NCBI GenBank assembly: GCA_963793425.1
Contig: CAWCAG010000001.1
Coordinates: forward strand, 57,455 to 121,454
DNA from: an uncultured cyanobacterium
GTDB lineage: Bacteria > Cyanobacteriota > Cyanobacteriia > Cyanobacteriales > CAWCAG01
DNA: 64,000 nt
Direction: 5' to 3'
The stretch's first letter is position 1; each line of letters opens with the position of its first letter. Below the pieces are notes generated by a model that was not told the DNA's origin, searched no databases, and was given only the letters and a program-made list of their open reading frames with translations. Both the position numbers and the translations under genes were made by a program. Below are positions 1 to 64,000 of the stretch, one piece after another.

Positions 1-1
1 T

Positions 2-1648
2 ACTGTTACTTTAACCGCTTATGATTTGCAAGTATCCCCTGTTGCCAATAGTTATAGCAATGTTCGTGCCAACCGTCGCCACAGTAGCGGGGCTAATGGT
101 ACGGTGAGTTTAACGGAGACGGGAAGCCATGATTTAATTCCTGTAGGTGGCGAATTTGCTGTTAATACTTTTACCGATGAAGGGCAAGATACCGCCGATG
201 TTACCGCTTTAAAGGATGGTGGTTTTGTGGTGGTCTGGGAAAGTGAAGATCAAGATGGTAGTGTTCAAGGGGTTTATGGGCAGATTTATGATCAGCAAAA
301 TAGTAAGGTGGGAGGAGAGTTTCAAATCAACACAGCTACTACTAACTCCCAAGAAGATCCTCATGTTACTGCTTTGAGGGATGGTAATTTTGTAGTGGTT
401 TGGGAAAGTAATAATCAAGATGGCAACAATCGCGGGGTTTATGGACAGATTTATGATAGTCAAGGTAGTAAGGTGGCAGGGGAGTTTCAAATTAATACCA
501 CTACTAACAACTCCCAGGAAAATCCTAGTGTAACCAACTTAGCTGACGGCGGATTTATGGTTACTTGGGAAAGTCGGGGGCAGGATGGTGATGGAGATGG
601 TATTTATGGACAGCGTTACAACAGCAACGGCAATGTGATTGGTAATGAATTTCCGATTAACACCACTACTAACAATGATCAAACTGTTCCTACGGTAGTT
701 GGTTTAGGCGATGGTGGTTTTGTTACTATTTGGGTTAGCAGAGATCAAGATGGTAGCGGAGAGGGAATTTACACTCAACGTTTTGATGGGAGTAGTAATC
801 CTGTCGGGAATGAGTTACAGGTTAATACAGAAACCATTAATGCCCAAAGAGATCCTCATATCACTGGTTTAAACGATGGTAGCTTTGTTGTTACCTGGGA
901 AAGCAATGATCAAGATGGTGATGGTAAAGGGGTTTATGCCCAAGTTTATGATCTTAACAGCAACACTATCAGCAACGAAATTCAAGTTAATTCCTTCATC
1001 ACCCAAAGCCAAGAAAACCCCAAAGCTACAGCCTTAGCAGATGGTGGTTTTGTGATCGCTTGGGAAAGTTTAGGACAAGATGGTAGCAGTGATGGGGTTT
1101 ATGGGCAACGTTATGATCGCCAAGGAAATAAAATTGGTAGCGAGTTTGCCATCAACACCACTACTAACGATGCCCAAACTAACCCTTCCCTAATTGGTTT
1201 AGCTAATGGGGGCTTGGTGGTAGTTTGGGCAAGCAAGGAACAAGATGGTAGTAGTACAGGAATTTATGGGCAAAGCTTCAGTAAAAATGTTGTGATCGCC
1301 CCTCTTGGGGCAACTCTAACCAGGGAGTTGGGGCAGTTTCCTAATTTTGATACTATTGCTGATACTAGTGATAATGTTTTGATTGTTCCTATGATGCCGA
1401 CAATTCCGACAGGACAATCTTTACCCACTATCATACCAACAATTCCCGTAACAAACTTATCACCTAACTCGTCTCCTAGCTTGCCAGAAACAACCAACTT
1501 AGTTGCCCCCTTCTGTTTTGACTTCAACCTGGCACAACCCAGTTTTCGCCCCGAATATTGTCAAATCAACAGAGTTTGGTATCACTCTTCAGGTTCAACC
1601 CAGCGATCATCAGCTTTAATCAAACTAATCAACTCTTTTACCCCCTGA
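2..1648 (+). CDS. Repeat-rich extracellular-type protein, 5' end outside the window (seven ~55-aa beta-propeller-like repeats followed by a Pro/Thr/Ile-rich tail)
   Basis: The frame is open from nt 2 ([13 protein letters not shown]...), so the TTG listed at 26 is probably internal. There are seven consecutive units with consensus GxEFxINTxTxxxQxxPxVxxLxDGGFVVxWESxxQDGxxxGxYGQxYD. The last 67 nt overlap the convergent ispG. Confidence 0.6.
146..1285 (+). repeat. Seven tandem in-frame coding repeats of about 165-170 nt each
   Basis: The motifs GGEF/GNEF...INT...DGGF..W.S..QDG...G.YGQ recur at regular spacing in the translated ORF. Confidence 0.8.
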
Positions 1649-2802
1649 TCCTCTGGTACTTTCTTAATCTCTTCTCGCCCTCGATATAGAGATATATAAC
1701 CTGGTTGCTTGCCAACATAACCATAATCTGCATCAGCCATTTCTCCTGGCCCATTCACGATACAACCCATCACCGCAATATCTAAACCAGTCAGATGTTT
1801 AGTTGCTTCGCGAACCTTAGCTAAAACTTCTTCGAGGTTAAATAAAGTTCTACCACAAGAAGGACAAGCAACATACTCAACCATCGTCTTCCGTAAGCCC
1901 AAAGCTTGGAGAATGCTGTAACAAACAGGAATCTCTTTTTCTGGGGCTTCTGTTAAGGAAACGCGGATTGTATCACCGATACCTTCTGCTAATAAAGTAC
2001 CAATTCCCGCCGTAGATTTGATCCTTCCATATTCCCCATCCCCTGCTTCTGTAACTCCTAAATGGAGAGGATAAGCCATACCCAACTCATTCATTCGCTT
2101 AACCATTAAGCGATAAGCTGCTAGCATAACAGGAACTCGCGAAGCTTTAAGAGAAAGAACTAAATTATAAAAATCTAGTGACTCACAAATTTTAATAAAT
2201 TCTAGGGCGGATTCTACCATTCCTTCTGGAGTATCGCCGTAGGTAAACAACATTCTTTCAGCTAAAGAGCCATGGTTAACCCCAATACGCATAGCTTTCC
2301 CTTGATCCCGTAAAGAAATTACCAAAGGTTCTAAGGTTTGACGAATCTTCTGCCCAATTTCATTAAATTCGGCTTCAGTATATTCGTTGCGATCTGTCTT
2401 TGGTTTCTCAAAGACATAGAGTCCTGGATTAATCCGCACCTTATCAACGTGCTTAGCCACCTCCAAGGCAATTTTCATGCCGTTGTGGTGGACATCAGCT
2501 ACCAAAGGAACTGTTTGATAAGTTTGGGTTAATTTTGCCCTAATTTCCCTTAAAGCCTTAGCATGAGCCATGCTAGGTACGGTAACACGGACAATTTCGC
2601 AACCAATCTCATGAAGACGGCGTATAGCGGCAACGGAGCCATCTATATCTAAGGTATCTTCATTAATCATTGATTGCACCACTACTGGATTTCCGCCGCC
2701 AATAGTAATGTCACCCACTCTTACCGGATGAGTTTTGCGCCGTACAATAGCGGTATCGATGGGAGCGGTGATAATAGTTTGAGGATTTTCGAGAGTTTGC
2801 AT
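1582..2802 (-). CDS. ispG: 4-hydroxy-3-methylbut-2-en-1-yl diphosphate synthase (MEP pathway)
   Basis: 406-aa ORF with N-terminal [17 protein letters not shown] and C-terminal Fe-S cysteine motifs ([19 protein letters not shown]), both characteristic of IspG/GcpE. Confidence 0.95.
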
Positions 2803-2951
2803 AACCTGTAGGCTGAATTTTCCTTTAAAAGTATCAGCTATGTTTTTTCTTTATTGTCTCAGGTTGCTGACTTGCTTGCAGAGATTTTGACAAAATTCAT
2901 ACTAAAGCGGCCCCTTGTTGACTTCCAGATTTATTGTTAATTATTAGCCAG

Positions 2952-3773
2952 TCATAAAGAGCTAGAATCTAGACTTTCGGCTTCATCAAAGGTTTGGGGT
3001 AAATGAATGCCGCATTCTTGCTTAAGCCCTTGGAAACGGGTATCCCTTTCGTGTCCGTCGTCTGGGGTAAAGGGGCGGCTAGAGTGCCAATCGCCCACGG
3101 TAGTATAGCCTTGGTCAAAGAAGGGGTGATAAGGCATATCATTAGTAGTCAGGTATTGATACACATCCTTGGCATTCCAGTCAAGTATAGGTAAAATTTT
3201 GTAGATATCTGATTGGATGCCCACAAAAGGTAGATTTTTGCGGTGATCGGTTTGGTGGCTTCTTAATCCTGCTAACCAAGCTGTAGCCCCTAATTCCTTT
3301 AAAGCCCTTTGCATTGGCTCTACTTTGCGGATTTGATCGTAGAGATTGAAAGCTTCTACAGTCCCTTTTTCCCAAAGACGGCCATAAATAGCTTCCATAC
3401 GGGCTGGACTAATAGAGGATTGATAAACCTTTAAGTTTAAGTTGAGGCGTTTGCTTAACTCTTCAGCAAATTTGTAGGTTTCTGGGGGGAGATAGCCTGT
3501 ATCGACCCAGATGATGGGAATATTGGGTACTATCCTCGTGACGAGATGCAACATAACCGCTGCTTGAATGCCAAAGCTTGTGGTCATGACTAACCCATCA
3601 CCAAAAGTATCTGTAGCCCACTGAACTATTTGATGAGCATCAGCTCCAGCAAACTGTTTGTTGATAAAATCTATGTCTATTTCTGTAGGGTTTGACTCCA
3701 TGGAAGTAGTCGATTCTCGGTGGTTTGATCGCCTCTGGCTGGGGTCAGAAATGCTTAGATTTAGTTGTGGCAT
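2952..3773 (-). CDS. cysH: Phosphoadenosine phosphosulfate (PAPS) reductase family protein
   Basis: PAPS-reductase motifs ([23 protein letters not shown]) and C-terminal ECGIH are present. There is no CC...CxxC Fe-S motif. The true start may be the internal ATG at 3701 (MESNPTE...). Confidence 0.85.
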
Positions 3774-4048
3774 AATTTTTCTTCTGGTTCAGTTGCAAAG
3801 AAATTTGCGATCGCCTGGTTAGTCTATGTTCCAGAGCATTTTTAGCTCAATATTTGTTGGAGTAGTTGCACTTTCTTTGATTTAGTTTAATTTCTCAACA
3901 AATTACAGCAACTTAGCTAATTTTAATTAGTTCAAGATAAATAAGTAAAATTTAATAATACTTGATGACTACTCCAAACTTATCAAAGAATACTTTACCA
4001 GTTTGTAAGTTATTAATAGAGTAAATTAAGATTGTTTTTCTTGATTAA

Positions 4049-4645
4049 TTATAATTTATTTTGGAACGAACGGTTAGATAAGACTGCTAAAGTCACCTCA
4101 ACAATATCTTGCAAAACTTGAGTATCAGGTTTTGCCTTGGCCATAACGCTTAAACCATTGGCACTGCTAGTCAAATAACGAGCGATCGCTCTTAAATTCA
4201 GACTTGGCTCAATTTCTCCTTTTGCTTGCCCATAAATCAAAGCTTGATAAAAAGCATCTTCCATTTGTTGAAGATGAGCAGTAATTTTAGTTGCTGTATC
4301 TTGGTCATGAAGTGCCAACTCCACTAAGGTATTGGTCATTAAGCAACCTTTACACTCTTTTTTGGTGGTGTAATATCTCAGAAGATTAGCAAAAAAGTTT
4401 CGGATAGCCGTAATTCCTTGAGGAGATGTCGCTAACTTTTTTAGGGCTAAACCATCGCCATAACGATCTAAAGCAGCGAGAAAGAGGCGGTGCTTATCAC
4501 CAAAGGTATCATAGAGACTAGCTCGATTGATGCCCATATGCTCAACCAAATCACTAATAGAAGTTGCTTCATAACCTTTGTACCAAAACAACTCCATCGC
4601 TTTTTTTAGTACTTCGTCCCGATCAAATTCTTTCTGTCTGGCCAT
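4049..4645 (-). CDS. TetR/AcrR family transcriptional regulator
   Basis: 198 aa. The N-terminal HTH (GYEATSISDLVEHMGINRASLYDTFGDK) is typical of TetR regulators. Confidence 0.85.
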   Translation of the reverse strand: MARQKEFDRDEVLKKAMELFWYKGYEATSISDLVEHMGINRASLYDTFGDKHRLFLAALDRYGDGLALKKLATSPQGITAIRNFFANLLRYYTTKKECKGCLMTNTLVELALHDQDTATKITAHLQQMEDAFYQALIYGQAKGEIEPSLNLRAIARYLTSSANGLSVMAKAKPDTQVLQDIVEVTLAVLSNRSFQNKL

Positions 4646-4851
4646 TTATTGCTTTTTGCTACGCCTCTATCCCCTATTTAAGTAGGAAATCTCTGAATTA
4701 TCTAGCTAAAGCTACAATAATCAAGTGAAAAATGCTCCCTACTCTAACAAATTAAGCCATGCAACAAAGGCAGATTTTGTATAACATGATGCAAAGATTT
4801 AGTTAAACCCCGGTTAAGATAAACTTAATAGACAAACTTCGGTTAGAAAAA

Positions 4852-6165
4852 TTGCAGACACTAACTTCGCAAGTTAACCAAACAGATTTTCCTGCCAGTA
4901 TCTTCAAATTGGATAACGGTTTAACAGTTATCCATCAACAAATAGCTGCAACTCCTGTGGTAGTAGCAGATGTTTGGGTAAAGGCAGGGGCAATTAGAGA
5001 ACCCTTAGAATGGTCAGGAATGGCTCATTTTCTGGAGCATATGGTTTTTAAAGGAACTAAACGTATTGCTCCGGGAATGTTTGACCAAATAATTGAAAGT
5101 CGCGGCGGTATAACGAATGCAGCAACAGGCCACGACTATGCCCATTTCTATTTGACCACAGCATCTACTTACCTAGGCGATACCTTACCTCATTTAGGAG
5201 AAATTCTTCTCCAAGCAGAAATTCATGAGGTCGAATTTATGCGGGAACGTGAGGTGGTAATAGAAGAAATGTACTCTTGTTACGATGATCCAGATTGGTT
5301 GGGTTTCCAGGCTTTATGTAGCACCCTTTACCAACAACATCCCTACGGACGTTCTATTTTAGGGGAAGAAGAACAGTTAAAAGGTTATACCCCCAACCAA
5401 ATGCGTTGTTTTCATGCTTCCCACTATCAACCGGAGAATATAACTGTTTCTCTTGTTGGTGGAGTTTGCCAAGAAGAAGCTTTGTCCTTAGCAACAGAGG
5501 CTTTTGGCAACTTCAAAACCCGTTCAGAATCTCCTCCTTGCTTAGTAGAAGCAGAACCACCCTTAACGGAAAATCGCCGTAGAGAACTGCACCTACCTCG
5601 CTTAGAACAGGCAAGGCTGTTAATGGCTTGGATAGGGCCTGGCATCGGAGAAACTGTTGGTAGCTTAATCGATATTAAAGCACAATCTCCCCTGAAAGAT
5701 GCTTATAGTTTAGACCTTTTAGCTGCCATCTTAGCTAGCGGTCGTTCCTCAAGATTGGTACGGGAACTGCGGGAAGAAAAACGCCTCATCCAAGATATTA
5801 GCTGTGATTTTTCTCTCCAGCAAGATTCTAGCCTCTTCACCATCAGCGCCTGGTTAGATGCTGAAAACTTAGAAGAAGTAGAAACCATTATCCGGAATCG
5901 CCTCCAAGAATTACAAACAACTCCCGTTAAACCAGAAGAATTAAATCGCAGCAAACGCCTACTCTGCAATGACTACGCCTTTTCCACCGAAACCCCAAGC
6001 CAACTAGCAGGTTTATACGGTTACTACAACACTGTAGCCACAGCCGAATTATCTGTGGTCTATCCCTTCGGTATCCAAAGAACAACTGAGTTAGATTTAC
6101 AACGCATCGCCAATCAATATCTTTCACCAGAACGATATGCAGTTACAGTAGTAGTTGGTTGTTAA
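4852..6165 (+). CDS. M16 (pitrilysin) family zinc peptidase, catalytic-type subunit
   Basis: The inverted zinc motif HxxEH is present (MAHFLEHMVFKGT). 437 aa, with a TTG start in the ORF track. Confidence 0.85.
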   Translation: MQTLTSQVNQTDFPASIFKLDNGLTVIHQQIAATPVVVADVWVKAGAIREPLEWSGMAHFLEHMVFKGTKRIAPGMFDQIIESRGGITNAATGHDYAHFYLTTASTYLGDTLPHLGEILLQAEIHEVEFMREREVVIEEMYSCYDDPDWLGFQALCSTLYQQHPYGRSILGEEEQLKGYTPNQMRCFHASHYQPENITVSLVGGVCQEEALSLATEAFGNFKTRSESPPCLVEAEPPLTENRRRELHLPRLEQARLLMAWIGPGIGETVGSLIDIKAQSPLKDAYSLDLLAAILASGRSSRLVRELREEKRLIQDISCDFSLQQDSSLFTISAWLDAENLEEVETIIRNRLQELQTTPVKPEELNRSKRLLCNDYAFSTETPSQLAGLYGYYNTVATAELSVVYPFGIQRTTELDLQRIANQYLSPERYAVTVVVGC

Positions 6166-6183
6166 ATAACTGATGATTAGATA

Positions 6184-7437
6184 ATGCCTGTCGAGCAAAC
6201 TCAGAAGATTCATAGTGAAGTTTTAGCTAACGGTATCAAAATACTATTTGTAGAAAATCCTGCTGCGGATATTATTTCTGGTCGGATTTTTTTTAAAGAT
6301 GCTGGCATGAGGGCAATACCCCAAAAAAAGGCAGGACTAACTCATTTATTAGCCTCTGTAATCACCAAAGGAACTCAAGGATTATCCTCTGCCCAAATAG
6401 CGGAACGGATTGAATCTGTGGGGGCAAGTTTAGGGGCAGATGCCGCAGCAGATTACTTTTTAATCAGTCTTAAAACTGTTTCTAAAGACTTCTCGGCTAT
6501 TTTCCAACTTGCAGGAGAAATTCTGCGATCGCCAAGCTTTCCTCAAGAAGAGTTTGAACTAGAACAAGGCTTAACCCTACAAGATATTCGTTCTCAGCAA
6601 GAACAACCTTTTAATGTCGCTTATAACCAACTGCGACAGTTCATGTATAAGCAACATCCCTACGGAGTTTCAGTCTTAGGGACACAAGAAACCGTTTCTC
6701 AATTAACGCGCCAGGACTTACAAGAGTTTCACCAAAATTTTTTCCAGCCTAGTAAAATGGTAGTAAGTATTTCCGGTCGCCTGAAACCGGAAGCAGCTTT
6801 TAAATTAGTACAAGAAACCTTCGGAGATTGGCAAGTTTCCTCAAAGTCCCCTTCGCCTCACGAAATCCCTAATCTTGAATCTCAACCAGAAGCCGGAACC
6901 ATAACTCAAGATACCCAACAAAGTATTGTTATCTTAGGCTATCTCGCTTCATCTGTTTATCAACCTGACTTTTTTGCCCTCAAACTCCTCAACACCTATT
7001 TAGGCAATGGTTTGTCAAGTCGTTTATTTGTAGAATTGCGAGAAAAGCGAGGCTTAGCCTATGATGTCTCCTCTTTCTATCCTACCAGAGTTGATCATTC
7101 TCAATTTGTAGTTTATATAGGAACAGCGCCAGAAAATACGGAAATTGCCTTAACAGGTTTACGTCAAGAAACAAAACGTTTATGCGAAACTGAGTTAACC
7201 TCAGAAGAGTTACAAACAGCTAAAAACAAGTTGTTAGGGCAATATGCGTTAGGGAAACAAACCAACTCAGAAATAGCCCAAATCTATGGTTGGTATGAAA
7301 CCCTTAATTTAGGAGTTGATTTTGACGTTCAGTTTCAAGAAGAAATTGCCAAAGTAACTCCTCAACTTGGCCAAGAAACGGCTTGTCGCTATTTCGGTGA
7401 ACCCTATGTATCTATAGTTGGGCCGGTGGGAGAATAA
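6184..7437 (+). CDS. M16 family peptidase-like protein, non-catalytic-type subunit
   Basis: It is a paralogue of the upstream gene but has LTHLLAS at the position of HxxEH. The gene starts 18 nt downstream of its partner, consistent with an operon pair. Confidence 0.8.
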   Translation: MPVEQTQKIHSEVLANGIKILFVENPAADIISGRIFFKDAGMRAIPQKKAGLTHLLASVITKGTQGLSSAQIAERIESVGASLGADAAADYFLISLKTVSKDFSAIFQLAGEILRSPSFPQEEFELEQGLTLQDIRSQQEQPFNVAYNQLRQFMYKQHPYGVSVLGTQETVSQLTRQDLQEFHQNFFQPSKMVVSISGRLKPEAAFKLVQETFGDWQVSSKSPSPHEIPNLESQPEAGTITQDTQQSIVILGYLASSVYQPDFFALKLLNTYLGNGLSSRLFVELREKRGLAYDVSSFYPTRVDHSQFVVYIGTAPENTEIALTGLRQETKRLCETELTSEELQTAKNKLLGQYALGKQTNSEIAQIYGWYETLNLGVDFDVQFQEEIAKVTPQLGQETACRYFGEPYVSIVGPVGE

Positions 7438-7487
7438 GTAATAGGTAATAAATTAATAACTGTAGGGCTTGCCCTTGCCCTTAGACA

Positions 7488-8537
7488 TCATTGATTATAT
7501 AGAAAGTCTTTTAAACTTAACTGAATAGGTTCAAAAAAACTAGCAGTATACTCACTATAAACTTCTGGTAAAAATGATTTATTACTATTAATAAATAAAG
7601 TATCTCCTAAAACTTGCAAAGCCCTTTCATTAAGAGATTCGATTAATACTTCTGGCATAGTAGCTTGACGATCTGCTATTTGTCTTAAAGCCACTTCATC
7701 CCCTGAGACAATTGCCTTAAATACGCTACGTTGTTCTTCATTAAGGCTAAGATTAAATTCTTGCCACTCTAACCATTCCTTTGGTATATAGCTTTCTCTA
7801 TTTTCTGGCTCTTCTTTAATTATAGGCTGAGACTGGGGTTCTTTTTCCTGAACTAAAGTTTGAGTTTGAGTTTGAGGACTATTAAAACCAGACTCCAACT
7901 GCTTTTTATAACTAGCTAAATTATGAAGATATTCATTGATTTGGTTACGTTGTTTTTGCTTTTCAGAAATTTGTTTACGTAGTCTCTCTAACTCCCCTCG
8001 CGATTGGTTGAGGCGGTTTTCTAACTCCCTAATTTGGCCATTTCTCACTGTAAGGGATAAAGTCATTTCTGAACCAAGCTTTTCAAGCTGTTGTACTTGC
8101 TCCTGGCGCTGCCGTAGACTTGTTTCAAGCTCTTGCTTTTGTTGCTGAATGTAGCCAAGCTCTTGATAGAGAGTGTTACGTTGGTTGTGTAATTCTGAAA
8201 CCCTACTTAGTAAATGATTTGATTCAGTGTGTAGAGCATAGTTTCTCGCTTCTACTTCTTGAATAATTTCTGTAGCCGCTGATAAAGATTGTTGTATTTG
8301 AACTTCTTCTGCTTCTAGTTCTTGAATTTCGTCATAAAGATGGAAACGAAGCTGTTTTTCTTGTCTGATCCGGTTCTGTTTCGCAATTATGACTCCTAAA
8401 TAAGCAGAAGGAACGGTTATTATCCCGGTTAAAAGCGCTTTAGCAAAGTCACGTTGAAGGAATAATCCTAGTCCAAAACTTACACCGAAGGCAACCGAAC
8501 CTAAAACGAGCTGATTAACTGGCTTGCTGAATCTCAT
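7488..8537 (-). CDS. Membrane-anchored coiled-coil protein with a possible TerB-C-like C-terminal module
   Basis: It has two N-terminal hydrophobic helices and about 170 aa of Q/E/L-rich heptad-like sequence. The C-terminal segment (ATMPEVLIESLNERALQVLGDTLF) resembles the INE..A....GD motif of TerB-C domains. The domain assignment is tentative. Confidence 0.55.
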   Translation of the reverse strand: MRFSKPVNQLVLGSVAFGVSFGLGLFLQRDFAKALLTGIITVPSAYLGVIIAKQNRIRQEKQLRFHLYDEIQELEAEEVQIQQSLSAATEIIQEVEARNYALHTESNHLLSRVSELHNQRNTLYQELGYIQQQKQELETSLRQRQEQVQQLEKLGSEMTLSLTVRNGQIRELENRLNQSRGELERLRKQISEKQKQRNQINEYLHNLASYKKQLESGFNSPQTQTQTLVQEKEPQSQPIIKEEPENRESYIPKEWLEWQEFNLSLNEEQRSVFKAIVSGDEVALRQIADRQATMPEVLIESLNERALQVLGDTLFINSNKSFLPEVYSEYTASFFEPIQLSLKDFLYNQ

Positions 8538-8963
8538 ATTTCAGACAGAGCAATGATCCCTAAAAATGGTGTCTATGTGCTGAATTTATCTTATTGTTGC
8601 CTATTACCCTTATTATTTTGCCACAGGAGAGCAAACTAAGTAGCAAGGAGGAGGCTTTTTATCCATCGCAGAACTTAATTAGTCATGGTTTGATGACTAA
8701 GTATTCCCTAGCCTCAAGTTCTGAAAAAATACTGGTTGTTTGTTGCTAAGGAACGTAAAAGGGACTTATTGACAGAATTATAGCGCCATACCTACTTTAA
8801 TCGTAGATACGGCGCTATTAAAATTGTTTTTATTATGTTTAGGGTCTTTATATTGGCTGACCCCATTTGAAGCACTCTTTGATTTTGCCAGCAATTAAGC
8901 TGTTTTCCTGGATTTATTAATAATTTCTTTATATTTCATTTGATTAAATTTCGTTATTTAAGG

Positions 8964-9491
8964 TTAATTTTTACTAATTTGCTGAAGTGAGACCCCTAAT
9001 GCCTTAGATAGCCAAACCTCAAAAGAACGGATAGGATAAGAACGAGCAACAATCGCAGGATCAACCATCGGTTCAACCAAGATAGTAAACATACCCTGGC
9101 GATTTCCGGCCAAAACATCTGTAAACAAGCGATCGCCTACCATTGCAACTTGCTTGACTGGCAAGCCCATTTCTTGGGCAGCTTGCTTTAATTTACGTCG
9201 AGAGGGCTTTTTCGCAGCCAGCAAATAGGGCAAATCAAGTTCTTTGGCAATATTACCGATTCGAGTTTCACTAAGGTTATTGCTTACTAACCAGATTTGT
9301 GCCAATTTCCTCGTTTCTTCGATCCACAGGGCAACATCAGGGGAAACCTGCTTGATTTTAATGGGAACGAGGGTTTCATCTACATCTAAAATTAGACCCT
9401 TAAGATTGTACTGTTGGAGTATATCTGGAGTAATACCAATTACCGGACCTTCTAGAACTAAGTCAGGTTGTAAGTTTGATGCCCAAGCCAT
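8964..9491 (-). CDS. HAD-IIIA (YqeG-like) family phosphatase
   Basis: 175 aa. HAD motif I is LILDVDETLV, and the downstream motifs are VSNN and MVGDRLFTD. Confidence 0.8.
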   Translation of the reverse strand: MAWASNLQPDLVLEGPVIGITPDILQQYNLKGLILDVDETLVPIKIKQVSPDVALWIEETRKLAQIWLVSNNLSETRIGNIAKELDLPYLLAAKKPSRRKLKQAAQEMGLPVKQVAMVGDRLFTDVLAGNRQGMFTILVEPMVDPAIVARSYPIRSFEVWLSKALGVSLQQISKN

Positions 9492-9547
9492 AGTTTTTTT
9501 AGTTATTTTGAGAGTGATAATTTGTTATGGATTACTAACAACTTAAC

Positions 9548-10621
9548 CTACTGCTGGGCCTCTCTTTGTTGGCGAATAGCATTTTTAGCGGCTTCATGTT
9601 CTTGCACAGTTTTACTAAAAAAGTGAGTTCCATCGTAGCGGGCGACAAAATAGAGATAAGGGGTGTCTTCAGGATTAAGGGCAGCTTTGAGACTAGCTGA
9701 ACCAGGATTAGCAATAGGAGTAGGAGGAAGACCAGGATTAAGATAGGTATTATAGGGAGAAGGAGTCTTAACTTGAGCAAAGCTTAGGGGTTGATCAGCG
9801 GTTTGTTGAATATTCAAACCGTATTCAACGGTAGGATCAGTTTCTAGTTTCATACCTTGCCGTAAACGGTTAATAAAGACTCCGGCAATAGTAGAACGTT
9901 CTTCATCTATTACTGCTTCTTTTTCGACAATACTGGCTAGACTGAGCCATTGATAAAAAGTTAGTCTCTTGCTTTCCCCTTGTTGATATATAGGTAAAGC
10001 CACCTCTTCAAAGCGCTTTAACATCATCTCAATAACTTGTTCAGGAGTGACGCGATCGCTAGCTAATTGATAGGTATCTGGATATAAAAAACCTTCTAAA
10101 TGGGGTATATCCTGGGGTAACCAAGCATATTCTGCTTGAGGATTTTGTCTGGTGGCGCTAACAAAATCCTCCGAAGGAAAATAGCCGAGGGATTCAAAAT
10201 AGCTAGCCATTTGCTTGATTGTCCAACCTTCAGGGATAGTAAACTTAAGTTGAATTACATCCCCCTGCCAAATAGTACGAGCAATTTTGGGTAAAGATTC
10301 TGTGGGAGAAACCTTATAAGTACCAGCTTTGAAATGCCCTGTTGGTTCTTTTAATTTCATTTGCCATGCCCACAACTGCCAAGCCTGACTAGATTTAATT
10401 AAATCAGCAGCTTGTAAATCTTGGCCAATTTGTTTAGTGGCAGTTCCAGCAGGAACATTTATTTGGACTGTTTCATCTGCTTCAGTGGTTTGGGAATTAG
10501 ACTGAGTTTTAGCAAAAGTTGGGGAAATAGCCCAACTAAACCAACTCCAACCTTGCAAAGCACAAAAACTCAAGAAAATGGGCAAAACAATTAAATAATA
10601 AAACCATTTAAAAACTTTCAT
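9548..10621 (-). CDS. mltG: Endolytic murein transglycosylase MltG (YceG-like)
   Basis: N-terminal TM helix plus YceG signatures LASIVEKEA, GVFINRLRQGMKLETDPTVEYG, SPYNTYLNPGLPPTPIANPG. Confidence 0.9.
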   Translation of the reverse strand: MKVFKWFYYLIVLPIFLSFCALQGWSWFSWAISPTFAKTQSNSQTTEADETVQINVPAGTATKQIGQDLQAADLIKSSQAWQLWAWQMKLKEPTGHFKAGTYKVSPTESLPKIARTIWQGDVIQLKFTIPEGWTIKQMASYFESLGYFPSEDFVSATRQNPQAEYAWLPQDIPHLEGFLYPDTYQLASDRVTPEQVIEMMLKRFEEVALPIYQQGESKRLTFYQWLSLASIVEKEAVIDEERSTIAGVFINRLRQGMKLETDPTVEYGLNIQQTADQPLSFAQVKTPSPYNTYLNPGLPPTPIANPGSASLKAALNPEDTPYLYFVARYDGTHFFSKTVQEHEAAKNAIRQQREAQQ

Positions 10622-10719
10622 TTCCTAGCCAGTTAAAAGTAAACTACTGCCATTGAATCAAAGATTACTGTTGTGGACTCTAACTTAAGAAATAAATACA
10701 AGCTTAAGTTACCGAGGAA

Positions 10720-11292
10720 TTAATCCATGCCTTCAAAAAGCAATTCCTCAAGAAATGGTTGCAATAGTTTAAACTCTTCTGGTGAAGTCAACTCTAGTTG
10801 ATTACCATAGGTAGTTTTAGCAAAAAACAGTAAAGGAGCCAAGGGAGTATAGATTTCGTATTCCTTACCATGATGATAAAAAGTTGCTAAGAACTGGTAT
10901 TCCTCAGCTTCTGAGTCACCTTCCTCTTCTTCAATTTCTAGGATAAGGATATCATCTTCGGAGGTTGAAGGTAGTTCTCCAGTCGCTGTTAAAGTAAAGG
11001 CACTGTGTTGAAGAGTTAAGTTATGTTCAGCTAATACTGCTTTGGCATCTCCAAAAATTTCTTTAATTTCTGCCTCATCTTCCAGCCAGACAGCGCCAGA
11101 GTCTTCGTGATCATTGTCCCAAGCAATAATTGTTACTGCTGCAGCTATGGGCATAAGCATTAAATAAGTTGAGCCTTCGATTTCAAAAGAACGCTCTACA
11201 TAACAATCAAGTGATCGCTCATCTTCATCAATTAGGGTGACAATTTCCGTGTCAGATTGATCGTTCTCATTGGGAAATTGGGACAGGGACAT
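10720..11292 (-). CDS. Acidic conserved hypothetical protein (DUF1292/DUF3727-like)
   Basis: Strongly acidic ORF. The motif (D/E)-rich ... F.xxGxxYxxxxP occurs twice. I chose the ATG at 11292 over the TTG at 11328. The family assignment is from memory only. Confidence 0.5.
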   Translation of the reverse strand: MSLSQFPNENDQSDTEIVTLIDEDERSLDCYVERSFEIEGSTYLMLMPIAAAVTIIAWDNDHEDSGAVWLEDEAEIKEIFGDAKAVLAEHNLTLQHSAFTLTATGELPSTSEDDILILEIEEEEGDSEAEEYQFLATFYHHGKEYEIYTPLAPLLFFAKTTYGNQLELTSPEEFKLLQPFLEELLFEGMD

Positions 11293-11418
11293 ACTTTCAA
11301 TAAATATTATGCTGTGGGTAGCTAACAATCTAATTAAGTTGCTAGACAGTTAAATGTTTAATCTTATCATGTCGAAGCCTACCTGATAGCTAGTTAAGTT
11401 TTATGAGTATAAAGAATT

Positions 11419-11470
11419 GGCTGGGGAGCTGGGGGGCTGGGGAGAAAACTAATGGCAACTAGCAACTAGC
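11419..11470. repeat. Composite intergenic repeat: GGCTGGG-type G-rich units followed by AACTAGC-type heptamers
   Basis: The sequence reads ggctggggagctggggggctggggag aaaactaatggcaactagcaactagcc. The same architecture occurs at 50464-50560. Confidence 0.8.
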
Positions 11471-14400
11471 CACGACAAAGATTATCCCGCAAACTCTTTT
11501 CTTGCTGTTTAACTGCTGCTAATAGTTCGGCGTGTTGAATAATTACCCCAGCTTGGGAGTTGAAAATATCCATATACTTTTCATCATTTTGGTCAAAGCT
11601 TGTACATAAATATTCCGGTATCTCTTCGTTGCCTTCCCTGTAGGGTTCAGCATAGTCTCCAAAGAGTTTCTTATTAACCAATTGAGTGACCCCAATCAAA
11701 TCCCCATCAGGATTCCAAACCGGAGTACAAAGTAAGCTACAGGTACGATAACCAGTCTTGCTATCGGTCTTTTTGGCAATTTCCGATTGGGGATGGGTGT
11801 ACAAATCAAAGGGGATATTCAAAGACTCTTTGGTTCGAGCAACAGAACCGGCATAACCAACTCCCACTTTAATCCGTAATTCTTTGAGAGAACCATCTTC
11901 AAAAGGAATTTTCGTCCACAATTCATTGCTACGGAGATCCAATAACCAAAGGGTGCTGCGGTCAGAGTTAATTAATTCTTTCGCTGCTTCCATAACTCGC
12001 TTGAGTATATCCTCTGGTTCTAGGGTACTTTGGTTAACAGAACGAGTAGCAGCCATTAAAGCAGCGGCTACCCTCTGCCCCCTAGCTGTTTTGTGGTAGG
12101 AACGGAAGCTTTCTAAAATCATTTGGATGAGGGGAACTTGGGAGGCAAAACGTTCTTCATCTTTAGGAGTGAATCCCTCTTGGTCAATTCTTGCTTCTAA
12201 AGGGGCATTTTGATCACTAAAACGTTTCAGTTTGTTGAGACATTGAACAACAGCAAATAAATCTCCTTGCTCGTTTAAAAGAGGGAAATTTAGCATACTG
12301 TAGGTACGATAGCCATTTTTACGATCTTGTTCTTTGGCTGTGAGGGAACGGGGGTCGTCGTAAAAATCGTAGGGAATATTCATAACTTTCTTGCTAGCAG
12401 CCACTTCCCCCACAATACCTTTGGTGATGGGAATGCGAATTTCTAGGGAGCGATCGCCTTCTGCTTGGGCGACAATTGACCAAAATTCATCTCTTTCTTC
12501 ATCAAGGAGGAAAATACTGGTACGATCTGCTTCAACAGATTTACCAAGTTTTTGAGAAATGGAACGCAAAGTAGAGTCCATAACTTCATCGAAACCCTGA
12601 CTTTCCATTACTTGGGTTAACATGGCTAAGGTTTGACTAACCACATTTTGGGGATTACCTTCTGCTTGTTCTTTCATGGCAGCGAATTTTTTGGCGTTTT
12701 GAATAGCGACCCCAACTTGAGAATTGAATATTTGCATATATTTTTGGGAGTTGGCATCGAAGCTTGCTTGAAAACATTCCGGTGCTTCTGGCCAGTCAAC
12801 AGGATTATATGTAGGAAAATTTCCTGGTTTCCTTTTATTTACGAGTTGAGTAACGCCAATTAGTTCCCCATCAGGACTCCAAACAGGCATACACAAGAGG
12901 CTACAGGTGCGATAACCGGTTTTTTGGTCGGTTTCTTGGGCTGTTTCGGAGTCTATATGGTTGTAGAGGTCAAAACCAATGTTTAAAGGCTCTTCTGTGG
13001 CAGCAACTTTCCCGGCATAACCTTGACCTACTTGTACTTCTAATTCCTTGACGCTACCATCTTCAAAAAGAATTTTTGTCCATAATTTGTCAGCTTCCCT
13101 GTCTAATAACCATAAAGTGCTACGGTCGGCATTCATCAATTTTTTAGCCGCATTCATAACATTGTGAATCACCTCATCGGAGTCGAGACTACTTTGGGAA
13201 ACGACTCGGGTAGCAAAGGTGAGGGCTTCGGAGGCTTGTAATCTTTGGGTTAATTTATAGCAGTATTGACATCTTTCAATGATTCGTAAAAGTTCTGGTG
13301 CATATTCACTAAATTGCTTTTGGTCAGCTTCGTTAAAACCTTCGCGATCAATACGATTAATTAAGGATTCAGTGGGATGATTGTTTTCTTCTAACTTGTT
13401 AATTAAGTTAACAACTGCAACTAATTTATTATGTTTATTTAATAAAGGGACAGCTAAAAGAGTATAGGTGGGATAACCTGTTTGTAAATCGACATTTTCC
13501 GGTTTTTCAAAGTTACTATCTTGGGCATAACCAAAAGGCACTTTGACCATCTCTTTTAAACTTGTAACCAAATCAACAATTTCGCGATTAGCACTAACTT
13601 CTACTTCAGAGCCAAAATAGTTACTTTGATTCCGGGCAATAATTGACCAAATTTCACTTTTTTCTTCATCAATTAAATAGATGTTAATGCGATCAACACA
13701 AAGCAAATCGCTCATTTTTAAGGTAATAGAACCTAAAATTTCATCGAGGATATAATCAAAGCCTTTCCCTTCCATAAAGTTAAGCATGGAGAGGAGTTTT
13801 TGCTCTTGTTTGGCTACTACTTGCATAAAGTCAGCGTGCAAATTAGCTAAAGCTTTATTAACCCAATTCCAATTGAATACAGCAGCATAAATGCGATTAT
13901 AAATACTTAAAATAGGGGTGGACTCTTTCTTCCCTAACCATCTTTTAACCACCAAACCAGAAAGCCGTAATTCCATTTGTTCAGGAGTTTCTTCAGCAGG
14001 AATTTCTCCTAAATTACTTTCTTCGGTAGCAGATTGGGCAGAAAGTAAAATTTGCTGATAAAGCTGCAAAAGAGGGCCACTCCTTTGACCAATTCTTAAG
14101 ATGCGATCGCGGATAGTTTTCAAATGAGGCGGATCATCAGTGGCTTCCCAGTTATCAATGATGCGTCTGCGGACGATATCTTCTACCCACCTAGCAATAT
14201 CACGACCATAAACATCTCCTTCATTTTCTACTTCTTGTAAGATTAAATAACAAATTTTTTGGGTTAAAAAAGGTTGTCCTCCAGTCCAATATAAAACCGC
14301 TTCTAATACTTCCTGGGGCTGACTAACTTTTCCTTCTAAACCTTTAGCTAAAGGTTGGGCTTCTGCTAAGTTGAAGCCATTTAATTCAATGCCACGACCA

Positions 14401-14996
14401 ATATTAAAAGGAGTACAAGTTTTATCTTGAATCAAATCCGAAGGAGTTGCTACCCCTAATAAAGCAAAAGTAAGGCGTTGATATTCAATACAAGCGCGGA
14501 TAAAAGCAAAAAAATCATCAGTACTAAAATTTAAGCTGAGAATACTATCAATTTCATCAATAAAAATAACAATTTTGCCCGGTACAGATTCTAATAAAAC
14601 CTGTTCAATAAACTCGCTTAAACGCTGTACCGGGGGGAGAAATTCTCTTTCTTTTAGCCAACGTTGCAGTTTGATGCGATCAGCTAATTTAAAATTCATG
14701 ACTAAGCGTCGCATCACCCCGGCATACCATTGTTCTGGGGTAATATCCTGGGAACCAATTTTAGTTAAATCAACAGCCCCACAAGCTACACCTTCTGCTT
14801 GCAAGCGGTGCATCGTCCTCACCCGCAAGCTAGTTTTACCCATTTGTCGCGAATTAAGAACGTAGCAAAATTCCCCTGCTTTTAACCCTTGATATAATTC
14901 CTGATCCGCTTGGCGTACCACATAAGTAGGAGCATCTAAATGTAGATGTCCACCAACTTTGTAGCTATAATTTAAGGTTCGCTCTTGACTTATCAT
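11466..14996 (-). CDS. AAA_35-like P-loop NTPase fused to four GAF domains
   Basis: 1176 aa. The N-terminal NTPase has Walker A RQMGKTSL, Walker [21 protein letters not shown] and GGQPFL. Four GAF-like units follow, each ending in ...NK(x19-24)Fxxx(D/S)(E/Q). Confidence 0.8.
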
Positions 14997-15110
14997 GGGT
15001 CATTTATCATTGTTGGCGTTTCGCGTAGTCTGGCGACAATGCTCCGCAAACGTGTAAACGTTGTCGTATTTACTATGCGTTGCCGTAGGCTAGCCTTGCG
15101 CCCTGGCTAC

Positions 15111-15138
15111 ATTAAACATTAAACGTTAAACATTTATC
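15111..15138. repeat. Heptamer tandem repeat (ATTAAAC-type)
   Basis: attaaac attaaac gttaaac atttatc, located in the spacer between the two NTPase genes. The reverse complement of the same unit occurs at 55158-55178. Confidence 0.75.
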
Positions 15139-15144
15139 AATTAA

Positions 15145-16977
15145 TTAATTTCCTAGGCGATCACTAAAATATTGACGATATAATTCAAAGCGGGGTGTTA
15201 CCTCATTTCCTTTTAAGTGGACTAAGCCGAGACTGTGTAACTTAAATGCTAGTACAGATTCCAACTCCACGGGTTTTCTCATTGTTACTACTTGACTTAA
15301 AGCCAGTGCCAACTCTGGATGTTGTTGTAAGTTCCAAAGGTGGCGACGCAAGTGATCTCCATAAATACCTGCTTCTGTAGGAGCAGTTTCTGATAGCTTT
15401 TTTAGGCTAAGCTGATGTTTAACTAGATGATAGAGAGCGACCTGTACTAGATAGGGATGTCCTCCCACAATATTCATCAACTGTTCCACTTGCTCTGAGT
15501 GCCAGTTAAGTCCGTAACGTTGAGCAAGATCAGCCACTTGAGGGTTAGTAAATTCCCTTAATTCAATGGGTAATCCTACATTAAAGGGGGATTGATTAAC
15601 ATTCAAGGGTAGATATACCTCTGTTGAATGTACTACCACTAACCTCAGCTTCTCCCAGAGATCGCTGTCACCATAACCATAGCCAGCCTCTTCGTACCAA
15701 GCCCTTAAAAGTCCGAAAAAGTCATCGGCTACTTTAGGATATTGAAAAACTCGGTCAACTTCATCTAAGCCTAAGACTAAAGGGCTATCAGCTTCTGGTA
15801 AAAGTAGATCCTCAAAAATGGCCGTGCAGTTATCTTTGCTGCCGTAGGTATCTGTCCAGTAATCATCTACTTTATAGGGTAAACGCAATTTACGGCAAAT
15901 TTTAGTACAAAACCAGCGTAGAAGCTGATTGAGGTTGGTGAATACTCCCTTATCTGCGTGTTGGAAGCTTAAGGGGACGGTACGATAGCCTTGTTCTTTG
16001 GCTTGGTAAAGAATTCTGGCCATTAAGGAAGTCTTACCCATTTGGCGTGGTGCTTTGAGGCGTATTAAAGCCCCTGGTTTAACAATTTCCTGGTAACATT
16101 GTTCTTCTCCAGGAACCCTTTTGACATAAAAAGCAGAAGCTAGGCGTACTTGTCCTTTGGGCAATTCTGGTTCAGCGACAGGTAAAGGAGGAGGAGTAGG
16201 AGTAGGGCTGAGATGATAAGTTGGAGTTGCTTCATCAATTAGGGGGAGACACCATCCCCCCTGACCAGACAAAATATTGCTAATCTCTTGGATAATACCA
16301 GGAGTATCTTCTGGCGATCGCCAATCTCTTTGATAAGTCCCTTGAAGGTATCTACGGAGGTCGTGGTTAAGGGGAACTGTAGGGGGACAGTTGATTCTTA
16401 CGGTAAGGATAATCGGTTTAGTTTGTAAATCTTTGTCTTTAGCTTGTCTCAACTCCTCAATTAACATTTCGCTTGTTGCTGCTTGGGGAGAAAGAAGGAG
16501 TAAAAAGTAATCACACTGTTCTAATTCTGAATCAATTTGTGCTAACCAGTTTTCCTCCGTTAAACCGACACTAGCCCTAAAAGCTTGGTGTCCTGCTGTT
16601 TCTAGGGCAGTGGCTAATTGGGTAGCTAGTTCATGATCTGGTTCTTGGTGCAAATAACTAAGGAATACTCGCTTAATCTTCTGGCTGGTTTCTTCCCTGC
16701 CCTCTTCTCCTTCCTCTTCCTGGCGTTTTAAAGCCCGTTCTAAGGCCCCTCTGATTCTCTTTTTTGTTACCTTTTCCCCCAAAGCATTGGAGAGTTTTTG
16801 CCATAATTTATAACCCACATACTTTTCGATGTATTGGGGATTGAGGGGGTAAATCTCTTCATAGGTTCGTCCTTGGCACGAACCGATAAAGACTTCCCTT
16901 TCGAGGTCATTAAGATGTTTACCAACTTTTTGATAAACTAAGCGATCTACTAATTCTAAACCTTGATCAAAATCCAT
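15145..16977 (-). CDS. HTH-like module + TIR domain + AAA_35-like P-loop NTPase
   Basis: The ATG at 16977 (MDFDQGLELV) is preferred over the TTG at 17043. The HTH-like segment is LNDLEREVFIGSCQGRTYEEI. The TIR-like segment is RVFLSYLHQEPDHELATQLATALETAGHQAF...CDYFLLLLSPQAATSEMLIEEL. The NTPase motifs are [28 protein letters not shown] and GGHPYL. Confidence 0.75.
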   Translation of the reverse strand: MDFDQGLELVDRLVYQKVGKHLNDLEREVFIGSCQGRTYEEIYPLNPQYIEKYVGYKLWQKLSNALGEKVTKKRIRGALERALKRQEEEGEEGREETSQKIKRVFLSYLHQEPDHELATQLATALETAGHQAFRASVGLTEENWLAQIDSELEQCDYFLLLLSPQAATSEMLIEELRQAKDKDLQTKPIILTVRINCPPTVPLNHDLRRYLQGTYQRDWRSPEDTPGIIQEISNILSGQGGWCLPLIDEATPTYHLSPTPTPPPLPVAEPELPKGQVRLASAFYVKRVPGEEQCYQEIVKPGALIRLKAPRQMGKTSLMARILYQAKEQGYRTVPLSFQHADKGVFTNLNQLLRWFCTKICRKLRLPYKVDDYWTDTYGSKDNCTAIFEDLLLPEADSPLVLGLDEVDRVFQYPKVADDFFGLLRAWYEEAGYGYGDSDLWEKLRLVVVHSTEVYLPLNVNQSPFNVGLPIELREFTNPQVADLAQRYGLNWHSEQVEQLMNIVGGHPYLVQVALYHLVKHQLSLKKLSETAPTEAGIYGDHLRRHLWNLQQHPELALALSQVVTMRKPVELESVLAFKLHSLGLVHLKGNEVTPRFELYRQYFSDRLGN

Positions 16978-17503
16978 ATATATACTGATAAGACTATGAT
17001 TGATTTTAATCTGAAATTCAAGATGAGGTAAGGGGTAAAGCAAGAATCAAGAGTAAGTTTTCTAGAGTTTTTACTTAAAAAAAATGAACATAATTACTAA
17101 TTGAATTAAGTGTTTATTCTTGAATTAATATTTTGGTTATCAGATCCTTTAAAATACTGATTCAGATCACAGCCAAGATACAGTTAATTATTTATTTTTT
17201 AGATATAGACTTTGGGGATATAAGTGCTTTCCTTAAGTTATTTTTTATTAAGTAGTAGCTAGTATGGGGTTTTATGAGGTCTGGAATAAAGATGGTTTTT
17301 GAGATGATTTTATAGCATTAACAAGAACTAAGAAACTTATGGTATTTCCTGGTTCTCCTCCCTCAAGTATTTAGTTAAAATTATATAAAGTAAGCAATAT
17401 TCAATCGTTGTTTAATTAATTAAGAAAAAACTGAAATAGTCAGAATCAACTTAGCTATTTCAACTGGATTGAAACAAAAGTAAAGTCCACCAGGTAAACA
17501 GAA

Positions 17504-18496
17504 ATGTTTAACTTAACTCAAGAAAGAATCGATAGCTGTGTGCGGCGTTTGCAAGGTGGTTACTTCCGTATTTACGGTAGTTCCAGGGCTGAATATGCTG
17601 AATTAATTGCTAGTGTAGCGAGGATTGGTTTAGACAATATTGCTCGTAGTGATGCTGCCTATCATGATGTAGATCATACTATTCTTGTTACCTTAGCCGG
17701 ACAAGAAATATTGCGAGGTAAACACATTCGCGAGGGTAATGTTTCTTGCGATAATTGGTTCCATTCGATTATTTCTTTGTTATGCCATGATATTGGTTAT
17801 ATAAAAGGAATTTGTCGTCAAGATAACCCTCAAGAAAAGTTGTTTGTCACAGGGAAAGATAGGGAAGCAATCACCTTAAAACCAGGGGCTACCGACGCGG
17901 CTTTGACTGATTACCATGTAGACAGGGGCAAACTATTTGTTGAAGAGAACTTTTCTGGTTATAAACTAATTGACATAGAAGTTATCAATGAAAACATTGA
18001 AATGACTCGTTTTCCTATTCCCCAAGCAGGAAAATATCAACAAACTAGTACCTATGCAGGCTTAGCTAGGGCGGCTGATTTAATCGGTCAATTGGCAGAT
18101 CCTCACTACTTGCAAAAAATGCCAGCTTTATTTTACGAGTTCTGGGAAAATGGTACTAGTGAAAAGCTAGGTCATCACCATCCAGGGGAGTTGCGTTCTG
18201 CTTATCCTAACTTCTTCAAAACTGTGGTTAGTCGCTATATTCAAGAGGCTTTGCATCACTTAGAAGTTACCAGACAAGGGCGAGAAATTATTGCTAGTTT
18301 GTATGAAAATGTTTGGGTTGTGGAAAATGAGTTAGAGAACAAAGGTGGTAACAGTTTGGGGCAACTCCCTCGAACCCTACCTTCTATACCTTCTGTAACC
18401 GATGTCGGTTCTATTCCGACCAAAGCTAACTTTTTCTCCAGTCAGGGCGGGCTGGGAAGCTGGTTGCATAAGTCCTTGCGTATTAGTCATGCCTGA
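17504..18496 (+). CDS. HD-domain metal-dependent phosphohydrolase family protein
   Basis: 330 aa. The H...HD...D pattern is present (AAYHDVDHTILV; LLCHDIGYIKG). Confidence 0.7.
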   Translation: MFNLTQERIDSCVRRLQGGYFRIYGSSRAEYAELIASVARIGLDNIARSDAAYHDVDHTILVTLAGQEILRGKHIREGNVSCDNWFHSIISLLCHDIGYIKGICRQDNPQEKLFVTGKDREAITLKPGATDAALTDYHVDRGKLFVEENFSGYKLIDIEVINENIEMTRFPIPQAGKYQQTSTYAGLARAADLIGQLADPHYLQKMPALFYEFWENGTSEKLGHHHPGELRSAYPNFFKTVVSRYIQEALHHLEVTRQGREIIASLYENVWVVENELENKGGNSLGQLPRTLPSIPSVTDVGSIPTKANFFSSQGGLGSWLHKSLRISHA

Positions 18497-18511
18497 TGGT
18501 AAATAACCGTT

Positions 18512-19156
18512 ATGAAGACTACCCTTGATTTCAATCCCCATAAATATGGTTTCGCCCTCCATAGTACTAGTCCTCAATTAGGATTAGCCCTCAGTAACTT
18601 TACTAATCCCTCTCTATGTCAAACTTTTGCATTGGGGAGGGATTTATCATCCCAGCTACATCTACAAATATTAGAGTTTCTCCAGCCCTATTGTTGGCAA
18701 GATTTAGCTTTTATCAGCGTGGCGAAAGGCCCTGGTAGCTTTACGAGTACTCGCATTGGTATGGTGACAGCTCGTACCCTCGCCCAGCAGTTAAATATTC
18801 CCCTCTTTGTCTTTTCTAGCCTTGCTGCGATCGCTTGGTTAGAAGCAGATAAACACTCGCAAAAACCTATTGCCATAGAAATGCCAGCCCGACGCAACCA
18901 ATTATTTGTCGGTATCTATCAAGCTTCCACCGATGGTTTGGTGCAGATATTGCCGGATACCACCACAGAAGCGGCATCATGGCAAAATATTCTTAATGGT
19001 TTAGATAGTTATAAATTAATTCAAACCCCAGCTAATCTCGGCTACACAGTTACTAGCCTCCTGGAGTTAGCCCTATTAAGTTGGCAACAAGGAAACCAAC
19101 CCCATTGGCAGAGTGCTTTACCCTTTTACGGCCAACATCCTGTAAGCAATTGCTAA
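18512..19156 (+). CDS. tsaB: tRNA threonylcarbamoyladenosine (t6A) biosynthesis protein TsaB (YeaZ)
   Basis: 214 aa. It carries the signature GPGSFTSTRIG of the ASKHA-fold YeaZ family. Confidence 0.8.
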   Translation: MKTTLDFNPHKYGFALHSTSPQLGLALSNFTNPSLCQTFALGRDLSSQLHLQILEFLQPYCWQDLAFISVAKGPGSFTSTRIGMVTARTLAQQLNIPLFVFSSLAAIAWLEADKHSQKPIAIEMPARRNQLFVGIYQASTDGLVQILPDTTTEAASWQNILNGLDSYKLIQTPANLGYTVTSLLELALLSWQQGNQPHWQSALPFYGQHPVSNC

Positions 19157-19176
19157 ACTGTAGAGTAATTCTCTAA

Positions 19177-19743
19177 GTGAAACTCTTTAGTTTTCTTGCT
19201 TTTAAGTTGTATCTTTCCTTGCTATCAATACTCAGAAAATTGTGGCATACAGTGGCACAATTCCAGTTTGTTTCTTCTCAACCTCCCCCAGGTAAGTCTG
19301 GGCTGTTGAGGTATTATCGTTATTGGTTGAAGCGTTTTTCTCGCTTAAAAGATAGTCCCAGGAGAATTGCACGGGGTTTGGCAGCAGGAGTGTTTACAGG
19401 TTGCTTTCCCCTGTTAGGTTTGCAAACTATTTTAGGTATTTTGGTAGCTTGGTTAATTAGAGGCAATAAAATTGCTGCCGCTGCGGGAACTTGGATTAGC
19501 AATCCTTTTACTTATTTTCCTATTTTTACCTTCAATTTTAGTATCGGTAGAATTATGACCAGGGGAGAAGATTTATCTTTAACTGATGTTCATTGGGAAA
19601 ACTGGTCAGAGTTATTAGATTTGGGGGCAACTTTTATTGCAACTTTAATGATTGGGTCTTTGTTAGTGGGTTTAATTGTTTCAATTTGTGCTTATTTTTT
19701 GAGTTTGTGGTTGTTGGTTAAGCTGCGAAAATCTGAAGATTAA
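19177..19743 (+). CDS. DUF2062-family membrane protein
   Basis: GTG start. The motifs are SPRRIARGLAAGVFTGCFPLLGLQTILGILVAWLIRGNK and NPFTYFPIFTF, and there is a C-terminal TM helix. Confidence 0.7.
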   Translation: MKLFSFLAFKLYLSLLSILRKLWHTVAQFQFVSSQPPPGKSGLLRYYRYWLKRFSRLKDSPRRIARGLAAGVFTGCFPLLGLQTILGILVAWLIRGNKIAAAAGTWISNPFTYFPIFTFNFSIGRIMTRGEDLSLTDVHWENWSELLDLGATFIATLMIGSLLVGLIVSICAYFLSLWLLVKLRKSED

Positions 19744-20248
19744 ATATTATTTGTCATTGATCATCAAACGGATATTCCCAGGTATCTTATCTATCGTAGA
19801 TAGTAATTTTGCCAAATTTTGAGAAAGTCAAGAAATCATTAAAGCTGTATTTTGTCAATGGGGGATAAAATTCAGTTCTCAAAAAAATAATTGTAACATA
19901 GCTTGTAGCATGGAAAAATCTCTTCACTTGAGCTACTTAATGTAAGACAAAGCCCACTATACGGTGGTTTTGCTCGTTTAAAGATTATTTTGGGTACAAA
20001 AAACCTACATTATCATTATTTATAAATCTTGATTAATTCTATTACAAAAGAAACTCCTTTCAATGCCTTATTAAATTGTTCTTAACATAACTTTATAAAG
20101 GCATTGAAAAAGTGCTAATGTTTAAATTATTTAAACTTTGAACAGAGAAACAGAAAGTTTTGCTTATTAATATTAGCTGGTGCAAAACTCTCTCCCCATT
20201 TCCCTACTCCCCATCAATCCCAACAAGTAAATTAAATGCGGTGACAGC

Positions 20249-20276
20249 TTACTTATTGCTTATTACTTATTAGTTG
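20249..20276. repeat. Heptamer tandem repeat (TTACTTA-type) overlapping the 3' end of the DndE-like ORF
   Basis: ttactta ttgctta ttactta ttagttg. The same unit occurs at 60276-60317 and 62597-62652. Confidence 0.75.
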
Positions 20277-20666
20277 TTCTCCCCCCTGACAACATAGCTT
20301 AATCAAATCATCAATCTTTTTTAACTTAGGATCTCCTGCTAAATAACCAATACCACGATGTAAATGTAAGCGAAATTGACGGGCGAGAGTTTCTTGATCT
20401 GTACCTAAACCATCTTGATAGCAGCGTTGTTTTAAGGCCAAAATAAAAATATCAGACATTTGCCCAGAAAAGACTTGCCAAGTTAATTCGATATTACTAT
20501 CAGCAGGAATTGGTATGGGAGAAGGAATGCTTGCCTCAGCCAGGGAACGACAAAAGCCCCAGCGACATAAGACATTCCAATGTTCAATTTTAGTAATACG
20601 TTTGAGTTTAATTAATTGATCTCTAGCGGTATTTGATAATTTGATGTTGTTGAGAGGAGGTTTCAT
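20253..20666 (-). CDS. DndE-like protein (DNA sulfur-modification protein E family), orphan
   Basis: 137 aa. The pattern IKLSNTARDQLIKLKRITKIEHWNVLCRWGFCRSL ... FILALKQRCYQDGLG ... HLHRGIGYL matches the DndE layout as I remember it. No dndBCD genes are nearby. Confidence 0.55.
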   Translation of the reverse strand: MKPPLNNIKLSNTARDQLIKLKRITKIEHWNVLCRWGFCRSLAEASIPSPIPIPADSNIELTWQVFSGQMSDIFILALKQRCYQDGLGTDQETLARQFRLHLHRGIGYLAGDPKLKKIDDLIKLCCQGGEQLISNKQ

Positions 20667-20804
20667 TTAAGTAATGGGTAAGCTAAGCTGTCAGGTATTT
20701 AGATTGTATTGCTAGGGTAGGGGAAACCGGAGCAGTAAAGACATCGGGAGAAATTTAGTTAAGGCAAAAAATCCCAGTTTAAATGCGTCTTAGCTTGATG
20801 GGTA

Positions 20805-22862
20805 TTAGCTATTTGCCAAACCCAAACGGTCTAATAAAAAAGCATACTCAAAAGCTGTTTCTTGCAAAGAGTCATAACGCCCCGATGCACCGCCGTGACC
20901 TGCTCCCATGTTGGTTTTGAGCAATAAGAGGTTCTCATCTGTTTTCATCTCCCTTAACTTTGCTGTCCATTTGGCTGGTTCCCAATATTTAACGCGAGAA
21001 TCATTTAATCCGGCGATTATTAACAGATCCGGGTAAGCTTTTGCTTCTACATTGTCGTAGGGAGAATAGGACTTCATGTAGTCGTAGTAAACTTTATCAT
21101 TGGGGTTGCCCCATTCTTCCCATTCCATAAAAGATAAAGGTAGGGAAGTATCCAAAATTGTGGTCACTACATCAACAAAAGGAACACTGGCGATTCCAAC
21201 TTTGAAAAGATCAGGACGAAGGTTTAACACCGCCCCCATTAATAATCCTCCTGCACTACCCCCAGAAATAGCTAGGCGATCGCAACTTGTCCAGTTCTCT
21301 GCAATTAAATGTTCAGCGCAGGCAATAAAATCTGTGAAGGTGTTTTTTTTCTTAAGGAATTTCCCCTCCTCATACCATTTACGGCCCATTTCTCCGCCGC
21401 CACGAATATGTGCCAAAGCGCAGACTATGCCCCTATCTAATAAAGAAAGACGAATGGAAGAAAAGTAAGCCCAGTAAGGATAACCGTAGGAACCATAACC
21501 AGTTAGGAAAAGGGGATTTTCACCTTCAGTTTTAATTCCTTTTTTATAGACCAAGGAAATAGGAATTTCCGTACCATCTTCAGCAGTGGCAAAAACTCTT
21601 TGGGAAGTATATTGGGTAGGATCATAACCACCAAGAACTTCCGTTTCCTTTTTTAATTCCCTTTTTTTAGTATCAAGGTTGTAATCAAATACTGAAGAGG
21701 GAGTAATAAAAGAACTATAACCAAACCGCCAAACATTGGTATCAAATTCAGCATTGCTACCTTCATAAACAGCATAGGTAGGTTCAGGAAAACTAAGATA
21801 ATGTTCTGCCTCAGTAGCAAGTTGGCGAATCCGTACCGCCGGGAGTCCTGCTTTTCTCTCAAAAATAATCAAATGATTAATAAAAGCACTCACTCCCGAA
21901 ACCATAGCATCTTCGCTATGGGGAATTACTGTTTGCCAATTCTCTTTACTAGGGGCCGTTACAGGGGCTACCATTAACTTAAAATTAATCGCTTCATCGT
22001 TAGTAACAATATAAAAACGATCGCTGTGGTGTTCGATCTCATATTCCATCCCTTGCTGGCGAGGATGAATTACCTGAAAAGAACCAGTAGGATGATTAGC
22101 ATCTAAATAATGGACTTCTGAAGTTATTTTACTATCCAAACTTAAAATTAAATAGGCTTCACTGCGGGTTTTGCCAACAGAAAGGAAGTAGGATTCATCC
22201 CCTTCTTCATAAACTAAAATATCCTCTTCTACCTTTGTTCCTAAAGTATGTCGCCATAATTGATAAGGACGGTTAGTACTATCAACTTTGGTATAAAATA
22301 CAGTGCGGTTATCATTGCCCCAAGCAAAAGAATAATAGGTATCTTGAATAGACTCAGAATAAACTTTTTTAGTAGTTAAATCTAAAAAGTAAAGGATATA
22401 TCGTTCTGCACCACTATAATCTACAGAATAAGCAAGAAGTTGGTGATTAGGACTAACGCTAACAACCCCTAATTCACAAAACTCTTTCCCTTCTGCTAAC
22501 TGATTTTGATCAAGAATTATTTCTTCAGGGGCATCCAAATTTCCTTGTTTGCGGCATTCAATAGAGTAGGGCTTGCCTTCTTCTGTGCGGGAATAATAAA
22601 AATATGCTCCTTCACGATAAGGTACAGAAAGATCAGTTTCTTTAATCCGCCCCAACATCTCTTTGTAAAGGGTTTGCTGCAATTCAACAGTATGGGCCAT
22701 CACTTTTTCTGTATAGGCATTCTCCGCCTCCAAATAAGCAATAGTTTCCGCTTGTTGAGCATGGCGCAACCAAAAGTAATTATCTATCCGTTTGTCACCA
22801 TGATTTACCAATTCTTCAGGGTGCTTTTTGGCTTGAGGAACTTCTGCTTTTTGGTTCACCAC
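20805..22862 (-). CDS. ptrB: Oligopeptidase B / protease II (S9A prolyl oligopeptidase family)
   Basis: 685 aa with an N-terminal propeller region. The catalytic serine motif is ISGGSAGGLLMG, followed by a C-terminal Asp and His (NMGAGHGG). Confidence 0.9.
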   Translation of the reverse strand: MVNQKAEVPQAKKHPEELVNHGDKRIDNYFWLRHAQQAETIAYLEAENAYTEKVMAHTVELQQTLYKEMLGRIKETDLSVPYREGAYFYYSRTEEGKPYSIECRKQGNLDAPEEIILDQNQLAEGKEFCELGVVSVSPNHQLLAYSVDYSGAERYILYFLDLTTKKVYSESIQDTYYSFAWGNDNRTVFYTKVDSTNRPYQLWRHTLGTKVEEDILVYEEGDESYFLSVGKTRSEAYLILSLDSKITSEVHYLDANHPTGSFQVIHPRQQGMEYEIEHHSDRFYIVTNDEAINFKLMVAPVTAPSKENWQTVIPHSEDAMVSGVSAFINHLIIFERKAGLPAVRIRQLATEAEHYLSFPEPTYAVYEGSNAEFDTNVWRFGYSSFITPSSVFDYNLDTKKRELKKETEVLGGYDPTQYTSQRVFATAEDGTEIPISLVYKKGIKTEGENPLFLTGYGSYGYPYWAYFSSIRLSLLDRGIVCALAHIRGGGEMGRKWYEEGKFLKKKNTFTDFIACAEHLIAENWTSCDRLAISGGSAGGLLMGAVLNLRPDLFKVGIASVPFVDVVTTILDTSLPLSFMEWEEWGNPNDKVYYDYMKSYSPYDNVEAKAYPDLLIIAGLNDSRVKYWEPAKWTAKLREMKTDENLLLLKTNMGAGHGGASGRYDSLQETAFEYAFLLDRLGLANS

Positions 22863-22970
22863 GGTTATACTACCTCTGCTAATTACCAGTTGTTGAGTTA
22901 TTAATTCAGTCTACGGCAAAGGCTACGCTGTATGGCTGCCAGCTTCAGAAAGAAACACTAGAACAAGGAA

Positions 22971-24479
22971 ATGATTAAACAAGCAATTTTATGTGTCGAT
23001 GACGAACAAATTATTCTCACTAGTCTTAGAGAACAACTTAAACGTCACTTCGGGACAAATTATTATGTAGAAGTTGCTAGTAGTGGTGAAGAGGCCCTGG
23101 AAATTATGGCAGAATTGCTAGCTGAAGAAGTTGAAATACCTTTAGTAATTTCTGATGAAATTATGCCTTTTATGAAAGGGGATGAACTTTTAATTAAAAT
23201 TCATCACCAATATCCTCAAACTTTAAAAATACTTTTAACAGGGCAAGCTACTACCGAAGCGATTGGCAATGCGGTTAATCAAGCGGCTCTCTATCATTAT
23301 ATTTCTAAACCTTGGCAGGAAACTAATCTTTTGCTAACGGTAGGTGAAGCCTTAGAACGTTATAATTTACAACAAGAACTAACTAAGCGCAATCAAGAAT
23401 TAGCTCAACTTAATGCTTCATTGGAACAAAAAGTTAGTGATCGCACTCAAGAACTACAAAAAGCCAAAGAAGCTGCTGAAGTCGCCAGCGAAGCAAAAAG
23501 TACTTTCATCGCTACAGTAAGTCACGAGTTACGCACCCCCCTCAATGCAATTCTGGGCTTTTCTCAAATCCTCAAACGTAGTCCTCAACTTTCTGCCCAA
23601 GATCAGGAAAATGTAAATATTATTAGCCGCAGCGGAGAAAATTTACTAGCAACGATTAATCAGGTTTTAGATTTTGCTAAAATTGAAGCAGGTAGAATGA
23701 CTCTCCACCTTAATAGCTTCGATCTTTATTATCTACTTCTTGAAGTAGATAATATTTTCCATCTTAAAGCATTTAAAAAAGGGCTAGAACTAACTTTTCA
23801 TTGCCAAGAGCAAGTTCCCCAATATATTAAAACTGATGCTGTCAAACTGCGTCAAATTTTATTTAATCTCATTGAAAATGCCATTAAGTTTACTCAAAAA
23901 GGGCAAATAACAGTGAGGCTAGAAACTCAACAAGAAAATTCGGACTACCTTACTTTAATAGTAGAAGATACTGGGACAGGAATTACACCAAAAGAAATGG
24001 ATGATCTTTTTGCTCCTTTTATCCAGACACAAACAGGAAGAGAATCCCAACAAGGAACAGGCTTAGGCTTACCCATAACTCGCCAATATTTGCAATTAAT
24101 GGGAGGAGATATCATCGTTACTAGTTCCCCCCAAGGTAGCCAGTTTACCTGTCAATTCCCTGTTGAAATTGCCAACCCTGAAGAGATTAAAGAAAAACCA
24201 CAAGAAGCAATAAAGATAGAGCAGGAGAAGCCGATTAAGTTTCCTAAAAAAATGCTATTAGAGCAATTGGGGCAAATGCCCCAAACTTGGAGAGAAAAAC
24301 TAAGTAAGGCAACCATATCCGGTTCAGATCACCAGATCCTAGAACTAGTTAAGCAAATCCCCCCAACCAGCACTCCTTTAGCCGAAACTTTGATAACTTG
24401 GACTGAAGATTTTTATTTTGAGCAAATTTTTGACTTACTCCAAGAGCTAAGAAAATGGGATAATTTCGATCAGACCTAA
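22971..24479 (+). CDS. Hybrid response regulator-histidine kinase (REC-coiled coil-HisKA-HATPase)
   Basis: The receiver is ILCVDDE...[14 protein letters not shown]...KILLTG. The H-box is [17 protein letters not shown]1 and G2 boxes are present ([22 protein letters not shown]). Confidence 0.9.
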
Positions 24480-24500
24480 TCTTGAAGCGTGGGGTAGTAA

Positions 24501-26069
24501 ATGACTTATCGGCGGTTAATTTTAATTATATTGACCTTTTTTGCGATCACGAAGGTGCTTCTTTCTTTAGGGGATAGTTTAGGGCAACCTCAAGTTCAGA
24601 GTCGCTTAGAACTTTATCAAACCAATTTAGTACTTCATAGTGCAGAGTATCAAGTTGAAGGAGAAAATAGTAACTTAACTACCTCTTTAAAAGCTATAAT
24701 CGGCGAAAATCCTTATGCTACAGCCCAAAAGCAGTATGAAAAAGCCCAAGAATTTGCTCAAACCAGTTTAACTAGCTTAAAAGAACAACTCTCACAAGGA
24801 AATAAAACCAATACCTCAGCCCCTAACCAAGAACAAAACACGGTTCCACCTCAACAAACTCTTTCCCCCCAAGAAAAAGCCTTACGCCGAGAAATCTCAG
24901 CTATAGATGAGTTTATCGATAATCTTAATTTACATTTAGGTATACTCCAAGCTCAATTAGGAGAGCCTCAAAAAGCGCAACAAACCTGGCAGAATTCAAT
25001 CAAAAATAACCACAATTCTACTAATGTCCAAACCGCCCAAACCTTAATCAATCTCTGGGATAAATCCCAAAAAGTAAACCCCAACAGCGAATCTCAATTA
25101 GAAAAAAACTTAGATAGCTGGTTTCGCTACCGTAGCTTAAGCAAATTGTACGAAGTACAAAACAAACCAGAAGCCTTAACCCAACTACGAAAACAAGAAC
25201 AAAAAAGAGCAGAACAAGCTTTAATTAAATTAGCTGTAATTAGTGGACTACCAGCTTTAGGGGGAATCTTAGGAGTAACCCTAATTATCTTTTTATTAGT
25301 ACAACTAGCTACTAAAGGTCAACAATCCCTCCTCGCCACTAATCATAATTTAGCTTGGAATACTCCTTGGGATTGGGAAATTACTTGGCAAGTATTAATT
25401 GTCGGCTTCTTTGCCATTAGCCAATTGCTGTTACCTCTGTTACTGCCCCTACTTTTCAGCCTCTTAGGAATTAACCCCGCAACTTTTAGTCTCCGTGCCA
25501 AAGCTTTCTACGTTCTAACTAGCTATTTATTAATGGCTGGGGGTGGGTTTTTAGTACTTTATTTATCCCTGAAAAAATACTTCCCCCTGCCAGAAGATTG
25601 GTTTCGTTTACGGTGGTTAAATAATTGGTTTCTGTGGGGCTTAGGAGGCTATTTAGTTGCCCTTCCCATTGTGGTCATAGTCTCTTTGGTCAATCAACAA
25701 ATTTGGCAAGGGCAAGGGGGCAGCAACCCCATAATCCTTTTAGCCCTCCAATCCCAAGATAAACTAGCTTTGGTCATCTTTTTCTTCACTGCTTCCATTG
25801 CAGCACCTATCTTTGAAGAAATCATCTTTAGAGGCTTCCTGCTACCTTCTTTAACTCGCTATATTCCCGTTTGGACAGCAATTGTCGTGAGTAGCTTAAT
25901 CTTCTCCATTGCCCACCTCAGCCTCTCAGAAGTATTGCCCCTAACTGCATTAGGTATGGTTTTAGGTTTTGTTTACTCGCGATCGCGCAATCTCCTTGCC
26001 CCCATGTTGCTTCATGGTTTATGGAATGGCGGCACTCTGTTGAGTCTGTTTGTCTTAGGTAGTGGTTGA
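24501..26069 (+). CDS. CPBP (CAAX) family intramembrane glutamic endopeptidase with a long N-terminal soluble region
   Basis: Multi-TM C-terminal half with motifs EEIIFRGF, FSIAHLS and HGLWN. Confidence 0.85.
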   Translation: MTYRRLILIILTFFAITKVLLSLGDSLGQPQVQSRLELYQTNLVLHSAEYQVEGENSNLTTSLKAIIGENPYATAQKQYEKAQEFAQTSLTSLKEQLSQGNKTNTSAPNQEQNTVPPQQTLSPQEKALRREISAIDEFIDNLNLHLGILQAQLGEPQKAQQTWQNSIKNNHNSTNVQTAQTLINLWDKSQKVNPNSESQLEKNLDSWFRYRSLSKLYEVQNKPEALTQLRKQEQKRAEQALIKLAVISGLPALGGILGVTLIIFLLVQLATKGQQSLLATNHNLAWNTPWDWEITWQVLIVGFFAISQLLLPLLLPLLFSLLGINPATFSLRAKAFYVLTSYLLMAGGGFLVLYLSLKKYFPLPEDWFRLRWLNNWFLWGLGGYLVALPIVVIVSLVNQQIWQGQGGSNPIILLALQSQDKLALVIFFFTASIAAPIFEEIIFRGFLLPSLTRYIPVWTAIVVSSLIFSIAHLSLSEVLPLTALGMVLGFVYSRSRNLLAPMLLHGLWNGGTLLSLFVLGSG

Positions 26070-26089
26070 AGAAAGTCACAAGTTAAACA

Positions 26090-26635
26090 TTAATGCCATA
26101 ACAATTTTGCTAAAATCCGAGCAATATTTCCGGCATCATCTACTCCACGATGGTGAGTACCTTGTAGAGGTAGGTCAAGTATTTCCAAAGCTTGAGCCAT
26201 ACCGACTTCTTTTGCTAAGCGCCTTTGCAAAGCTAATAAAGTTTTGACGTTAATATGCCTAGTACCAAAAGGATATTTGACCCCACGAGACTTACATTGT
26301 TTAGTAAATTGCTGGCGGTCATATTCCCCATAACTCGCCCAAACTTGTTGCCTTGACTGATACTTATCTTGCAAAATACCACAAGCTTCAGCAAAGGGAA
26401 TTCCTTGGTCAACTTGTTCTTGAGTTAAAGTGGTTAACTCAGTACAAAAATCGCTAACTGTAGAGCATTGCGGCTTAACCAAAATGCCATCTTTTTCTAA
26501 AGGCTTGCCTAACCTAATATCAACAGGACAAATACCTATTTCAATAATTTCGTTTTCCTGTCCAGGCGGTGGTTTACTACTCCAGCAAGTTGCTTCTATA
26601 TCAATAACAAGGATTTGGTCTAATTTTCTAGTCAT
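26090..26635 (-). CDS. DEDDh 3'-5' exonuclease (ERI-1/KapD-like)
   Basis: 181 aa. ExoI is LVIDIEATCW, and the C-terminal motif is HHRGVDDAGNIARIL. Confidence 0.8.
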   Translation of the reverse strand: MTRKLDQILVIDIEATCWSSKPPPGQENEIIEIGICPVDIRLGKPLEKDGILVKPQCSTVSDFCTELTTLTQEQVDQGIPFAEACGILQDKYQSRQQVWASYGEYDRQQFTKQCKSRGVKYPFGTRHINVKTLLALQRRLAKEVGMAQALEILDLPLQGTHHRGVDDAGNIARILAKLLWH

Positions 26636-26706
26636 AGTTGGATAGGTACAGCTACAATTATCTGTAGGGTAAGTTTGTTTAGTTTAAGACAAAATTAAAT
26701 CAAGTT

Positions 26707-27015
26707 ATGAAACAACTTCTTAAACGATACAAGTTCCCACTCTTAGTAATTCTTTCTAGTGTGCTATTTGGTTTTTTGCCAATAATATCAGTAATCTTGG
26801 CTAGCATAATTGCTAATATTGGCGACTGTACTTTACATGAAGGTTATACCAACCCTTGTGAGATTGGCCCATTTGATTTAGGTGAAACTTTATACAGTAT
26901 GTTTGTGGCTGGTTGGTTTATTTTCCTCTCTTTGCCGATAGGATTGTTGGGATTCGCAATTGGCACAGTTTTTTTGTTTGTTAAAGTAACTGCTGAGGTA
27001 AATGAAAAATCATGA
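26707..27015 (+). CDS. Small hypothetical membrane protein
   Basis: 102 aa with three hydrophobic helices. I recognise no family. Confidence 0.4.
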   Translation: MKQLLKRYKFPLLVILSSVLFGFLPIISVILASIIANIGDCTLHEGYTNPCEIGPFDLGETLYSMFVAGWFIFLSLPIGLLGFAIGTVFLFVKVTAEVNEKS

Positions 27016-27068
27016 TCTGTAAGCTTGTAGGGAAAATAGCTCAACTTAAAGGTTTTGAAATACAAGAT

Positions 27069-27695
27069 TTACCCAGGCTTAACACCAACCAATAAAGCCA
27101 TTTCTAACCATTTCCAGTAGCAGTCTACATCAACAAAACCAATTTCAGTCAACCAACCAAGTTGAGTTTCTACATCCAGAAGAATATTAGAAGGATCTTC
27201 GGTTTTTGGAGTACAACCCAGAGTATGGAGAAACTTCTCGTGGAGGTTTGCAGTAGGAGAAGAAACGTGTTCTAAGTTAGCAAAAACTCCCCCTGGTTTA
27301 AGGATATTAAAAATTTCGCTATAGAGCGATCGCTTACGTTGGTTAGAGAGATGATGAATAGCAAAGCTAGAAACTATGGCCTCAAAAGAGCCTAATTCAG
27401 GCAAAGCTTCCTCAAGATTATGGCTAACTATATCTACTTTTGTATCTTCTGCAAATCTATTTTTAACTATCTCTAACATAGTTGGCGAAAAGTCCAGGGC
27501 TACACTCTCAACTTGAGGACGATCAATTTTCAGTAGCCCCAGTAAACGACCATCTCCTGTACCTAAGTCAAGAATACGCTCAACTTTAGTGGGAATCTGC
27601 TCTAGCAGTACAGCTTCTCCTTCTGTACGATGAGGTAAGCTATCTGCCTTGGTTAGATAATCTAGAGCATGGCCGGCACAAGTCCATTGGTTCAT
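27069..27695 (-). CDS. Class I SAM-dependent methyltransferase
   Basis: Motif I is ILDLGTGDGRL, and the post-I acidic residue is in ALDFSPTML. 208 aa. Confidence 0.8.
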   Translation of the reverse strand: MNQWTCAGHALDYLTKADSLPHRTEGEAVLLEQIPTKVERILDLGTGDGRLLGLLKIDRPQVESVALDFSPTMLEIVKNRFAEDTKVDIVSHNLEEALPELGSFEAIVSSFAIHHLSNQRKRSLYSEIFNILKPGGVFANLEHVSSPTANLHEKFLHTLGCTPKTEDPSNILLDVETQLGWLTEIGFVDVDCYWKWLEMALLVGVKPG

Positions 27696-27708
27696 TTTTT
27701 TGTTGCTC

Positions 27709-29007
27709 TTAATCTTCTTGAGTTCTAAACTTTACCGAGTCACCATGGGAAGGTAAACCTTCAGCCTCAGCAAGTAGTTGAATCGCCCTAGACATTTTAT
27801 TCAAAGCCGTAGGGGAATATTGAATCAAGCTAGAGTGCTTCAAAAAAGTTTCTACTCCTAAAGCAGAAGCGTAACGGGCTGCTCCCGAAGTTGGCAAAGT
27901 GTGGTTGGGGCCGGCTAAATAATCTCCCACCGCTTCAGGAGTTGAACTACCTAGGAAGATTGCTCCTGCGTGGCGAATATATTCTAAAGTTGCCCAAGGA
28001 TCTTTAACTTCTAACTCCAAATGTTCTGGGGCAAATAAATTAGAAAGTTCAGCAGCTTCTTCAATAGAACCCACCACCACAATCAAACCATAATTAGCGA
28101 TCGCCTTTTCTGTATACAGACGACGAGGATGATCCTGGAGTTGTCGCTTAACTTCTGCTTGAACTTTGGTTGCTAATTCTGTTTCTGTAGTTAAAAGGAT
28201 CGCAGCAGCCATGGGGTCATGTTCTGCTTGGGCTAACATATCTGTAGCCACATAAACTGGCTTAGCACTGCGGTCTGCAATAATTAGCACTTCTGAAGGC
28301 CCAGCTAAAGAATCAATACCCACTGTGCCGTAAACCATTTTCTTAGCCAAGGTGACATAAATATTACCCGGTCCAGTAATAATATCTACCTTGGGAATAG
28401 TTTCCGTTCCATAGGCTAAGGCAGCGATCGCTTGGGAACCACCAACACGATAAATTTCCTCAACTCCAGCCTCCGTAGCTGCTACCAACACAGCAGAATT
28501 AATTCTGCCCTCTGCCCCTGGCGGCGTTACCATCACCAAGCGAGGAACTCCAGCTACTTTCGCCGGAATAGCGTTCATCAATACAGTACTAGGATAAGAA
28601 GCTTTGCCCCCAGGTACGTAGATGCCTGCCTTATCCACAGGAGTATAGCGCTTACCTAAAACCACCTCATCTTCAGCAAAATGCACCCAAGACTGGGGAA
28701 TTCTTTGGCGATGAAAATCTTCTATACGCTTAGATGCTAACCCAATAGCATCTATTAATTCTTTATTAACTTGCTGATAAGCAGCATCAATTTCTGAACC
28801 GCTAACCCGGAGTTGTTCAGGCTTTAAAACTTGCCGATCAAACTTCGCTGTGTAATCTAGAAGACCTCTGTCTCCTTGAAGCTTGACAGTTCGTAGGACT
28901 TCGCGAACAACTTCCTCTTTCGAGTGGATCTCGAAATCAAAATTGCGATCGCAGATTCGCCGCAGTTCAGTTTTTGCCTCAGCCTGCTGAGTGATAATTC
29001 GCAGCAT
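27709..29007 (-). CDS. hisD: Histidinol dehydrogenase
   Basis: 432 aa. HisD motifs are GKASYPSTVLMNAIPAKVAGV, AGPSEVLIIAD, QAEHDP and NHTLPT. Confidence 0.95.
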   Translation of the reverse strand: MLRIITQQAEAKTELRRICDRNFDFEIHSKEEVVREVLRTVKLQGDRGLLDYTAKFDRQVLKPEQLRVSGSEIDAAYQQVNKELIDAIGLASKRIEDFHRQRIPQSWVHFAEDEVVLGKRYTPVDKAGIYVPGGKASYPSTVLMNAIPAKVAGVPRLVMVTPPGAEGRINSAVLVAATEAGVEEIYRVGGSQAIAALAYGTETIPKVDIITGPGNIYVTLAKKMVYGTVGIDSLAGPSEVLIIADRSAKPVYVATDMLAQAEHDPMAAAILLTTETELATKVQAEVKRQLQDHPRRLYTEKAIANYGLIVVVGSIEEAAELSNLFAPEHLELEVKDPWATLEYIRHAGAIFLGSSTPEAVGDYLAGPNHTLPTSGAARYASALGVETFLKHSSLIQYSPTALNKMSRAIQLLAEAEGLPSHGDSVKFRTQED

Positions 29008-29223
29008 GGAGTCAATAGTGCCAATTCTAGCGATTAACCAATGAATGTGAGAAAGGCTTTATGTAGAACAAAATTCTACTTTTGCTTTAACCCACTTCTA
29101 TAGCTTAACTCGGATTTTTTAGTGCTTGCACTTCTAGAGCAATAATATCCTTGAATTAAATTGCCACAGAAATGTTATACTGTTCGCTCTAAGTAACTAC
29201 AAAAACTTTTTGTCTAGACAACA

Positions 29224-29514
29224 GTGGCCAACAGTAAGTCAGCAATCAAACGTATCCAAATCTCCGAAAGGAACAGACAGCGCAACAAAGCCTATAAGTC
29301 AGCGGTGAGAACTCTGATGAAAAAATGCTTTAGCGCAACTCAAGAATATGCCACCAATCCTAGCTCCGAAGCTCAGGAAAAGGTACAGCAAACCATGTCC
29401 GAGGCCTACCAAAAAATAGATAAAGCTGTTAAGCGCAAAGTTTTACACGCTAATAACGGGGCCCGCAAAAAGTCTCGTCTCGCCAAAGCTGTCAAACAAG
29501 CAACAGCATCATAA
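29224..29514 (+). CDS. rpsT: 30S ribosomal protein S20
   Basis: GTG start. [29 protein letters not shown] is the canonical S20 N-terminus. Confidence 0.9.
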
Positions 29515-29556
29515 AAGCACAATTCCCTTGAAGTTTTTAGGTGGGAACCAGTAAAA

Positions 29557-30339
29557 ATGCAGCTAATAGATAGCCATGTTCACATCAACTTTGATGTTTT
29601 TCAGGAGGATTTAGATGAGCTGCAAAAACGTTGGCAAGAAGCGGGAGTAGTACATCTAGTTCACTCCTGCGTCGAGCCAAAGGAATTTTCTAGTATTCAA
29701 GCTTTAGCCAATCGCTTTGAAGAACTTTCCTTTGCTGTGGGGTTGCACCCCCTTGACGCTGAACAATGGAATAACCAAACAGCGGAGCAAATCCAGACTT
29801 TAGCCAAAAGTGATAACCGAGTTGTAGCAATTGGGGAAATGGGACTCGATTTTTACAAAGCGGAGAATCAGCAACAGCAAAAGTTGGTATTGGAAGAACA
29901 ACTGAAAATTGCCCTCAAATTAGACAAACCCGTGATTATTCATTGTCGAGATGCTGCTGTTACCATGAGGGGGATTTTGCAGGATTACAAGCAGCAAAAT
30001 AGTTCTTTACAAGGAGTAATGCACTGCTGGGGGGGAACAAAAGAAGAAACAAAATGGTTTTTGGACTTAGGCTTTTACATCAGTTTCAGCGGCATTATCA
30101 CCTTTAAAAATGCTAAACAAGTCCAAGAATCAGCCCAACAAGTTCCGAGCGATCGCCTATTAGTTGAAACAGATTGTCCTTTTCTGGCTCCAGTTCCCCG
30201 CAGAGGGAAGCGTAACGAACCAGCTTTGGTACGTTATGTTGCTGAATACTTAGCCCAACTGCGCCAAGTATCCCTAGAAACCCTCGCCAATCAGACCACA
30301 GCTAATGCCTGCGAGCTATTTGGTATTGCTCTAAATTAA
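29557..30339 (+). CDS. tatD: TatD family metal-dependent hydrolase/DNase
   Basis: [25 protein letters not shown] and ETDCPFLAP are typical TatD motifs. Confidence 0.9.
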
Positions 30340-30678
30340 TTGAAAACTTCCTGTTTTGCTCTTGAATTTTAAGTCATAATAGTTAAAGGAGTAACTAGCA
30401 AGAAAATCAAGCTAGTGGATGATGGGAAAATTTCGCCCCTAACAACATCTAACCGAAGAAAATGAGAGCAGCTCTACTTCACTACATAAACTAACCGTAA
30501 GTGAAAACGCAACATCAAAAAACTGCAAGCAAAAAAGTTGAAGATATCAACTAAAATCAACCATTGGTAATCAGTCTCCTGTCTAAAGATTGATTGCTTT
30601 TTGCTGCTGTTAGGGACAACATAATAAAAAAATTCCTAACCCCCTTGCCCCTCAAGATATATAACTGCCAAAAAACCT

Positions 30679-33600
30679 ATGACTAATCTAACTGATAATT
30701 TGCTCCCCGACCTAATTGACATTCAGCGCTCCAGCTTTCGCTGGTTTTTAAAAGAAGGATTAATCGAAGAATTAAATAGTTTTTCTCCTATTACCGACTA
30801 TACAGGAAAATTAGAATTGCATTTTATTGGGGCTGAGTACAAACTCAAGCGACCAAAATATGATGTTGATGAAGCGAAGCGCCGGGACAGTACCTATGCA
30901 GTACAAATGTATGTCCCCACCCGCTTAATTAATAAAGAAACTGGAGAAATTAAAGAACAGGAAGTTTTTATCGGTGATTTACCCCTAATGACAGATAGGG
31001 GAACCTTCATCATCAACGGAGCAGAGCGAGTCATCGTCAACCAAATCGTGCGATCGCCTGGGGTTTACTACAAAGGAGAAACAGATAAAAACGGTCGCCG
31101 TACCTATTCTGCTTCTTTAATTCCTAACCGAGGGGCATGGTTAAAATTTGAAACCGATAAAAATGATTTAGTTTGGGTTCGCATCGACAAAACCCGCAAA
31201 CTTTCAGCCCAAGTACTCCTCAAAGCCTTGGGTTTAGCTGATAGCGAAATAATGGACGCATTGCGCCATCCCGACTATTACTACAAAACCTTAGAAAAAG
31301 AAGGTAATCCCACCGAAGAGGATGCCTTAATGGAGTTATATCGTAAACTTCGTCCTGGAGAACCTCCCACAGTCAACGGGGGTAAGGCGTTATTGGAATC
31401 ACGCTTTTTTGATCCCAAACGCTATGATTTAGGGCGAGTAGGGCGATACAAACTCAACAAAAAGCTACGCCTTAATGTACCTGATACCATGCGGGTACTG
31501 ACCTCCACCGATATTCTTTCTGCCATTGATTATCTCATCAACTTAGAATTTGACATTGGTAGCACCGACGACATTGACCACTTAGGCAATCGCCGAGTCC
31601 GTTCTGTAGGAGAATTACTCCAAAACCAAGTTAGGGTAGGACTAAATCGCCTAGAGCGCATCATCCGGGAGCGTATGACAGTATCAGAAGCAGATTCCCT
31701 TACCCCAGCTTCTTTGGTTAACCCCAAACCCTTAGTAGCTGCCATTAAGGAATTTTTTGGTTCCTCTCAACTCTCCCAGTTCATGGATCAAACCAATCCC
31801 CTCGCTGAGTTAACCCATAAGCGTCGTCTTAGTGCCTTAGGCCCAGGAGGCTTAACCAGGGAAAGGGCTGGATTTGCTGTCCGAGATATTCATCCTTCAC
31901 ACTACGGCCGTATTTGTCCTGTAGAAACTCCTGAAGGTCCCAATGCTGGCTTAATTGGTTCTTTAGCTACTTACGCTAGGGTTAACCAATACGGCTTTAT
32001 TGAAACTCCTTACTTCAGAGCCGTTGATGGGCGGGTGCTTAAAGACGAACCAGTAGCCTTTTTAACCGCTGACCAGGAAGACGATCAGAGGGTTGCTCCT
32101 GGAGATGTAGCTACAGACGAGGAAGGTTATATTTTGGGGGAAACCATTCCTGTACGCTATCGTCAAGAATTCTCCACCACCAGCCCAGAGCAAGTGGATT
32201 ACATAGCAGTTTCTCCCATGCAAATTGTCTCTGTAGCTACTAGCTTAATTCCTTTTTTAGAACACGACGATGCCAACCGAGCCTTAATGGGTTCTAATAT
32301 GCAACGCCAAGCTGTTCCTTTACTACGGCCAGAAAGACCTTTAGTCGGAACGGGATTGGAAGCCCAAGCAGCGAGAGACTCTGGAATGGTAGTGGTTTCT
32401 CGCACCCATGGCATTGTCACTCATTTAGATGCTGAACGAGTTAAGGTTAGGGTAACTCAACCAAATGGAGAACCTTTACCTCCTAATGAATCTCCTCAAG
32501 AACTAGAATATATCCTGCAAAAATACCAACGTTCTAACCAAGATACCTGCTTAAATCAGCGTCCTTTAGTTTATGAAGGAGAAGATGTCGTACCAGGACA
32601 GGTACTGGCTGATGGTTCCTCTACTGAAGGAGGGGAACTAGCTTTAGGGCAGAACGTACTAGTAGCCTATATGCCTTGGGAAGGTTACAACTACGAAGAT
32701 GCCATCCTGATTTCTGAACGTCTAGTGTACGACGATGTCTATACCAGCATTCACATCGAAAAGTACGAAATTGAGGCACGGCAGACCAAGCTAGGGCCAG
32801 AAGAAATAACCAGAGAAATTCCCAACGTCGGGGAAGATGGACTGCGCCACTTAGATGAGCGGGGGATCATTCGCATTGGCGCTTGGGTAGAAGCAGGAGA
32901 TATTTTAGTTGGAAAAGTAACTCCGAAAGGAGAATCAGACCAGCCTCCAGAAGAAAAACTCCTCAGAGCAATCTTTGGAGAAAAAGCTAGGGATGTGAGG
33001 GATAATTCCTTAAGAGTACCTAACGGTGAAAAAGGTCGCGTTGTAGACGTGCGGGTCTTTACTAGGGAACAAGGAGACGAACTGCCTCCTGGAGCCAACA
33101 TGGTGGTACGAGTTTATGTAGCCCAGAAACGAAAAATCCAAGTGGGAGACAAAATGGCAGGTCGCCACGGCAACAAAGGAATTATTTCCCGCATCCTTCC
33201 CATCGAAGATATGCCCTATCTCCCTGATGGCAAGCCCTTAGATATTGTTCTTAACCCATTAGGTGTACCTAGCCGTATGAATGTTGGCCAGGTCTTTGAA
33301 TGTCTCCTCGGTTGGGCGGGAGACAATTTAGGAGTCCGCTTTAAAATAACTCCCTTTGATGAGATGTATGGGGAAGAAGCTTCCCGCAATAGCGTCCATG
33401 GCAAACTTGCTGAAGCTACTAAAAGGCCGGGACGGGATTGGGTTTTTGACCCTGAAGAGCCAGGTAAAATCCAAGTTTACGATGGACGTACAGGAGAAGC
33501 ATTTGATCGCCCTGTAACCGTCGGTCGAGCTTATATGTTGAAATTAGTTCACCTCGTAGATGATAAGATCCACGCCCGTTCCACCGGTCCTTATTCCTTA

Positions 33601-34005
33601 GTCACTCAACAACCTTTGGGAGGTAAAGCTCAACAAGGGGGTCAGCGCTTTGGAGAAATGGAAGTATGGGCATTAGAAGCCTATGGAGCCGCATATACCT
33701 TGCAGGAACTATTAACAGTTAAATCTGATGATATGCAAGGTCGTAACGAAGCCCTTAACTCCATCGTTAAAGGTAAACCAATTCCCCGTCCGGGTACCCC
33801 AGAATCTTTCAAAGTCTTGATGCGAGAATTACAATCTTTAGGACTAGATATTGCAGTACATAAAGTAGAAACTGCCGAAGACGGAACCAGCCGCGATGTA
33901 GAAGTCGATCTTATGTCTGACTCAGAACGCCGCCGCGCCCCTAATCGTCCGACCTACGAATCCTTAACCAGGGAAGATATGCAAGAAGAAGGGGTAGATA
34001 GCTAA
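30679..34005 (+). CDS. rpoB: DNA-directed RNA polymerase subunit beta
   Basis: 1108 aa. Canonical beta motifs are present ([41 protein letters not shown]). Confidence 0.98.
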
Positions 34006-34091
34006 AAGCAAGTTGAAGAGTGGGAGGTTTTGGCGCTTATTAATCTCCCACCCCCAGTTACTAAATAACTAAACCACTAGTCACTAAAAGA

Positions 34092-35969
34092 ATGAGAAAC
34101 CAAGTAGAACAAAAATTCGACTATGTAAAAATTGGTATCGCTTCTCCAGAAAGAATTAGGCAATGGGGAGAGCGAACTTTACCTAATGGTCAAGTAGTGG
34201 GGGAAGTTACCAAACCAGAAACCATTAATTACCGGACATTAAAACCAGAAATGGACGGACTCTTTTGTGAGCGCATTTTTGGCCCAGCTAAAGATTGGGA
34301 ATGTCACTGCGGTAAATATAAACGGGTACGCCACCGAGGTATTGTTTGTGAACGTTGTGGTGTAGAAGTGACTGAAAGCCGGGTACGTCGCCATCGCATG
34401 GGCTACATCAAGCTAGCGGCCCCTGTTACCCACGTTTGGTATCTTAAAGGCATTCCTAGCTACCTAAGTATTCTCCTCGATATGCCCCTGCGAGATGTGG
34501 AGCAGATAGTTTATTTTAATGCTTATGTTGTACTAGATCCTGGTAATGCTAACAATCTTAACCACAAACAACTATTGACCGAAGACCAGTGGTTAGAAAT
34601 AGAAGAACAACTCTATGCTGAAGAAACTGAATTAGAAGGTATTGAAGTTGGCATTGGAGCCGAAGCAATTCAACGACTCTTAGAAGAAGTAAAACTTGAA
34701 GAAGTTGCTGAACAACTTAGAGAAGATATTGCCAACGCCAAAGGACAAAAACGAGCTAAATTAATCAAGCGGTTGCGAGTAATCGATAACTTTGTGGCCA
34801 CAGGCGCTCGTCCGGAATCAATGGTTCTTACCTACATTCCGGTCATTCCTCCCGATTTGCGTCCTATGGTGCAGTTAGATGGGGGCCGCTTTGCTACCTC
34901 TGACCTTAACGATTTGTATCGGCGGGTTATCAACCGGAATAATCGCTTGGCAAGGTTGCAAGAAATTCTTGCTCCGGAAATTATTGTCCGTAACGAAAAG
35001 CGGATGTTACAAGAGGCGGTAGATGCTCTCATTGATAATGGTCGTCGTGGTCGTACTGTAGTGGGAGCCAATAACCGCCCCTTAAAATCTCTCTCAGATA
35101 TCATCGAAGGTAAGCAAGGGCGCTTCCGCCAAAACCTCTTAGGTAAAAGGGTAGATTACTCTGGTCGTTCCGTAATTGTGGTGGGACCAAAGCTAAAAAT
35201 TTACCAATGTGGTTTGCCAAGGGAAATGGCTATCGAGTTATTCCAACCCTTCGTCATCCATCGTTTAATTCGTAGTGGGTTGGTTAACAACATCAAAGCA
35301 GCCAAAAAACTGATCCAAAGGGGTGATCCTAGTGTTTGGGATGTCCTTGAAGAAGTAATTGCTGGACACCCAGTACTCCTTAACCGCGCTCCTACCTTAC
35401 ACCGTCTGGGTATTCAATCCTTTGAACCGATCATCGTTGAAGGTCGAGCAATTCAACTCCATCCTTTAGTTTGTCCAGCTTTCAACGCTGACTTCGATGG
35501 AGACCAAATGGCTGTTCACGTTCCCCTCTCCTTAGAATCTCAAGCTGAGGCCAGACTACTGATGCTGGCTTGTCATAATATTCTCTCTCCTGCTACAGGA
35601 AGGCCCATTGTTGCACCTTCCCAAGATATGGTACTTGGTTGCTACTATCTCACGGCGGACAATCCTCAGTCCCAGAAAGGTGAAGGAAGCTATTATGGCA
35701 GCTTAGAAGATACTTTAAGGGCTTTTGAACAAGGAATTGTCCATATTCATGCCTATGTCTGGGTTCGCTACCAAGGGAAAGTGCAAACTGCTCAACCGGA
35801 CGACGAGGTTGTCTCTTCGGAAAAATTAGCCGATGGTACTGTGATGAAACATTATCGAGAAAGGCGAGTACGAGAAACAGCATCAGGAGAACAGTTATCC
35901 CAATTTATCCGCACAACCCCTGGTCGAATTATTTACAACAAAACAATCCAAGAAGCCTTAGCTGTTTAA
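34092..35969 (+). CDS. rpoC1: DNA-directed RNA polymerase subunit gamma (N-terminal part of the split beta')
   Basis: 625 aa with zinc-binding CHCGKY...CERCGVEV and the catalytic [12 protein letters not shown]. The split is characteristic of cyanobacteria and plastids. Confidence 0.98.
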
Positions 35970-36039
35970 GTCCTTCAGGTTTCTAGGAAAGAGTTTTAGA
36001 CAAAGCGATCGCCACCTAAATTTTGATAACCGAAAAAAA

Positions 36040-39000
36040 ATGAGTAAAGAACAAGTCTTTTTCAATCGTATTGTTGATAAGAAGCAACTCAAAAACTTAA
36101 TGGCCTGGGCTTATACAAATTATGGTAGTGCTAGCTCAGCTCAAATGGCAGACCTGCTAAAAGAAATGGGTTTTCGCTATGCTACCCGTGCAGGGGTATC
36201 TATTAGTATTGATGATTTGCAAGTACCGCCAGTTAAACGGAAGATGCTTGAAGAAGCTGAGGCGGAAATCAAAGTTACTGAATCTCGCTATTCTAAAGGG
36301 GAAATAACCGAAGTAGAGCGATTCCAAAAAGTAATTGATACTTGGAATAGTACTAGTGAAGCCCTTAAAGATGAAGTGGTAACCAACTTCCGTACCACTG
36401 ATCCTCTTAACTCTGTCTATATGATGGCCTTCTCTGGGGCGCGGGGCAATCTTTCCCAAGTGCGTCAGCTTGTGGGTATGCGAGGATTGATGGCAGATCC
36501 CCAAGGAGAAATCATTGACCTCCCCATTAAAACCAACTTCAGAGAAGGGCTAACGGTAACAGAATATATTATCTCTTCCTACGGCGCTCGCAAAGGTTTA
36601 GTGGATACGGCTCTACGTACTGCGGATTCTGGTTATTTGACCCGACGTTTAGTAGATGTATCTCAAGACGTAATTGTCAGGGAAATTGACTGCGGCACTC
36701 AACGAAGCATTGAAGCCACTAGTATGCGGGATGGTGAGAGGGTTTTGATCCCCCTTGGTCACAGACTCTTAGGTCGAGTTCTGGCTGAGGATGTAGTAGA
36801 CCCTGAAACAGGAGAGGTAATTGCTAAACGGAACAAAATCATCGACCAAGACTTATCAGAGAAAATTGGTGCTGTTACTGACGATGTGATGGTACGTTCT
36901 CCTTTAACCTGCGAAGCAGCTAGGTCTGTTTGCCAAACCTGTTATGGTTGGAGCCTAGCCCACGGCTACCCAGTGAATTTAGGAGAAGCCGTAGGGATTA
37001 TTGCGGCTCAATCCATTGGTGAACCAGGTACTCAGCTAACTATGCGTACCTTCCATACAGGAGGAGTATTCACAGGAGAAGTGGCTCAACAAATTCGCGC
37101 TCCTTTCTCTGGGAAAGTAGAAATTGGTAAAAAACTGCGTACCAGGGTAGTTCGTACTAACCATGGAGATGAGCGAGAGCAAGTAGAAGTGGCCGGAGAT
37201 TTGACAATCAAGCCTAGCTCTGGTGGCAAATCTGCTTCTAAAATATATAACTTAACCCCTGGCTCTAGGATTTGGGTCAAACATGGAGATACTGTTACTG
37301 AAGGGCAAATGCTAGTAGAACTAGCCGCCGGGAAAAAAGCTCGTTCTACCGAAAGAGCCGCTAAGAATGTAGCCTCCGACATGACAGGAGAAGTTCTCTT
37401 TGACAAACTCGCTGTAGAAGAAAAAACTGACCGCCAAGGCAATACAACCCGTAATGTGGTTAGAGGTGGCTTGCTTTGGGTATTGTCTGGAGAAGTATAT
37501 AACTTGCCTACTGGAGCAGAACCTGTAGTTAAAAATGGTGATGAAATCAATCCAGAAACGGTTATTGCTGAAACCAAGCTTTCCAGTGTAGCTGGGGGCA
37601 TAGTACGCCTTTCTAAGGAAGAAGACAATCGTAATATCGAAATTGTCAACTCCTCAGTTCAACTCGACGACGGTATTGTCCGACGAGAAAGTAATGGTGG
37701 TCGAGAGCAATATGTCATTGAAACAGAGGATGGTCAGCGCTATCTCCTCAAAGCTACTCCAGGAGCCAAAATTGCTGATCAGCAAATTATCGGCGAACTC
37801 ATTGACGAACGCTACCATACCAATACCGGAGGTATGGTCAAATACGCAGGTATAGAGGTAGGGAAGAAAAGCAAAGGCAAGCCAGGCTATGAAGTCATTC
37901 AAGGGGGAACTTTAGTTTGGATACCGGAAGAGTGTCACGAAGTTAACAAAGATATCTCCCTATTGCAAGTTGAAGATGGTCAGTATGTAGAAGGAGGAAC
38001 TGAAGTAGTTAAAGATGTCTTTTGTCAAACCTCTGGAGTCGTTGAGGTTGTTCAAAAAAATGATATTCTTCGGGAAATTGTCATTAAACCAGGGGATCTT
38101 CATCTCATTGAAGGGGACATACCCAGCGATGCTGAACCTAGATTAGTTCAAGCGGGAGAAGAGGTTATTCCTGGGGTTGTATCATCGGAATTACGTTATG
38201 CAGACTACCTGGAAACTCCATCAGGAGCAGCCTTACTCTTACGTCCGGTAGTAGAATATACTATCACCAATGAACCGGAAACTCCCAAAACCAGCTCCCT
38301 CAACCAACAAGTTAATCGAGAAATTCAACTAGCTGCTGTACAACGGCTATTCTACAAAGATGGAGAACGGGTCAAGTCTGTAGAAGGTTTAGAGCTAATG
38401 CGGACTCAGCTAGTCTTAGAAATTGGGCATCAGGAAAACGAAGAAAAACTAGACCGCGCCAACCTTGCTGCGGACTTAGAATTAGTCCCTATTAGTGACA
38501 ATGAGGAAGATATAGACCAATACAGCTTACAGCTAGTTTGTATAGAAACTTTGGTTTTGAGGCGTGATCGCTCTAACGAGCCCCATAGTGGTGGTACGAA
38601 AAACCGCCTCCTCGTTAAAGATGGGGATGAAATAACTCCTGGTGCTGTCGTTGCCCGTACAGAAATTCAATGTAAAGAAGCCGGAGAAGTACGAGGTATC
38701 AGAGAAGGGGTAGAAGCTATTCGCCGGGTTTTGGTAGTTCGCGATGGCGATCGCATCACTATTCCTGTAGAAGGGGAAACAAAAGTCAAAAAAGGTGACC
38801 TTCTTGTCGCAGGTAGTGAGCTTGCCAGTGGCATTTACAGTGAAGACTCTGGACAAGTTGTCAAGGTTGAACCATCACAAGTGACTCTTCGTCTGGCCCG
38901 TCCTTATCGGGTTTCTCCAGGTGCAGTACTGCACATTGATGACGGAGATTTAGTCCAGCGTGGTGATCACTTAGTGCTGTTGGTTTTTGAAAGGGCCAAA

Positions 39001-40002
39001 ACTGGAGATATTATCCAAGGTTTACCTCGTATTGAAGAACTGCTTGAAGGACGCAAACCCAAAGAAGGGTGTATTCTTGCTCGTCTACCTGGGGTAGCCC
39101 AAGTGGTTTATGATGAGGACGATGTGGTGGATGTGAAAGTAATTGAAGAAGATGGCACTATTGCTGACTATCCCCTACGCCCTGGTCAAAATGCCCTCGT
39201 CAGTGATGGACAGCAAGTACAAACTGGTACTCCTTTAACAGACGGACCAGCTAATCCCCATGAAATTTTAGAGATTTTCTTTAACTATCATCTTGAAGAA
39301 CATGGGGTTTATGAAGCAGCTTTATTGGGTTTACAACAGGCTCAAGCCTTTTTGGTTAATGAGGTTCAGTCAGTATACCAATCCCAAGGCATTGACATTT
39401 CTGATAAGCACATTGAAGTTATTGTCCGCCAGATGACTTCTAAGGTAAGAGTTGATGATGGAGGTGATACCACCACCCTACCTGGAGAATTGGTGGAACT
39501 GCGCCAAATTGAGCAAGTTAACGAAGCCATGTCCATCACTGGTAGCGCACCAGCCCGCTATACTCCAGTCTTGTTAGGCATCACCAAAGCTTCTTTAAAT
39601 ACCGATAGCTTCATCTCAGCAGCTTCTTTCCAGGAAACCACCAGGGTTCTAACCGAAGCTGCTATTGAAGGCAAATCTGACTGGCTGAGAGGTTTGAAAG
39701 AAAATGTGATTATCGGACGCTTAATCCCTGCTGGTACGGGTTTCAATCAACATAGCGATGACTCCCTTACTCCACCTATGGAAACAGACCAAAGTATTGC
39801 TAGTGCAGCAGCTTATCCCTTTGGTAGCGTAGGAGATGGAGGAGCTAATATAGGCAACCAAGATCCTCTGGATGTGGTTCTTGATGACCGTACAGCCCGT
39901 GCTTACACTCGTTCTGAACGTCCTTTTTCTCAAGAGGGTTTCAATCCTGTAATTGATGATGAGAATATCGGCAGTTCGGGTTGGAATACTCCGTCGGAGT
40001 AA
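36040..40002 (+). CDS. rpoC2: DNA-directed RNA polymerase subunit beta' (C-terminal part, with the large cyanobacterial insertion)
   Basis: 1320 aa. Motifs are MAFSGARGN and [17 protein letters not shown], and the gene order is rpoB-rpoC1-rpoC2. Confidence 0.98.
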
Positions 40003-40011
40003 TAATGTTGT

Positions 40012-40036
40012 AGAGACGTTCTGCTAGAACGTCTCT
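40012..40036 (+). terminator. Perfect 11-bp-arm hairpin (AGAGACGTTCT-GCT-AGAACGTCTCT) 10 nt after the rpoC2 stop
   Basis: The inverted repeat was read directly from the sequence. The same arms recur at 51858-51882. There is no strong U-tract, so terminator function is inferred from position. Confidence 0.5.
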
Positions 40037-40067
40037 GCTTAAAGGAGGGGAGAAACGAAAACATTGT

Positions 40068-40727
40068 ATGACTACAAAGATTGACTTAGTGTTAGGGTTG
40101 GTAATTACGAGTTTATTAACCCTTAACTCTCAAGCCATTGCAACTCCTAAATTAGCTCAAGTAGAAGATGTTGCTTCCCATTTGGTAGGAGTTATGGATA
40201 CTTCCCAGCAGGCTGCGGTTAATCCTAATCGGGTTAACGTTCGTATGACCACTTGTCAAGTGCGCTTAAATGAAGGAAATTCTAGTTTCAATATTTCTAA
40301 TTCAATCTTCCTTTATCAAGAACAAGCATTAGTAGAAAATCTCAATCAGCCTTATCGCCAAAGAATTTTACGCCTTGCTCCTAATCCCTATGGAGAAGGC
40401 GTAGAGTCTAAATCTTTTAAATATCTTCAGCCTGAAGCTTTGGTGGGTTTGTGTCAACAACCTGAAGCAAATAGAGTAGTTTCGGCTCAGGAATTAACGG
40501 ATGTTAATTGTAGCGTTTTCTTAGTTCCCATTGCGACTATTTATCTAGGTAAAACTTCCTCAGAAGGCTGTCCGACTAACTTTCGGGGAGCAACTAAAAT
40601 TACTAATTTAGTTATCCTTAATGCTCAAGGTATGGAAACTTGGGATCAAGGTTTAAATGAGAAAGGAGAGCAAGTTTGGGGGGCAGAAAATGAGCCTTTT
40701 ATTTATACTTGGCAAGAACAGAATTAA
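40068..40727 (+). CDS. CpcT/CpeT (DUF1001) lipocalin-like family protein with an N-terminal signal-like peptide
   Basis: LYQEQALVENLNQPYRQRILRL and WDQGLNEKGEQVWGAENEPF resemble the CpcT segments LYVEQAYDYLLNQPYRTRVLKL and HDRGRDPETDEHVWGSVAGPF as I remember them. The N-terminus is hydrophobic (LVLGLVITSLLTLNSQAIA). Confidence 0.55.
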   Translation: MTTKIDLVLGLVITSLLTLNSQAIATPKLAQVEDVASHLVGVMDTSQQAAVNPNRVNVRMTTCQVRLNEGNSSFNISNSIFLYQEQALVENLNQPYRQRILRLAPNPYGEGVESKSFKYLQPEALVGLCQQPEANRVVSAQELTDVNCSVFLVPIATIYLGKTSSEGCPTNFRGATKITNLVILNAQGMETWDQGLNEKGEQVWGAENEPFIYTWQEQN

Positions 40728-40740
40728 AGGAATATAGGAA

Positions 40741-41841
40741 TTATCCCAAAGGATTTAGGTTGAACCGGGCAATAGTACGCTCATTTTCCTGGCTACTACC
40801 TACTGTAACCCTTAATCCTCCTCCTGTGTGACGAATTAAAGTACCTTTTTGTTTTAAGGTTTGGGTTAGTTGTTGCAGATTGGTTTGGGAGCGTAGGTAA
40901 AGAAAATTAGCTGAACTAGGCCAAACTTCTAAGGCAGGATTTTGGCAGAAAGCCTGATATAGCCTTTGTCTTTCTTGTAAGGTTTTGGGAATGGAGGCGA
41001 GAAGAAGATGGCGAAAATCTAAAGCAATTTGCGCCGCAGCCTGGGAAAAACTCGGTAAATTATAAGGGAGGCGGACTTTTTCTAGAGCAATAATCATTTC
41101 TGGATGGGCAATGCCATAACCAATTCTGTGGGCAGCGAGGCGGAAGGCTTTGGAGAAGGTTCGCAAAATTATCCAATTAGGATGGCTTTTTAATTCTTCT
41201 ACTAAAGAAGTTTGGCTAAATTCAAAATAAGCTTCGTCGATAACTACCAAAATATTTTGGGGCAGGTTGCGTAACCAAGTTATTTCTTCTGGGGTGAGGG
41301 GGTTAGCAGTGGGAGAGTTGGGATGCACCACAAAAACAACCCGAATGGGAGGATTTTTGGTGGCTTTGATCGCTTCTTTAGCTTGGTTGATATTTAGGGC
41401 AAAATCATCTTCCTTTCGCTCTATACTAACAACCGGAATACCCAAAGTTTTAGCTAAGATTCCGTACATAGAGAAAGTCGGGTTAGCAACCAGAATTGCC
41501 CCTTCCCCCCCTAAGCAAGTGGCAATTAGTATTGAACGAATTAATTCATCGGAACCATTACCAACAGAAATATTTTCTGGTGAAATTGCTCTTTCCAAAC
41601 CAGCAGATTCATTAACATAAGCAGCAATCTTTTGTTTTAATATTAGGTGAGAGCCATCAGGATAACGATTCGTTTTGATTGCTTGTTGATAAACTGAAGC
41701 GAGTTTATCTTTCAATTCTAAAGGCAAATCAAAGGGACTTTCGTTAGTATCAAGTTGGTCTATAGGAATATTAACTTTACCGCCAGGATGGGCTTTATAG
41801 GCTTGCAGTTGGTTAAGATCGGGACGAATAAAAGGAAACAT
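40741..41841 (-). CDS. hisC: Histidinol-phosphate aminotransferase
   Basis: 366 aa class-II aminotransferase. The PLP lysine context is [17 protein letters not shown], and the N-terminal segment is [11 protein letters not shown]. Confidence 0.9.
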
Positions 41842-41956
41842 ACAAAATATGCTAACGGCTAATAGCTGATGGGAATTTTTTTTAGCGAGAAATAATTGAA
41901 GAGGGGGTTAGCTTTTGCTAATGATAAGTAGTCAGCTTAGCCTACAACGATGACAA

Positions 41957-42790
41957 TTAGCAATTAGTAACTAGATTAATTATCGTTACTTCCGGAGGAC
42001 AAAACAAGCGTCCTGGGGAGTAGCTGCCTAAGCCGCGATTAACATAGAGTTGATTGTTACCTAATTTATGGAATCCTTGACTCCATTGCCAGTTTTTAAA
42101 AACACGGGAACAGTTTTTAAAATAGGGTATATAATTCCTTATTGGTGATGGTAAGCTTTGTCCCCATTCTGTTATTAAACGAGGAAAAGGGCCAACTCCA
42201 GGAATCACTATTTGCCCTCCGTGGGTATGGCCAGAAAGCTGTAAATCTACACGCCATTTTTGTAAGGCTTGGGCAGAATCTGGATTGTGGGATAAAACTA
42301 GGCGTGGTATCTCTGGGTTTAATTGCTTCATTATAGGTTCTGGCTTGAATTCCTGCGACCAAAAATCAGCTAATCCAACAATCGGTAATTCTTGACCGAA
42401 AGGATAAGCAATTTCATTCCACAAAACTGTAATACCAATGCTGGTTAAACTCTCTTTAATTAACTTTCTAGATAGAGGCCAATAGTTGTCATGGTTGCCT
42501 AAACAAGCGTAGATTCCTAAACGACTTTGTAATTGTTTGAGGTGTAATACTAAATTGTTGATGGGAGTAGGAGAATCGGTAACATAATCCCCGGTGAGCA
42601 AGATAATGTCGGGCTTTTCGGCGTTAGTTATGGCAATGGCTTCTGTTAGCAACTTTTCTGAAAGCCGACAACCATCATAGTGAAAATCAGAGAGTTGAAC
42701 TAATTTTGTCCCTGATAGTCGAGGAGGTAAATCTGCGATCGCAACATTTATTCTTTCTATGCTTAAGGGTTCAGTTATAATTAATTGCAC
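41957..42790 (-). CDS. Calcineurin-like metallophosphoesterase
   Basis: Motifs are LSDFHYD, TGDYV, GNHD and SGHTHGGQ. Confidence 0.85.
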   Translation of the reverse strand: MQLIITEPLSIERINVAIADLPPRLSGTKLVQLSDFHYDGCRLSEKLLTEAIAITNAEKPDIILLTGDYVTDSPTPINNLVLHLKQLQSRLGIYACLGNHDNYWPLSRKLIKESLTSIGITVLWNEIAYPFGQELPIVGLADFWSQEFKPEPIMKQLNPEIPRLVLSHNPDSAQALQKWRVDLQLSGHTHGGQIVIPGVGPFPRLITEWGQSLPSPIRNYIPYFKNCSRVFKNWQWSQGFHKLGNNQLYVNRGLGSYSPGRLFCPPEVTIINLVTNC

Positions 42791-42814
42791 AGGATAATCT
42801 ACCTATTACTTAAA

Positions 42815-44215
42815 TTAGATTTCCAATTCAGCTAATTGTTTAGTGACTTCCTTTCCTAAAGCTTCCCAAGCAATTTCTATTTGTTTTCCTGTTCTCAAAT
42901 TCTTCAAACCACACTTTTGCGCCGCAGCTTCTTCTGAACCAATAATCACGCAAAAAGGTATACCCCGTTTATCCGCTTGCTGTAACTGTTTGCCGACACC
43001 GCGCTTCTCAAAACTGGTAATGACACTTAATCCTTCCTGGCGCAATTTCTGAGAAACTTTGAGATACAAAGGCATTAAATCTTCTTGCATATTAACTACC
43101 ATTACCTGGGCAGGGGTAGCAGCTAATGGTTCCATAATTTCAGCTTTAAGCAAACGACTCATTAACCTAGTTAAACCAATGGAAATGCCTACTCCTGGCA
43201 TTTTTTCTCCCACAAACATTCCCACTAATTCTTCATACCTACCCCCAGAACAAATACTGCCTAATTCTTCATTTCCTACCAAACTGGTTTCATAAACTGT
43301 ACCTGTGTAATAGTTTAGTCCTCTGGCAATGGCTAAATCGAGGCAAAAGTACTTTTCGGCGACTCCTAAGTTGCGAACGTTGATAACTACGGTTTCTAAT
43401 TCAGTAATACCTATTTTAAGTATTTCAGAATTATCGCTATTTTGAGCAATATTTCTTAGTTTTTCTAAAACTTCATCAACGCTACCTTTAACTTGAGTAA
43501 AAGCTAAAACCTGCTCTACTTGCTCCTCATTTAAACCTTCTTCTTCTAAAGCTTTTTCGACTTTTGTTGGGCCAATCTTTTCTGCTGCATCAATGATCCG
43601 AATACAGGCAATAATTTGTTCCTGGGCTACTTTTATAGCTTGAAAGAAACCTGTCAAAACTTTGCGATTATTGATCCGAATTAAAAAATCGCCAATATCA
43701 ATCGCCGTGAAAATTTCGGTGATAATAGCAGGGATTTGAGCATCGTAAAGTAAACTTAATTTATTCCTGCCCACCACATCAATATCACACTGCCGAAATT
43801 GGCGATAGCGTCCATCTTTAGCCCTTTCCCCCCGAAATACCATATCCATTTGATAGCGGGCAAAAGGAAAGTTTAATTCGTTAAGATGGCGGGCAATATA
43901 GGCAGCTAAGGGAACGGTTTGGTCAAATTTTAAAGCCCGTTCCTCAGAACTAGAATTTCCGGCTTGCTCTTGCTCTGCTTGACGAAGGGGGGGCAAAATG
44001 GGGTTTAAACCATAGATGATATTATCCCCTTGATTTCCCTTAGCTTGGAGTACTTCGAGGCGTTCCACAGCAGGAGTTTCAATGGGGGTAAAGCCATAGC
44101 GCTCAAAAACTTGGCGTATGGTATCTAATAAATAAAGTTCTAGACGTTTTTCCTCTGGAAGAAATTCAGGAAAGCCACTAGGACAAGAATAATTGATTTT
44201 ATCAGCCTTTGCCAT
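42815..44215 (-). CDS. hisS: Histidine--tRNA ligase
   Basis: Class II motifs are present (YRQFRQCDIDVVG; CSGGRYEELVGMF), together with a C-terminal anticodon-binding domain (VMVVNM...IPFCVIIGSEE). Confidence 0.9.
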   Translation of the reverse strand: MAKADKINYSCPSGFPEFLPEEKRLELYLLDTIRQVFERYGFTPIETPAVERLEVLQAKGNQGDNIIYGLNPILPPLRQAEQEQAGNSSSEERALKFDQTVPLAAYIARHLNELNFPFARYQMDMVFRGERAKDGRYRQFRQCDIDVVGRNKLSLLYDAQIPAIITEIFTAIDIGDFLIRINNRKVLTGFFQAIKVAQEQIIACIRIIDAAEKIGPTKVEKALEEEGLNEEQVEQVLAFTQVKGSVDEVLEKLRNIAQNSDNSEILKIGITELETVVINVRNLGVAEKYFCLDLAIARGLNYYTGTVYETSLVGNEELGSICSGGRYEELVGMFVGEKMPGVGISIGLTRLMSRLLKAEIMEPLAATPAQVMVVNMQEDLMPLYLKVSQKLRQEGLSVITSFEKRGVGKQLQQADKRGIPFCVIIGSEEAAAQKCGLKNLRTGKQIEIAWEALGKEVTKQLAELEI

Positions 44216-44288
44216 TTGGTAGTTAGTTATTGGTCATTTATTATTAGTTACTTTTTAAGCAAGTAGAGGAGATAGTGAGAAATAAGAC

Positions 44289-44316
44289 AATTAGCGATTA
44301 GCTATTAGCAACTAGC
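44289..44316. repeat. Heptamer tandem repeat (ATTAGC-type)
   Basis: aattagc gattagc tattagc aactagc, located between hisS and the J-domain gene. Confidence 0.75.
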
Positions 44317-44321
44317 AAAGT

Positions 44322-45284
44322 CTATTTCTTCCTACCAAATAAGCCTCCAAATCTTCCTCCAGATTTATTATCTCCTGAAGTATTTTTAGAACTGCTATTA
44401 GTCTTTTTGCTGCTAGCTTGTCCACCATCCATTTTATCTAAAAGTTTCTTACCTTTAACACCATTAGGATCATTAGGACTTATTTTCAAGGCTTTATTAA
44501 TATAAACTTTGGCCATGCCCATTTGCTTTTGTTGCAAATAAATTAAGCCCAATAAGCTATTACAAGGAGCATCGTTCGGTTCTAGTTTCAAGCCATCCCG
44601 CAATTCCAAAACAGCTTTACTATAATTCTTTTTGGTAATATATTCTTGAGCGCGGCGTACATAAGGCTCTGACCTAGAAGTTGGTACTTTTTTCTCTGTG
44701 TTTCCTCCCTTACCGGCAGGTTTTCCCTGTCCCATAGGCGGTTTTCTCGCCCCTACCGTTGAAGCTGTAGTTCCTGTAGTTCCTCCTCCAGTCCTAACAC
44801 CTTTACCCTGCTTCTTCATTAAGTAAACCATGTTCAGTTCACTAATTTGAGCAATTTTGCTAGCAATTTCCCCTAGACTTTGGTACTGCTCTTTGGCTAA
44901 GGTTTGTAGCTGTTGCTTGTAAACACTATCTAAGTTGTTACCAGCCTTAGAAAGTTCCTTTGCTCCTTCGCTAGACAAAGAGATTTTTCCTCCCTCAGTG
45001 GCTAGACGTTGCCCCATCTGAGAAAGGACTAGTTGGTACTCTGCACGAGAGTCTTCTTTAGATAATTTCTCGTAAGCAGGATTAACTAACTTTGATAATA
45101 ATTCGCTAGCTTGCTTTTTCTCCGCTTCGTTTTCAGCCTTACAGCTATCCGGGTGCAAATTTCGAGCTACTTTTAGATATCTTTTACGTACTTGTTTGGC
45201 ATCTGCGGTAAGAGGTAACCCCAAAACAGCATGATAGTCGGTAAGATCGTATTTAAAAAGTCCTTGCTCAATTTTTAAAGACAT
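44322..45284 (-). CDS. J-domain (DnaJ-like) protein with a C-terminal TPR region
   Basis: The J-domain is DYHAVLGLPLTADAKQVRKRYLKVARNLHPD. A Gly/Thr-rich linker follows, then TPR-like repeats (AVLELRDGLKLEPNDAPCNSLLGLIYL...). Confidence 0.85.
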   Translation of the reverse strand: MSLKIEQGLFKYDLTDYHAVLGLPLTADAKQVRKRYLKVARNLHPDSCKAENEAEKKQASELLSKLVNPAYEKLSKEDSRAEYQLVLSQMGQRLATEGGKISLSSEGAKELSKAGNNLDSVYKQQLQTLAKEQYQSLGEIASKIAQISELNMVYLMKKQGKGVRTGGGTTGTTASTVGARKPPMGQGKPAGKGGNTEKKVPTSRSEPYVRRAQEYITKKNYSKAVLELRDGLKLEPNDAPCNSLLGLIYLQQKQMGMAKVYINKALKISPNDPNGVKGKKLLDKMDGGQASSKKTNSSSKNTSGDNKSGGRFGGLFGRKK

Positions 45285-45653
45285 AAACTTCTACACCATC
45301 TCCTTGCTGAAATAATTCCTTAATTTTTGTGTTAGCTCGATTGCTAGTCTTGTAAGCTGTAGCAGCCTTCAAAAAACTTACTTAATAAAGATAATAGCTA
45401 ATTTAATCTGTTTCCTTGTGCTTGGGGACACCTTTTTCTTAGGATACCTAATTTTAATTAAGAAAATCCTCTCCCAGACAGAATCTACACGAGTTCTTCA
45501 TTAAGGCTTCATTAATACTTTAAGAATAGAGATATCCCTTAGTTAGTTTAACTAATATAGTCATTTCAATTTAGATTGAGACCAACTTTTCTTACTGTGA
45601 GTAGAGATACAAATGAAAAAGTGTCTCATTCTTATTTAGAACAACTATAAATA

Positions 45654-46490
45654 CTAACCTTTGGGGTTTGCCCAATCTGATAAAGGTGGTGCTTCTTGCA
45701 AAGCTTGGCTAAGTTGAGGGTGCAAAATGCCATTGGTTGCTAAAATTCGACCAGAGTTAAGTTCCCAAGGACTGCCATCGTAAGCGGTGACTTTTCCTCC
45801 TGCTTCTTGCACCAAAACTATACCCGCAGCAACATCCCAAAGTTTGATACCCCTTTCCCAATAACCATCAAGACGACCGCAAGCAACATCGCATAAATCA
45901 AGGGCCGCAGAGCCGCTACGCCTTACTCCTTGGGTTAAATGAGTTAAGTGGCAAAACTCTGCATAATTATTATCTGCTGTTTCCGTGCGATCATAAGCAA
46001 AACCACTTACTAGTAAACTCTGCCTCAATTGAGACACACCAGAGATTTGAATGGGGCGATAATTACAACTAGCACCCAATCCTGTAGCAGCACGAAAAAG
46101 CTCTTTACGAAAAGGATTGTAGATAGCCCCAACTTGAGGTACTCCTTCAATCAGCAACCCCACAGAGACGCAAGAAACAGGATACTGGTGGGCATAATTG
46201 GTTGTACCATCTAAAGGATCTACTGCCCAAAGATACTTACTTTTGCTGGTATTAATCTCCCCAGATTCTTCTGTTAGGATGGGATGATCTGGGGTGCGAT
46301 CGCCTAAAACCTTAAGAATTTCTACCTCTGCGGCTTTATCTGCTTCTGTCACTAAATCTCCAGAACGCCCTTTTTCTTCAATAAAGTTTAGGTTTCCCCA
46401 ATAATCTTCTAAAATTGCCCCAGCAGCGTGTACTGCTTCTGTGGCAATATCAAGGAAAATTGCTAACTGTTCGGAAGATGTTTGAGACAT
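45654..46490 (-). CDS. Inositol monophosphatase family protein (SuhB/HisN-like)
   Basis: Motifs are ILTEESG, WAVDPLDGTTNY and AAGIVLVQEAGG. The ATG at 46490 (MSQTSSEQ) is preferred over the upstream start at 46562. Confidence 0.85.
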   Translation of the reverse strand: MSQTSSEQLAIFLDIATEAVHAAGAILEDYWGNLNFIEEKGRSGDLVTEADKAAEVEILKVLGDRTPDHPILTEESGEINTSKSKYLWAVDPLDGTTNYAHQYPVSCVSVGLLIEGVPQVGAIYNPFRKELFRAATGLGASCNYRPIQISGVSQLRQSLLVSGFAYDRTETADNNYAEFCHLTHLTQGVRRSGSAALDLCDVACGRLDGYWERGIKLWDVAAGIVLVQEAGGKVTAYDGSPWELNSGRILATNGILHPQLSQALQEAPPLSDWANPKG

Positions 46491-46699
46491 AGTAGGCTGT
46501 TGAGTATTTAATGGGAACTGTAGTCTATTTAGCCATAATCTACCAATCTCATGATCATTCAAGCGATTACAAAGCCTTTAACCTTTGAAGAATTCTTAGT
46601 TTGGGATAAGAACGAGTTGAATCAGGGCTTTTTCCTGAGCTTAACCTCTCAGCAAAGCAAATTTTTGCTCCGGGGCATTTAAACGACACGGGTATTTGA

Positions 46700-47278
46700 T
46701 TATTCCCAAATGACTTGCAATTCCAAAACAAAACCGGGCAAAATATCCTCCCCTGACAAACTCGTCGGATTATCCAAAGCCTCTTTAGTTTCTCCTTGGC
46801 GATAAATTTCAACTTGGTGAGTTTGAGGATTAATCAACCAACCTAACTTCACCCCATTATTCATGTACTCCTCCATCTTTTTTCGAATACTAGTTAAAGT
46901 ATCGCTAGGGGACATCAACTCTAAGACAAAGTCTGGGGCAATGGGGGGAAACTTCTCTTTTTCTTTAGTAGTTAAAGCATCCCATCTTGACTGTTTAATC
47001 CAAGAGACATCAGGGGAACGGTTTGCACCATTAGGTAAACGGAAACAAGTAGAGGAATCAAAACAAACTCCTAACTTGGTTTGACGATTCCAAAATACAA
47101 AATCAGCATTGATTTCTGAGTTATATTTGCCAGTTTCTCCACCTGTCGGGGGCATAATAATTATCTCTCTGGTAACATTGCGCTCAAACTTAATATCAGG
47201 ATTGGCACGACAGAGATTATAAAACGTTTCGTCATCAATTTGACTGATAGGAGCAAAATCAATTGTGTAAGCAGTCAT
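46700..47278 (-). CDS. Uma2 (DUF820) family PD-(D/E)xK endonuclease-like protein
   Basis: 192 aa. Motifs are PDFVLELMSPSD and EEYMNNGVKLGWLINPQTHQVEIYR, typical of this family that is expanded in cyanobacteria. Confidence 0.8.
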   Translation of the reverse strand: MTAYTIDFAPISQIDDETFYNLCRANPDIKFERNVTREIIIMPPTGGETGKYNSEINADFVFWNRQTKLGVCFDSSTCFRLPNGANRSPDVSWIKQSRWDALTTKEKEKFPPIAPDFVLELMSPSDTLTSIRKKMEEYMNNGVKLGWLINPQTHQVEIYRQGETKEALDNPTSLSGEDILPGFVLELQVIWE

Positions 47279-47360
47279 TTTATCTAGATAAAGAGTTGGT
47301 TTAAGTTTAATTTAACTGCTAAGCAAGTTAGGGCGCAGACATACGCGCCCTGATAAAAAA

Positions 47361-48044
47361 CTAACCGCCTCTAAGAGATGTCGAACCTTCAGGACATTCA
47401 ATCTGACCGTCTTCCCCTGGTGCTTTTGGCATAGCTGGGGGCTTGTCAGAAGGCTCGTCAGTTTCACAAATTCCCGGTACAGGAGCGCTTTCTCCGTTAA
47501 CTTCAATCACAAAAATTGCTCCGGTGTAACTTTTTAAAGCCTCATCTTTCGCCTTAGCTGTTACCATCACACTTTTATCATCTTGAGGATTAATTTCATA
47601 CTGGAAATTATCTGTTTCCGATTCAATTTGCAAGCCTAACTCCTCAAAGCTACTACCGAACTTGTTATTCTGTAAATAATAAGCTTGTTGAGCCTGTAAC
47701 AATGAAGCTACAAGAGTTCTGCCTTCACTTTGTTTAGCTTGTTCTTCTAAGTTAATAACTTCTGTCCCTTCAGGCAAATCTGTCTCCTCAGAAACCTTTT
47801 CCAAAGGAATTTCGTAAGCAACAGATTCACCTTCTGGTGCCTGTCCTTCGGGGGGAACGACAAATACCTTCCCTTCAGGAGAAAGAATAATTTTAATCTC
47901 TTCTTTGGTTGTTGGTTCGGTAAATTGCCAAGTACCCTGCCATTCTTTACCAGATTGGCAGCCAGCAATGCTCAAAACACTCACGGCTAAACCGCAAAAG
48001 ATTGAGGCACGGGATAAAGATAAAGACCGCAAAAAATTAGACAA
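47361..48044 (-). CDS. Lipoprotein with a type IV pilin-like G/H-family C-terminal domain
   Basis: The lipobox is LSIAGC. The segment LLQAQQAYYLQNNKFGSSFEELGL...VMVTAKAKDEALKSYTGAIFV resembles cyanobacterial pilin-like G/H proteins. Confidence 0.5.
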   Translation of the reverse strand: MSNFLRSLSLSRASIFCGLAVSVLSIAGCQSGKEWQGTWQFTEPTTKEEIKIILSPEGKVFVVPPEGQAPEGESVAYEIPLEKVSEETDLPEGTEVINLEEQAKQSEGRTLVASLLQAQQAYYLQNNKFGSSFEELGLQIESETDNFQYEINPQDDKSVMVTAKAKDEALKSYTGAIFVIEVNGESAPVPGICETDEPSDKPPAMPKAPGEDGQIECPEGSTSLRGG

Positions 48045-48052
48045 GATTTTAT

Positions 48053-48349
48053 TTAAGTTTTAAGTTTACATCTAGAAGGATAATAGATTTGACGCATTTT
48101 GCTGTGATTGAGTTGCGAGTAAACCTTTTTAGAAGCAATTAAGGGTTTGAGACAATGAAGGGTCATTGATATTGGCCTATTCAAGATTTGGCTAACTTCT
48201 TGTAAGGTAAGACCTTGAGGATGAGATTGAATTAAGGTCAATATCTTTTCTGTAGTTGTTGGGCCAGGAGTGGGGTGGATAATACGAATAGTGGTCAAGG
48301 TTTTCACACTTAGAGTAATTATTTGTGGAACTGTTGGTTTGTGCTGCAC
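48053..48349 (-). CDS. Small hypothetical protein, possible winged-helix
   Basis: 98 aa. The segment ILTLIQSHPQGLTLQEVSQILNRPISMTLHCLKPLIASKKV looks like a wHTH. The gene ends 8 nt upstream of the lipoprotein gene. Confidence 0.35.
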   Translation of the reverse strand: MQHKPTVPQIITLSVKTLTTIRIIHPTPGPTTTEKILTLIQSHPQGLTLQEVSQILNRPISMTLHCLKPLIASKKVYSQLNHSKMRQIYYPSRCKLKT

Positions 48350-48554
48350 CCTAATCTGTGAATTTAACTTTTGTAACCCTGATGAATTACTTAATATTTC
48401 TATAATATTCTTCTTGATTTTTCTCTACTCAACCGGATTTTTTCTCTAAGCTGTTAAGCAAAACCAATATTTTTAATTACTTTGATAGCTAAACGTTAAA
48501 GTAGAATTTGCAAGGTAATTTTTCCCTGGCTAATCAATTGCTTCAGAACAGATC

Positions 48555-49190
48555 ATGACTAACGCTGCTTCTACCTTCACCAGTGATTTATGGGACTGGA
48601 ATTTGACTAGTCCCCAACCAAACCAAGATACTGAACTACTGAAGCAGCTATGCTTTATCCCTGGGCTTAAAGAAGTTCTGATGGTGCGTCAAGTTCATGC
48701 CTTAGAACATGGAACTGTTTGGGTTCTCAGTGAAAATCAAAATTTCCTCCCTCAAGATACTCATCAAGCAGATAATGAAGCCTTGGGAGGTCTTTCTACT
48801 GAAACAGGTTTTTATTTATACGGTCAAGTTAACCTTTCTAAGCTCAAAAGAGCCGTTAGCTTAGCCCTGAAGCGCTTGAAACAAGGAGAATGGGATTTAG
48901 CAATCCATCCTCGTTGCGGTACAAACCTATCTGTGACGATGGTTTTAACCGCAGGTATGGTTTTGGGTACTCATCTCCTTTTGCCACGAGGCCCCATAGA
49001 ACAACTTCTTGGTTTAAGTGTTGCTACCACAACCGCAGCACAATTAGCTCCGGATTTGGGAAGTCTTGTGCAAAGATATATAACTACTGCTGTCCCCTTT
49101 AATTTAGAGGTGGTAGAAATAGCTCAAACCAAAGATAAATGGGGGCGTTCAGCACATTTTATTCGTGTCAAATGGCGAGACTTGCAATAA
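48555..49190 (+). CDS. Conserved hypothetical protein
   Basis: 211-aa ORF with coding-like composition. It has an HALEHGT segment and hydrophobic helices. I recognise no family. Confidence 0.5.
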   Translation: MTNAASTFTSDLWDWNLTSPQPNQDTELLKQLCFIPGLKEVLMVRQVHALEHGTVWVLSENQNFLPQDTHQADNEALGGLSTETGFYLYGQVNLSKLKRAVSLALKRLKQGEWDLAIHPRCGTNLSVTMVLTAGMVLGTHLLLPRGPIEQLLGLSVATTTAAQLAPDLGSLVQRYITTAVPFNLEVVEIAQTKDKWGRSAHFIRVKWRDLQ

Positions 49191-49272
49191 AACTTAAAGC
49201 TCTATTTGCACAGCGAATCCCAATAAAATAGTACGCTTTGATTTAAAAGATATATAAAAAAGGAGAACACTT

Positions 49273-49626
49273 GTGGTTCAACGTGGCTCTAAAGTAAGGA
49301 TTCTTCGTGAAGAGTCCTATTGGTATAGAGATGTAGGAACTGTTGCTTCTGTAGATAAAAGCGGCATCAGATATCCTGTCATCGTTCGTTTTGATAAAGT
49401 TAACTACACCGGAATAACCACCAATAACTTCGCTCCTGAAGAGGTAGAAGAAATTGGCGCTCCTAGCGGTAAATCTAAGTCAAAATCTAAGCAAGCAACC
49501 CCTGCACCTCAGCGTACTACTGGCGAAGGACAAACTAAGTCCAAAAAACCTGCTGCACCAGAAACTGCTGGCGGCGGTAGCAAGACTGTAGAAGGTGATC
49601 CTAACCAAGGAACAGAACCTCGCTAG
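49273..49626 (+). CDS. psaE: Photosystem I reaction centre subunit IV (PsaE) with a C-terminal Lys/Pro/Gly-rich extension
   Basis: GTG start. [53 protein letters not shown] is canonical PsaE. About 45 extra residues follow it. Confidence 0.9.
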
Positions 49627-49629
49627 ATA

Positions 49630-50469
49630 GTGCCAGAATTACCGGAAGTTGAAACAGTCCGTAAAGGATTAAATCAACTCACTTTGCAACAAGAGATTAA
49701 GGGTGGGGAAGTGCTGCTGAAACGCAGCCTTGCCTACCCCGTTTCTGTACCTGAATTTTGGTCAGGATTGGAAGGGGTTGGAATCGCAAGTTGGCAAAGG
49801 CGGGGTAAATATTTACTCGCTCAACTTGACAATTCTGCTTATCTTGGGGTTCATTTACGCATGACAGGGCAACTTTTGTGGGTAAAGCAAACTGAACCCC
49901 TACAAAAACATACCCGCATCAGAATTTTTGTGGGAGATGAAAAAGAGTTACGTTTTGTGGATATTCGCACTTTCGGTAAAGTTTGGTTAGTGCCTCCCGG
50001 ACAGGAAATAACTAAGATTATTACCGGGTTACAAAAACTAGGCCCCGAACCCTTCGATCCTGAATTTTCTTGCCAGTATTTAGGGGGAAAATTGCAGAAG
50101 ACAGGGCGTTCTATTAAAGTTGCTCTTTTAGACCAGGGAATTGTTGCCGGAATTGGTAATATTTATGCTGATGAAGCCCTCTTTAAAAGCGGTATTCGTC
50201 CAGAAACTATTGCTAAGGATTTAAGTTTTGCTCAAGTTACCAGCTTACATCGAGCTATTGTTGAAGTTTTGCAAACAGCTATTGACAAAGGTGGCACAAC
50301 CTTTAGCGATTTTCTCAATTTGTTAGGAGTAAGCGGTAACTACGGGGATCAGGCCCTGGTTTATGGCAGAAAAGGGGAACCTTGCCGGTTGTGCAGTACA
50401 ACCATCGAACGTATAAAGTTAGGAGGGCGTTCTGCTCATTTTTGTCCTCGTTGTCAAAAAAAAGGCTAG
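49630..50469 (+). CDS. mutM: Formamidopyrimidine-DNA glycosylase
   Basis: GTG start giving PELPEVETVRKGL. The C-terminal zinc finger is CRLCSTTI...GGRSAHFCPRCQ. Confidence 0.92.
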   Translation: MPELPEVETVRKGLNQLTLQQEIKGGEVLLKRSLAYPVSVPEFWSGLEGVGIASWQRRGKYLLAQLDNSAYLGVHLRMTGQLLWVKQTEPLQKHTRIRIFVGDEKELRFVDIRTFGKVWLVPPGQEITKIITGLQKLGPEPFDPEFSCQYLGGKLQKTGRSIKVALLDQGIVAGIGNIYADEALFKSGIRPETIAKDLSFAQVTSLHRAIVEVLQTAIDKGGTTFSDFLNLLGVSGNYGDQALVYGRKGEPCRLCSTTIERIKLGGRSAHFCPRCQKKG

Positions 50470-50560
50470 GAGGCTAGGGGGCTTGAGGGCTGGGGAATTA
50501 GAGAGAAAACTATTAGCCATTAGCAATTAGTAATTAACCATTAGTCAATAGTAATTAGCC
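50464..50560. repeat. Composite intergenic repeat: GGCTAGG/GGCTGGG G-rich units followed by seven ATTAGCC-type heptamers
   Basis: ggctaggaggctagggggcttgagggctgggg ... attagcc attagca attagta attaacc attagtc aatagta attagcc. Confidence 0.8.
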
Positions 50561-50643
50561 AAAAGGCCACCCAAACTGTAAGCTATTGAAGTATGTCCAA
50601 ATTAGTCCAGTAAACATAAATTAGGTTCTTCTAGCTTAAGCTT

Positions 50644-50862
50644 ATGGCAGGCAAGATTAAAAAAGGTTCCTTGGTTCGTGCAGTAGAAGAAAAACTAGCT
50701 AATAGTCTCGAAGCGACAGCTAGTGATACTCGGTTTCCTCCTTACATATTTGAGAGTAAGGGAGAAGTTGTGGAAATTAATGAAGATTATGCTTTCGTGA
50801 AATTCTACGTCCCAACCCCAAATATCTGGTTCCGCATTGACCAGTTGGAGCTAGCGGAGTAA
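50644..50862 (+). CDS. ndhO: NAD(P)H-quinone oxidoreductase (NDH-1) subunit O
   Basis: 72 aa. [38 protein letters not shown]...[13 protein letters not shown] closely matches cyanobacterial NdhO as I remember it. Confidence 0.85.
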
Positions 50863-50878
50863 TTATTTAGTTACAATC

Positions 50879-51847
50879 ATGAATTCTTCCCCTAATTCCC
50901 TACCTAACCATAGCGCCGCCCTAGTCTCTATCATTGGGGCTGGTAAAGTGGGTAGCACCCTCGCCCAGAGAATTATCGAAAAAAACTTAGCAGATGTTGT
51001 CTTATTAGATATTGTAGAGGGTTTGCCCCAAGGCATTGCCCTCGATCTAATGTCATCTCAAGGGTTAGAATTACATGATTGCACCATAACTGGTAGCAAC
51101 GACTACAGCGACACAGCAAATTCTGATGTTGTTGTCATTACTGCTGGCTTCCCTCGTAGGCCAGGGATGGATCGCGATGATTTAATTAAGAGTAATGCCA
51201 GAATAGTTACTGATGCAGCTAGGCAAGCGATCGCTCATTCTCCTGATGCTTTGGTTATTGTGGTAACAAATCCTTTAGATGTCATGACTTATATGGCTTG
51301 GAAGGCGACGAATCTTCCGGTGCAAAGGGTTATGGGCATGGCTGGAGTTCTTGATTCTTCTCGTCTGCAAACCTTTATCGCCATGGAGCTAAAAGTTGCT
51401 GTCAGCAATGTTAGCGCTATGGTTTTGGGTAGCCACGGAGACTTGATGGTTCCTTTGCCCAAGTACTGCACCGTGAGCGGCATTCCTATCGCTGAAATGC
51501 TAGATGAAGTAACTATCAATAGATTAATAGAACGAACTCGCCACGGGGGAGCGGAAGTGGTTAAGCTACTAAAAACAGGAGGAGCTTACTTTGCCCCTGC
51601 TTCCTCTATTTGTTTGATGGTAGAATCCATCTTGCTCGATCAATCCCGCCTACTTCCTGGAGCAGTCTATTTACAAGGGGAATATGGCTTGAATGATATT
51701 TTCTTAGGGGTTCCTTTTCGTCTGGGAAGCCAAGGGGTAGAGAAAGTATTGGAGCTAAAATTAACTATGGCAGAACGTTCTGCCCTGCAAGTTTCTGCTG
51801 ATGCAGTGAGGGAGAATATTCAAAAAGCAACCTCTTTTCTCTGTTAG
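50879..51847 (+). CDS. mdh: Malate dehydrogenase (LDH-like MDH)
   Basis: The Rossmann motif is IIGAGKVGS. Other motifs are ITAGFPRRPGMDRDDL and the catalytic SHGD region. Confidence 0.9.
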   Translation: MNSSPNSLPNHSAALVSIIGAGKVGSTLAQRIIEKNLADVVLLDIVEGLPQGIALDLMSSQGLELHDCTITGSNDYSDTANSDVVVITAGFPRRPGMDRDDLIKSNARIVTDAARQAIAHSPDALVIVVTNPLDVMTYMAWKATNLPVQRVMGMAGVLDSSRLQTFIAMELKVAVSNVSAMVLGSHGDLMVPLPKYCTVSGIPIAEMLDEVTINRLIERTRHGGAEVVKLLKTGGAYFAPASSICLMVESILLDQSRLLPGAVYLQGEYGLNDIFLGVPFRLGSQGVEKVLELKLTMAERSALQVSADAVRENIQKATSFLC

Positions 51848-51857
51848 AAAATAAGAT

Positions 51858-51882
51858 AGAGACGTTCTGTCAGAACGTCTCT
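51858..51882. terminator. Perfect 11-bp-arm hairpin (AGAGACGTTCT-GTC-AGAACGTCTCT) between convergent mdh and psbY
   Basis: The inverted repeat was read directly from the sequence. The arms are identical to those of the hairpin at 40012-40036. Its position fits a bidirectional terminator. Confidence 0.55.
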
Positions 51883-51912
51883 ACGGGCTTTTCCACTGTC
51901 AATTAGTTTTTT

Positions 51913-52032
51913 TTAGCTTTGTTTGTTCAAAAAACCTTGGGCTTGGCGCAGAGCGATAGCACCAACGTTATATAAAGCCCAACTTCCAGCCGCAATGACA
52001 GGGAGAAGAACAACTATAATTCGCCAATCCAT
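51913..52032 (-). CDS. psbY: Photosystem II protein Y
   Basis: Not in the ORF track because it is under 60 aa. The reverse complement reads ATG...TAA, giving [39 protein letters not shown] (39 aa). This has the MDWR start and single TM helix typical of cyanobacterial PsbY. Confidence 0.85.
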
Positions 52033-52238
52033 TTTTTCCTTCCTCTCTTATATTTCTTTGTTAAGTATTTTAAACGATTCTCATTTTTTCTGATCTGATT
52101 ATATTGTCACCATAGTTAGGGATTTTTTTCAAGTAGGAATTTGCTTGTTCCCATAACCTAAATAAGAAATCTATACCTCTTTTTGAGTAACTATCTTATT
52201 TTAGATATAGAAAGTTTTGCAGAGATATAAAAACACTT

Positions 52239-52682
52239 ATGGTACGTCTTCGGTCTATTTTGCCCTTAATTCTGGCTTTGTTTGCCACCTTCTTGGTGAG
52301 TTGCGGTTCCGGTGTAGCCCAAGCGCCTCCTACCTATACACCAGAAAAAGTTGCTCAAATTGAAACTGCTTTGATTCCCATTAAGCAAGCTCAGGAAAAA
52401 CTCCCCAAATTAGCTCAATTAATTGCCGATCAGGACTGGATTGATGTTAGGAATTTTATCCATGGCCCCATGGGATTGTTGCGACGTAACATGAGCTATG
52501 TATCTCGCCAGCTTTTAGAGAAAGATCAAGGGCCAGCTAATGAATTAGCCAAAGAAGTCTTTGCTGATTTTGACAGCCTTGATCTGGCAGCTAAAGAGCA
52601 AAGTCTTGTTGCTACTTCCGAAAGCTTTTACGAAATAGTTGAAGATTTTGAAGAATTTCTCCAATTCGTTCCTACCAACTAG
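52239..52682 (+). CDS. psbQ: Photosystem II lipoprotein CyanoQ (PsbQ)
   Basis: The lipobox is LVSCGS. The segments PPTYTPEKVAQIE...LIADQDWIDVRNFIHGPMGLLRRNM closely parallel Synechocystis CyanoQ as I remember it. Confidence 0.85.
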   Translation: MVRLRSILPLILALFATFLVSCGSGVAQAPPTYTPEKVAQIETALIPIKQAQEKLPKLAQLIADQDWIDVRNFIHGPMGLLRRNMSYVSRQLLEKDQGPANELAKEVFADFDSLDLAAKEQSLVATSESFYEIVEDFEEFLQFVPTN

Positions 52683-52687
52683 TAGAA

Positions 52688-53793
52688 ATGCCCAGAGTCA
52701 CTATTATTGGTGCTGGTGTAATTGGTGCTGGAATCGCCTATGAGCTAAGTTTGGTGGAGGGGTTAAGAATCACTCTTCTGGAACGAGAAACTCCTGCCTA
52801 TGGCTCCACAGGGGCTGCTTTAGGGGTGTTGATGGGAGCGATTAGCCATAAAGTAAAAGGTAAGCCTTGGCGGTGGCGAAAAACCAGCCTCCAGCGTTAT
52901 GAAACTTTGATACCAGAGTTATTAGCTTTAACCGGGAAGCAAGTATCTTTTAACCGCCAAGGTATTATCAAGTTAAGGTTTGTGGGGGAAGATGTTTCTC
53001 ATTGGGAAAAACTGGTTACCAAACGCCATAGCCAAGATTGGGCTTTGGAAATTTGGCATTTGTCTCAGTTACAAGCTCAATGTCCCCAAATTCAAAATGA
53101 GCGGGTTATCGGTGCGGTTTATTCTCCCCAAGATCGCCAGGTAAATCCTCGCCAGTTAACAGAGGCTTTGGTGGCCGCAGCAGAGTTGAAAGGGGTTAAA
53201 TGCCAATTTGGGGTTGAGGTAGAAAAGGTAGTCCCCAATGACTACCAAAACCCTACTTCCTATGAACTTCATACCACCTCCGGTATCATAGAAACCCAGT
53301 GGTTAATTATAGCCGCAGGTAATGGTTCAACTCCTTTAACAACTTCCCTTAACCAACCTGTAGATATTCGTCCAGTTTTAGGGCAAGCATTGCAAGTTGA
53401 GTTAAAACAACCTCTGGGCAATCCTGACTTTCAACCAGTGATTACCGGGGAAGATACCCATATTGTCCCTTTAGGTGATAATCAATATTGGTTAGGGGCA
53501 ACGGTAGAATTTCCGAATCAAGAAGGGAAAGTATTTGCTCAAGAAGTTTGTTTAGAAGAGTTAAAAAATAAGGGAATCGCCCTTTGTCCAGCTTTGGCAC
53601 AGGCGAGGATTGTTCATACTTGGTCAGGTAATCGTCCTCGTCCTGAAGGAAGGCCGGCCCCATTGTGGAAGAATTACCGGCCCACCCTCAAGTACTCTTA
53701 GCTACAGCCCATTATCGCAACGGTGTACTCCTCGCCCCAGCTACGGCTTTAGCAATTAAAAGTTGGTTTGTAGAAGAAAAAAATACTTTTTAA
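52688..53793 (+). pseudogene. FAD-dependent oxidoreductase (DAO family, glycine oxidase ThiO-like) with an apparent 1-nt frameshift near 53658-53661
   Basis: The N-terminal FAD motif is VTIIGAGVIGAGIAYEL. The listed ORF ends at 53701 after ...GNRPRPEGRPAP. The conserved C-terminus IVEELPAHPQVLLATAHYRNGVLLAPATALAIKSWF continues in another frame from 53662 to the TAA at 53791-53793. Confidence 0.75.
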
Positions 53794-53801
53794 GTTGAGA
53801 A

Positions 53802-54290
53802 TTATTCATCAACAATAATCTTCAACCGGGCATTTTTCTGAGCAGAATTTTGCACCCAAAACTTCGTAACTGGAGTTTCGAGATCCCGATTGATTTTTAA
53901 AGGTTTGCCTGCGGTGCAAGTGTAAGTTTTGAAGTTATCACCGCAGGGCAAAGCGATATCTCCTGGTTCGATTTTGACGGTTATTGCTGTAGCGGGAGGG
54001 TTTAATTTAATGGTTTGCCTAGCTGTTTCTGGCAATATTAAGAGATTGTAGTTTTTCAGAGGTTCCTTAACTGGGATATTCTCCGGGAGGGATTCTTGAG
54101 CTTGTTTTTGTAATAAATTATCTTCCCCCTTGGGTAGCACAACTTCTTGAGGAAGAGATTCTTTTACAGGGAGATTTTCTGAAGCGGGAGGTAAAGCGGT
54201 TTCTGCTTGTACGGGTAAAGCTATAGTTAGTAAGAAGAAAACAATGCTGATAATAATAATTTTTGGTTTCATTGGTATTTTTTCTGACAA
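53802..54290 (-). CDS. Secreted hypothetical protein
   Basis: 162 aa. It has a signal-like N-terminus (IIIISIVFFLLTIALPVQA), short LP.KE(S/P)LP repeats and a Cys-containing C-terminal domain. Confidence 0.5.
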   Translation of the reverse strand: MSEKIPMKPKIIIISIVFFLLTIALPVQAETALPPASENLPVKESLPQEVVLPKGEDNLLQKQAQESLPENIPVKEPLKNYNLLILPETARQTIKLNPPATAITVKIEPGDIALPCGDNFKTYTCTAGKPLKINRDLETPVTKFWVQNSAQKNARLKIIVDE

Positions 54291-54414
54291 TAACTTACCT
54301 TATAACATTTAATATTTATCATTCACTTCTTTAAGCTATTAGGAATGTAAACTGCGTATTATCGAATCAACGAAAATAAGCTGTAATTCTTTACTATTCA
54401 CCTCTCCCCACTCC

Positions 54415-55041
54415 CTAGCGCTGTTTATTACCTACTTCTGATTGACCTGGTTGACTTAATTGGGGTTGCTCTTGCTGGAAGCTATAGCCTAGCCAAATAA
54501 AGCCACCTCCAAAAACACTAATCATGCCAATTAAAATAACTGTGAGCAATTTTACTTGAGAGCGAAGTAAATCTACTTCTTGGTTACTTTTTTGAATTTG
54601 AGATTGAGGAGGAGTTTCTTCAATACCGAGCTTTTTACGAGCAACTTCTTCAATAATTTTCTCTTCTTTCTGATTAAATGTAACTTGAGAATGGAGCCAA
54701 TTAGCAATTAATTCTGGGCAGTTTTTTTTGACCCAGCGCATAGCCACTATTTTAAACAAGGGCTTAGACATTTTCGCTATTGGTTTCATCACTTTGTTGA
54801 TAAAATGCGAGCGAAACTTTTGGTCAATGAGGTTTATTGAACCTATATCATAGAGACAATCTAAGATTAGCTTGATAGTAACCTCTTCTCTTTGAGTTAA
54901 ATGTTCAAGAAGGAAAAAAACTTGAGACATCAGTTCTTTTTCTTTTTTATCTTTTTCTGAAAGCGGCTCGATTTCAGCTAGATTTTCTGAGGAGGGCTTC
55001 ATCTTTATCTTGCTCTTCCAACTTTGACTCTTTGGGTACAA
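54415..55041 (-). CDS. Hypothetical protein with a C-terminal TM anchor
   Basis: 208 aa, lysine-rich, with a single C-terminal hydrophobic helix (LLTVILIGMISVFGGGFIWLGY). The start is uncertain (alternative Met at MKPSSEN). Confidence 0.45.
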   Translation of the reverse strand: MYPKSQSWKSKIKMKPSSENLAEIEPLSEKDKKEKELMSQVFFLLEHLTQREEVTIKLILDCLYDIGSINLIDQKFRSHFINKVMKPIAKMSKPLFKIVAMRWVKKNCPELIANWLHSQVTFNQKEEKIIEEVARKKLGIEETPPQSQIQKSNQEVDLLRSQVKLLTVILIGMISVFGGGFIWLGYSFQQEQPQLSQPGQSEVGNKQR

Positions 55042-55191
55042 TAGCTGCTAATCGTTGCTTTTATATTATATAGGAGAAGTAAGCAAAGCCCACTGCCTAC
55101 GAATCTCCAAGCTAATGAAAACGGGTAGCCTCTACAGAGAATGTTAGTTTAATGGTCAATGTTTAATGTTTAATGATAAATCCACTAGCCA

Positions 55192-55833
55192 TTAGCAAGA
55201 TTTGTCGTCATACCAAACCTGACGATAAATCAACTCTAACTCGCTTCCCACCTCATAAAAATAATCCATTTGCTGAGATTGCAAAGTTACTAAGGTACGA
55301 AATATTAACAAAGCCATAATTGCCACTATCATACCTGTAGCTGTGGTTAAAAGAGCCTCGCCAATACCTTGGGCGACCCCAGCCGCTTCTTCCGTTGAAC
55401 CGCCGCTACCAATATTTAAGTTATTGAAAGTACCAATCAAACCCGTCACCGTACCCAACAAACCTAATAAAGGAGACACCGCCACGATAGTTTCTAAGAT
55501 TTTGTCTCCTGTACGCATCTTTATAAACTCGCGATCGCCTGCCGCTTCCATGGCTAAACGAAAGGTTTCTGGGGTGGGCTTTTTCAACTTTAAAGGTGCA
55601 ATCAAAAAGCGTCCAATCGGTAAATTTTGGGCTGAGTTAGCAATTTCCGCTGCTTTATCAAGATCATAATGGGCAGCTTCAAGCACATCCTTAACAAGGC
55701 GATTTTCTTGAGTTAACAGTCGTAACCAAAACCAACTACGTTCAATGGCACAAGCTACAGTGATTACCGATAAAGCAAGGAGAGGCCACATAATTGGGCC
55801 GCCTTGAGTAATTAAACTAGATACGCGAGTCAT
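55192..55833 (-). CDS. MotA/TolQ/ExbB proton-channel family protein
   Basis: 213 aa with three TM helices. The conserved C-terminal region is AVSPLLGLLGTVTGLIGTF...GIGEALLTTATGMIVAI. Confidence 0.85.
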   Translation of the reverse strand: MTRVSSLITQGGPIMWPLLALSVITVACAIERSWFWLRLLTQENRLVKDVLEAAHYDLDKAAEIANSAQNLPIGRFLIAPLKLKKPTPETFRLAMEAAGDREFIKMRTGDKILETIVAVSPLLGLLGTVTGLIGTFNNLNIGSGGSTEEAAGVAQGIGEALLTTATGMIVAIMALLIFRTLVTLQSQQMDYFYEVGSELELIYRQVWYDDKSC

Positions 55834-56524
55834 GAAATATTTCAGTTAAAACCACTAGTCGGGAATAAAATCTGTTCAATAATAGATGACGGAATTCCCG
55901 AACTTTTATTCCCGAAAGGCCCTTTTTTATTGAAAATATAGTGTTGTGTAAGGGAAAACACGCTGAAAACAGCTATAATAGAGCGTATGTAAGAGAAAAT
56001 ACTCGAAAAGCAGCCAATACAACCAAATAGACAGAAAATCAGTAATTCAAGTCACAATATCGTGGTTTTCTTGATCACTAAAGCAGCCTTCTAAGCTCAC
56101 ACTCATAAGGCCGGTTTTTGATTAATGTATATATGGCGAAGAAAAAAACCTTTGCTGCTGGCGGGAGAAATGAGATGCTAAACCCTTTCCCCCAAATCCA
56201 ACTCCCAGCATCTCATTGATTATTCCCAAAAGCGTAGCAATTTTTATCATCAGTTAGTTAATTAATTTGGTGATAGAGGTTGAAAGCTTTTCGGTTGAGA
56301 GCTTTTCTCCGTAGTAAGAGATAAACCGTAAATCATCGCGAACACCTTGGTTGAGTGGCTGCTATTCTTTTTAGAGTGGCAGTCTTTTCATTGCCAGTTG
56401 CAATGGCAAAAATCTTAAATTAACAAACGCTATAGCAATAACCAAAACAATTAGAACAGAACTGAAGCCTAAAACTTAGACATAGCAACTGTTCCTCTCC
56501 TACTCCCTACTCCCTGCTTATAAA

Positions 56525-56605
56525 TGCGGACGGAGAGACTCGAACTCTCACATCAAAGACACTAGAACCTAAATCTAGCGCGTCTACCAATTCCGCCACG
56601 TCCGC
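56525..56605 (-). tRNA. tRNA-Leu (anticodon UAG)
   Basis: The reverse complement folds as a cloverleaf. The acceptor is GCGGACG/CGTCCGC+A. The anticodon arm is CTAGA-TTTAGGT-TCTAG. There is a long variable arm, and the T arm is GAGAG-TTCGAGT-CTCTC. CCA is not encoded. Confidence 0.9.
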
Positions 56606-56673
56606 AGGCATTTTACAACTAGTCAATTGATATAGTAACAAAATGCCGACGCTAAGTCATCAAATAAATTAAC

Positions 56674-58245
56674 TTAAATTTGGCAACGCTTACGAGCCGC
56701 AGTATACTCAGGTTCTTGCCAAGAAAAAGCAAAATGGCTAACAGCATTGATTTGAGGGAATTCTTGGCGTAGTGCTGCCATCTGAATTTCTAAGGAAGGA
56801 CGGCCTGTATGGGAAGCCCCCCAAACCCCTGCTAAAACGGGCATAACCTTATTAGTTTTATTTTTAGCTCCCTTCATTACCCATTCAACCTCATCCACAA
56901 TACAACTAGCTTTGTTGCAAACAGCATAGGACATAGGATGTAACCGAATCGTATCGGGGAATTGGTCCCAAGGTTGAAGGCGAGAATCATATCCTTGCTG
57001 CCCTACCCCTCGGTTGCCATAGGGGAAAAAGACAGCCCCCGCCGGAATACCTTGACTTTCAGAAATGCGAGATGCCAACGAAAGAAAATCAATTACCCCT
57101 TGGGCAGCATGAGCAACACTAAGACTCCATAATTCTTGTTGGATCTGATTGCGTAATGCCCCATCATAAATAGAGTTGACTAATTTAGTGGTTTGGGCAG
57201 GATCTGTTGATTGCTTGTCTAACTGGCTTTGTTCTTGAGGAGTGGGTGTACGCCCTTGCCAAAGAGGAGGCCCTTCATCAGGATATAAACGAACCATATC
57301 CTGGAAGTCTTGGCTTGTCAGAGAACCTCGACTTAAATATTTCTCAATTAATAACTTACCACGATTATTTAGCGATCGCCGCAACAAAGTTTCTCGCGAA
57401 GCATCACCATAAATCCACAAATCCTTAACTTTGCTAGCCACAGAAGCTGCCCCTGTACCACGGGGATAGCGAATATAATCAAACATGATTTCATCGGGCT
57501 TCCTTTTGACCACTTCCCGCACTAACTGGCTATACTGCTGTCGGGCTTGGGAGTTGTACGGGTCAATAAAAGCTTCTGAATGTCCCACATCAAAAGCCAA
57601 ACTATTATCTCCCTGACCATTTAAAGCTAAGGTACTACGTGTCTGGGGGTTTTGACCATAGGCATAACCAAAGTTCATCGAGAACATCCAAGCATTAACT
57701 TTTAAGCCTCTTTTACGCCCTTTCTCAATCACCTCAGCTAATAAATCTCGATTCTCATCCCCAGGAGTCCGTAACATGGAAAGCCAAGGAGTTGGGTTAT
57801 CAGCCACCGGTAAGAGAACTTGACTATTACCAAAGGTTTCTATATAAACTTCGTTGTAGCCTAAGTTAACGATTCGGTCTAAGGTTTGTTCCAAAACTCC
57901 TGATTTGGCATCGCAGGGATGGAGACGTAACCAAATACCTTGGGATCTTGGCCAATTACGAGAGCGACACAGGTTTAAAAGATCCCCATGCTTCTTGAGC
58001 ATATTTTGGTAGCTGGCTTCTGCGTTGGCATCTCCTTTAACCCAAGCTTGGCGAAGATTTTCCTTTTCTGTAATTGCTTGGGCATTAAAGCGACAATATT
58101 CTCTAATTTGGGCGCTAGCTGGGACGCTAAAAAGACATTGGCTAACTAAACCACTCATGGTCATCAACCCAGTTACCAAAAAGTTTAAAGTACGTTTCCT
58201 TGCAGGTTTAGATTTTAAAAGTAGGGTTTTTGACGGTGATTTCAT
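56674..58245 (-). CDS. Glycoside hydrolase-like GHL10 (DUF187) family protein, secreted
   Basis: 523 aa with a signal/TM N-terminus. A TIM-barrel-like segment contains LGYNEVYIETF and FDYIRYP, typical of the family. The assignment is from memory. Confidence 0.6.
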   Translation of the reverse strand: MKSPSKTLLLKSKPARKRTLNFLVTGLMTMSGLVSQCLFSVPASAQIREYCRFNAQAITEKENLRQAWVKGDANAEASYQNMLKKHGDLLNLCRSRNWPRSQGIWLRLHPCDAKSGVLEQTLDRIVNLGYNEVYIETFGNSQVLLPVADNPTPWLSMLRTPGDENRDLLAEVIEKGRKRGLKVNAWMFSMNFGYAYGQNPQTRSTLALNGQGDNSLAFDVGHSEAFIDPYNSQARQQYSQLVREVVKRKPDEIMFDYIRYPRGTGAASVASKVKDLWIYGDASRETLLRRSLNNRGKLLIEKYLSRGSLTSQDFQDMVRLYPDEGPPLWQGRTPTPQEQSQLDKQSTDPAQTTKLVNSIYDGALRNQIQQELWSLSVAHAAQGVIDFLSLASRISESQGIPAGAVFFPYGNRGVGQQGYDSRLQPWDQFPDTIRLHPMSYAVCNKASCIVDEVEWVMKGAKNKTNKVMPVLAGVWGASHTGRPSLEIQMAALRQEFPQINAVSHFAFSWQEPEYTAARKRCQI

Positions 58246-58528
58246 GGAATCGCTTAACTATAAAAATTGATACTCTTGTTCTGTCAGCAGTGGTATAGAT
58301 ACACTCAATAAATAGATAATATAGGGAATTTGACCCTAAGCATGAGATTCAACCAATAACTTAAGTTTGGCAATCTTTTGCCCCAAGTTTCCCTTAATGA
58401 TTCAGTCCAATATACTTTAGTTCCGGATACTGGTGGGAAATGGGGAGACATCGGAGGTGGGCAGACTAAGAAAATAGGTAAAAATAAACAAAAAAATTGG
58501 GTCTGATTTCTCAAACCCTAGCTTGGTA

Positions 58529-58556
58529 AATTATCAATTATCAATTATCAATTATC
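58529..58556. repeat. Heptamer tandem repeat (AATTATC x4)
   Basis: aattatc aattatc aattatc aattatc, immediately downstream of the psb27 stop. Confidence 0.85.
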
Positions 58557-58559
58557 AAA

Positions 58560-58970
58560 CTATCTACCCCGCTTCAGAGCAATTTCTACTTGCTTAAACT
58601 CTTGCCTTAAACGTTTTTCCAATTTCGCTGATAAAGGACGGCTAGAATAAGCGCTATAATAACCAGCCAAAGAATTTAAGGCTGTTTGCATAGTTGTGAA
58701 AGAGCGCAAACCAGCAACTTTACTATTTCTGCGATAGCGAGAAGTATAATCGTTAATTTGTTCCCGTAATTGATTAACAGATTCTATACGTTCAGGGGCA
58801 TCATTTGCTAACTCAATATTTGTGTTAACGCTACTAAGCAAAGTTTGAGTATCTTGACCATAGTTTCCTGTTAGCCCTGTAGTACTATTGGCACTAGAGC
58901 AGCCCATTAAGCCCATAGTAACCACAAGAAGTAAAGCCATTAAACGAGATAAAAAAGGTTTTAGACGCAT
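58560..58970 (-). CDS. psb27: Photosystem II assembly lipoprotein Psb27
   Basis: The lipobox is LMGCSS. TGLTGNYGQDT...INDYTSRYRR...GLRSFTTMQTALNSLAGYY is nearly identical in pattern to Synechocystis Psb27. Confidence 0.9.
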   Translation of the reverse strand: MRLKPFLSRLMALLLVVTMGLMGCSSANSTTGLTGNYGQDTQTLLSSVNTNIELANDAPERIESVNQLREQINDYTSRYRRNSKVAGLRSFTTMQTALNSLAGYYSAYSSRPLSAKLEKRLRQEFKQVEIALKRGR

Positions 58971-59142
58971 GATTTATGTTACTAAAATTACAAATTACTA
59001 TCGATCCTACCAAGAATTGAGAATTAATTGCTAGTTGCTAATGGTTAATAGCTGGTGGCTAATTTTAAGAACTTTATCTTTGAGGCAGTTTATGTTCCTC
59101 TTACCGTCAAAATAGTTCCAACGTCTAAGTTGAAGGAACAAA

Positions 59143-60225
59143 ATGGGCGAAAAAAAGCGAATTGGTATTCTCACTAGCGGCGGTGATTGTGCTGGCTTAA
59201 ATGCTGTGATTAGAGCAGTTGTACAATGTGCTGTCGGGAAGTATGACTGGGAAGTTTTGGGCATTTGTCGGGCTACCCAAGGATTAATGAACAATCCACC
59301 GGAAGTTCAGCATTTAGATCCCCATCAAGTTGATATGTGGTTAACCAGGGGGGGAACTATGTTGGGAACAACTAATAAAGGTAACCCTTTTGCTTTTCCC
59401 CTAGCTGATGGACAGGTAAAAGACTGCTCAGAAGAGATTATTGCTAATTACTATCAGCTAGGGTTAGAAGCCTTAATTGGGGTTGGTGGAGATGGCAGTT
59501 TAGCAATCCTACGCCGTCTGGCTCAACAGGGTGGTATCAATATGGTAGGGATTCCTAAAACCATTGATAATGATGTGGGGGTGACAGAAAAATCAATTGG
59601 TTTTGATACCGCTGTTAACATTGCCACAGAAGCTTTAGATAGACTTCATTTCACCGCAGCTAGCCATAGCAGAGTAATGATCCTCGAAGTGATGGGAAGA
59701 GATGCCGGACATATTGCCCTGAATGCAGGCATTGCTGGAGGCGCTCATGTTATTCTTATTCCCGAAATTCCTTATAAAATTGAGAGAGTTTGCCATAAAA
59801 TTAGGGAACGTCAAGCCCAAGGACAAAATTTTTCTTTAGTGATTGTTTCTGAAGCTGTTTGTACAGAAGCAGGAGAACAAGTAACTAAAATGGAGCAGTT
59901 TGGCGAATGCCGCTTAGGAGGCATCGGCCAGTATATCTCTGAACAAGTTGCCCAAGGTACAGGGGCAGAAACGAGGGTAACTGTGTTGGGGCATATTCAA
60001 CGAGGTGGTATACCTTCTCCTTTAGATCGGGTTTTGGGTTCTGCTTTTGGGGTAGCAGCAGTGGATTTAATCGCCCAAGAAAAGTATGATCACATGGTTA
60101 GTTGGCAAGATCGTCAAATAGTTAGCGTACCCATCGCTGAGGCGATTAAAGACTACCGAGCAATAGATCCTCAAGGCACTTTAGCGAATACAGCTAGGGG
60201 TTTAGGTATTTGTTTGGGTGAATAG
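59143..60225 (+). CDS. pfkA: ATP-dependent 6-phosphofructokinase
   Basis: Motifs are IGILTSGGDCAGLNAVIRAV, GGDGS, PKTIDNDV, MGRDAGH and GHIQRGG. Confidence 0.92.
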   Translation: MGEKKRIGILTSGGDCAGLNAVIRAVVQCAVGKYDWEVLGICRATQGLMNNPPEVQHLDPHQVDMWLTRGGTMLGTTNKGNPFAFPLADGQVKDCSEEIIANYYQLGLEALIGVGGDGSLAILRRLAQQGGINMVGIPKTIDNDVGVTEKSIGFDTAVNIATEALDRLHFTAASHSRVMILEVMGRDAGHIALNAGIAGGAHVILIPEIPYKIERVCHKIRERQAQGQNFSLVIVSEAVCTEAGEQVTKMEQFGECRLGGIGQYISEQVAQGTGAETRVTVLGHIQRGGIPSPLDRVLGSAFGVAAVDLIAQEKYDHMVSWQDRQIVSVPIAEAIKDYRAIDPQGTLANTARGLGICLGE

Positions 60226-60317
60226 CTAATTGCTAATTGCTAGTTGCTAGCAGTGACAGGCAGTTGTCATGTTCTTTACTTATTACTTGTTACTTGTTAC
60301 TTATTACTTATTACTTA
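60225..60317. repeat. Two adjacent heptamer arrays (GCTAATT-type x3.7, then TTACTTA/TTACTTG x6)
   Basis: gctaatt gctaatt gctagtt gctag at 60225-60250. ttactta ttacttg ttacttg ttactta ttactta ttactta at 60276-60317. Confidence 0.85.
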
Positions 60318-60356
60318 ACCAAATCTCTGGAGCAAAAGCCAACAAGCAAATTACTA

Positions 60357-60440
60357 TGGGGGTGGAGAGACTTGAACTCTCACGACCTTTACGGTCAACG
60401 GATTTTAAGTCCGTAGCGTCTACCATTCCGCCACACCCCC
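60357..60440 (-). tRNA. tRNA-Leu (anticodon UAA), intron-less
   Basis: In the reverse complement the acceptor is GGGGGTG/CACCCCC+A. The anticodon arm ACGGA-CTTAAAA-TCCGT is uninterrupted. There is a long variable arm, and the T arm is GAGAG-TTCAAGT-CTCTC. Confidence 0.9.
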
Positions 60441-60581
60441 TTGAGGTGGTTAAAGAAATTTATTGGTTGAATTAAATTTCTCCATTTGTATATTCCAACA
60501 TTATCTGGGCTTCTGTGCAACCTTTCTGAACAAATAAATTATAATTTTCCTTTAAAATAGAACAAAGATACTATTTTTGTT

Positions 60582-61238
60582 ATGTGCGGTCGATTTACTC
60601 AAACTAGTTCAGCAGATGCTATTGCCACAGCCTTCAACTTAAGTGCTGTCCCTCCTCAACAACCTAAATATAATATTGCTCCCACCCAGATAATTCCAAC
60701 TATTTTATACCCTTCTTCAGAAAGCCAGAAAGAATTTAAGGAGTTACGGTGGGGATTAATTCCTAGTTGGGCAAAAGACCAGAAAATAGGTAATAAGCTC
60801 ATTAACGCTAGGGCAGAAACTGTAGCCGAAAAACCTTCTTTTCGTAGTGCTTTTCGTAAGCGTCGCTGTTTAATTGTTGCTGATGGTTTTTATGAGTGGC
60901 AACACCAGGAAGAGGGGAAACAGCCTTTTTGTATTCAAATGAAAGATGAGCAGGTTTTTGCTTTTGCTGGAATCTGGGAACGCTGGCAAGCCCCAGAAGG
61001 AGAGGTAATAGAGTCTTGTACAATTATCACTACAGAAGCTAATGAATTGATGAACCCGATCCATAAACGAATGCCGGTGATTTTGAACTCTGAAGATTAT
61101 CAGCTTTGGTTAGATCCCCAGGTAACAGAAAAAGAGAAACTGCAACCTTTATTAACGCCCTACAATAGTGAGATGATGAAGGCTAATCCTGTGAGTAAAA
61201 AAGTTAATAATCCGAGAAATTCTTTTCCTTTCAAATAG
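60582..61238 (+). CDS. SOS response-associated peptidase (SRAP/YedK family, abasic-site processing)
   Basis: The N-terminal MCGRF supplies the catalytic Cys2. Other motifs are YNIAPTQ, RWGLIPSW, INARAET and DGFYEW. Confidence 0.9.
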   Translation: MCGRFTQTSSADAIATAFNLSAVPPQQPKYNIAPTQIIPTILYPSSESQKEFKELRWGLIPSWAKDQKIGNKLINARAETVAEKPSFRSAFRKRRCLIVADGFYEWQHQEEGKQPFCIQMKDEQVFAFAGIWERWQAPEGEVIESCTIITTEANELMNPIHKRMPVILNSEDYQLWLDPQVTEKEKLQPLLTPYNSEMMKANPVSKKVNNPRNSFPFK

Positions 61239-62433
61239 AATTCAACAGCAACAAGTCACCAGAGGAAACACTACCCTCAACATTACCAACAGCTAACAAA
61301 CCGTTGCGATCGCGATAAGTTACCAGCCCTTGTTTATCAACAACTTTAAACTGCATTCCTGGTTCAAGTTTACCAGGATCAATGCCACCTAACCAAAATT
61401 TAGCCTGGTTGTTTTCCACTTTAATTACTGCACCGTGGGCTGCTGATCTAGTAGGAGAATTAAAATAAACTGGTTGTTGTCCATAATCTGTATCTACTTC
61501 CACTTCTAAAGTAGGAGTTTGTCGGAAATCTTTTTCTTTGAAGTAGTTAGCAAGCTTCTCTACTGTATAGGCAACCGCTTCTTCTGGAGTAGTATTTTCT
61601 TGCCAAAGATATTGAGTGAAGGTATGGGTAAAGATCCCAGCGTAAAAGCCGTTAAGACGAACATCAGCAGCATATTGGTTAGGATTTGTTGAGGCAATGA
61701 CAACTCCCTTAGCAACTCCCTCACGATAACCAGCAATGAATTCTTCAGGGGAAAGATTTAACTTACTTAACCATTGTTCTTGATAAGTTTTTTCTTTCGG
61801 AGAAACTAAAGTTTTTTCACCTCCTAAGCGGGAACGAATCCGGAAATCATTTTTAGTAGCAGCACCAGAAAAACAACTATCTAACACTGCCGTAAAATTC
61901 TCTGTGGGGACAGCAGACATGAGCAGATAAAGGGTATGACCCATGATATCTTCAACAATAGTTTCTTCTCGAATATATTCTCTGGGAGTAGCATCAAAAG
62001 GTACGAAAGTACCGTTTAAATTACTTTCTTTCTTGTTAGGATCGCTAACAATAGGATCGGGATCAAAAATCAGGGAACCGTGACCAGAATAGTGATAAAC
62101 TGCTATATCTCCTGGTTTAACTTGGTTAATTAAATATTCTTCAAAAGCACCCAGTATCCCCTCACGAGTGGCTTTTTCGTCGAGAAGAATATGAATATCT
62201 TTGGGATTAAAACCAAAGCGGTTAATTAATAACTCTTGTTGCATAAAAACATCATTCACACAACCTTCAAGAGGGCCAGCGTATTGATATTTATTAATAC
62301 CCACTAAAAGAGCAACTTTGCGGGGTGTATCCTGTGCTAAAACTTTACCATAACGTTCCCATTTACTTAAGCCTAAAGTAGCTAAGGTAGCCCCAGCAAA
62401 TTGCAAAAAATGACGACGAGATAGTTTACTCAT
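61231..62433 (-). CDS. Caspase-family (peptidase C14) protein with a twin-arginine signal
   Basis: The Tat-like motif is SRRHFLQFAGATLATLG. The catalytic His context is VYHYSGHG and the Cys context is LDSCFSG. An extra C-terminal beta-rich domain of about 70 aa follows. Confidence 0.85.
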   Translation of the reverse strand: MSKLSRRHFLQFAGATLATLGLSKWERYGKVLAQDTPRKVALLVGINKYQYAGPLEGCVNDVFMQQELLINRFGFNPKDIHILLDEKATREGILGAFEEYLINQVKPGDIAVYHYSGHGSLIFDPDPIVSDPNKKESNLNGTFVPFDATPREYIREETIVEDIMGHTLYLLMSAVPTENFTAVLDSCFSGAATKNDFRIRSRLGGEKTLVSPKEKTYQEQWLSKLNLSPEEFIAGYREGVAKGVVIASTNPNQYAADVRLNGFYAGIFTHTFTQYLWQENTTPEEAVAYTVEKLANYFKEKDFRQTPTLEVEVDTDYGQQPVYFNSPTRSAAHGAVIKVENNQAKFWLGGIDPGKLEPGMQFKVVDKQGLVTYRDRNGLLAVGNVEGSVSSGDLLLLNSI

Positions 62434-62596
62434 ATCTAGATTAGTTCTCCTTTATTTAATAGGTTAATTATTGTCATACCAGATTGGTGGGTGAAAGTTT
62501 ATCAAGATTTAGTGAAGAAAGAAATAATTATTCAATTAATTATATTTCGTAGCCAAGTCTCAAGAATTACGCAAATCCGCCAAAATCTTTCTAGTA

Positions 62597-62652
62597 TTAC
62601 TTATCACTTATCACTTATTACTTATTACTTATCACTTATTACTTATTACTTA
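62597..62652. repeat. Heptamer tandem repeat (TTACTTA/TCACTTA x8)
   Basis: Eight contiguous units were read directly from the sequence. The array lies between the caspase gene start and the CHAT gene stop. Confidence 0.9.
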
Positions 62653-62654
62653 AC

Positions 62655-64000
62655 CTACCATTCTCCTTGCACAGTAAAAGCAGCCCAGTGATAAGGGTCT
62701 TTTTCCGCACTATCACTTCGCCACATTTCTAATTGTGCCGCCCTCAATGCTGCTGCTGGTTGAAGATTGTCTTGGTACATTTTTTCATAAAACTTACTCA
62801 TCAACTTAGAAGTAGAAAGATCCTGCACTGCCCAAAAACTTACTACCACCCGCTTTGCCCCGGCATACATAAAGCCCCTAGTTAAACTAACTAATCCTTC
62901 CCCTGCTAACTCTTGCCCTAAACCTGTTTCACAAGCGCTTAATACTACTAATTCTGCTGGCAAGTTGAGGTTATAAATATTATTTAAACGGAGTAAAGGA
63001 TCTTGAAATTCTCCTTCGGAGTTGTAAGCTGATAGGGCTAAACCAGAAAGTTGTGGCTTATCTTTATTAATGCAACCGTGGGTAGAAAAGTGTACGGTCT
63101 GGTAGTTGGCAAGTTGAGGACTAGTTGCCGTAGCTAGGGAAGCTTCATGACCTAACGCTGCAAAGCTTTGGCTTTCTGGGACAAGGGCAAGAATATTTTC
63201 TGCTTCTGTGCGGGTGAATTGTAGTTGGGCTAGGGATAAGCAGGATTCTAAAGCTTGTCTAGTTGAATCTTCTCTAGGATTTTCATAATCTCTTTCTTCT
63301 CCTGATTCATAAACCGGGTCGGCAAGGACAGCAAGTTTTTTAGGGGCAAGAGGACGACCTTTGACTTGTTTTCTCAATGCAGCAAGGCTAGAAGCGGAAG
63401 GGAGAGTAATGATTTCGTGGTTGGCTAACAGAGGTTGGGAGTTAGCGGTGGGTAGGGCAGCAAAGGGGATACTTTGTAAGATTCCGTCTCCGACGATTAA
63501 GAGACGTTTGTTTTCTAATTCTTTAGCAGCAGGGGCGAGGAGGATTTGCTGAGTTGTTGGGCAGCTTCTGGATCTTTAATATTAACGTCGGCTATGTCGT
63601 CGCGGAATTTTTGGGCTAATTTTTCTATTTCTGCTTGGGGAGGGAGTTCATAACTAGTAACTTTGTTTTTACTAACTACCCAAAGATAGCTTTGTTTTTC
63701 GCTGAGGTAATATTCTAAGAGGATGGTGTCATCATCTAGGAGTTGTTGAATTTCTTCTGTTTGTAGGGTGAATTTAGTAGGTTGGTTGATGGCAGCGTAG
63801 TTAGGGCTTTTGAGGCGGATGGTGGCTTCTACTTGGTCAAGTTTAGTTAAGAGTTCGTTGATTTGGTCGTTGACGACTTCTTTTTCTGCGTCGCTAGCAC
63901 TAACACTCCTTTGCAGTTTGCCTTGATTTTCTAGGGCGGCAGTAAGTTGTTTGTTGAGTTGTTTTTCTTGTGCTAAAAGTTCTGCATCTATACCTTGACG
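62655..64000 (-). pseudogene. CHAT-domain protein, 5' end outside the window, apparent 1-nt frameshift near 63545-63547
   Basis: The CHAT catalytic dyad contexts are HFSTHG and LSACETG. The downstream frame is open to 63575 (…QQILLAPAAKELENKRLLIVGDGILQSIPFAALP). The upstream frame is open from the window edge and stops at 63515-63517 (…DPEAAQQLSKSSSPLLLKN*). Confidence 0.75.

Follow-up and report, generated by a model that had tools for sequence, protein, structure and literature searches.

Genes A and B, together with a neighbouring gene for an HD-domain protein, form a conserved and uncharacterised signalling module. No description of this module was found in the searchable literature. The three genes lie in the window, the whole 64,000-nucleotide stretch of DNA analysed. 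Gene A (15145..16977, minus strand) encodes the effector, or executor, half: an HTH_VMAP-M9 domain, a TIR domain and an AAA_35 NTPase, as defined by Pfam and orthologues. Gene B (11466..14996, minus strand) encodes the sensor half, a 1176-residue protein with a divergent AAA_35 NTPase and four GAF domains. The module looks like an immune receptor divided in two; a "split" STAND/NLR-like switch. Our reading as a whole, a three-gene, cAMP-responsive module of this type, is tentative and close to an even call.

The original prediction described two co-directional minus-strand genes, and both open reading frames are present. It warned that their adjacency could be coincidental. Comparative data counter this. 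Among 21 orthologous loci from Spirulinaceae, Coleofasciculaceae, Oscillatoriales, Leptolyngbyaceae, Pleurocapsales and Nostocaceae, 18 have an A gene upstream of B in the same orientation. The flanking genes differ from genome to genome, in every one. The gap between A and B is 150 nt or less in 13 of the 18 syntenic loci. The polarity recurs in at least 47 paralogous cassettes, with an effector-AAA_35 gene preceding an NTPase-sensor gene, in a sample of 79 loci that was ranked by similarity to B and may slightly favour loci also having an A-type module. In these cassettes, stop and start codons of the two genes often overlap. Distances between A-type modules correlate with those between B-type modules (Mantel r 0.65; reached in 0 of 2000 permutations). 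Finally, A and B occur as natural single-chain fusions (P0401, comprising TIR, A-type, B-type and C-terminal regions, and P0447, P0486 and P0425). From synteny, cassettes, co-diversification and fusions, we conclude that the adjacency is not chance.

The same observations bear on the view that A and B are functionally independent AAA_35 paralogues, brought together by chance or simple tandem duplication. Such proteins are very numerous in cyanobacteria; the B-type module alone has 10,471 representatives at 50% identity. Furthermore, three B orthologues (L001, L007 and L015) have no A gene within 6–10 kb. Against this stand the conserved order and strand amid variable flanks, the shared cassette polarity, the co-diversification and the fusions. 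The NTPase modules of A and B are also only 24% identical (284 residues, E = 3e-15). Hence, the pair is not a recent duplication. Independence is strongly disfavoured and, in our judgement, very improbable.

The two genes are separated by 148 nt (14997..15144, minus strand). This length agrees with the original prediction, but the spacer is not "repeat-filled"; it contains a single 7-nt tandem of 3.7 copies (15109-15134). Predicted folding does not set it apart from shuffled sequence (z 0.34). No terminator-like or sigma-70-like site was found on the coding strand of the spacer, which is therefore compatible with co-transcription of A and B. At most orthologous loci the gap is 14–26 nt. A terminator-like hairpin overlaps the stop codon of B (11455..11473, minus strand; consensus scan only).

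Both NTPases, described as paralogous in the original prediction, were recovered by Pfam. The A-type module (residues 273-605; 15163..16161, minus strand) is a full-length AAA_35 match (8.5e-150; positions 2-330 of 331). Its motifs are Walker A, the Walker B sequence LVLGLDEVD, NQSPFNVGLPIEL and GGHPYL. No variation was seen across 26 A orthologues in Walker A, in D405-E406 and D408 of Walker B or in either signature motif. The B-type module (residues 1-390; 13827..14996, minus strand) matches positions 4-246 of the 331-position AAA_35 profile (3.8e-22) and has Walker motifs, TPFNIG and GGQPFL. Orthologue alignments show an invariant Walker A, and a Walker B with invariant Asp-Glu, in A and B alike. 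At 24% identity to each other, the modules are paralogous but anciently diverged. The B module has the predicted fold of an ORC1/Cdc6- and NLR-like AAA+ protein with a winged-helix region. Its model (m8eb32404d513) best matches ORC1/Cdc6 and also matches the archaeal ATPases 2qen/2fna, NRC2/3/4, Sr35 and NOD2. For A, the best match of the whole-protein model is the RPP1 TIR-NB-ARC resistosome core; confidence in the structure models is moderate (pLDDT about 73) and whole-chain TM-scores are low (0.15–0.36).

Gene B has more than 120 full-length orthologues (61–98% identity). Consistent with the original prediction, Pfam identified four GAF stretches (1.4e-47) and no domain C-terminal of GAF4. 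The suggestion that these GAF domains sense a small molecule can be sharpened. They correspond to the cAMP-binding GAF-A/GAF-B tandem of the Anabaena adenylyl cyclase CyaB2 (PDB 1YKD), present twice. The first tandem comprises GAF1 (residues 400-590) and GAF2 (591-781), encoded by 12654..13799 on the minus strand. The second, GAF3 (782-978) and GAF4 (979-1176), is encoded by 11469..12653, also on the minus strand. In phmmer searches, residues 613-1075 of B matched 1YKD with E = 1e-168 and 58–64% identity; GAF2 is 64% identical over 169 residues and the second tandem 58% identical over 288. We mapped the published cAMP-contact residues (PMC4411481) onto B. Contacts are kept in GAF2 (R625, T627, I642 and D690), GAF3 (R825/S827) and GAF4 (R1013/T1015/I1030/D1078), and GAF3 and GAF4 each have a complete NKFDE motif. 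GAF1 is the most divergent, with N438 in place of Thr and GYPT in place of GYRT. The contact Arg of GAF2–4 is present in 13 of 13 B orthologues, as is Thr or Ser at +2. The B tandems thus very probably bind 3',5'-cAMP, a strong inference from homology. No cyclase was found within the 64-kb window. Related cassettes (L014, L018, L056 and L081) adjoin a CyaB-like GAF-GAF-PAS-cyclase gene or a different class III cyclase gene, and one A-type protein has a fused cyclase.

The longest open reading frame of gene A (15145-17043) encodes 632 residues from TTG. Orthologue alignment indicates that translation almost certainly begins at an ATG (16977), for a 610-residue protein with the N-terminus MDFDQG. 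Orthologues of A are 60–93% identical and share its architecture. The TIR-like module noticed originally is a TIR_2 domain (residues ~102-236; 16270..16674, minus strand) scoring well above the Pfam threshold (3e-15; 57 bits against a cut-off of 28). Foldseek matched its model to the TIR domains of SARM1 (TMt 0.70–0.72), RUN1, L6, RPS4, BtTir and SPARTA. Profile alignments to the Cat1 and Roq1 TIRs place a Glu of the window protein at the canonical catalytic position. This residue, E175, lies in the putative catalytic helix SEMLIEEL (the Glu pair is encoded by 16453-16458). However, E175 is replaced by Gln, Lys, Thr or Val in 7 of 26 A orthologues, and only E174 of the pair is invariant. Similarly, the SxWC motif has Met, Ile or Leu where Trp is usual. 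Hence, the TIR domain may be non-canonical or non-catalytic. Conversely, S163, S169, E170, E174 and L176 are invariant across orders, which argues that the domain is more than a scaffold.

The N-terminus of A, called HTH-like from the outset, is a helix-turn-helix (PF26355 HTH_VMAP-M9; residues 1-93; 16699..16977, minus strand). The assignment was made by Pfam on a 93%-identical orthologue and all other orthologues (P0121 etc., L080, L081, L085-L087). The region is all-helical in the model (pLDDT 80–90). Where the sensor is of GAF type, its A partner consistently has a helix-turn-helix at the N-terminus. In sister cassettes with a GAF-type B, the partner lacks TIR and has an HTH-like N-terminus and AAA_35 (L014 and L018) or an XRE-type HTH and AAA_35 (L053 and L057). 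These TIR-less partners suggest that output may, at least partly, be DNA binding. In its fullest form, this idea makes A and B a cAMP-responsive transcription-factor complex. Here, B would sense cAMP and load or remodel A on DNA via HTH_VMAP-M9, in a way similar to that of ORC/Cdc6-type AAA+ proteins, with the TIR as a non-catalytic oligomerisation scaffold and the divergent HD gene as likely target. The inconstant TIR Glu, the closeness of the B NTPase to DNA-binding ORC1/Cdc6 initiators, the high conservation of both proteins in a housekeeping context and the conserved divergent region shared by A and the HD gene all fit. However, the invariant TIR residues do not, and HTH+TIR+AAA_35 proteins recur in other cassettes with a second, unrelated HTH (Sigma70_r4). 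Moreover, the majority of A-type proteins have an enzymatic effector in place of HTH; A-type N-termini include TIR (23), CHAT (11), Pkinase (7) and Trypsin (5), besides HTH and cyclase. We consider the transcription-factor complex unlikely, if worth weighing.

B-type C-termini, by contrast, bear sensors (WD40 in about 33, as well as GAF, CHASE2, Peripla_BP_6 and TPR), and this split between effector and sensor genes favours the reading of a receptor in two halves. In the wider family, the interchange of effectors (TIR, CHAT, trypsin, kinase) and of sensors (WD40, TPR) is a hallmark of conflict systems. An anti-phage abortive infection system of NLR/Avs or Pycsar type must be considered. Infection would raise a cyclic nucleotide, sensed by B, and the TIR NADase, activated by the A-B complex, would deplete NAD+, causing death or arrest of the infected cell within its filament. 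Pycsar effectors include cNMP-activated TIRs, and a functional analogy can be drawn. By fold, the TIR of A most resembles the NADase TIRs of SARM1, plant NLRs and SPARTA. Each genome has many paralogues, and the family occurs on 56 cyanobacterial plasmids, one of them mobilisable with an A-to-B cassette. In Lusitaniella, restriction-modification-like and PIN genes lie downstream of the pair. The window's own orthologue group behaves differently. It is chromosomal, with housekeeping neighbours including rpoBC, hisD, tsaB and mltG. PADLOC recognised no known defence system at the locus, with weak TIR-level matches for A and none for B or HD. Both proteins are 60–70% identical across orders and the ligand pocket is conserved, not diversifying. 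The B GAFs match an endogenous cAMP sensor, the window has no cyclase, and no homologue was found among 50,697 phage records. Nothing in these data marks this group as phage defence, the conflict role being one of two that were first proposed; we regard abortive infection as quite unlikely, and recognition of a phage component as less likely than an endogenous signal.

The third gene (17504..18496, plus strand) was overlooked in the original prediction. It encodes a 330-residue Npun_R2479-family HD-domain metalloprotein (NCBIfam NF045583 equivalog; 4e-128, 426 bits against a cut-off of 400). Of the 17 orthologous loci that could be assessed, 15 have this gene divergently next to A; the family also occurs on its own in Tolypothrix, Kamptonema and Desertifilum. 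An AT-rich region of 526 nt (16978..17503), conserved in arrangement, separates the two genes and presumably holds both promoters; no consensus promoter was called there. PDB profile matches of the HD protein are confined to PDE10A catalytic/metal-site motifs and are statistically not significant (E about 0.4). The protein is the module's candidate nucleotide phosphohydrolase.

For the split, cAMP-responsive module that we favour, we infer the following as the likeliest mechanism. B, the receptor half, would bind 3',5'-cAMP through its CyaB2-type tandems. As in cyclases and phosphodiesterases regulated by GAF domains, ligand would free or activate the N-terminal ORC/Cdc6-like ATPase module. 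This module and the paralogous AAA_35 module of A would then co-oligomerise in an ATP-dependent manner, as the conserved operon, fusions and co-diversification suggest. Co-assembly through the shared NTPase was part of the original prediction, and the overlapping stop and start codons lend it further support. From general TIR/NLR biology, co-assembly would cluster the TIR and HTH_VMAP-M9 domains of A; the TIRs could then cleave NAD+ or generate a NAD-derived signal, and HTH_VMAP-M9 action on DNA could change. The HD metalloprotein might, more speculatively, hydrolyse a nucleotide (cAMP or the TIR product) and so reset the system.

If so, the likely role of the module is to turn a cAMP signal of endogenous origin into a response at the metabolic or cell-fate level and in transcription, in mostly filamentous cyanobacteria. 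In this arrangement, A carries the TIR and B the GAF sensors, with an AAA_35-related ATPase in each.

The module comprises two minus-strand genes in a window of ~40% GC, which near-identical cluster members assign to a Spirulinaceae cyanobacterium. Gene A was called as a longest ORF at 15145-17043; with the ATG at 16977 as start codon, as alignment of orthologues indicates, the product has 610 aa. Gene B occupies 11466-14996. The original prediction gave A a TIR module and an NTPase, and B an NTPase followed by four GAF domains; Pfam matched all of these calls. The putative TIR segment of A scored 57.2 bits with TIR_2 (cut-off 28; E 3e-15). Its NTPase matched AAA_35 (PF14516, gathering score 27 bits) across positions 2-330 of 331 (498.6 bits, E 8.5e-150). 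The N-terminal module of A is HTH_VMAP-M9 (PF26355) in all orthologues. The match of B to AAA_35 was partial, with 79 bits over positions 4-246 (E 3.8e-22). Hence, B represents a divergent AAA_35 sub-family. Paralogous B-type proteins, which share its class of NTPase module, matched AAA_35 over the full length. The four GAF stretches of B were recovered at E 1.4e-47. Between A and B, the NTPase modules are 24% identical (E 3e-15).

Judged by their motifs, both NTPases are apparently active. The Walker A motif of A (PRQMGKTSL) is invariant in 26 of 26 orthologues, as are D405-E406 and D408 of Walker B (LVLGLDEVD). In B, the motifs read SRQMGKTSL and IVIFIDEID; K54, T55, D147 and E148 are invariant. 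Pfam profiles for STAND proteins (NB-ARC, NACHT and others) gave only sub-threshold NPHP3_N and AAA_16 matches with A and B. The A model (pLDDT 72.5) found its top match in RPP1, a plant NLR, over the TIR-NB-ARC core (E 9e-9). The modelled NTPase of B (pLDDT 73.7) matched ORC1/Cdc6, the archaeal ATPases 2qen and 2fna, NRC2/3/4, Sr35 and NOD2. Whole-chain TM-scores of 0.15-0.36 are low, so these matches fix the fold class only.

Searches of the PDB with A as a single sequence or full-length profile returned nothing useful, and a TIR-only profile was needed. Foldseek matched the TIR model to SARM1 TIR (TMt 0.70-0.72), RUN1, L6, RPS4, BtTir and SPARTA. In profile alignments to Cat1 and Roq1, the A sequence SEMLIEEL aligns with SDWCWDEL and STWCLEEL. 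We take the catalytic Glu to be that in the helix following strand beta-C (E86 of Roq1, E642 of SARM1). E175 of A aligns with this canonical position and is a candidate for the catalytic Glu named in the original prediction. It is kept in 19 of 26 orthologues but replaced by Q, K, T or V in the other 7. The preceding residue, E174, is invariant in all 26. With E175 at the canonical position in most orthologues and E174 in every one, catalysis by the TIR domain is plausible.

The 148-nt spacer between A and B had been described as filled with repeats. This description did not hold, as the spacer contains a single 7-nt tandem of 3.7 copies. With one short heptamer tandem and no significant fold, spacer repeats are ruled out as a regulatory element. 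Neither a terminator nor a promoter was found on the coding strand of the spacer. A terminator-like hairpin overlaps the stop codon of B. Short tandem repeats occur in non-coding DNA 3' of both stop codons (15109-15134 and 11420-11470), with the heptamer ACATTAA (x3.7), the octamer GCTGGGGA (x3.1) and the heptamer GCAACTA (x2.3) as units. The GCAACTA repeat enters the coding end of B by 5 nt. These arrays resemble cyanobacterial short tandem repeats; their function is not evident.

A and B each have >120 full-length homologues of ~60-70% identity, found in Coleofasciculus, Microcoleus, Oscillatoria, Leptolyngbyaceae, Planktothrix, Lyngbya, Pleurocapsales and others. We compared 21 loci with a four-GAF B orthologue (15 from a scan of species-representative genomes, 5 from look-ups, and the window). 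A same-strand A orthologue lies upstream of B at 18 of these, the conserved neighbourhood that the original prediction proposed to look for. The gap is ≤150 nt, typically 14-26 nt, at 13 of the 18 paired loci, and inserts of 0.95-3.7 kb part the genes at the remaining 5. No A gene occurs inside 6-10 kb of B at the other 3 loci. At all loci, the flanking genes vary from genome to genome. Coincidental adjacency, the caveat attached to the pair at the outset, is very unlikely. In Lusitaniella coriacea LEGE 07157 (locus L086, 9644-13605), genes for GIY-YIG, Methylase_S (type I restriction-modification specificity) and PIN proteins lie downstream of the pair. These surroundings are defence-like, unlike those of other A/B loci, and the HD gene discussed below is absent.

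PADLOC called no defence system in the window. It returned nothing for B or the HD gene, and for A only weak TIR-region matches to ThsB and SAVED_TIR models. The module neighbours M16 peptidases, mltG, tsaB, a histidine kinase, hisD and rpoB/C1/C2, and these housekeeping genes rule out a defence-island setting. The rpoB-rpoC1-rpoC2 operon (30679-40002, plus strand), ~12 kb from the HD gene, accounts for a locally higher GC of 0.44-0.47. Just one neighbour is defence-like, an orphan ORF resembling DndE (20253-20666, minus strand; Pfam DndE 3.6e-43, PADLOC DndE 2.6e-15), ~1.8 kb from the HD gene. Among ORFs of ≥80 aa between 8 and 21 kb, none of its neighbours looks dndB/C/D-like. A membrane-like ORF of 188 aa (19177-19743, plus strand) scored 79.7 bits with the NCBIfam model 'T4SS effector BspA', below its cut-off of 300, and is probably a generic DUF2062-type protein. 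That the module is an anti-phage abortive-infection system is a less likely alternative, and the wider cassette family does look like a conflict system. However, the A/B branch lies on the chromosome amid housekeeping genes, shows high conservation and goes unrecognised by PADLOC.

The GAF domains of B point to its ligand. B matched PDB 1YKD, the structure of the Anabaena CyaB2 GAF-A/GAF-B tandem with cAMP bound, at E 1e-168; identity was 64% over residues 613-781 and 58% over residues 784-1075. The next best matches were GAF domains of PDE5, PDE2 and PDE10. The four domains run A-type, B-type, A-type, B-type, and the tandem is present twice, as GAF1-2 and as GAF3-4. In CyaB2, GAF-B contacts cAMP through R291, T293, I308 and D356 (PMC4411481). 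Equivalents of the contact Arg and Asp are kept in GAF1-4 of B. The contact Thr is retained in GAF2 and GAF4 and replaced by Ser in GAF3 and by Asn in GAF1. GAF3 and GAF4 contain the whole NKFDE motif, GAF1 and GAF2 only part of it. Conservation is lowest in GAF1, and the contact Arg of GAF2-4 is found in 13 of 13 B orthologues. Because its 1YKD-like tandems retain cAMP-contact residues, we predict that B binds cAMP.

A third gene, which did not feature in the original prediction, is divergent from A. It encodes an Npun_R2479-family HD metalloprotein (17504-18496, plus strand; NCBIfam NF045583, Pfam PF28239). The product scored 426.4 bits against the NF045583 equivalog cut-off of 400 (E 4e-128), and its orthologues carry PF28239. 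In the window protein, the C-terminus is ~45-60 aa longer than in orthologues. The HD gene is divergent beside A at 15 of 17 assessable orthologous loci. Lone copies in Tolypothrix, Kamptonema and Desertifilum rule it out as an obligate partner of A and B. In Leptolyngbyaceae JSC-12 (L080, 2252-4509), an insertion with a DDE_5 transposase cuts the gene in two. With A and B intact, this locus resembles a natural HD knock-out. The HD protein had no PDEase_I or other match in the Pfam search, and as a single sequence it matched nothing in the PDB. As a profile, its sole PDB matches were PDE10A catalytic domains, through YHNxxH...CHD metal-site motifs; at E ~0.4, this likeness is a lead only. Membership of the class I phosphodiesterases is not supported, given no PDEase_I match and sub-significant similarity to PDE10A.

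No cyclase lies within the 64-kb window. Class III cyclases do recur near related cassettes, the gene pairs in which an effector-AAA_35 gene precedes an NTPase-sensor gene. In Coleofasciculus, a CHASE3-PAS-cyclase adjoins the trio of A, B and HD genes. At two other loci (L014, 7016-9472, and L018, 6871-9402, both minus strand), a CyaB-like GAF-GAF-PAS-adenylyl cyclase is divergent from a sister cassette. This arrangement suggests a self-contained locus for producing and sensing cAMP. The sister cassette pairs an HTH-like AAA_35 protein lacking TIR with an NTPase carrying four GAF domains. An A-type protein, with the NTPase class of A, has a cyclase fused ahead of its TIR domain at L023. That the output of the module is purely transcriptional is a less likely alternative, and it gains weight from sister cassettes, where GAF sensors have HTH-only partners.

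The A/B pair belongs to a much larger family. A profile of the B-type module retrieved 10,471 representatives at 50% identity. At most of 79 scanned loci, similarity is limited to the first ~390 residues of B (55-61% identity) and the C-termini differ, identifying paralogues. At 47 of these loci, the same strand carries an A-type AAA_35 gene whose end lies ≤1.2 kb upstream; the sample was ordered by similarity to B, and this ordering may slightly bias it towards loci also holding an A-type module. A-type stop and B-type start codons frequently overlap. The A-type N-termini carry TIR_2 (23 of 49), CHAT (11), Pkinase (7), Trypsin_2 (5), HTH domains and one nucleotide cyclase, and a conserved PLPVAEPELPxG linker connects all of them to the NTPase. 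At the B-type C-termini, WD40 predominates (~33 of 62), with GAF, CHASE2, Peripla_BP_6 and TPR also present. Since effectors sit at A-type N-termini and sensors at B-type C-termini, we assign A as an effector-NTPase and B as an NTPase-sensor. Distances between A-type modules correlate with those between B-type modules across cassettes (Mantel r 0.65, reached in 0 of 2000 permutations). One protein (P0401) joins TIR, A-type and B-type modules and a C-terminal region in a single chain. Among B-type profile matches, P0447 and P0486 are A-to-B fusions and P0425 is a B-to-A fusion. The correlated distances and single-chain fusions support the view that the A-type/B-type pair acts as a unit. Tandem B-B fusions also occur (P0377, P0379, P0380, P0386, P0402, P0423 and P0438), some followed by WD40, TPR or PAS, and A-B-B gene arrays are found at L023, L033 and L038.

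Paralogous cassettes are present on 56 cyanobacterial plasmids and were not found in phage records. One of these, the mobilisable 39-kb MOBP plasmid of Tolypothrix sp. PCC 7601, carries an A-type gene followed by a B-type gene after a gap of 9 nt (L088, 4752-10088), with a patatin-like phospholipase and an AraC regulator as neighbours. GenBank labels both cassette genes only 'AAA-like domain-containing protein'.

The observations comprise the domain identities, a conserved operon, natural fusions and cAMP-type pockets. Our interpretation, held with slightly less than even confidence, is that the module is a cAMP-gated, hetero-oligomeric, split STAND-like switch. Ligand would gate the ATPase of B, A and B would co-assemble, and proximity would activate the TIR domain. 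The output would be the TIR and HTH of A, and the HD enzyme, whose substrate we infer, is a possible reset. A broader proposal strikes us as somewhat improbable: that cyanobacteria hold a large family of 'split NLR' operons, in which an effector-AAA_35 protein and a paralogous sensor-NTPase co-assemble. The window would then represent a deeply conserved branch with cAMP as ligand, TIR and HTH as output and a dedicated HD/PDE-like reset enzyme. We know of no direct wiring of cAMP to TIR/NAD+ chemistry described in bacteria, where, to our knowledge, TIR domains have been studied almost solely as phage-defence effectors. The module nominates B as a conserved candidate receptor and TIR/HTH as a candidate output. 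If true, a deeply conserved chromosomal TIR domain under an endogenous second messenger would extend the role of bacterial TIR domains to physiology or programmed cell fate in multicellular bacteria.

Searchable papers gave no description of an AAA_35 effector/sensor cassette or a cAMP-GAF-TIR module. A literature search found no paper on PF14516, and 'AAA_35' gave unrelated matter only. A 2026 Nature survey of STAND proteins does not mention AAA_35, GAF-coupled or paired cassettes. The closest sensory relatives are CyaB1 and CyaB2; the GAF tandems of B are 58-64% identical to that of CyaB2, with the Arg, Thr, Ile and Asp contacts conserved. Their output, however, is a C-terminal PAS-cyclase, whereas that of B is an N-terminal ORC/STAND-like ATPase, and the GAF tandem is doubled in B.

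Pycsar consists of the PycC cyclase and a cNMP-activated PycTIR effector, and Thoeris of the TIR protein ThsB and ThsA. Like CBASS TIR-SAVED, these systems tie a nucleotide second messenger to a bacterial TIR domain. In contrast, the window lacks ThsA, SAVED, a CAP_ED domain and a cyclase, and sensing would fall to GAF domains on a separate NTPase protein. Thoeris, CBASS TIR-SAVED, Pycsar and Avs are unsupported as identities of the module because their partner genes are absent. The partners considered for the first three were ThsA, a CD-NTase together with a SAVED effector, and the PycC cyclase together with a CAP_ED effector.

Two further precedents come from conflict systems. VMAP/iSTAND ternary systems of multicellular bacteria (Kaur et al. 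2020, eLife; PMC7159879), from which HTH_VMAP-M9 takes its name, likewise place TIR, caspase-like/CHAT and trypsin effectors N-terminal to an NTPase-type core. Both they and the AAA_35 cassettes are enriched in filamentous cyanobacteria. The cassettes differ in having no MoxR or vWA partner and NTPases predicted to be active, and that paper is silent on AAA_35, on GAF-coupled cassettes and on gene pairs of the effector-NTPase/NTPase-sensor kind. The nSTAND2 operon (Kaur, Iyer, Burroughs & Aravind 2021, eLife; PMC8195603), described as mobile, has two genes whose products both have STAND-type NTPase cores, and a toroidal hetero-multimer of the two is predicted. [quoted passage not shown] In contrast, A and B both keep Walker A/B motifs, and in the cassettes the first gene encodes the effectors (TIR, CHAT, kinase, trypsin or HTH) and the second the sensors. 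Neither A nor B matched the nSTAND Pfam models. With intact Walker motifs and an HTH+TIR effector, the pair departs from the defining features of nSTAND2, which serves as a conceptual precedent.

Plant TIR-NLRs, paired or helper NLRs and bacterial STAND, Avs and bNACHT proteins combine a TIR effector with a P-loop oligomerisation module and with a sensor, as A and B do. The plant examples compared were RPP1, Roq1, RRS1/RPS4 and the NRC helpers. Genetically paired plant NLRs resemble a sensor and executor split over two side-by-side paralogous NTPase genes. Those systems use NB-ARC or NACHT rather than AAA_35, with undetectable sequence similarity and low TM-scores. The effector-NOD-sensor chain of STAND/NLR proteins is one polypeptide, whereas here two genes share it, and each of them encodes an apparently active NTPase. 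Outside the window, single-chain fusions such as P0401 are rare. NLRs sense a pathogen protein, while the ligand predicted here is a second messenger. With >10,000 sensor-side representatives and natural fusions, the effector-NTPase plus NTPase-sensor layout would be a bacterial counterpart of sensor/helper NLR pairs.
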